A stretch of DNA of 14,211 bases, from UHGV virus genome UHGV-0117243. One strand, 5' to 3'. Positions 1 to 14,211 of this stretch are shown here, one piece after another; within the stretch, counting starts at the first letter, position 1; the number at the start of each line of letters is the position of its first letter. This DNA is from a virus. The translations under genes and the position numbers were made by a program. The notes below the pieces were generated by a model that did no database searches, was not told where the DNA came from, and saw only the letters and a program-made list of their open reading frames with translations.

Positions 1-55
1 GGTCATCGGGCATTATCTGAACATAAAACACTATCAGTAAGTTGGAGTCATTACC
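1..55 (+). mobile_element. IS1 insertion sequence, right terminal portion (window starts inside the element); includes the C-terminal codons of InsB and the right inverted repeat
   Basis: Plus-strand bases 2-40 translate to VIGHYLNIKHYQ-stop, matching the InsB C-terminus as recalled. Bases 33-55 (..ctatcagtaagttggagtcattacc) match the canonical IS1 terminal inverted repeat with one substitution. Phage-like coding sequence begins immediately after position 55. Recognised from memory, not searched. Confidence 0.75.
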
Positions 56-107
56 CGAGTCGTGTAGCCTGAATGATTACCGGCACATTGAGATTCGAAT
101 CAGCCAT
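56..107 (-). pseudogene. Tail needle (P22 gp26-like) gene, N-terminal ~17-codon remnant truncated by the IS1 insertion
   Basis: An ATG at 107-105 overlaps the gp10-like stop (TAATG arrangement). It translates MADSNLNVPVIIQATRL, resembling the P22-family tail needle N-terminus (MADPSLNNPVVIQATRL.. as recalled). The frame then runs into the IS1 end and stops within 2 codons. Confidence 0.6.
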
Positions 108-1525
108 TACTCAATCCTTATCTGAGCGCCAGACAGAGTGACAGGTGACTTCGTGATAACGCGCAATTTGAAGCCGACATTTTTCCTGATGCGCCCTACT
201 CGCTTCCACAAAACACGCTTGTCGTAAACGAACGGTTCATTCTGCTCAATCATCTGCTCACGCCCGTAATTGATGCCGTCAGTGGTTGCAGAGAGAAAAA
301 GGCGGTCGGCGTACTGCGCAACGCCAGTTGACGATTCAACCTCAAGGTCGAACACTCTGGCGTTATCCGCTTTGAACAGTGGAGTAAACAGCAGGTGTTC
401 CTGTTGCTTGTCGTACTGGCTGCTGATGTCGAATTGCAATTTCCCGGTCACGGACTCCAGCTTATCACCGCACGTTATCTGATTGCCTTCGTAAATGAAG
501 TCGATAGCTCGGTACACATCGTCATACAGGCCCGTTTTCAGCACACACCATTGCGGACCATTGGCGCTTGAAGATGCGTCGTACACGAGAACATGGCGCG
601 GAAGATGGATAATCAGCAGCTCATGCGCATCAAATCGCAGAGACTCCATCACACCATCAGCCAGTTCATTAGCAGTGTAGGAGCGGAGAATTTTCTCAAT
701 GCTCGCGCTGGCGATTGGTGATACCTGACCGGAGCCGATGATGTATACAGACGGAGCACCTGTTGCCGGATTGCTGATGAACGCATAAGAATCAGCGAAT
801 GGCGTTTTGCAGTAAGTCCCGGCGATGCCTTTTTGCACCATCAGTGATGGCTGTGCGACATACAAAGCAGCACCAACGGTGGTTGCACCAGTCAGGGAGA
901 AATATTCAATCGTCGATGAACCAAAGCAGACGATGAAGTCTCGCCATGTACCTATGCCGATGATGCCATCAGGCTGAGATTCTGCGCGATATTGTGCGCT
1001 GTATCGGTCAGGATGTGATTCGTCTTCAAGGTCAGTGATAAACCATGAATCAGTGCCGTCTTTTGACCACGCATAACGCCCACGTAAGCGTGTAATGTCG
1101 CGGACTGAGCCTAACTCATACTGCGTGAATCCGCTGTCTGTAGGCCAGTTTGAGACGGTTTTAACCGTGCCATCATAGCGATACTCGACCAGTTGACCAT
1201 TAACGCCTACCGCCTGAGATGTTCGACCATGCGCCATTGATACGCGACCACTTCCGGCAACATCACCGACTTCACTTTCTCCTTTGTAGAGCTTGCCACC
1301 ACACACGCGATAAACAGCATTCTGCGCCATGTTGTACTCGACGCCCCGCGATACGCCGTTCACGTCGGAACGTTTGGCAATGCCCGGGAATGAGCGAAGA
1401 TATCCGCTGCTGTTGAGTATTTCTTTGGGTGTAGCCAGCATATTCACTGGCATATAGTCGATATAGTCAGCGTTTCTAAAGTCTTTGCCGACACCTTTCA
1501 TAAGCGGAAGTTGCTGAATCGGCAT
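107..1525 (-). CDS. Head completion / tail accessory factor, P22 gp10 family (472 aa)
   Basis: Full-length 472-aa ORF; N-terminus MPIQQLPLMKGVGKDF.. and length match the P22 gene 10 product family. RBS AGGTGA upstream of the ATG. Sits after the gp4-like gene, as in P22-like head operons. Confidence 0.85.
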   Translation of the reverse strand: MPIQQLPLMKGVGKDFRNADYIDYMPVNMLATPKEILNSSGYLRSFPGIAKRSDVNGVSRGVEYNMAQNAVYRVCGGKLYKGESEVGDVAGSGRVSMAHGRTSQAVGVNGQLVEYRYDGTVKTVSNWPTDSGFTQYELGSVRDITRLRGRYAWSKDGTDSWFITDLEDESHPDRYSAQYRAESQPDGIIGIGTWRDFIVCFGSSTIEYFSLTGATTVGAALYVAQPSLMVQKGIAGTYCKTPFADSYAFISNPATGAPSVYIIGSGQVSPIASASIEKILRSYTANELADGVMESLRFDAHELLIIHLPRHVLVYDASSSANGPQWCVLKTGLYDDVYRAIDFIYEGNQITCGDKLESVTGKLQFDISSQYDKQQEHLLFTPLFKADNARVFDLEVESSTGVAQYADRLFLSATTDGINYGREQMIEQNEPFVYDKRVLWKRVGRIRKNVGFKLRVITKSPVTLSGAQIRIE

Positions 1526-1533
1526 TTATTCAC

Positions 1534-2016
1534 CTATGCGTTTGGGATATCGCCATCAATCAGAGGGAGATCGCCTGGGTAATATCGGTCAGATGTGAAC
1601 ACGTCATATTTATTACCCTGCCCTACAGGAAAATCTCCACGTCGTCGCATTGAAGGAACAACCAGAGTGTCGGTCATCAAGGCATCATATGAGCGTTGGG
1701 CGTTACTGAGAACTTGCGGAGTTGGCTCAAGGCTGTAATCAGATAGCATTCTCAACAATAACTGATAGCCTACTGCGTGTTTGTATTTTCTTGGAAGACC
1801 TGACTCATCATCTGGTAATGGCTGCTCATCTCCAGTTGCGAAAGCGTAACCAATGTCGCCGGGGTTAATCATCCACTCTGACATCATATCTTCCAGATCA
1901 TTTACACCATCTTCAATTGATTGCGGCTCAACATCAGTCAGCGATGCATTAGAAGCAATAGCAAACTTACGAAGCGCAAAAAGGACGATCTCACCCTTTG
2001 TCAGTGCTGTTGCCAT
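1534..2016 (-). CDS. Head-to-tail adaptor / tail accessory factor, P22 gp4 family (160 aa)
   Basis: Translation ..[35 protein letters not shown].. resembles P22 gp4 as recalled (..[36 protein letters not shown]..). Position between coat and gp10-like gene fits. Confidence 0.8.
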   Translation of the reverse strand: [160 protein letters not shown]

Positions 2017-2176
2017 TGTCCGCCGCCTTACGACCTCGCTTACTGGTCGGTTTCAATTCATCAACTGAGGCAACAAAGCCCAACCTTTCGAAAAACTGGA
2101 AGTCTTTTTCTGCGATAACGGCCTGTACATGCCCGGATTCGTTATCTGCGGCAAGGAATACACTCATCCGATCCAT
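1991..2176 (-). CDS. Small hypothetical protein (61 aa) between coat and gp4-like genes
   Basis: ORF with a strong RBS (AAGGAAACAAT-ATG) immediately downstream of the coat terminator; its 3' end overlaps the gp4-like start by 26 nt in another frame. No recognisable motif. Confidence 0.45.
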   Translation of the reverse strand: MDRMSVFLAADNESGHVQAVIAEKDFQFFERLGFVASVDELKPTSKRGRKAADNGNSTDKG

Positions 2177-2184
2177 ATTGTTTC

Positions 2185-2212
2185 CTTAAAACATAAAAGG
2201 GGCGTAAGCCCC
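2185..2212 (-). terminator. Rho-independent terminator downstream of the coat gene (likely partial/attenuating)
   Basis: GC hairpin ggggc-ttac-gcccc on the minus-strand transcript followed by UUUUAUGUUUU, located 7 nt after the coat stop codon. Confidence 0.6.
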
Positions 2213-2218
2213 TTGTTA

Positions 2219-3490
2219 TTACGGATTACCGAAGAACTGACCGCCCATGTGAGGGTTAAAGCACACATATGCAGGAAGTAAGTCGAAGCGCATTTTTTGC
2301 ACGTTGGCATCGCCATCTGCGTATTTATGTACGCGGATGGAGAAACCTTCATATGTTGCAACAGCAGAATCAATACTGTGCAGTTTCGGCAGTGGGATAG
2401 AGCCAAGTCCACAGAAGAACTTGTTATAGAACAGGTTTGGCTTCATTGTCTGGCTAGCAGTGCCTACTACAGATACGGCATCGCCTGCCTCTACCTGACG
2501 ACTTACAGAGTTGTACTGCGGGTTTGTAGTGTCATAAATCGGAACACCAGAAAGCGTAACCGTCACATCGCCACTGCTGTCTGAATTAGCATCAGCAGTA
2601 ACCGTTGCAGTGAAGCTAATTGGTGTGGCTCCGTTATACAACGCCTGTTTGGTCTGCTGTTGCAGCCAGTAGGTATTGGTGAATTTAACCTGATCACCAG
2701 CTTTCAGAAAACCTGTAACGCTGGCTGTCGCTCCGGTCAATGTTACAGTGAACTGGTATGAGTCTTTAACTGCGTTATAGGTAACAGTTGGCTGTGTTTT
2801 GACTGTCAGTGTTCCGCCAAATGCCCCCTGCGTACGAGAGGCAAGCCCATTAGACATCAGTGCGCGAATGCCGCCAAAATTGGTTGGAATCTGCGCATTC
2901 TCCCATGCAGTACGAACCAATTGATCTGAAGCGTGCAAACCAGTCTGCGCATCAGCAAGTCGCTGTGCAGACCATGGATCCATTACAGCATAGTTTTCAC
3001 CTTCATTAACGCCGAGGTCTTTCAGGAAAGATGCCGTCTGCGCAACATCAGACCATTTGGTGATTGGAGTATTGGGGCTACCAAGTGACAACGCACCGTT
3101 ATTCATCATGAAGTGAGCAAGCTCTGTTTCAAGGTCGGTAACGATTCGCTGGCGAACCGGCGCGAGAATTTCTTCCAGTTGGTTAAGCTTGATCGCTTCC
3201 TCCAGTTGCTGATATTCAACAGCAACAGTGATGTAGTTACCTACACGCCCCGTAGCTTTACCTGAGATCAGGTTGTTTTTATTTTGCCCTGAAATATCAC
3301 CAGTGGGAGTACGGAGGGATGAGAATTGATGCGGACGTTTAAAGCTAACGCTATCGCCAGTGCTGGAGTTGATTTCACCTGCCAGCAACTGACGGTCTAC
3401 GGTTTTCGCCAGAACTAAATCTGACATAAAACCCGGAAGGAATTTTTTCAGAACGATTTGACTGACGTTACTGTCGAGATTGTTAGGCAT
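2219..3490 (-). CDS. Major capsid (coat) protein, P22/Sf6 coat family (423 aa)
   Basis: 423-aa ORF directly after the scaffold gene with RBS AAGGAAAAG. Size and position match P22-like coat proteins (Sf6 coat is 423 aa as recalled). Followed by a terminator. Confidence 0.75.
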   Translation of the reverse strand: MPNNLDSNVSQIVLKKFLPGFMSDLVLAKTVDRQLLAGEINSSTGDSVSFKRPHQFSSLRTPTGDISGQNKNNLISGKATGRVGNYITVAVEYQQLEEAIKLNQLEEILAPVRQRIVTDLETELAHFMMNNGALSLGSPNTPITKWSDVAQTASFLKDLGVNEGENYAVMDPWSAQRLADAQTGLHASDQLVRTAWENAQIPTNFGGIRALMSNGLASRTQGAFGGTLTVKTQPTVTYNAVKDSYQFTVTLTGATASVTGFLKAGDQVKFTNTYWLQQQTKQALYNGATPISFTATVTADANSDSSGDVTVTLSGVPIYDTTNPQYNSVSRQVEAGDAVSVVGTASQTMKPNLFYNKFFCGLGSIPLPKLHSIDSAVATYEGFSIRVHKYADGDANVQKMRFDLLPAYVCFNPHMGGQFFGNP

Positions 3491-3501
3491 TTATCTTTTC
3501 C

Positions 3502-4386
3502 TTATTCGATTTTTGCGCCGGGGCATAATTTGTTGAATTCGTCTTGTTTCGCATCAGCACCGCCACCACGTACTTCCGGCTCTGGCTTGATGGCTTTCTT
3601 TGGTTTTGGAGCAAGGCTTACCTGTTTGCTAATCTGCCCCAAGAGGAATGCTGCGCGAATTGGATCTGTCTCAGCGGCTACACGCTGGCGTAATTGCTGG
3701 CTCTTACCTAAGCCATAGGCGAGTAGTTCAGAGCCTTCGTCTGCACAGTGAATGATGATTTCCTGCTGAATTGGTGGTAGCTCACTAAGAACAATGGCCT
3801 CCATTTCCTGATAATCTTTCACAGGAAGTTTGGCTGCCCGTTGTTTATGCGCTTCTAACCTTTGCTGGAAACGCTGTTGGTATTCCTGTTGCTGACGTAG
3901 TTTTTGTTGCTGCTGCTGTTCGACACGGCCTTTTTTCTCATGCCAATCAGTCAATGCCTGTTCAAACGCCTGTTCGTCATAATCACACGACTCAAGAGTC
4001 GGTTTTGGTGGAATAGCGTCTGGTTGTGGTTGCTGATGTTCCGCAGGCTTGGCTAATGCTTCCTCAAGCTGGCGGCGCAACTCACGGTTTTCTTTCTGTG
4101 TTTCTTTGAAGCCTTTGCGAAGATCTTTCACCCATTGCGGTGCAGGTTGCCCGTCAATGTGATCATCATCGTCAGCGTTAAGCTGAATTTCTTCATCACC
4201 AATACGCAAGGCGTAATCTTCTGGTGTCTCTTCGGTTTTTTCAGGATCAGTTGCCATCTCTTTTCCGTTGTCATCCTGGCTTTCATTCTCAGGCTGTGAC
4301 TCTGTTTGGATGATGGTTTCTTCTGCATTTTCCTGTGTTTCAGACAGGTCAATAACCTGACCGTCGATGATCAGTTCGTTTTCCAT
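3502..4386 (-). CDS. Scaffolding protein (294 aa), P22 gp8-like
   Basis: Acidic, Q/E-rich, predicted helical low-complexity protein between portal and coat. The C-terminal region (..KDYQEMEAIVLSELPP..LAPKPKK..) resembles the P22 scaffolding C-terminal coat-binding domain. RBS AGGAG. Confidence 0.7.
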   Translation of the reverse strand: MENELIIDGQVIDLSETQENAEETIIQTESQPENESQDDNGKEMATDPEKTEETPEDYALRIGDEEIQLNADDDDHIDGQPAPQWVKDLRKGFKETQKENRELRRQLEEALAKPAEHQQPQPDAIPPKPTLESCDYDEQAFEQALTDWHEKKGRVEQQQQQKLRQQQEYQQRFQQRLEAHKQRAAKLPVKDYQEMEAIVLSELPPIQQEIIIHCADEGSELLAYGLGKSQQLRQRVAAETDPIRAAFLLGQISKQVSLAPKPKKAIKPEPEVRGGGADAKQDEFNKLCPGAKIE

Positions 4387-4399
4387 TGATTACTCCTGG

Positions 4400-6526
4400 T
4401 TAACTCGGCATTAAGTCTGCCGGTGACTGTGGTGGTGACTGGAATTGCTGTTGTTGTGACTCGGCGACATCTTTCAGAAGGCGTATTGCCTCCATCACTG
4501 CTTTGTCATCGATGTTTCTGGCTTGAGCCAGTTTATAGACAGTGTTTGCCTGACTCTCCATCGCATCCTGCTGGGCAGTAAATGCTTTGATTTGAGTTTG
4601 AGCGGTTTCGTTAGTTGCTTTTTGCGCTTCTGCCTGCGCTGCTACCATTTGCGCCTGAGCGAGAACCATTTCAGGATTTGGCTGGCTTTGTGCTGCCATT
4701 TGCGCCTGTTGAACAATCTGCTGCTCTTTCTCATTGCGTGGTTTTGCAATACCAGATATCAGCAGTTGGTTTCGGTTGTACTCTTTGAAGTCATCAAGGC
4801 CTTCGCCATCGATATTGTCCAGAATAATACCCTGAATTGCCGGGCGCATTGGGTCTGTTGGAAGCATAGAGCTAAGGACATTTGTCAGTACAGAAACCGT
4901 TGCATCACGTCGTGCTGTGTAGCTTGGTCCAACATCAACCGTCACATCGTATCGACCGACAGAAAGGTCATTTAACGCAACAACAGCCCCTGTTTGCCTG
5001 TCAACAACCTGTGCGCTCAGGACAGCGATATCATCACTTCCATCTTCGTTAACGATGCGCACTTCACGTTCTGAACCGTACACTTCACGCGCCATTGACA
5101 GCCATACTTCACCAGCGCGTTTAAGACTTTTCGCCATATTGTCCAGATAGATAAACGAAGCCATATCTGCTCTGTTCATCAAGTTGTTAACCGTTTCCTG
5201 AGCAATATTACTTGGCATCTGCTGCATGGCCTGACTGCCGCCTGTAACCTCCTGAATATCTGCACTGGTTTGCTGTAGTAATGCAGCCAATGCCTGATTC
5301 ATAACCGCAGGCTGTGTATATCCTGCCGGGGTAGCTCCAGCGATAATGTTGCCAGATTTATCTCTCACTTCGCGCAACGGCAAGAACGCTGGGCGTTTCT
5401 TGTTGCGAGCCTCCCAGTGCTTCTCAAGTCCACGAATTTGCTCCATGCCAACTATAGGGATCTGACCGGGGTCTTGCGCTGCAGTATCAGCCAGCATTGA
5501 AACCTGAAGGTTGTACAAACGCTGTGGATCCATTGCTTTTGCAATGTGCCCTTCGACACGCTCAATGTCATCAATGAACCAGCGTTTTCCATAAACCGGG
5601 ATGAGGGGGATATGCTCACCAGGAATACGTCGAGGTTTCTCAAGGAAACCATCACCATCCACTACGGATACATACACACGACGGCGCTTCACTGAGCGCC
5701 TTGCCACTTCCTGAAATCCAGATATTGCCAGTTCATCTTCAATATCTTCAACCTGATCACTGTCGTATGTTGCAATCTCTCCAGTGATTGGATGTCGATA
5801 ACTGATGACGTCAACAGACTCTTTACGAACTTCGTAATACTTCGCTATGTAAATAACATCTGCATCAAACCAGTCATATTCCCAACTGGTCATAGACGTT
5901 ACATCCAGAGAAGCAGGAGGTTTCTTTCCGTATTCAGCCTCATATTTTTCAGGTGACAACGAATACATGCAGAACGCCCACAACGCGTCAGATTTGTCGT
6001 ACTTCTTAGCGTCAGGGTCAAACCACACAGAGCGCGACGGGTCGTATATTGGTTCAATAGCAATGCGCTGACGATCGTCCATGGGGTCGTATTCATTGAC
6101 CAGCATCGACGTCAAACGGAAGCAACCGAAACCACCAGTAGCAGCGTCGTCAAATGCATTATCGCAAGCCTCACCGCCATCAGTTTCTTCGTAGTCAGCA
6201 CGGAACAGACCATTTAATTTATTGGCTAACTCTTCGCTTGCCTCTCTGTCACCAGGACGAAACTTAACGGTGATTCTGTTATTGCGGTATTCTGCAATGA
6301 TGCGGTTAAGTTCAGTTGCTACCTTATTGATTTCAAACTTAGGATACTTCTCGAACTGCTCATCAAGCTTAGTCCCAGCCGCCGTTGCTCCTTCCCATTG
6401 ACCTCCGGGGACACGAGCAAACCTCGTAGCTTCAATGCACTTTTCGCGCACTTCCTGCTGTGGAGAATAGGCGCGGTCAAACCTGAGCATGATCCGCTCA
6501 TGTTTTTTCTCTAATGTCTCTGCCAT
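4400..6526 (-). CDS. Portal protein, P22/Sf6 portal family (708 aa from Met25 of the 732-aa ORF)
   Basis: Contains the motif GEHIPLIPVYG resembling P22 portal GEHIPIVPVFG. Long Q/A-rich helical C-terminus typical of the P22-type portal barrel. Start chosen at MAETLEKK.. (6526), 2 nt after the TerL stop, giving 708 aa; the longer ORF start would overlap TerL by 70 nt. Confidence 0.85.
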   Translation of the reverse strand: MAETLEKKHERIMLRFDRAYSPQQEVREKCIEATRFARVPGGQWEGATAAGTKLDEQFEKYPKFEINKVATELNRIIAEYRNNRITVKFRPGDREASEELANKLNGLFRADYEETDGGEACDNAFDDAATGGFGCFRLTSMLVNEYDPMDDRQRIAIEPIYDPSRSVWFDPDAKKYDKSDALWAFCMYSLSPEKYEAEYGKKPPASLDVTSMTSWEYDWFDADVIYIAKYYEVRKESVDVISYRHPITGEIATYDSDQVEDIEDELAISGFQEVARRSVKRRRVYVSVVDGDGFLEKPRRIPGEHIPLIPVYGKRWFIDDIERVEGHIAKAMDPQRLYNLQVSMLADTAAQDPGQIPIVGMEQIRGLEKHWEARNKKRPAFLPLREVRDKSGNIIAGATPAGYTQPAVMNQALAALLQQTSADIQEVTGGSQAMQQMPSNIAQETVNNLMNRADMASFIYLDNMAKSLKRAGEVWLSMAREVYGSEREVRIVNEDGSDDIAVLSAQVVDRQTGAVVALNDLSVGRYDVTVDVGPSYTARRDATVSVLTNVLSSMLPTDPMRPAIQGIILDNIDGEGLDDFKEYNRNQLLISGIAKPRNEKEQQIVQQAQMAAQSQPNPEMVLAQAQMVAAQAEAQKATNETAQTQIKAFTAQQDAMESQANTVYKLAQARNIDDKAVMEAIRLLKDVAESQQQQFQSPPQSPADLMPS

Positions 6527-6528
6527 GT

Positions 6529-7941
6529 TTACCAACCGGAGGATGAGGGAACGTATATTTCTGTTTCTTCGCGGACCAATGCCGGGCAATGCATACACAT
6601 CATCAGCGCATCAGCCAGGTTAGGAGATGGAATACCGAGCTTCTGCTTCATTTCGACCTTAGTCATAAGCTCCAGCTTCCCGTTATTATTGAATTTGCGC
6701 TGAATCTGCGTCAGTTCTGCAAACAGCTTCTCCAGCATCTTCTCGCCTATCGCTTCTTTGTCGAAACTCAGCATGTCGTCTGGGTCTGCATACTCACCGT
6801 GAACAACCGCCCGATATGTCAGATACAGCCTGTCAGCCAGCGCGTAATAGAATTGTGCTCGCTTATTGCGGAACACATCGCCAATAGTGCGAACGTTGTC
6901 ACCCTGTACGACTTCATCAGCCCATGCTCCGGCCTGATACGGCGCATCTTCATCGAATGGCGATTCGCTGCCCTTGAACATCGTGGCGGTGATTTTCTTG
7001 CCGGAGAACGCTTCCGTTGTCTGTCTGCGTAGGCCCGCACCGACGCCATCACCATCCCACAGGTAATGGTCAGCGCCGTCTTCAATTGCCAGCGAAGTAG
7101 CCCAGTCAGCACCCTCGTTGATGTCCATCAGCAGACCTTCGGCAATGCGCTTAACTACCGAACCGTGACGCGATGCATAACCTTTAGCATCTGGCCCTGT
7201 ATCTGATGGGTCATGCGCAGAGACAACAGCGCCTTTCGCTTTCCATCCGAGTTTCTTGTGCGCATCGGTTGCGGCTTCAAGCCATTCACGTTTGATGATT
7301 GCCATATCACTTGCGCTTACTGGCTCACCAAGCCAGATGTGACGATACAGTGTCGGGTTTCTGCGTTTACACTCTTCCATCTCCAGACGGAGGACTTCAG
7401 GAAAATGCGGGTTGTCGGTGTAGTTCACCGTCAGCAGGCAAATATCATCGGGAGGATTTACGACGAATCGCTGATAGGTATCGTCGAGGATGTTTTTCGG
7501 GTTGAAACTTACCCATATTTCAGAGAACGGCTTACGGATGGTTGGAATCAGGATATCCCACGATTCCTTCGTTACCGCTTCCGCTTCTTCCACCCAGCAG
7601 ATATCAATGCCTTCGAGCGATTTAATCTTCGTCGGGTTGTTTTTGATGCCGTAGAACATGAATTCAGCATTCGTTCCGAGATGACGAATCATGGAACGCT
7701 GAATTTCAAACTCAGCCGAATACCCTTCACGCTCGATGGTATCTTCAAGCAACCGGATTACCGAATCGCTGATACTGTTTTGCAGTTCACGAGCGCAGAG
7801 AATACGCACTGGCTGCCGACGCGCCGCTTCAACAAGCAGCCTCGCAATTGCCCATGACTTACCGCTACCTCGACCGCCTTTGGCGACTTTGTAGCGATGC
7901 GCCTCAATGAACGGTTCAAAGATAGGATTAATCGAGGTCAT
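6529..7941 (-). CDS. terL: Terminase large subunit (470 aa)
   Basis: Walker A motif VAKGGRGSGKS near the N-terminus, 470 aa, overlaps the terS stop (ATGA), directly upstream of portal. Confidence 0.9.
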   Translation of the reverse strand: MTSINPIFEPFIEAHRYKVAKGGRGSGKSWAIARLLVEAARRQPVRILCARELQNSISDSVIRLLEDTIEREGYSAEFEIQRSMIRHLGTNAEFMFYGIKNNPTKIKSLEGIDICWVEEAEAVTKESWDILIPTIRKPFSEIWVSFNPKNILDDTYQRFVVNPPDDICLLTVNYTDNPHFPEVLRLEMEECKRRNPTLYRHIWLGEPVSASDMAIIKREWLEAATDAHKKLGWKAKGAVVSAHDPSDTGPDAKGYASRHGSVVKRIAEGLLMDINEGADWATSLAIEDGADHYLWDGDGVGAGLRRQTTEAFSGKKITATMFKGSESPFDEDAPYQAGAWADEVVQGDNVRTIGDVFRNKRAQFYYALADRLYLTYRAVVHGEYADPDDMLSFDKEAIGEKMLEKLFAELTQIQRKFNNNGKLELMTKVEMKQKLGIPSPNLADALMMCMHCPALVREETEIYVPSSSGW

Positions 7942-8465
7942 TTTCCGAATAGAGTGCTCATCGGTGATGTTTCAATCTGGATTGCGCCGCCGTCTTTGCC
8001 TGTTAGTTCGTGAGAAGCTTGTTCTTTAAACGCCTGAACAGAAACATGCTTACCAAGAAGTTCGAGGTTTTTAACCTTATCAGGCCATTTGATTTTCTTC
8101 AGGAGTGCGGCGCTATCTGCGGATGCCATCTCCACGACATCCATTCCTGATAACGTTGTGCGCCATACCTTAGGCCAGTCTTTAATGGGTTTTAGCTCAC
8201 CGTTTTGCAGGAGAATGTCAAGCACATCCATCTGGTCGATTTCAATAAGGCGATTAAGTACATATTCTGCATTAATACCAACAAGATCATTGCGTTGTGC
8301 TTTCAGTTCGGCGATTCTGAGTTGTATGTCAGGTTTTGACATGTTTTCGGACGCAGTACGGTTGGCTGTTTTTGCGCTGTACCCCGCCCGAATAGCCGCT
8401 TGCGTGGCGTTTAAATCGATGAGGTACTCGCGACAGAACATTTCTTGCTTGTCGGTGAGTGCCAT
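7938..8465 (-). CDS. terS: Terminase small subunit (175 aa)
   Basis: N-terminus MALTDKQEMFCREYLIDLNATQAAIRAGYS is a typical phage small-terminase HTH region. Translationally coupled to terL. RBS AAAGGTAA. Confidence 0.8.
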   Translation of the reverse strand: MALTDKQEMFCREYLIDLNATQAAIRAGYSAKTANRTASENMSKPDIQLRIAELKAQRNDLVGINAEYVLNRLIEIDQMDVLDILLQNGELKPIKDWPKVWRTTLSGMDVVEMASADSAALLKKIKWPDKVKNLELLGKHVSVQAFKEQASHELTGKDGGAIQIETSPMSTLFGK

Positions 8466-8489
8466 TTAATTACCTTTGGGAGATGCCCA

Positions 8490-9023
8490 ATGAGTTTAGA
8501 AAAATTACTAATCAAAAACAGAAAGTGCGGTTCATGCTCTGTGTGCTGCACTTCGCTACGAATTGAACAGCCAACGTTAAAAAAGTTGGCTGACATCCCA
8601 TGCCAGCACCTTAAACATCAGGGAGGATGTGCAATTTATGATGAACGCCCTTCTGTTTGCCGCACTTGGTATTGCGGATGGCGAATTCTGGATATAGGAC
8701 CAGAGATGCGTCCTGATCGGAGTGGAGTTCTAATCCGTTATGATGGATCATCACTCTGCTTTCAACCCGTAGACAAAAACCGCGTATCTGCTTTGATCGA
8801 ACCAGAGCCTCTGCGAATTTTGGGTGGCCTGATAGATCAAGGTATGAAAGTGGAAATATCGGTTCCAACAAAGGAAGGGTATTGCTCAGCCAATATTAAT
8901 GTCACTGAGCATATGTCAGAGGTTGTAAAAAGCAGAGAGTATGTAAAAATGCGTTCGGCTCTTTTGGCGCTCATTCAATTCGCATCACGAGCAAAGACAG
9001 ATCCAGTAGAACCGCTGGAATGA
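8490..9023 (+). CDS. YkgJ/UPF0153-family cysteine-cluster protein (CxxCxxCC putative Zn/Fe-binding domain), 177 aa; accessory (moron) gene on the opposite strand
   Basis: Motif CGSCSVCC followed by ..PCQHL..GGCAIYDERPSVCRTWYCGW.., characteristic of the CxxCxxCC family. RBS GGGAGA 7 nt before ATG at 8490. Own rho-independent terminator immediately downstream. Start chosen at MSLEKL rather than the upstream Met, which would overlap terS. Confidence 0.65.
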   Translation: MSLEKLLIKNRKCGSCSVCCTSLRIEQPTLKKLADIPCQHLKHQGGCAIYDERPSVCRTWYCGWRILDIGPEMRPDRSGVLIRYDGSSLCFQPVDKNRVSALIEPEPLRILGGLIDQGMKVEISVPTKEGYCSANINVTEHMSEVVKSREYVKMRSALLALIQFASRAKTDPVEPLE

Positions 9024-9031
9024 TTATTCAG

Positions 9032-9055
9032 GTCGGGTTTAACACCCGGCTTTTT
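9032..9055 (+). terminator. Rho-independent terminator of the YkgJ-like gene
   Basis: 7-bp stem (gtcgggt / acccggc) with 5-nt loop followed by TTTTT on the plus strand, 9 nt after the stop codon. Not followed by a T-run on the minus strand, so unidirectional. Confidence 0.7.
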
Positions 9056-9298
9056 GAAATGGTACTCATTGCATCGCTTAATTTTCTTTAAATGAGAAAC
9101 GTCCTCTTTCTTAACTGAAGACATTAATTCTTTATCAGTTCGAACATTCATTTTTTTCCATTGCATGATCTTCGCTAATTTATAATTTGCAGTTCTTCTG
9201 CAACGATTTGTTATGTGATAGAATATCTCTCTTCGTTTGGCGGTCCATTACTTCAATATCGTGATCATTAAGGTATAGGCTTTGTAATGCCTACATGG

Positions 9299-9778
9299 TT
9301 AAATGATTTGCCAGTCTTCAGCCATCAGGTCGCCAATGGATGGAGCCCATGTAGCAAGGCGGTTCTGTGAGTTTTTCAATACAAGCGTGTCATTGAAAGT
9401 TGGCTCGCCAACATATTCGCCAAAGCCATAACCCAACGCAGACGCTAATTTTTCTCCTTTCACGAGATAAACAAACTGATCTTTCCCATTCCATCCTGCC
9501 CGCTGCAAACTTTTGCCCTGTTTTAACGCTTCCATGGCAAGGCCGAAACTTAGCCCTGATACCGGACGATAAGCCTTTTCGAATACTTCTTTTGGACTCC
9601 AGCTAACGTAGCCATCAAAGCGATCGGTGTTAGGTTTTCCGCCATCCAGATATTCAACCAGATAGCCTTCGTCCTCGCCGTTTTCTCCGGCAGGAAGCTG
9701 CCAGCCACGAAAATCGTTATATGCCTGTCTCGTCATCGGAAAGGCGTTAATCAGTTTTACGCCAATATGTTGGGTCAT
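9299..9778 (-). CDS. Hypothetical two-domain protein (160 aa) with C-terminal DUF2829-like domain
   Basis: C-terminal half ..AMEALKQGKSLQRAGWNGKDQFV..LATWAPSIGDLMAEDWQII fits the DUF2829 pattern as recalled (..GWNGK.. and ..AEDW.. motifs). N-terminal half unrecognised. Start set at Met42 of the 200-aa ORF because the upstream codons run through a terminator hairpin. RBS weak (AGGT). Confidence 0.55.
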   Translation of the reverse strand: MTQHIGVKLINAFPMTRQAYNDFRGWQLPAGENGEDEGYLVEYLDGGKPNTDRFDGYVSWSPKEVFEKAYRPVSGLSFGLAMEALKQGKSLQRAGWNGKDQFVYLVKGEKLASALGYGFGEYVGEPTFNDTLVLKNSQNRLATWAPSIGDLMAEDWQII

Positions 9779-9800
9779 AAAATTACCTATGGAGTTGGGA

Positions 9801-9825
9801 ATAAAAAAACCCCGCGAATGCGAGG
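9801..9825 (-). terminator. Rho-independent terminator between Rz and the DUF2829-like gene
   Basis: On the minus-strand transcript: cctcgc-attc-gcgggg hairpin (6 bp including one G-U pair) followed by UUUUUUUAUU. On the plus strand the same stem carries a C-A mismatch and is preceded, not followed, by the A/T run, so it is strand-specific. Confidence 0.65.
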
Positions 9826-10000
9826 CTAAATCCTGGTGTTTGTGATGACTGGCTCTTATCTCAACGCAGCCCCTTACCGCGCGCCAGATGCTCAATATCA
9901 AGCATCAGCAATGAGATGTTTAATCTGGATTCACTCCAGAAGTGATCACCACCCTGTCTACAGAGCCAGATGTGAAGGATGATGAGTAGAATTATCGCTA

Positions 10001-10438
10001 TCATCGAAGGCATTGCGTCCTGATGTATTCCTGCAGGTAGTTAACCTGCGCGGTTATCCTGTCGATTCCGCTTCGGAGACGGTAATAATTAAGTTCAGCA
10101 TCTGCTGTAAGTCTTGGGCTTTCTCCATCGCCCATGCTGCTGGCTCCGGTCGTTGACTTTGCACAGGTGGCGGCGACTTGCAGGCGCTTACGACCAGCAG
10201 AAACATCAGCACGGAGACTTTCAATAGTCGCGTTAGCATCAGCAAGCTCCTTTGTGTATCTGGCGTCGAGTTCTGCTACGTCACGTTGACGCTTCTGCAT
10301 ATCAGCGATGATGGATGTGGCTTTATCTCGCTGTTCTTTGTAGGCGATGGCGTTATCACGGTAATGATTAACAGCCCATGACAGGCAAACGATGATGCAA
10401 ATAACCAGAGCGGAGATAATCGCGGTTACTCTGCTCAT
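10001..10438 (-). CDS. Rz: Rz spanin (inner-membrane subunit, i-spanin), 145 aa
   Basis: N-terminus [31 protein letters not shown] matches lambda Rz; the C-terminal half diverges. Start overlaps the R stop. Confidence 0.8.
10054..10245 (-). CDS. Rz1: Rz1 o-spanin lipoprotein embedded in the +1 frame of Rz
   Basis: ORF nested wholly inside Rz in another frame. Hydrophobic leader ending in a lipobox-like VSAC, then a Pro-rich segment ([12 protein letters not shown]), as in lambda Rz1. Exact start uncertain. Confidence 0.6.
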
Positions 10439-10911
10439 ACCTCAATCTCTCTGACCGTTCCGCCAGCCTCTTTGAATTTTGCAATCAGGCTGTCAGCCTT
10501 ATGCTCGAACTGACCATAACCAGCGCCAGGCAGTGAAGCCCAGATATTGCTGCAACGGTCGATAGCCTGACGAATATCACCGCGATCAATCATCGGTAAA
10601 GCGCCACGCTCTTTAATCTGCTGTAGTGCAACAGCGTCCTGGCTTTTCGGAGAGAAGTCTTTCAGCCCAAGCTGCTTACGGTATGCATCCCACCAACGGG
10701 AAAGAAGCTGGTAACGTCCGGCTGCTGTTGATTTGAGTTTGGGGTTTAGCGTGACAAGTTTGCGAGGGTGATCTGAGTAATCAGTGAATAGCTCTCCGCC
10801 TACAATGACGTCATAACCATGATTTCTGGTTTTCTGCCGTCCGTTATCAGTTCCCTCTGACCACGCCAGCATATCGAGGAACGCCTTACGTTGATTATTG
10901 ATTTCCACCAT
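10435..10911 (-). CDS. R: Endolysin, lambda R-type lytic transglycosylase (158 aa)
   Basis: Translation [39 protein letters not shown].. is collinear with lambda R over the full 158 aa (from memory). Overlaps the S stop as in lambda. Confidence 0.95.
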
Positions 10912-11218
10912 CTTCTACTCCGGCTTTTTTAGCAGCGAAGCGTTTGATAAGCGAACCAATCGAGTCAGTACCGATGTAGCCGATGAACACGCTCGTTATA
11001 TAAGCGAGATTGCTACTTAGTCCGGCGAAGTCGAGAAGGTCACGAATGAACCAGGCGATAATGGCGCACATCGTTGCGTCGATTACTGTTTTTGTAAACG
11101 CACCGCCATTATATCTGCCGCGAAGGTACGCCATTGCAAACGCAAGGATTGCCCCGATGCCTTGTTCCTTTGCCGCGAGAATGGCGGCTAACAGGTCATG
11201 TTTTTCTGGCATCTTCAT
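10895..11218 (-). CDS. S: Holin/antiholin, lambda S (S107/S105 dual-start), 107 aa
   Basis: [34 protein letters not shown].. matches lambda S, including the Met1-Lys2-Met3 dual-start motif. Confidence 0.95.
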
Positions 11219-11460
11219 GTCTTACCCCCAATAAGGGGATTTGCTCTATTTAATTAGGAATAAGGTCGATTACTGATAGAACAAATCCAGGCTACTGTGT
11301 TTAGTAATCAGATTTGTTCGTGACCGATATGCACGGGCAAAACGGCAGGAGGTTGTTAGCGCAACTTCTTGCCACCCGCTTTCACGAAGGTCATGTGTAG
11401 AAGGCCGCAGCGTAACTATCACTGATGAATTCAGGATAGCCAGTGGCTACGGCTCAGTTA

Positions 11461-11536
11461 TGGTGCTGGTTAACGGACTTGAACCGCTACCCATTCGCTT
11501 ACAAGGCGACTGCTCTACCATTGGAGCTAAACCAGC
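11461..11536 (-). tRNA. tRNA-Thr (anticodon UGU), 76 nt with encoded CCA
   Basis: Manual fold of the minus-strand sequence: perfect 7-bp acceptor stem (gctggtt/aaccagc), 4-bp D stem with GG in the loop, anticodon loop cuUGUaa, 5-nt variable loop, T arm agcgg-TTCAAGT-ccgtt, discriminator A, CCA. One mismatch at the base of the anticodon stem. Confidence 0.65.
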
Positions 11537-11541
11537 ATATT

Positions 11542-11616
11542 TGGCGGGACAGCGTGGACTCGAACCACGATAAGAAGGTTAACAGCCTTCCGTAATGACC
11601 TTTATACGACTGACCC
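11542..11616 (-). tRNA. tRNA-Asn-like (anticodon GUU), 75 nt with encoded CCA; possibly partly degenerate
   Basis: Anticodon stem-loop gaagg-CUGUUAA-ccttc and T arm cgtgg-TTCGAGT-ccacg resemble E. coli tRNA-Asn. The acceptor stem has a T-T mismatch at pair 4 and the D stem has only 3 pairs. Begins 3 nt after the tR' U-run. Confidence 0.5.
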
Positions 11617-11618
11617 AA

Positions 11619-11676
11619 ATAAAAAATCCCGAAACCGTTATGCAGGCTCTAACTATTACCTGCGAACTGTTTCGGG
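11619..11676 (-). terminator. tR' terminator (end of the lambda-type 6S late leader transcript)
   Basis: Minus strand reads cccgaaacagttcgcaggtaatagttagagcctgcataacggtttcggg + auuuuuuau, collinear with lambda tR' as recalled, about 194 nt downstream of the pR' start. Confidence 0.8.
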
Positions 11677-11812
11677 ATTGCATTTTGCAGACCTCTCAGC
11701 CTGCGATGGTTGGAGTTCCAGACGATACGTCGAAGTGACCAACTAGGCGGAATCGGTAGTAAGCGCCGCCTCTTTTTATCTCACTACCACAACGAGCGAA
11801 TTAACCCATCGT

Positions 11813-11848
11813 TGGGTCAAATTTACCCAACTTTATTCAATAAGTCAA
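11813..11848 (-). promoter_or_regulatory. Late promoter pR' with overlapping Q-utilisation (qut) site
   Basis: Minus strand TTGACT-N17-TAAATT followed by ..gacccaacgatgggttaattcgctcg.., nearly identical to lambda pR'/qut as recalled. Located about 40 bp downstream of the Q stop codon. Confidence 0.8.
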
Positions 11849-11890
11849 TATCATGCCGTTAATATGTTGCCATCCGTGGCAATCATGCTG

Positions 11891-12514
11891 CTAACGTGTG
11901 ACCGCGTTCAAAATGTTGTCTGCGATTGACTCTTCTTTGTGGCATTGCACCACCAGAGCGTCATACAGCGGCTTAACAGTGCGTGACCAGGTGGGTTGAG
12001 TAAGGTTTGGGATTAGCATCGTTACAGCGCGATATGCGGCGCTTGCTGGCATCCTTGAATAGCCGACACCTTTGCATCTTCCGCACTCTTTCTCGACAAC
12101 TCTCCCCCACAGCTCTGTTTTTGCTATATCAACCGCACGGCCTGTACCGTGGCAATCTCTGCATCTTGCACCCGGCGTCGCGGCACTACGGCAATAATCC
12201 GCATAAGCGAATGTTGCGAGAACTTGCAGTACCTTTGCCTTAGTATTTCCTTCAAGCTTTGCCACACCACGGTATTTCCCCGATACCTTGTGTGCAAATT
12301 GCATCAGATAGTTGATAGCCTTTTGTTTGTCGTTCTGGCTGAGTTCGTGCTTACCACAGAATGCAGCCATTCCGAATCCGGCTTGTGATTGCGCCATCCC
12401 CATAGCAGCCATCACATCAGTACCGGAAAGAGAGTCAGAAGCCGTAGCCCGTGGTGAGTCGCTCATCATCGGGCTTTTTGGCGAATGAAATTTAGCTACG
12501 CTTTCGAGTCTCAT
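11891..12514 (-). CDS. Q: Late gene antiterminator Q (207 aa)
   Basis: [48 protein letters not shown].. matches lambda Q in sequence and length. Start overlaps the NinI stop (ATGA). Confidence 0.95.
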
Positions 12515-13176
12515 GCGCCTTCTCCCTGTACCTGAATCAATGTGAGATTTCCGCAGAACACTGCGCCGGTATCGATATACATCTGGTTGGCAAATTTGAG
12601 CGGTTTCACTGCTGGCGTATGACCAAAGATGAACGTGTCCGCGCCTTTAATTTCTTTCACGATCCCGTCTTGTGAGTTGCTGATTCGTTCGCGGTTCCAG
12701 ATTACCTGCTGATGATCAACTGGCTTTCCAAACTCGTATTCGTCACAAGGATAATCGGTGTGGCAGATGACATATTTTTTATCTTTACTCACCAGTTCGA
12801 TGATTAACGGAAGTTCATCTGCTTTATGGGCAAGAGCTTTAGCCAGAATTTCTTTGTCGTAATCGAGATTAAAGAACCAGCCACCGCCATTAAGCAGCCA
12901 GTGATTGACGTTTCCGCGCTCTGATAAGCCATCAATCATCATTTGCTCATGGTTTCCACGTACAGCTCTGAACCAGGGGAATGTGATTAATTCTAGGCAT
13001 TCAACGTTCTCTGTACCGCGATCGACCAAATCGCCAACCGAGATAAGAAGGTCTTTTTTGGTGTCGAATCCTATCGTCTCCAGTTTTTTCATCAGGTTCG
13101 TGTAGCATCCGTGCAGATCGCCAACTACCCAAATATTTCGGTATTTGCTGCCATCAATTTTTTCGTAATAGCGCAT
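12511..13176 (-). CDS. ninI: Ser/Thr protein phosphatase NinI (lambda PPase), 221 aa from MRYYEK
   Basis: Metallophosphatase motifs GDLHG, GDLVDRG and GNHE. Start set at [25 protein letters not shown] (13176) with RBS GGAGTGAAAGAG, overlapping the NinH 3' end as in lambda; the longer 246-aa ORF is rejected. Confidence 0.9.
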
Positions 13177-13360
13177 CTCTTTCACTCCATCCGCGATGAA
13201 CCATGAGAACGTCGTTGACGATGGCGTGCATTTTCCAGTCTTTATCATCAACGTATTTTCTTACCGTGCCGCGACTACATTTCAGTCTGCGTGCCACTTC
13301 TGTCTGGTTTCCGTATGCTTCAACGAGCATGTCTGGAATGGTTTTTACTGAGAACGTCAT
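13154..13360 (-). CDS. ninH: NinH (68 aa)
   Basis: [42 protein letters not shown].. matches lambda NinH. Overlaps the NinG stop (ATGA). Confidence 0.9.
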
Positions 13361-13971
13361 GCGGCCTCACTTCTGCTATTTCGCAGGTCTTTGAGTTTCT
13401 GTTGGTACTCTGCCTTGATCGCCTTGCACTCTTCGACAGTCCAGCGATGGCGGCTATGGTTTGATTCGATTTCGTCTACTGCTTCCTGCCCGATGCGGTT
13501 AATCAGTTCGACGCGATACGGAACGAGATTTCCGCTTTTGTGCTGGTTGCACACCACGCATTGCTTGTGAATATTGCGTTCATCAAATCGGAGTTGAGGT
13601 GCCGCAGCAGTTGTCCGGTAATGTCCGGCATCCCACTGAGCAGACGTGAGCGTTCCGCACGAGATACATGGTAAGTCGCGGTCTCTTTCTCTGATGAAGG
13701 CGTTTACGGCTTGTTGGGCTTGTTTAATCCAGTAACTGCGGGGCTTTAAGGCGAGTTTTCGAATCTTAAGTTTATCTTTCTGTTTCTGCTCCTCTCGTCG
13801 TCGTTTCTTCTCTGCTGCTTTTTCCGCTTTTTCGCGTTCTTTGCTTCGTCGTTCGAGTGCTATCTTGGTTCCACACTCTGGAGAGCACCACCACTGATTA
13901 GCGAATGCAGGGTGAAACCATTCCCGGCATTCATCGTTTTTACATCGTCTTCGCGCTGGTTTAGCCATCAT
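13357..13971 (-). CDS. ninG: NinG / Rap recombination-associated endonuclease (204 aa)
   Basis: [42 protein letters not shown].. matches lambda NinG (Rap) with its Cys-rich motifs. Confidence 0.95.
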
Positions 13972-14137
13972 CTTCTTCCTCGTGCATCGAGCTATTCGGA
14001 TCGCTCATCAGTTCTGCGCAGCAATCGGAGCACACGTGAACTTCCAGCACATGCAGCTTCTGACCGCAGTTAGCGCACGTTAAAGCCCGCTCGACGCTTT
14101 CTTTCTGGTATTGAAGGGATTGGGATGGGCTAAGCAT
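13961..14137 (-). CDS. ninF: NinF (58 aa); absent from the supplied ORF track because it is under 60 aa
   Basis: Manual translation of the minus strand gives [58 protein letters not shown], matching lambda NinF as recalled. Its stop overlaps the NinG start. Confidence 0.8.
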
Positions 14138-14211
14138 TATTGGCGTCCTGCATCATGAGAAAGACAATCATGGCGGCGCGGAGAGGTCTGGTATCAAATA
14201 TTGGGCTTACG
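14130..14211 (-). CDS. Partial ORF (C-terminal end only; 5' end beyond the window), nin-region gene of unknown identity
   Basis: Open frame running in from the window edge, ending ..[26 protein letters not shown]-stop, with the stop overlapping the NinF start by 8 nt (translational coupling typical of the nin cluster). Identity not recognised. Confidence 0.3.
   Translation of the reverse strand, partial: VSPIFDTRPLRAAMIVFLMMQDANNA

Follow-up and report, generated by a model that had tools for sequence, protein, structure and literature searches.

IS1 truncates the tail needle gene of a P22-like Escherichia coli prophage at what is most likely a rearrangement junction

We analysed a complete 14,211-bp scaffold from a human-gut metagenome (ENA, FENG16-1_SAMEA4378297_METAG-scaffold_1826), referred to here as the window, whose source holds no sequence to the left of an IS1 end. 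PHROG and Pfam scans gave, from right to left, ninF, ninG, ninH, a NinI-like phosphatase, Q, two tRNAs, holin, endolysin and Rz, followed by a Tad2-like ORF, a reverse-oriented Cys-cluster ORF, terS, terL, portal, scaffold, coat, a 61-aa ORF, gp4 and gp10 (Table 1). With the exception of the Cys-cluster ORF (8445–9023), the one convincing gene of the plus strand, these genes are encoded on the minus strand. The P22-type portal, scaffold, coat, gp4 and gp10 genes stand in the order of a Lederbergvirus-type late operon; the ejection proteins (gp7, gp20, gp16) and tailspike that belong downstream of the needle are absent from the window. The window represents the late half (head genes to tail hub) of a prophage from human-gut E. 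coli of the P22/Sf6/HK620 type. Apart from the needle, no gene differs in length from its counterpart in intact relatives, which bears out the original prediction that the morphogenesis operon runs intact through the gp10-like gene and that the lysis and cargo genes are undamaged. An identical gp10-like protein is present in contigs with intact needles, and the portal ORF, as an open frame, extends to 6598 from an upstream GTG.

Table 1 Features of the window, with the evidence for each.
Feature	Position	Strand	Evidence
IS1 right end	1–55	+	53/54 versus IS1A 715–768; 100% to end of the IS1 in contig L003
Tail needle gene 5' remnant (P22 gp26/Sf6 gp9 type)	56–107	-	Translation; alignment with L004, L005 and L006
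gp10-like packaged-DNA stabilisation/tail hub protein, 472 aa, intact	107–1525	-	Pfam Phage_stabilise, E 8e-300, full-length
gp4-like tail accessory/head-completion protein, 160 aa, intact	1534–2016	-	Pfam P22_Tail-4, residues 1–159 of 159
P22-type coat protein, 423 aa, intact	2219–3490	-	Pfam P22_CoatProtein
Scaffolding protein, 294 aa	3502–4386	-	Pfam Phage-scaffold; length as in relatives
Portal protein, 708 aa as called in relatives L004 and L006	4400–6526	-	Pfam P22_portal
Terminase large subunit	6529–7941	-	Pfam Terminase_3
Terminase small subunit	7938–8465	-	PHROG 51
Rz spanin, full length	10001–10438	-	Lysis cassette, PHROG scan
Endolysin, full length	10435–10911	-	Lysis cassette, PHROG scan
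Holin, full length	10895–11218	-	PHROGs 126, 90 and 13 cover the three-gene lysis cassette (10001–11218)

The 670-nt gap between Q and holin holds tRNA-Thr(TGT) at 11461–11536 and tRNA-Asn(GTT) at 11542–11616, both on the minus strand; lambdoid phages often carry tRNAs or toxins in this late-promoter region. Between Rz and the terminase genes lies a minus-strand ORF at 9299–9901, called as 159 aa (9299–9778) in relatives, whose C-terminal Tad2-like domain (PF11195, Thoeris anti-defence 2) makes it a candidate anti-defence cargo gene; PHROG 872, which it also matches, carries no known function. The plus-strand ORF, reverse-oriented between the Tad2-like ORF and terS, has a weak CxxCxxCC match, is annotated as a 'YkgJ family cysteine cluster protein' in relatives and is a moron-like insert.

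The gene that follows gp10 is broken almost at its start. Translation of the minus strand from 107 to 1 gives MADSNLNVPVIIQATRLG followed by two stops: the needle frame runs for 17 codons plus one nucleotide (52 nt) and then meets TAA and TGA, both supplied by the IS1 inverted repeat, for a product of 18 aa. Its ATG (107–105) overlaps the TAA stop of gp10 (109–107), and the 17 retained residues, MADSNLNVPVIIQATRL, are identical to the N-termini of the intact needles of L004, L005 and L006 in alignment. The full-length needle of the near-identical relative L004 is a 282-aa protein with a Pfam Phage_tail_NK match; its residues 1–144 match P22 gp26 structures (2POH, 3C9I, 4LIN; E ~1e-44) and its residues 130–282 match the Sf6 gp9/HS1 knob structures (3RWN, 4K6B; E ~1e-90). 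Both the interruption after 17 codons within positions 1–107, on which the translation and a multiple alignment (A1) agree, and the identity of the broken gene as a P22 gp26-like needle had been proposed beforehand, and both stand. Like P22 gp26 and Sf6 gp9, the stump lies directly downstream of gp10 with an overlapping start and carries the N-terminal plug homology of a gp26-type protein; unlike them, it keeps 52 of about 700–850 nt, and with the frame ending after residue 18 the shaft and the C-terminal tip or knob are gone. Judged by its sequence, the needle gene here is a remnant and not a functional member of its family. Because the relatives differ in their needles (282-aa knob type in L006, 233 aa in L005), the original tip type is unrecoverable from 52 nt.

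The bases that replace the rest of the gene are the right end of IS1. In pairwise alignment, window positions 2–55 matched positions 715–768 of K-12 IS1A, the last 54 nt of the element, at 53 of 54 sites (98% identity), in agreement with the original prediction of an IS1 terminal inverted repeat at 1–55; the sole mismatch turns CAA into CAG in the final sense codon of insB and leaves the amino acid unchanged. On the plus strand, positions 2–40 hold the final 13 codons of insB (VIGHYLNIKHYQ and its stop), and positions 33–55 form the 23-nt right terminal inverted repeat, which ends in ...GTCATTACC as expected of IS1, its terminus ...CATTACC closing at base 55. The 55-base stretch occurs once in the window and in 0 of 200 shuffles, and IS1 copies matching it number in the tens of thousands across E. 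coli genomes; owing to these bases, a megablast of window 1–2500 against 5,426 complete E. coli genomes returned 72,067 places.

The breakpoint can be placed to the nucleotide. In the 237 complete E. coli genomes with the phage part, the megablast alignment opens at base 56 or later, and the alignments to Sf6, HK620 and N7 likewise start from base 56 or later. In alignment A1 the intact genes read ...ACACGACTCG followed by ACACATCAG, whereas the window reads ...ACACGACTCG followed by GGTAATGACTCC, the IS1 end. Written as codons, the intact genes continue ...ACA CGA CTC G/AC ACA TCA (T R L D T S) and the window ...CTC G/GG TAA TGA CTC C, the IS1 terminus. IS1 accordingly abuts nucleotide 52 of the needle gene, cutting its product to an 18-residue peptide, and the left end of the window is an assembly break 55 nt into IS1.

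A 159-kb contig from another sample and another assembler (L003; ERZ27229563, k119_46588), found via its exact gp10 protein, is 100% identical to window 1–11525, with the IS1/needle junction included. The junction stands at the edge of a scaffold assembled from short metagenomic reads, which is where an assembly artefact might be suspected and the needle might be intact in the organism. We find this scarcely credible, however: the identical junction appears in the independent sample under a different assembler, the breakpoint coincides with the outermost nucleotide of the IS1 inverted repeat, just where a transposition event would leave it, and the 55 nt of IS1 are contiguous with the stump within the scaffold.

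L003 also carries the sequence beyond the window's edge, being the sole contig among the matches listed that crosses the IS1, by short-read assembly through a 768-bp repeat. The rest of the element, which had been expected to the left, is there in full: 768 bp (L003 11471–12238), aligning without gaps to IS1A at 90.9% identity, with 23-nt inverted repeats that are 87% complementary, an intact insA (91 aa) and insB (167 aa; DDE_Tnp_IS1, PF03400, E 1e-74), and the A6C frameshift motif TTAAAAAAC at ~11925–11935 on the reverse strand. These hallmarks of a ~768-bp IS1 (InsA, InsB and the A6C motif) are found in L003, the window itself holding only 55 nt. The L003 copy, a divergent isoform relative to IS1A, is 100% identical to copies annotated as 'IS1 family transposase' in complete E. 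coli genomes and therefore is not a hybrid of isoforms; its sequence indicates a complete, potentially active element.

On its far side, L003 opens with ACCTAA, the last 6 nt of agaI, and continues through a 400-bp spacer into intact yraH, yraI, yraJ, yraK, rsmI, lpoA, yraN and diaA in K-12 order. Many E. coli genomes match this agaI–yraH flank at 100% identity, and from L003 we infer that the window's own far side is the same. The remainder of the needle does not resume beyond the IS1, and DUF2824/gp14, gp7, gp20, gp16, arc/mnt and the tailspike are likewise absent from the L003 locus, as the original prediction had allowed for the ejection and tailspike genes. The IS1 of L003 sits ~400 bp upstream of the cryptic yra fimbrial operon (spacer L003 12239–12640), whose expression it could affect.

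IS1 makes 8–9-bp duplications of its target and also promotes adjacent deletions and inversions. A duplication of 8–9 bp had been anticipated, and none was found around the L003 element: the 9-nt stretches bordering it, CACGACTCG and ACCTAACCA, bear no relation to each other, and no direct repeat flanks it. This argues against a simple insertion, not against the identity of the element as IS1. Because L003 lacks a target duplication and its far side is chromosomal, a rearrangement is favoured, and we conclude from the sequences that the IS1 junction is most likely a rearrangement boundary and not a simple insertion. Such a missing duplication is a signature of IS–IS recombination or adjacent deletion (PMC11708052). 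The choice left by the original prediction, between a simple insertion with the needle resuming beyond IS1 and an IS-mediated loss, most likely falls to the IS-mediated side, simple insertion being improbable.

Had IS1 simply inserted, a 9-bp duplication and then the remainder of the needle gene with the whole tail/ejection/tailspike module would follow directly beyond it, and L003 would be mis-joined to a different IS1 copy adjacent to agaI. The window's assembly broke at IS1, a sign that its sample contains more than one copy of the IS1 end. E. coli genomes carry multiple IS1 copies, at a median of 11 places each, and such copies are common near agaI–yraH, so that a second one at that site is plausible. 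The far side in L003 is moreover one displayed contig from a different sample, built from short reads through a 768-bp repeat, where a mis-join is possible. Yet MEGAHIT normally breaks at unresolved repeats rather than joining through them, the L003 IS1 is a natural isoform throughout (100%), and two more long contigs group with L003 and not with the intact-needle group, although they are known by this grouping only. The reciprocal junction that a simple insertion predicts (IS1 end, 8–10-bp duplication and needle remainder) was not found in JGI metagenomes, a set without the ENA assemblies behind the window and L003 in which the absence of a junction says little. We judge simple insertion to be an outside contender, at roughly one chance in several; were it true, the prophage would still be needle-null and defective, and could revert by precise excision.

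Most likely the junction is instead a scar of IS1-mediated rearrangement, for which the candidate events are IS1–IS1 recombination, intramolecular transposition leading to inversion, and adjacent deletion. Any of these would have taken away from this locus the needle gene beyond its stump, together with the ejection genes (gp14, gp7, gp20, gp16), immI and the tailspike. Inversion or IS–IS recombination comes close to an even chance of having made the junction, and adjacent deletion is a possible but lesser candidate; with the integrase and attachment site beyond the limits of the window, inversion and deletion are indistinguishable here. Orientation offers one further constraint. In the relative H85, the tail module is followed by gtrCBA, intS and argW, and the late operon is directed towards argW, which in K-12 coordinates is the decreasing direction. 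The late operon of L003 is co-directional with yraH (plus strand, increasing K-12 coordinates). On the assumption that the prophage had integrated at argW, the junction can be explained only by inverting ~0.8 Mb; for a deletion to account for it, integration would have to have taken place elsewhere, upstream of the aga cluster. We offer tentatively, as a doubtful but specific proposal, that the IS1 junction is one end of a ~0.8 Mb inversion from an argW-integrated prophage to the agaI–yraH spacer. Such an inversion would part the head and lysis genes of the prophage from its tail, ejection and tailspike genes, leaving each half bounded by an IS1 copy, and IS1–IS1 recombination could in principle restore the prophage; a split prophage of this kind would be carried by an E. 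coli lineage of gut metagenomes in several samples.

We scanned for both junctions elsewhere. An exact scan with the needle/IS1 junction 35-mer found nothing in species-representative genomes, IMG/VR or the JGI metagenomes (where, as above, absence says little), and an exact scan for the IS1/agaI junction found nothing in species-representative genome contigs. Neither junction had a single-piece match in the 5,426 complete E. coli genomes, where the IS1 copies near agaI occupy other positions. Absent from all collections scanned, the junction arrangement is for that reason without closed-genome corroboration, and the exact junction is lineage-specific. For the nin-to-terminase half of the window, which is mosaic, no complete genome covers 80% or more.

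The same genomes point to a wider tendency of the site. In 105 complete genomes, IS1 lies close enough to the end of agaI to share one match with it, and in E. coli APEC_AN-25 (L020, 2355–3376) IS1 sits between a truncated garD and a truncated agaI, an independent IS1 deletion. The APEC_AN-25 case resembles L003 in that IS1 separates two unrelated truncated genes with no duplication, and differs in that one flank of L003 is a prophage gene. The agaI 3' end/yraH upstream spacer is, on this showing, an IS1-prone hotspot.

Comparison with intact phages and prophages dates the lesion. Sf6 shares 98% DNA identity with window 56–8000; HK620 covers 71% of the window, at 97% identity. Sf6, HK620 and P22-like E. 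coli prophages share with the window the order nin-Q-lysis-terminase-portal-scaffold-coat-gp4-gp10; the window element differs from them in having nothing past needle codon 17 at this locus, and in carrying other cargo (the Tad2-like ORF and the reverse Cys-cluster ORF) between lysis and terminase. In intact relatives, gp10 is followed by the needle, DUF2824 (gp14), gp7, gp20, gp16, arc/mnt and the tailspike. The closest intact relative, L006 (GCA_040446205.1), differs from the window by 5 mismatches in 11,470 nt. Since nothing else in the window has decayed and L006 differs at so few sites, the lesion is recent, which indicates, as far as sequence can, a recent crippling of the prophage and not domestication.

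The original prediction had suggested a domesticated or decaying prophage. Its decaying part is supported, as a recent event; its domesticated part found no support. Under domestication, the head/lysis/cargo half, with its Tad2-like gene and two tRNAs, would have been kept by selection for a benefit to the host, as the intactness of all remaining genes and the presence of cargo genes might suggest. That intactness is, however, explained by recency, given the few mismatches to an intact relative, and the arrangement is absent from the 5,426 complete genomes, so there is no widespread conserved remnant. We rejected domestication as very improbable on the grounds that the divergence from the intact relative is too small. 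Taken together, we hold with high confidence that this is a defective prophage whose needle gene was truncated by IS1 in a recent event, most likely at the scar of a rearrangement.

The consequence for the phage can be gauged from P22. There, gp26 plugs the portal channel with its N-terminal end; when the plug is missing, packaged DNA falls out again, and an amber mutation at codon 54 already has a null phenotype (PMC3741392). A stop after residue 18 would therefore be null, whichever rearrangement produced it. If induced, the prophage could fill heads but would be unable to plug them, and no infectious virions would be expected; P22 genetics in this way supports the earlier proposal that the element cannot make infectious particles, a loss of infectivity drawn by analogy with that phage. 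If L003 mirrors the genome of the window, the ejection proteins and the tailspike are missing as well.

The host is E. coli, judging by the L003 flank. Of the two hosts first proposed, E. coli or Shigella, the former is favoured and the latter is not indicated; we rejected Shigella on the 100% identity of the flank to E. coli and the intact yra operon, in comparison with a collection that held no Shigella. The lesion is an instance of ordinary prophage decay, a well-known phenomenon, and neither the IS1 nor the phage is new. Its importance beyond annotation is small. The scaffold is properly labelled a defective, truncated P22-like prophage and not a viable virus, with its left boundary an assembly break caused by IS1, and entries of viral catalogues cut at IS elements are not to be counted as complete or infectious. 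It also offers a clean, datable example of IS elements inactivating and splitting prophages in commensal E. coli.

Two minor observations concern the relatives. In L006, positions 17069–19162 (arc/mnt to gtrC) form 2.1 kb without a called gene where a tailspike is expected, and may be a disrupted tailspike. In L021 (E. coli VTB97584v), tailspike, gtrC, gtrB, gtrA, intS and argW are contiguous at 16253–20593, the arrangement of the K-12 cryptic prophage CPS-53 (argW-intS-yfdGHI), which suggests from gene order that CPS-53 could be a remnant of a P22-like phage of the L021 type.

At the right end of the window (14186–14211) lies another boundary, of assembly or mosaic origin. Position 14186 is where the alignments stop for L010, L012, L013 and L015, which are other lambdoid prophages, and for L017; the contig L016 from another sample ends exactly at 14211, and the parent contig of L003, as calculated from its coordinates, runs ~65 nt beyond that. 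Several gut metagenomes seem to share this strain and prophage.

Follow-up and report, generated by a model that had tools for sequence, protein, structure and literature searches.

In an E. coli prophage of the P22-like (Lederbergvirus) type, one gene of the late region runs against the direction of its neighbours. It encodes a protein of 177 amino acids with eight cysteines, and it is probably a moron: a piece of horizontally acquired cargo in the variable region that separates lysis from terminase genes, expressed in the lysogen and probably specifying an Fe-S protein. The stretch of DNA that was analysed, called the window here, is 14,211 nucleotides of the virus genome UHGV-0117243. Late genes in the window lie on the minus strand, and from the antiterminator to the capsid the cysteine-cluster gene is the sole convincing gene on the plus strand.

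The features of the window that bear on this gene are the following.

4400-6598, minus strand: P22-type portal gene; scaffold and capsid genes, also on the minus strand, lie beyond it in late gene order
6529-7941, minus strand: terL
7938-8465, minus strand: terS of the Terminase_2 type (Pfam Terminase_2, E 3e-39; phrog_51)
8415-8435, unstranded: terS codons 11-17, the core of a block with constrained synonymous sites, within constrained codons 2-30
8465-8470, plus strand: -10-like TTTAAT, a 5/6 match, overlapping the T of the terS start codon and the spacer between the terS Shine-Dalgarno sequence and ATG
8477-9240, plus strand: mobile cassette of about 760 bp, with 91% nucleotide identity to lambdoid prophages of other terminase types
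8478-8483, plus strand: Shine-Dalgarno sequence GGGAGA, 6 nt before the ATG; GGAGAT or GGAAGAT in relatives of the cassette
8490-9023, plus strand: YkgJ-like eight-cysteine gene, 177 aa plus stop (from translation; PGAP CDS WP_001525208.1)
9031-9055, plus strand: hairpin like an intrinsic terminator, followed by T5 (from RNA folding)
9299-9901, minus strand: DUF2829/Tad2-like gene of anti-defence type, neighbour of the cysteine-cluster gene
10001-10438, minus strand: Rz
10435-10911, minus strand: endolysin
10895-11218, minus strand: lambda-type holin; the antiterminator, also on the minus strand, comes before it as the first gene in late gene order

The basic layout given in the first-pass annotation can be read directly off the sequence. 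The open reading frame runs from the ATG at 8490 to a TGA at 9021-9023, and PGAP places the start at the same codon in E. coli SCU-124. All homologues start at the same aligned methionine. The start codon of terS, the next late-operon gene after the gap that holds the cysteine-cluster gene, is the complement of 8463-8465, and 24 bp (8466-8489) separate it from the ATG on the other strand. The ribosome-binding site GGGAGA is found where it would be expected, back to back with the terS Shine-Dalgarno sequence AAAGG (complement of 8474-8478). The gene is antisense to the late operon, as described, and no late-strand gene overlaps it.

The term moron is used in the Juhala/Hendrix sense, after Cumby et al. 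(2012, PMC3594210). Its criteria include absence from related phages and possession of a terminator of its own, and both were found here. A deviating base composition, a promoter belonging to the gene and expression from the repressed prophage are part of the definition as well.

Related P22-like phages lack the gene. It is also absent from 50,697 GenBank phage records, apart from matches of 30-40% identity in cyanophages and a Rhizobium phage. Among 5,426 complete E. coli genomes it is present in five, and in these five PGAP calls the same CDS. The part of the window from 8380 to 9100 is matched by 202 E. coli genomes, mostly via the 5' end of terS, and 197 of them are without the gene. Intact copies come from strains isolated from humans, marsupials and chickens, and the copies of this lineage are all 100% identical. 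Damaged copies exist as well. A frameshifted one is found on a circular Shigella 'plasmid' of 41.7 kb, whose sequence agrees with the prophage at 99% identity, and one homologue (P0012) is truncated to 105 aa.

The cassette that carries the gene moves among lambdoid phages of Enterobacterales and has sharp borders. In blastn comparisons with L003 (Citrobacter) and L005 (metagenome), homology begins at 8480 or 8477 and ends at 9240. The GC content is lower than that of the surroundings, by a small margin, with 44.4% GC in the gene, 41.6% in the cassette, 48.1% in the window and 46-51% in the neighbouring genes.

Homologues are found in prophages of Citrobacter, Rahnella and Providencia and in several metagenomic contigs. 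All enterobacterial homologues that were examined (38-94% identity) lie between the lysis cassette and the terminase genes and oppose the late operon, even though the terminases there are of four types (HK97-like TerL with HNH, lambda Nu1, Terminase_2 and P22-like). Most flanking ORFs are on the opposite strand in 28 of the 29 IMG/VR contigs that carry a homologue of at least 42% identity. More distant homologues (30-35% identity) occur in chromosomal, non-phage contexts, because of which phages appear to have captured a cellular gene. Some of these distant homologues adjoin genes for hydantoinase-type or AMP-binding enzymes. No neighbours are shared among the three chromosomal loci compared.

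A known counterpart of this layout can be found in phage lambda. The genes bor and lambdap78 occupy the same place, after the lysis cassette and before terminase and cos, and they oppose the late operon. Like the cysteine-cluster gene, bor is small and dispensable, and relatives have different genes or nothing at that place. By this analogy, the layout in the window is a classical moron position and not an oddity. The likeness does not extend to the products: Bor is an outer-membrane lipoprotein unrelated to the cysteine-cluster protein. It does not extend to the spacing either, since just 24 bp part the window's gene from the start codon of terS, which leaves no intergenic room for a promoter. 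The product of lambdap78 has the same length (177 aa) and position and was considered as a homologue; it shows no similarity.

The second criterion concerns the 3' end of the gene, where a strand-specific intrinsic terminator had been proposed and is borne out by folding. Its arms, GGTCGGGT and ACCCGGCT, form 8 bp including G·U pairs around a 5-nt loop, followed by T5. The predicted free energy is -13.2 kcal/mol (z = -3.1), and 0 of 200 shuffled sequences fold equally well. The minus strand forms a 5-bp stem without a U run at this place, so the structure is predicted to serve as a terminator for the plus strand only. A simple scan tool leaves 9031-9055 off its list of terminators. The hairpin is kept in L003 and L005, where the T run is degraded, and the homologues in L007 and L014 have strong terminators of their own downstream, independent of this one. 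A search of 7900-9950 against Rfam gave no match at E <= 1.

How the gene would be transcribed is less simple. The gap to terS is 24 bp, and the structural genes that fill over 8 kb upstream all run antisense to it. If the gene has its own promoter, this must overlap terS, as the first-pass annotation had argued. The -10 element named there, TTTAAT, is indeed present at 8465-8470, but as a promoter it stands at chance level. Its possible -35 partners at spacers of 17-18 nt match the consensus at 2/6 positions, it scores about 7 bits with a rough position weight matrix (PWM), and 70 plus-strand sites in the 14-kb window are as good.

Three scans made up the wider search: one for consensus sites, one of the window with a PWM, and one by position over 38 loci of the slot next to terS. 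The consensus scan found no plus-strand promoter in 7800-9500, and the three scans together gave no convincing sigma-70 promoter in 8150-8489. Inspection by eye for sigma-54, sigma-32, sigma-28 and sigma-E patterns revealed none.

A sequence of the form TTG(T/C)TT-16/17-T(T/A)TA(T/A)T recurs in about a dozen relatives. In the window its first half is TTGCTT (8445-8450), and the spacer to TTTAAT is 14 nt. It was rejected as a promoter, its two halves being explained by the coding sequence of terS and by the AT-rich spacer between Shine-Dalgarno sequence and ATG.

Other copies of the cassette have a more suggestive upstream region. It holds a pair of motifs: a palindrome-like box, ATCAGGAT, in the forms CTGAT-N5-ATCAG or CTGTG-N5-ATCAG, and a -10-like box, TATAAAGT or TATTGT, which follows after 20-22 nt of sequence that is not conserved. 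Of 35 other distinct upstream regions, from genes whose proteins share 38-95% identity, 20 have the pair, at a distance of 45-65 nt from the ATG, and it looks like the cassette's own regulated promoter. The copy in the window is without this pair, because its homology to the cassette begins just 10-13 nt before the ATG. The gene had been called self-contained, which in the window is not the case since its native motif pair is missing. Any promoter must then come from the terS side.

Transcriptional interference with terS had also been suggested. This is speculation and is unlikely to be important, because a transcript starting near 8477, as the proposed site would have it, would overlap terS only at the Shine-Dalgarno sequence. 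A collision would mainly hit the cysteine-cluster gene itself, because the late transcript crosses the whole of it.

Expression from the terS side is plausible, given the variety of genes that occupy the same place in other genomes. Homologues of terS were collected from species-representative genomes, giving 63 usable loci. A divergent ORF of at least 50 aa starts 8-44 nt from the terS ATG at 37 of them (59%), against 17% for random windows and 11% for shuffled sequence. These 37 ORFs belong to 27 unrelated families, and most have an ATG and a good Shine-Dalgarno sequence.

The place at which the occupants are exchanged can be located precisely. Some E. coli prophages share this terS 5' end with the window but have different plus-strand genes, of 151 aa and 72 aa. 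These genes start 22 bp from the terS ATG. In the alignment the cargo start codons share one column, and it is at the start codon that homology between these prophages breaks off. The loci L011 and L013 combine the terS 5' end of the window with other cargo, and the junction can also be without any cargo. Judging from this survey, the cysteine-cluster gene is one among many genes that can fill a conserved slot. A literature search on a slot abutting terS brought up nothing specific. Kapi1 was considered as a studied phage with this terS and was set aside, its terS being different.

The beginning of terS is itself unusual. Where the amino acid of a column is conserved, codon choice is narrower in codons 2-30, with a normalised synonymous codon entropy of 0.54, than further along the gene, where this entropy is 0.84 (Mann-Whitney p = 2e-7). 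At codon 3 and at codons 11, 13, 14 and 17, the same codon is used in 59-63 of 64 distinct terS genes. This constraint on synonymous sites is seen with or without a cargo gene and is for that reason not specific to a promoter for the cargo. It may mark a pac site, a promoter or operator, an mRNA element or an anchor for recombination. In P22, pac lies inside gene 3, and a pac-site reading of the constraint is equally good.

A more ambitious proposal would join the slot and the constraint. It describes an undescribed Enterobacterales slot in which lysogen cargo is swapped at the ribosome-binding site and served by one promoter embedded in about the first 30 codons of terS, with the cysteine-cluster protein as an Fe-S immunity or host-modifying factor. 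A single shared promoter there would explain the constraint on synonymous sites, though the proposal as a whole is a long shot.

The strongest rival to the moron reading is that the gene is a silent passenger. On this account, the join to terS removed the promoter, and the gene is now untranscribed and drifting to loss. With the native motifs missing, this copy could be silent: homology to the cassette sets in too close to the ATG to include ATCAGGAT or the -10-like boxes, and the scans found no promoter above chance. The frameshifted and truncated copies in Shigella and E. coli are consistent with decay, and since the intact copies of the lineage are identical they give no evidence of selection since the join. 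The Shine-Dalgarno sequence and start codon, however, have been kept precisely, and the gene is intact in strains from three kinds of host. A dead gene is also hard to reconcile with the slot, where intact genes equipped with Shine-Dalgarno sequences, from 27 families, sit at the same junction in 59% of the loci. Silence of this copy is therefore a real but minority possibility.

Alternately, the gene may serve defence or superinfection exclusion, the slot being a hotspot of immunity genes expressed by the prophage. The hypervariability of the slot and the orientation of its cargo against the late operon fit this idea, as does the Tad2-like anti-defence-type gene next door. Pfam matches among the cargo include DUF2158 (three times), DUF4145 (twice), DUF6173 (once) and a weak HEPN match; of these, DUF4145 and HEPN would suit such a function. 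PADLOC, on the other hand, matches none of 39 slot cargo proteins, and its 2.0 defence models do not match the cysteine-cluster protein at E <= 0.1. The protein has no nuclease, NTPase or other effector motif (its sole invariant acidic residue is D76), and its distant homologues stand in ordinary chromosomal contexts. A defence role is on balance unlikely.

The protein itself offers further clues to what the gene does. Homologues number 57, from 94% down to 24-30% identity, and nearly all are 175-200 aa long. In an alignment of 34 of them (24-94% identity), all eight cysteines (C13, C16, C19, C20, C38, C47, C57 and C62) are invariant or nearly so, which settles a check that the first-pass annotation had called for. 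The signatures CRTWYCGWR and RPDRSGVL, specific to the family, are kept as well. Comparison with the 91%-identical Citrobacter and metagenome copies gives a dN/dS of 0.13 at a dS of 0.24. By this pattern of substitution, the gene is a real protein-coding gene under purifying selection.

The family is large. A profile built from it was searched against 1.84 billion representatives, clustered at 50% identity, and found 234 clusters at E <= 1e-30, all of 170-200 aa, and 4,745 clusters at E <= 1e-10. AlphaFold2 gives a confident two-domain model (pLDDT 92), in which an N-terminal Cys8 domain, at about residues 10-65, is followed by a C-terminal alpha/beta domain. This predicted architecture marks a sizeable uncharacterised family, and no studied member of the family of about 180 aa represented by the 234 clusters was found in the literature.

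The cysteines are arranged as in YkgJ/UPF0153, with the pattern CxxCxxCC ... C ... C-x-IY-x-x-RP-x-x-CR-x-x-x-C. Both C13-x2-C16-x2-C19-C20 and C47-A-I-Y-D-E-R-P-S-V-C57-R are present in the 34 homologues and can be aligned to E. coli YkgJ. RefSeq/PGAP names WP_001525208.1 a "YkgJ family cysteine cluster protein". The assignment to the YkgJ type, made at first sight, thus stands as far as the two motifs go, but not at the level of Pfam scores. PF03692 (CxxCxxCC) matches at E 5e-4 with 21.1 bits, under its gathering score of 23. Among the 34 family members 22 match it, with a best E of 2e-4, and none reaches the cutoff. NCBIfam has no match for the protein.

E. coli K-12 YkgJ and the rest of PF03692 (UPF0153, putative zinc- or iron-chelating proteins) share the N-terminal CxxCxxCC and C-x-IY-x-x-R-x-x-x-CR with the window's protein. 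In contrast, YkgJ has 109 aa and is without the C-terminal domain of about 100 aa and the YCGWR and RPDRSGVL signatures. Profile comparison by hhalign gives a probability of 43%, over 16 columns. Because this value is so low and the Pfam score is sub-threshold, the protein is treated as related to the YkgJ group, though longer and divergent, and not as a bona fide member.

Two better-characterised proteins show what such cysteine motifs can do. FliB, the flagellin lysine N-methyltransferase, has a CX4CX3CC motif and needs a [4Fe-4S] cluster for lysine methylation (PMC8598068). It is the only protein with such a motif whose metal centre has been determined (PMC8598068). Like the cysteine-cluster protein, it has eight conserved cysteines, and its N-terminal cysteine motif closes with CC. 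It differs in spacing (CX4CX3CC against CX2CX2CC) and is much larger, the comparison being one of motifs only, and the window has no flagellar context. By analogy, the product of the gene would hold a metal centre ligated by cysteines, most likely an Fe-S cluster.

DpdM (DUF3109), for which homology to YkgJ has been described, methylates preQ1 in phage DNA (PMC10516641). It is a phage-borne member of the wider cysteine-cluster group, so such proteins can have a phage role, and the earlier statement that none is known was too strong for the superfamily. DpdM differs from the protein of the window, which has no DUF3109 match and no 7-deazaguanine genes nearby and whose gene runs against the lytic genes. 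The protein is not closely related to either FliB or DpdM.

These two proteins give rise to another explanation, in which the gene encodes an Fe-S modifying enzyme, for example a DNA or protein methyltransferase, that works during infection and not in the lysogen. These two characterised relatives are both methyltransferases, and weak homologues are present in the cyanophages and the Rhizobium phage. Most of the evidence nonetheless points away from it. The gene opposes every lytic transcription unit in all enterobacterial contexts and is dispensable, most related phages being without it. The window has no dpdA or preQ pathway genes, none of the 34 family members matches DUF3109 at E <= 0.1, and the spacing of the motif is not that of FliB. 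Such an enzyme is very improbable, and among the rivals it ranks behind a promoterless silent copy and defence cargo, in that order. That the ORF is an antisense artefact with no protein product, as its orientation and sub-threshold Pfam score might suggest, is excluded by the low dN/dS, by 57 full-length homologues that keep the cysteines down to 24% identity, by the 234 clusters, by the confident structure prediction and by the lack of any overlapping late-strand gene.

If the gene is a moron, as preferred here, its history and activity can be pictured as follows. In this phage lineage, recombination at the ribosome-binding site joined it to the 5' end of terS, at the cost of its native motif pair. 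In the lysogen, where the late operon is silent, its transcription would start at a promoter, weak or non-canonical, that lies inside roughly the first 40 terS codons. Once the lytic cycle begins, Q-antiterminated late transcription would run head-on through the gene and probably silence it. The product would bind metal through its cysteines, most likely as the Fe-S cluster seen in FliB, and may act on host physiology or on incoming phages rather than in virion assembly.

Read in this way, the gene would be one more prophage moron, from an uncharacterised cysteine-cluster family that RefSeq already names. The slot and the constraint in terS are by-products of the analysis and are more interesting than the gene. 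They raise the question of whether the 5' end of a packaging gene doubles as a promoter or exchange anchor for variable genes expressed in the lysogen. A second question is the role of the widespread family of about 180 aa, with its 234 clusters at 50% identity. If the slot is a hotspot of defence or conversion genes, it would be a convenient place for mining new prophage cargo.

A minus-strand ORF of 63 aa (8975-9166), which overlaps both the terminator and the gene's 3' end, was considered as a convergent partner gene and rejected. Its omega of 0.54-0.65 is in the range of off-frame controls, PGAP does not call it, and its first ATG is lost through a 1-nt indel in L003 and L005. Similarly placed ORFs occur in five other loci.

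A divergent ORF adjoins terS in 59% of related terS genes, starting at a distance of 8-44 nt from the ATG of terS. The 37 ORFs that abut terS in this way belong to 27 unrelated families. These include DUF2158, DUF4145, DUF6173, and one lipoprotein-like ORF, and no matches to the PADLOC models of anti-phage defence proteins were found among them. Such ORFs can be found at the following positions in other genomes:

L023-L102, locus coordinates about 830-1483: terS-abutting ORFs, upstream of terS
L011 (E. coli prophage), 2609-3064: terS-abutting ORF
L013 (E. coli prophage), 2609-2827: terS-abutting ORF

In a comparison of 64 distinct terS genes, drawn from many species of Enterobacterales, the synonymous sites of codons 2-30 (window 8376-8462) are strongly constrained (p = 2e-7), regardless of whether a divergent cargo gene is present or absent. 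In the same genes, the codons TGT, GAG, TAC, and GAT are near-invariant within a shorter block:

Window 8415-8435: terS codons 11-17, inside constrained codons 2-30

The constrained stretch may hold a pac site, or else act as a promoter or operator or as an anchor for recombination.

The YkgJ-like gene, which encodes an eight-cysteine protein, is preceded in other phages by a conserved motif pair. The first motif is a palindrome-like box, CTGAT-N5-ATCAG or alternatively CTGTG-N5-ATCAG, and the second, TATAAAGT or TATTGT, follows 20-22 nt past it. The box is centred ~43 nt upstream of the inferred transcription start, a placement similar to that of a class II regulator site. The pair is absent upstream of the window's copy of the gene. 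It occurs in 16 further loci besides these four:

L003 (Citrobacter prophage), 5920-5965: motif pair
L005 (metagenomic prophage), 2548-2595: motif pair
L016, 5900-5950: motif pair
L018, 1065-1110: motif pair

At the other end of the gene, a short ORF was considered as a further gene:

Window 8975-9166, minus strand: 63-aa ORF overlapping the YkgJ-like gene 3' end and its terminator

Similarly placed ORFs exist in five other loci. The 63-aa ORF was rejected as a gene, being without coding signal (omega about 0.6, similar to the off-frames).

Window 9189-9283 shows 79-82% similarity to sequence that lies at the 3' ends of spanin genes, or beside them, in further lambdoid phages such as mEp390 and HK639; these genes are annotated as Rz-like spanin or O-spanin. 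The segment bears no relation to the Rz gene of the window, and the shared part of the cassette carrying the YkgJ-like gene stops within this segment, at 9240. It looks like a donor-phage relic brought in with the cassette.

Adjoining the cassette is a gene encoding a DUF2829/Tad2-like (Thoeris anti-defence 2) domain:

Window 9299-9901, minus strand: DUF2829/Tad2-like gene (Pfam E 2.4e-21)

In the phages Huey and Louie, the DNA homologous to this gene is annotated 'anti-CRISPR protein'.

Finally, a 41.7-kb circular 'plasmid' of Shigella flexneri (NZ_CP012733.1) is 99% identical to window 8023-11626. Because of this identity, it is probably the genome of the window's phage, entered in the database as a plasmid. 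Frameshifts disrupt the YkgJ-like gene in this record.

Follow-up and report, generated by a model that had tools for sequence, protein, structure and literature searches.

The family formerly known as DUF2829 (PF11195) is the Tad2 sponge family, for which crystal structures and in vivo tests exist and whose members act alone. In Tad2 of SPO1 (Gp34.65), 3'cADPR is held by W25, N26, W73 and D79, together with water-coordinating and adenine-side residues, and the ligand specificity varies among the members of the family. Tad2 is also found in fused sponges (Acb4-Tad2 and Tad2-Sequestin; Tal et al. 2025, PMC12265669). In lysogens of phage vB_EcoP_Kapi1, the late-strand Tad2-like homologue Kapi1_043 is the top-expressed prophage gene according to RNA-seq (PMC12922286). 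Among the proteins with the CxxCxxCC motif, only two relatives within the superfamily have been characterised: the flagellin lysine methyltransferase FliB, a [4Fe-4S] enzyme, and the preQ1 methyltransferase DpdM (DUF3109). A precedent of position rather than sequence is provided by bor of phage lambda, a reverse-oriented moron located between the lysis and the packaging genes.

All these precedents bear on a locus in the virus genome UHGV-0117243, of which we analyzed a stretch of 14,211 nucleotides (hereafter, the window). The original prediction, made from the sequence alone, placed about 1.5 kb of cargo with two genes on opposite strands between Rz and terS, and this description proved correct: 1535 bp separate the end of Rz (10001, minus strand) from the start of terS (8465, minus strand), and both genes are present. 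The cargo was also regarded as one island and a candidate for an undescribed system, composed of two families with no established function, which does not hold for DUF2829. We consider it very probable that the interval is instead a mosaic joint with two independent accessory modules.

Layout of the interval between Rz and terS

The element that hosts the interval is a P22/Sf6-like prophage. Its terS gene (7938..8465, minus strand) is of the Terminase_2 type (PF03592, 135 bits) and bounds the replaced module on the left. The ykgJ-like gene diverges from it and is followed by a spacer of 275 bp (9024-9298), which is AT-rich as predicted (34.9% GC vs 48.1% in the whole window). On the right-hand side lie the Tad2-like gene and a small conserved ORF of 50 aa (9861..10013, minus strand, taken from the ORF list), which overlaps the end of Rz and is part of a widely shared post-lysis module. 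In RefSeq this ORF is a "hypothetical protein" in identical prophages, it corresponds to Kapi1_042 in phage Kapi1, and the DNA of its region is 97-99% identical in Kapi1, phage Huey and the 55989 prophage; searches of Pfam and PADLOC returned no match for it. Neither this ORF nor the terminator at 9808-9827 (see below) appeared in the original prediction. A search of Rfam over 8300-10100 returned no match.

The junction between the two modules is located at 9241..9298, with breakpoints obtained from megablast and from the alignment of the cassette: the similarity to other Tad2-carrying prophages stops near 9275 (megablast break, query position 876), and the similarity to other copies of the cassette stops at 9240 (blastn cassette alignment). 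Sf6/P22-type phages had been expected to run straight into terS, but the 55989 prophage, Huey and Kapi1 each carry three to four accessory genes before it. In the first two of these relatives, the Tad2-like gene is followed by an Acb4-family gene and then by a DUF2560 gene. The TerL accession WP_000200764.1 is shared by prophages of either arrangement, and it is terS and the genes upstream of it that differ. We propose that, in this phage, the Sf6-type terS together with the Acb4-family and DUF2560 genes gave way to the cassette and the Terminase_2-type terS through recombination. According to this scenario, the first module (9299-10013, late strand) would represent the site behind the lysis genes at which Sf6/P22-like phages keep anti-defence functions, with the fusion of an N-terminal domain to Tad2 as its main gene, while the second (8477-9240, opposite strand) would be a cassette of one gene that moves horizontally and is placed and oriented like lambda bor. 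Much of the predicted slot for lysogenic-conversion or anti-defence cargo is recovered here, namely an accessory slot, one anti-defence gene and a bor-type position and orientation, but not the single island.

The Tad2-like gene and its N-terminal domain

In the mechanical list of ORFs the late-strand gene extends over 9299-9901 from a TTG; it actually begins with the ATG at 9778, as in the RefSeq annotation of identical prophages, which yields a protein of 159 aa. The prediction of a two-domain DUF2829-like protein holds: an N-terminal domain (aa 1-74; 9557..9778, minus strand) precedes the Tad2 domain (aa 75-159; 9299..9556 with the stop codon, minus strand), which matches PF11195 at E 2.4e-21 and scores 76.5 bits where 25 would suffice. 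The protein also matches SPO1 Gp34.65 (8SME, 8WJE) with E 1e-25, at 40 of 84 identical positions, and ModTad2 (9EIB) with E 2e-18. On sequence grounds, we regard its membership in the Tad2 family as established.

Residues W25, N26, W73, S76 and D79 of SPO1 Tad2 are kept here as W96, N97, W144, S147 and D150, and five second-shell (peripheral) ligand residues are changed (I63L, T65N, D67Q, H71A, T78G). This pattern of pocket residues would be compatible with a sponge, but the ligand is uncertain, because the five second-shell residues differ from SPO1 and because members of the family vary in specificity. The domain is predicted to act as a sponge for immune signalling nucleotides of the TIR/cGAS type. 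By homology, it would form tetramers, whose inter-subunit pockets would sequester 3'cADPR from Thoeris TIR proteins, and possibly related signals, so that the effector of the host would never be activated. In RefSeq the Tad2-like and Acb4-like genes are named "DUF2829" and "Gp49 family", and in some phage annotations "anti-CRISPR"; these labels could be updated.

The Tad2-like gene is separated from the lysis genes by a strong intrinsic terminator (9808..9827, minus strand; 8-bp stem and U7), which a terminator scan placed past the lysis genes, ~30 nt ahead of the ATG, and whose folding energy of -13.3 kcal/mol (z -3.19) none of 200 shuffles equalled. It is kept in Kapi1, Huey and the 55989 prophage, and a comparable hairpin adjoins the cassette in the HK97-like and lambda-Nu1-type prophages L005 and L007. 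The terminator should not stop a Q-modified polymerase. The 240 nt upstream of Kapi1_043 are 97-99% identical to those in the window, and by analogy with that gene we infer that the Tad2-like gene is expressed in lysogens. Promoter scans and an alignment of the upstream region with relatives revealed nothing convincing for the Tad2-like gene, nor for Kapi1_043.

Small and rich in beta structure, the N-terminal domain matches no Pfam family. Its combination with Tad2 is a common architecture (2928 matches, more than 100 of them full-length). We rejected its identification with Acb4 (PF13876, Phage_gp49_66): there was no Pfam hit, and hhalign gave the comparison with the Acb4-family protein from the 55989 prophage a probability of 0.3%. 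Lockin, judged from its description as an elongated, hexamer-forming protein absent from the INPHARED phages, in which the N-terminal domain is present, is an unlikely candidate as well.

The ykgJ-like cassette

The mobile cassette (8477..9240, plus strand; 764 bp, 41.6% GC) comprises a ribosome-binding site, a single ORF, a terminator and an AT-rich 3' tail of ~190 nt. The ykgJ-like gene (8490..9023, plus strand, antisense to the late operon) encodes a cysteine-cluster protein of 177 aa. As predicted, it possesses a ribosome-binding site (GGGAG) and a terminator of its own, the latter being a terminator-like hairpin with an 8-bp stem and a 5-nt loop, followed by UUUU (9031..9055, hairpin 9031-9051, plus strand), 8 nt past the stop codon. 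The fold of 9020-9066 reaches -13.7 kcal/mol (z -2.33) and the hairpin is kept in the copies from L005 and L007; a simple terminator scan did not flag 9031-9055. The cassette is 91% identical in these two prophages (blastn), and its tail 86-87%. In eight of the eight enterobacterial contexts that were read, the ykgJ-like gene lies between the lysis and the terminase genes, on the opposite strand, in unrelated phage backbones.

Several potential partners of the ykgJ-like gene were considered. The minus-strand ORF 8975-9166 keeps its position in four loci, but was rejected as a gene, since divergent copies share no more than 19-25% identity in it. The left-hand neighbours (200-218 aa) belong to three unrelated families, so that a conserved partner was rejected here too. 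In L009 and L016 the cassette has neighbours of the phrog_1579 and phrog_854 (glycosyltransferase) type, and in L019 the neighbours of 487 and 198 aa correspond to them by size. These three loci represent two lineages, with L016 and L019 counted as one event because they share their flanks, and the other five contexts lack such neighbours; we treat the association as probable co-occurrence in a hot spot, a link to these genes being less likely.

The N-terminal domain of the encoded protein is of the CxxCxxCC type, with eight conserved cysteines (13, 16, 19, 20, 38, 47, 57 and 62), the first four of which are conserved in at least 90% of the homologues. It also contains the motif GCxIYxxRPxxCR, in which G46, C47, Y50, R53 and C57 are invariant, and P54 nearly so, in the alignment of homologues. 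The C-terminal domain is family-specific and alpha/beta, with a confident structure model. While the predicted CxxCxxCC motif is present, membership in the YkgJ family (PF03692) is not supported: the protein scores 21.1 bits, under the cut-off of 23, and the label is, for this reason, a sub-threshold assignment at the level of the superfamily, as judged from profile comparisons. Among 30 homologues, 15 match PF03692 at E <= 0.01 (best E 2e-4), and the hhalign comparison with E. coli YkgJ covers 15 columns only, at the GCxIYxxRPxxC block, with 72% probability. NCBIfam gave no hit, sequence and profile searches of the PDB gave nothing meaningful and matched no solved fold, nor did they bring up a structure from any member of the superfamily, and a fold search of BFVD found uncharacterised viral proteins only.

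The eight conserved cysteines, together with the biochemistry of FliB, suggest that the protein binds a metal cluster (Fe-S or Zn). Its gene is under purifying selection (dN/dS 0.127). The comparison of GC content and codon usage proposed in the original prediction set this gene apart (GC3 0.37 vs 0.45-0.55 for the other genes of the phage), and its composition looks foreign. It is tempting to speculate, with low confidence and by analogy to FliB and DpdM, that the product could be a metal-cluster-dependent modifying enzyme or a redox accessory that benefits the lysogen.

Alternative readings and comparison with described systems

A single undescribed system for defence or anti-defence, made up of both genes and carried as a unit, appears highly improbable. 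The two genes are adjacent and convergent in the window, in five E. coli genomes and in one Shigella episome, but all those copies represent one phage, with at least 99.6% identity, and elsewhere either gene occurs without the other. Lysogens of this phage include E. coli SCU-124, A42, MS1657, VTB96929v and GPEC1405. Among 5426 E. coli genomes the cassette is found in 5 and the Tad2-like allele in 45; the former is also present in HK97-like, lambda-Nu1 and other backbones that lack a Tad2 gene altogether, and the latter mostly has other neighbours, as in the 55989 prophage, Huey and Kapi1. The homology breakpoints at 9240 and 9275 fall between the two genes, one of which comes from a family that acts alone. 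The synteny comparison across related prophages hence speaks against the island as originally conceived, since the two genes do not travel together, and one of the two, the Tad2-like gene, turned out to be an ordinary, annotated phage protein with a known role. The cassette could, on its own, be a single-gene, prophage-expressed determinant of anti-phage defence or superinfection exclusion, given its reverse orientation, kept in unrelated prophages at a site known to host morons, its own terminator, foreign composition and purifying selection, and its location next to an anti-defence gene. We find this quite unlikely, as PADLOC-DB v2 contains no match for the proteins of the window or for three diverse homologues of the YkgJ-like protein, the latter has no nuclease, NTPase, TIR or membrane-effector domain, most members of its family are chromosomal genes in unrelated metabolic operons, and no promoter of the cassette was found here.

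The absence of a detectable promoter also bears on whether the cassette is, in this phage, a transcriptionally silent passenger, brought in by recombination along with the Terminase_2 terS and deprived of its original 5' sequence. The similarity to other copies begins 10-13 nt before the ATG, without the ~85 nt of further upstream sequence common to L005 and L007, only 24 nt lie between the start codons of the ykgJ-like gene and terS, no sigma-70-like promoter was found in the 260 nt upstream, and the assembly shows a frameshift in the Shigella copy. Nonetheless, none of the five E. coli copies has a disrupted ORF, our scans would miss promoters that are weak or need an activator, and in E. 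coli CFS3292, where terS is of the Terminase_2 type too, a different plus-strand ORF begins 22 nt from the terS start codon, which suggests that the slot itself supports expression; we regard a silent passenger as unlikely. The original prediction singled out the plus-strand gene as the one expressed from the prophage, but with no sigma-70-like promoter found and a conserved cassette that begins at the ribosome-binding site, this receives no support, and the RNA-seq of lysogens (PMC12922286) points instead to the late-strand homologue Kapi1_043. As for the late-strand protein, it is conceivable, if rather doubtful, that it is a dual sponge, in which the N-terminal domain, more than a tag for oligomerisation or solubility, would bind signals itself as a further, undescribed module. 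This domain occurs solo in phages or joined to two known sponge families, Tad2 and Sequestin (PF21825), P22-like phages exchange the core of Tad2 (three alleles, in the window, Kapi1 and Huey) but keep this domain almost unchanged, and Sequestin itself was discovered by such fusion logic (Tal et al. 2025, PMC12265669); however, neither structure nor sequence links it to any known sponge, and another of its fusion partners, DUF4164, is not known to act as a sponge. A broader proposal is that the cassette performs an undescribed single-gene prophage function, as a lysogen-expressed Fe-S/Zn protein that modifies a macromolecule of the host or the phage or blocks superinfection and has repeatedly moved into the lysis-terminase slot of unrelated lambdoid phages or, as a second and separate possibility, that the N-terminal domain founds a new family of immune-signal sponges; this we consider improbable.

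With two independent modules as the preferred reading, half of the interval is explained by an enterobacterial prophage member of the Tad2 family with swappable pocket alleles, and the post-lysis slot of Sf6/P22-like phages emerges as an anti-defence locus (Tad2-like, then Acb4-like). Homology, fold, synteny, distribution and selection were observed directly, and from them we deduce the ligand, the pattern of expression and any activity of the cassette protein. Two leads follow, namely a rare, positionally conserved, backwards-facing gene for a cysteine-cluster protein whose superfamily is biologically almost uncharted, and a small unannotated domain that accompanies two sponge families. Neither is yet evidence for a new kind of system.

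With respect to the described systems, the YkgJ-like protein stands in a sub-threshold relationship to the CxxCxxCC/YkgJ superfamily (PF03692) and carries a C-terminal domain specific to its own family. Eight conserved cysteines have been reported for FliB as well; the likeness to FliB and DpdM consists in the superfamily motif, drawn from the literature, and a methyltransferase activity would be suggested by analogy only. The cassette resembles a lambda bor-type moron in occupying the equivalent slot, against the late operon, as a single gene with its own terminator; however, no promoter was found for the ykgJ-like gene, and bor is a lipoprotein, whereas the product here is an unrelated cytoplasmic cysteine-cluster protein. 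Compared to Tad2 of SPO1 (Gp34.65; PF11195, also deposited as AcrIIA7/HgmTad2), a protein of a virulent Bacillus phage, the one described here belongs to a temperate enterobacterial phage, has an additional N-terminal domain of 74 aa and differs in five peripheral residues of the pocket, and its ligand and target system are predicted from homology. Like the fused sponges (PMC12265669), it combines Tad2 with a second small phage domain, but the partner is neither Acb4/PF13876 nor PF21825 and falls in no Pfam family, and it also exists solo and joined to Sequestin. In Kapi1, the downstream neighbours are different and the ykgJ-like cassette is missing, and the central part of the Tad2 domain of the putative Tad2-like protein Kapi1_043 is a different allele with an insertion of 15 residues. 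Nonetheless, Kapi1_043 occupies the equivalent position, after Rz and the small ORF, its N-terminal domain is identical to that in the window, and its Tad2 domain is conserved at either end.

Accessory genes between Rz and terS

The prophage is P22/Sf6-like (Lederbergvirus-type), and its minus-strand late genes are Q (11891-12514), the tRNA-Thr and tRNA-Asn genes (11461-11616), holin (10895-11218), lysozyme (10435-10911), Rz (10001-10438, minus strand), terS of the Terminase_2 type (7938-8465, minus strand) and terL (6529-7941), with portal, scaffold and coat at lower coordinates, further downstream in the late operon. The minus-strand pair tRNA-Thr(TGT) and tRNA-Asn(GTT) separates Q from the holin gene, an arrangement shared with Escherichia phage vB_EcoP_Kapi1 (Kapi1). 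The GPEC1405 prophage, near-identical in other respects, instead encodes an HNH endonuclease at this position.

The accessory region predicted between Rz and terS is real, and all of its described features are present, with a few corrections. On the minus strand of the 1535-bp interval, two features lie between Rz and the Tad2-like gene (9299-9778): a small ORF of 50 aa (9861-10013) and an intrinsic terminator at 9808-9827, which is strong (z -3.2). The plus strand carries the ykgJ-like gene (8490-9023, 177 aa), preceded by the ribosome-binding site GGGAG and with a hairpin and U-run (9031-9055) downstream; the spacer between the two genes (9024-9298) is 275 bp long with 34.9% GC. The late-strand ORF exists as proposed, except that its best start is ATG 9778 instead of TTG 9901, which yields 159 aa, as in the RefSeq annotation of identical prophages. 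The original prediction also held that P22/Sf6-type phages run more or less directly into terS, and this proved wrong: the 55989 prophage, Huey and Kapi1 carry extra genes there, in the order Rz, small ORF, Tad2-like gene with its N-terminal domain, two to three more small genes and terS. In 55989 and Huey the gene directly after the Tad2-like gene (L003:2411-2791 and L001:382-762, both on the minus strand) encodes a protein of PF13876, the Acb4 anti-CBASS sponge family (PMC12265669). Since a Tad2-like gene is thus followed by an Acb4-family gene, the post-lysis slot of these phages is, by homology, a small anti-defence locus. RefSeq labels the second gene "Gp49 family", and the Huey annotation reads "anti-CRISPR".

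The Tad2-like and ykgJ-like genes, originally viewed as parts of one candidate system, behave as separate modules. Among 5426 complete E. coli genomes the Tad2-like allele occurs in 45 and the ykgJ-like cassette (8477-9240), which is rare, in 5; each is found without the other in other phages and prophages, and homology breakpoints lie between them at 9240 and ~9275. The history of the interval is likely to be one recombination event, which would have removed an Acb4-like gene, DUF2560 and an Sf6-type terS and brought in the cassette together with the Terminase_2 terS. The TerL protein has an identical RefSeq accession in prophages of either arrangement (window 6529-8465 compared with the related loci L002 and L003), and a single TerL apparently functions with more than one kind of small subunit. 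The terS partners of that TerL, the Terminase_2 type of 175 aa and the Sf6 type of 141 aa, are unrelated.

In the window only 24 nt separate the ATG of the ykgJ-like gene from that of terS. The prophage of E. coli CFS3292 has the same layout with a different ORF of 151 aa (L021:3969-4424, plus strand), without a Pfam or PADLOC match, on the opposite strand; 22 nt lie between its start and the start codon of a terS with 93% identity. From this different ORF at the same distance, the Terminase_2-type terS seems to carry a slot for reverse-oriented cargo.

The Tad2-like protein and its N-terminal domain

The late-strand protein matches PF11195 with 76.5 bits (Pfam cut-off 25). This family is the former DUF2829, at present named "Thoeris anti-defense 2-like". 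Residues 75-159 (9299-9556) align over their full length with SPO1 Tad2 (PDB 8SME, 8WJE; E 1e-25, 48% identity). According to the SPO1 Tad2 structure paper, the main contacts to 1''-3' gcADPR are made by W25, N26, W73 and D79, while I63, T65, D67, H71, S76 and T78 are adenine-side or water-coordinating residues. In the window protein W25, N26, W73, S76 and D79 are kept as W96, N97, W144, S147 and D150, and the other five (I63, T65, D67, H71 and T78) are substituted. Tad2 homologues are diverse and variously sequester 3'cADPR, His-ADPR, N7-cADPR, cyclic dinucleotides or cUMP/cCMP. That the window protein is a sponge by mechanism is well supported; by strong homology it would sequester an immune signal, with ligand and timing inferred. 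The proposal of anti-defence cargo stands for the late-strand gene, yet not as an undescribed kind, since the Tad2 family is already well described; the remaining points of interest are the orphan cassette and the N-terminal domain without a Pfam family.

P22/Sf6-like phages are near-identical in the N-terminal domain and at either end of the Tad2 domain (window 9299-9556 compared with the related loci L004:2522-3043, L001:997-1497 and L003:3025-3504). For the Tad2 core there are at least three very different alleles, of which one carries a 15-residue insertion. The ligand pocket thus looks as if it were swapped, cassette-like, by recombination. In published RNA-seq of the lysogen, Kapi1_043, the Tad2-like gene in the same slot, ranks first in expression among the Kapi1 genes under every condition (PMC12922286). 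Upstream of the window's gene, 240 nt match Kapi1 at 97-99% identity; no promoter was identified in this shared region.

A Pfam search with residues 1-74 (9557-9778) returned no family. Proteins in which this domain is joined to Tad2 are common: there are 2928 homologues, with more than 100 full-length ones at 54-99% identity, including that of Pseudomonas phage Skulduggery. The domain (~73 aa) also stands alone in proteins of 73-90 aa, e.g. in the N4-like Erwinia phage phiEaP8, and is joined elsewhere to DUF4164 or to PF21825, the Sequestin sponge family, whose own fusion to Tad2 and Acb4 led to its discovery (PMC12265669). Because the same fusion logic applies here, it is reasonable to regard the N-terminal domain as another candidate sponge or adaptor module. 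Its identity with Acb4 was ruled out (hhalign probability 0.3%).

The ykgJ-like cassette

In the enterobacterial clade, all eight distinct contexts inspected (E. coli, Citrobacter, Rahnella, Providencia and metagenomic contigs) have the ykgJ-like gene between lysis cassette and terminase genes, on the strand opposite to the late operon; the backbones include HK97-like, lambda-Nu1 and Terminase_2 types. The P22-like phage of the window shares the block 8477-9240 (764 bp), which spans the ribosome-binding site, the ORF, the terminator and the AT-rich tail, at 91% identity with two backbones unrelated to it. Among 50,697 phage records the gene is absent, the only match being a cyanophage Cys domain. 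A circular "plasmid" of Shigella flexneri 1a strain 0228 (NZ_CP012733.1, 41,686 bp) encodes Rz and Tad2-like proteins with identical accessions, and its ykgJ-like gene is broken into three frame-shifted parts; because of its size and content, it looks like the circular genome of the window phage and not a plasmid.

Homology to other copies begins at the ribosome-binding site, with ~85 nt more upstream shared by L005 and L007, two prophage loci on unrelated lambdoid backbones; no sigma-70-like promoter was found upstream of the gene. In these two loci a close lookalike of the 9808-9827 hairpin (GCCTCGCAT..CGCGGGG with a T-run) follows the lysis genes (L005 ~6750-6785, L007 ~3378-3410) and immediately adjoins the cassette at its right end. 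The AT-rich tail is 86-87% identical between copies overall, and a ~60-nt block within it (9140-9200) is almost perfectly conserved though synonymous sites have diverged (dS 0.24); this block gave no Rfam match and no convincing promoter. On the late strand, a terminator-like hairpin with a T-run (8589-8607) lies within the ykgJ-like ORF just upstream of terS, and might stop non-antiterminated transcripts short of terS. The minus-strand ORF of 63 aa over the 3' end of the ykgJ-like gene (8975-9166) is probably no gene, its sequences being unrelated in divergent copies; in other loci, gene callers predict an ORF at a comparable position.

The ykgJ-like protein and its possible role

The ykgJ-like gene is real and constrained. 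Its dN/dS is 0.127 against copies with 93% DNA identity, eight cysteines and several motifs are kept in homologues down to 24% identity, and the AF2 model is confident (mean pLDDT 92.5). On sequence grounds the protein falls only loosely within the CxxCxxCC/YkgJ superfamily: PF03692 stays below threshold both for this protein and for 15 of 30 homologues, NCBIfam gave no match, and the alignment with E. coli YkgJ is limited to a 15-column motif. In an exhaustive profile search, 232 cluster representatives passed E <= 1e-30, and at E <= 1e-10 the number rose to 4982. The distant homologues inspected are chromosomal, some apparently operonic with hydantoinase/oxoprolinase or AMP-dependent ligase.

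Several roles may be considered for the cassette. It could be a single-gene defence; PADLOC returned no match for the protein or the homologues scanned, and viral structure matches, all uncharacterised, offered no functional clue. It could also be a silent passenger, or be linked to the glycosyltransferases that flank it in some loci. In two other ykgJ-like loci (L009:3790-5840 and L016:439-3283) late-strand phrog_1579 (~485 aa) and phrog_854 (~200 aa) genes flank the ykgJ-like gene, which in L016 lies between them; in a third (L019:5279-8124) it lies between neighbours of 487 and 198 aa, which match these two in size. With low confidence, we favor a metal-cluster-dependent modifying or redox role that would benefit the lysogen, because the sole characterised relatives are DpdM and FliB, the latter being a [4Fe-4S] enzyme that methylates flagellin lysines and has eight conserved cysteines. 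The placement of the cassette, which is like that of lambda bor, would fit such a role as well.

Follow-up and report, generated by a model that had tools for sequence, protein, structure and literature searches.

Directly behind the late terminator tR', the window, that is the whole stretch of 14,211 nucleotides analysed in this work, carries two tandem tRNA genes, tRNA-Asn(GUU) followed by tRNA-Thr(UGU), and the sequence evidence argues that both are functional phage tRNAs. The pair is an already known cassette that has been annotated for two decades, from phage 21 and Sf6 onward, and its Thr member is known functionally as well. We hold with moderate confidence that the phage 21/Sf6-type pair constitutes a nuclease-resistant replacement-tRNA module which also supplies decoding capacity for ACA. 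The original prediction, which was made from the sequence alone, is partly supported by these results; it mainly went astray in suspecting a defect in the Asn gene.

Results

Gene calls and layout of the late region

ARAGORN called exactly two tRNA genes on the 14.2-kb window (Table 1). The arrangement first proposed, Asn-GUU and then Thr-UGU in tandem on the late strand, 5 nt apart and both with encoded CCA, is borne out in every point, as ARAGORN, Rfam and the sequence itself agree. When 11461-11616 was examined with tRNA finders, both genes were called by ARAGORN and both exceeded the gathering score of 29 for Rfam RF00005: tRNA-Thr reached 61.5 bits (E 1.5e-11) and tRNA-Asn 55.3 bits (E 7.5e-10), in each case over model positions 1-71 of 71. 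In the anticodon arm of tRNA-Thr (GUCGC/GCGAA), G27.A43 is mismatched and U28 pairs with A42; that of tRNA-Asn reads GAAGG/CCUUC, the mismatches of the latter molecule being U4.U69 and U13.U22. Upon thermodynamic folding tRNA-Thr adopted the full cloverleaf, while tRNA-Asn gave a cloverleaf-like structure with four arms and a shifted D-arm. Identity elements for AsnRS are G34, U35, U36 and G73, those for ThrRS are G1-C72, C2-G71, G35 and U36; all of them are found in the respective sequences from the window.

The phage or prophage is P22-like (Lederbergvirus), with virion genes resembling those of HK620 and Sf6 and with a late-control and lysis region of the lambda type; its late strand is the minus strand, on which S, R and Rz run downward from 11218. 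Apart from single-base differences the pR' stretch is lambda sequence, and the sequence of tR' is that of lambda up to the T-run. The region spanning tR' (11617-11700) folds with -29.5 kcal/mol (z -4.7), and none of 200 shuffled sequences folded as well. The 5' end of tRNA-Asn lies 2 nt past the T-rich tail of this terminator.

Table 1. Features from gene Q to the holin gene, listed in the direction of late transcription
Feature	Position	Strand	Description	Basis
Late antiterminator gene Q	11891-12514	minus	lambda-type, 207 aa	ORF; position homologous to Q in Kapi1, HK620, GPEC1405
Late promoter pR'	11848-11820	minus	TTGACT-17-TAAATT	promoter consensus scan
Terminator tR'	11619-11679	minus	lambda-type; hairpin 11625-11679, U6 tract 11619-11624	folding, lambda alignment
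Replacement segment	11460-11618	minus	159 bp, with the whole tRNA cassette	exact border finding against lambda
tRNA-Asn(GUU)	11542-11616	minus	75 nt, G73, encoded CCA	ARAGORN, Rfam
Inter-tRNA spacer	11537-11541	minus	5 nt, AAUAU	sequence
tRNA-Thr(UGU)	11461-11536	minus	76 nt, A73, encoded CCA	ARAGORN, Rfam
Leader upstream of S	11219-11459	minus	lambda-type	near-identical to lambda from AACTGAGCCGTAGCC onward
Holin gene S	10895-11218	minus	107 aa, first late gene past the cassette	ORF; holin in Kapi1, HK620, Sf6

Alignment with lambda and Kapi1 places the replacement segment where lambda has positions 44782-44944, between near-identical flanks. An exchange of about 180 bp of non-coding lambda sequence for about 160 bp had been predicted; the replacement as such is confirmed, and the sizes have to be corrected to 163 and 159 bp. 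The lambda segment was also considered as a decayed tRNA pair and rejected, because ARAGORN found nothing in lambda and the similarity of the two segments stays within the range of shuffled sequences, the global alignment score being reached by 91 and the local score by 364 of 1000 shuffles.

A crude consensus scan of the late strand between 11150 and 12000, which weak promoters could escape, found no promoter-like site besides pR'. A separate promoter for the tRNAs between Q and S was therefore discarded. Since no other such site is present and the cassette begins 2 nt behind the T-rich tail, it is plausible that expression of the tRNAs depends on pR' and on read-through at tR'; such read-through may be leaky in lysogens. 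On the plus strand, antisense to the tRNAs (11461-11616), a clear transcript signal has been reported at this site in Kapi1, and a similar one in the Salmonella prophage BTP1 (2026 transcriptome paper); the consensus scan of plus-strand positions 11150-12000 found no promoter-like site. An ORF of 50 codons on the same strand (11443-11595) overlaps the tRNAs and is probably spurious.

Integrity of the Asn gene

Because of imperfections in its acceptor and D-stems, the Asn copy had been suspected to be non-functional or to have an atypical role. Sequence variants argue otherwise. They were gathered with a 16-mer from the D-arm, the invariance of which is thus given by construction. Among 14 distinct variants of tRNA-Asn, double-sided changes occur at three pairs (6:67, 7:66 and 28:42), and both U4.U69 and U13.U22 are kept. 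A corresponding comparison for tRNA-Thr revealed double-sided changes at seven pairs, with the G27.A43 mismatch retained in 18 of 18 lambdoid-type variants. For both tRNAs the covariation score was exceeded by none of 500 shuffles and by no slid control. Since the mismatches of tRNA-Asn are retained among variants that show compensatory changes, they are to be seen as features of the molecule and not as signs of decay. Together with the Rfam score of 55.3 bits and the identity of the gene in six phages, the conserved mismatches and compensatory changes speak against the suspicion; a pseudogene or defective tRNA-Asn was rejected on the basis of the score and the compensatory changes.

A known cassette in a mosaic setting

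Both tRNAs are identical, letter by letter, to the copies in phage 21, Sf6, Kapi1 and HK446. For tRNA-Asn the identity of 100% extends to phages L and JLK-2012, and in HK446 a region of 168 bp is 100% identical. The GenBank record of Sf6 labels the tRNA-Asn 'similar to phage 21', assigns the tRNA-Thr to ACA and places the genes directly past the late terminator. The tandem GUU/UGU pair downstream of Q is described in the SfI paper, which counts Sf6, ST64T, PS3 and phage 21 among the carriers of at least one of the two tRNAs (PMC3636060), and the same tRNA site is treated in the phage L paper (PMC8022706). The pair can therefore not count as a notable novelty, as had been assumed at the outset, given that the Sf6 record already cites phage 21 and that it is treated in the papers on SfI and phage L. 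The NCBI pipeline annotates the Asn-Thr pair in E. coli prophages and finds the cassette routinely, and the discovery value is small.

The cassette is present in 369 of 5426 complete E. coli genomes, in 59 phage records (coverage of at least 80%) and on at least 120 IMG/VR contigs. Among the 120 IMG/VR matches listed, ARAGORN called Asn-Thr in 80 contigs, and others bear expanded arrays, for example Asn-Phe-Thr-Arg. The terminator context is of the phage-21 type in 70 and of the lambda type in 13 of these 120 listed matches.

With the pair of phage 21 and Sf6 the window shares the tRNA sequences, their order, the 5-nt length of the spacer, the position behind the late terminator and, downstream, a lambda-type leader of S; a pair of this type also occurs in SfI, HK446, Kapi1, mEp506, phiv205-1 and many prophages of E. 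coli, Shigella and Salmonella. One base of the spacer differs (AAUAU in the window, AACAU in Sf6 and phage 21). A further difference concerns the sequences upstream: in phage 21 and Sf6 the cassette follows a Q/pR'/tR' region of the phage-21 type, whereas this region is lambda-type in the window, HK446 and Kapi1. The lambda-type context is common to these three, mEp506 and phiv205-1. The left joint of the cassette in the window falls into a TTTTTTAT stretch that lambda-type and phage-21-type terminators have in common. The window accordingly presents a minority mosaic, in which a lambda-type Q/tR' is joined to a phage-21-type tRNA module at the common T-run.

The HK446 records (JQ086372 / NC_019714) hold no annotated features, and hence no tRNAs, at approximately 35091-35258. 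In a recent preprint HK446 is said to encode a single tRNA, Thr(UGU) (10.64898/2026.07.10.737580); its Asn(GUU) neighbour appears to have been overlooked there.

The site behind tR' is a swap point that is occupied by tRNAs, by an HNH endonuclease gene, by a bare leader or by tRNAs together with stx2. An E. coli GPEC1405 prophage is 99.5% identical to the window over 88% coverage; between Q and S it has an HNH endonuclease gene and no tRNAs (locus excerpt 2401-2892). HK620, whose match covers 71% of the window, has a leader of about 1 kb without tRNA (locus excerpt 2513-3533). In phage L the second tRNA is annotated as tRNA-Leu(UAA) (locus excerpt 1087-1158); PS3, ST-32 and ST160 belong with phage L here. 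The phage L gene is a diverged Thr gene with a 4-nt alignment gap and a rewritten anticodon arm, is missed by ARAGORN, and probably represents a decayed Thr gene rather than a tRNA for Leu. The annotated tRNA-Thr of JLK-2012 (locus excerpt 1587-1662) looks chimeric, its 5' third being cassette-like and the rest resembling host thrU; with a host-type anticodon arm and two broken pairs it, too, is missed by ARAGORN. The JLK-2012 cassette consists of Asn-Thr-Gly followed by tciA/tciB, and the same gene follows Asn-Thr in P1.

A likeness to Stx phages had also been pointed out and stands. In 933W, ileZ-argN-argO lie between the Q-dependent late promoter with its terminators and stx2A, that is, as in the window, ahead of the first downstream genes. 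The isoacceptors differ as anticipated, those of 933W serving rare Ile and Arg codons instead of Asn and Thr, and 933W differs from the window further in having an annotated putative promoter, pT, additional terminators, and stx2 rather than lysis genes thereafter.

The same order, Asn(GUU) and then Thr(UGU), is found in P1 and N4, adjacent in the former and with a Ser tRNA in between in the latter. Their Thr tRNAs are 81-87% identical to that of the window; their Asn tRNAs, which begin with GATGGTG and are 58-62% identical to the window copy, form a second lineage. Unlike that of the window, the Asn-Thr context of P1 is not a late leader. P1 and N4 are unrelated coliphages (locus excerpts 725-878 for P1 and 437-686 for N4).

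Discussion

Proposed replacement of tRNAs cleaved by host-resident nucleases

The role of the Thr member is best understood in the light of published work on P2 OLD, the effector of the classic P2-lambda interference. As Govande et al. (2025, PMC12445682) found, this nuclease kills via cleavage mainly of the host tRNA-Thr(UGU), ThrU, whose anticodon stem contains paired CNG motifs that are cut behind the C. Thr(UGU) tRNAs of phages save cells from OLD by replacing the cleaved host tRNA. That of phage 21 protects against OLD toxicity, is resistant in vitro, which has been ascribed to C28U/G42A and a shorter anticodon stem, and decodes ACA in vivo (PMC12445682). The tRNA-Thr of the window is this very molecule, tRNA-Thr21, with the U28-A42 pair, with G27 and A43 unpaired and without CNG on either strand; at positions 28-30/40-42 it has UCG/CGA where the host has CUG/CAG. 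Its sequence equals that of the Thr(UGU) of HK446, which brings plaquing of HK97, HK542 and Bas34, all sensitive to OLD, back to near wild type, while the E. coli Thr(UGU) is without effect on them (10.64898/2026.07.10.737580). The set of phage Thr(UGU) molecules that counter OLD comprises tRNA-Thr21, tRNA-Thr6 and those of T4, Bas32 and HK446, of which the first and the last are the window sequence. Whereas these tRNAs were tested from plasmids, in all OLD rescue experiments of both studies (PMC12445682; 10.64898/2026.07.10.737580), the window copy sits in its native late leader.

A second nuclease brings the Asn tRNA into consideration. AriB of the PARIS system cleaves host Lys(UUU), Thr(UGU) and, less so, Asn(GUU), at a site U36-A-A-U39-C40|N41 with the cut between nucleotides 40 and 41; U39 is critical, and its exchange for A abolished cleavage (Belukhina et al., 2025, PMC12409363). 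The Lys, Thr and Asn tRNAs of T5 jointly neutralise PARIS (PMC12409363). Both motifs are present in host thrU (UAAUCA; CUG/CAG) and in host asnT (UAAUCC; CGG/CCG). Neither the UAAU of AriB nor the paired CNG of OLD is found in the window tRNA-Thr (UAAGCG; UCG/CGA) or tRNA-Asn (UAACCU; AAG/CUU). At the AriB site the Thr tRNA has G39 and G41 compared to U39 and A41 in its host counterpart, and the Asn tRNA has C39 and U41 compared to U39 and C41. By these motifs, the cassette would cover two AriB targets out of three, one of them the top target of OLD, with versions lacking the recognition sequences of both enzymes, and it is this that provides a first coherent rationale for the pairing of Asn with Thr. 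The T5 set agrees with the window in containing Thr(UGU) and Asn(GUU) and differs in that Lys(UUU) occurs in T5 only. The T5 and window copies all lack the U39 of UAAU, the two Thr tRNAs both read UAAGC, and overall the window tRNAs are 61-64% identical to the T5 versions.

On these grounds the following course of events is proposed. The cassette would be a small mosaic module placed at the start of the late operon, and transcription from pR' past tR', by way of Q or of leaky read-through, is the most likely source of the tRNAs. Host tRNA-processing enzymes would excise them from the late transcript, CCA addition being unneeded. Their main role would be to equip the phage with tRNAs of its own in place of those that Toprim tRNA nucleases resident in the host destroy: with its changed and shortened anticodon stem the Thr tRNA is, as the plasmid experiments showed for this very sequence, a poor substrate for OLD, such that ACA codons can still be read, and the Asn tRNA may play the same replacement part for AAC and AAU. 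Extra ACA decoding capacity would be a compatible secondary benefit.

Several observations stand against a replacement role. The position behind tR' implies that the tRNAs appear late, and gene Q itself contains four ACA codons which have to be read before. The cassette is absent from HK620 and the GPEC1405 prophage despite near-identical late genes; because of this absence, and because the second tRNA is decayed in phage L and ST64T, it has to be regarded as dispensable. A single Thr tRNA neither rescued lambda nor relieved OLD toxicity in recB cells (10.64898/2026.07.10.737580). HK446 also possesses a protein inhibitor of OLD, Oad2 (10.64898/2026.07.10.737580), and thus has more than the tRNA to set against this nuclease. 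With regard to PARIS, ARAGORN found no tRNA-Lys(UUU), the prime target of AriB, on the window; the T5-type set is incomplete in this respect, and for lack of Lys(UUU) the cassette alone is not expected to overcome B185 PARIS. A uniform rule by which phage Asn and Thr tRNAs are devoid of nuclease motifs was considered and fails: the P1 Thr tRNA keeps the paired CNG, the P1 Asn tRNA keeps UAAUCA, and in Klebsiella-type Asn variants C28-G42 restores CNG.

The replacement reading can be extended to the pair as a unit, in that Asn and Thr together would form a two-tRNA counter-defence module matched to the targets of OLD/PARIS-family Toprim tRNases, Asn included. This extension is put forward tentatively. 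The nucleases concerned would be prophage- and satellite-borne. If it is true, A28-U42, C39 and perhaps U4.U69 of the Asn tRNA would be selected resistance features, and one selective pressure would lie behind the repeated occurrence of Asn followed by Thr in lambdoid phages, P1 and N4. The Asn tRNA, called unexplained in genome papers, is the point of remaining interest, as it bears on the question whether the tRNAs of temperate lambdoid phages amount to a minimal kit against Toprim tRNases.

Codon supply and other explanations

According to a purely translational explanation, which was proposed in the SfI (PMC3636060) and phage L (PMC8022706) papers, the tRNAs boost decoding of late-gene codons and are unrelated to defence systems. 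A comparison of codon frequencies with the host, suggested along with the original prediction, gave a divided answer. On the one hand, ACA makes up 28% of the Thr codons in 13 late genes as opposed to 10% in 42 K-12 genes, which corresponds to 14.3 versus 5.4 per 1000 codons (2.6-fold, odds ratio 3.45, p = 7e-9) and is the third-largest absolute excess among all codons; it accounts for 11 of the 39 Thr codons in the capsid gene and for 5 of 10 in the scaffold gene. On the other hand, Asn codons are level in the same gene sets (40.5 versus 37.5 per 1000, p = 0.43), with AAC, if anything, less favoured than in K-12. The analysis of SfI had the same outcome, no Asn codon bias being found and the Asn tRNA being called unexplained (PMC3636060). 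Moreover, AGA, AGG, AUA and UCA are in larger relative excess than ACA and yet have no tRNA in the cassette, and HK620 manages without tRNAs although its late genes are 97% identical to those of the window. Finally, cells challenged with OLD are rescued by phage Thr(UGU) and not by extra host Thr(UGU), and the conserved G27.A43 mismatch is left unexplained. As Asn codons are not enriched and both HK620 and the GPEC1405 prophage are devoid of the tRNAs, codon supply is at most a partial and dispensable benefit, and we consider it rather unlikely to be the whole explanation.

Less probable by far is that the tRNAs act as punctuation, namely as RNase P/RNase E sites that detach the 6S/qut leader and set the 5' end or stability of the late mRNA. 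The gap of 2 nt between the tR' tail and tRNA-Asn would indeed let RNase P split leader from message; conserved anticodons, identity elements and CCA are, however, unneeded in mere processing signals, the Thr tRNA decodes ACA in vivo (PMC12445682), and phages such as lambda and HK620 do without the cassette.

It is most improbable of all that the genes are relics, be it pieces of a host tRNA locus, leftovers of an attachment site or a means of compensating for a host tRNA gene that integration had disrupted, even though temperate phages often integrate into tRNA genes and keep partial copies at attP, since both genes have their full length and score highly with Rfam, share just 62% identity with E. 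coli asnT and 71% with thrU, and are flanked by Q and S in the late leader, away from int/attP. These identities rule out the host-locus fragments whose possibility had been raised initially, and the tRNAs are intact genes. Compensation has been suggested for the HK446 tRNA (10.64898/2026.07.10.737580). Neither the location in the late leader nor the integration sites agree with this idea: the site of Kapi1 is argW, which stays intact, that of SfI and L is thrW(CGU) (PMC3636060, PMC8022706), and argW and thrW are neither Asn(GUU) nor Thr(UGU) genes.

Neighbouring genes

In the replacement reading favoured here, an experimentally validated anti-OLD tRNA heads a late operon that also holds a candidate Tad2-like gene. 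This ORF (9299-9901, minus strand), located between the lysis and terminase genes, matches the Pfam Tad2-like family PF11195 with 76.5 bits. The family name stands for Thoeris anti-defense 2-like. It counts as another candidate for counter-defence close to the cassette; its true start is probably an internal ATG at residue 42 of the 200-aa ORF. The product is 65% identical to Kapi1_043, reported as the most highly expressed gene of Kapi1 under all conditions (2026 Kapi1 transcriptome paper).

An ORF on the plus strand (8445-9023), flanked by the lysis module and the small terminase gene, runs opposite to the late operon and looks like a reverse-orientation moron. It has a weak match to CxxCxxCC (PF03692; 20.7 bits, below the cut-off of 23 bits), and its GPEC1405 equivalent is annotated as 'YkgJ family cysteine cluster protein'.

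Upstream of Q, the ORF at 12511-13251 (minus strand) encodes a calcineurin-like phosphoesterase (Metallophos, 61.6 bits) that resembles the NinI-type serine/threonine phosphatase found at the same position in Sf6 and E. coli O111 prophages. Kapi1 and HK620 carry roi/HNH/rusA/ninH in its place, and the nin region is therefore mosaic as well.
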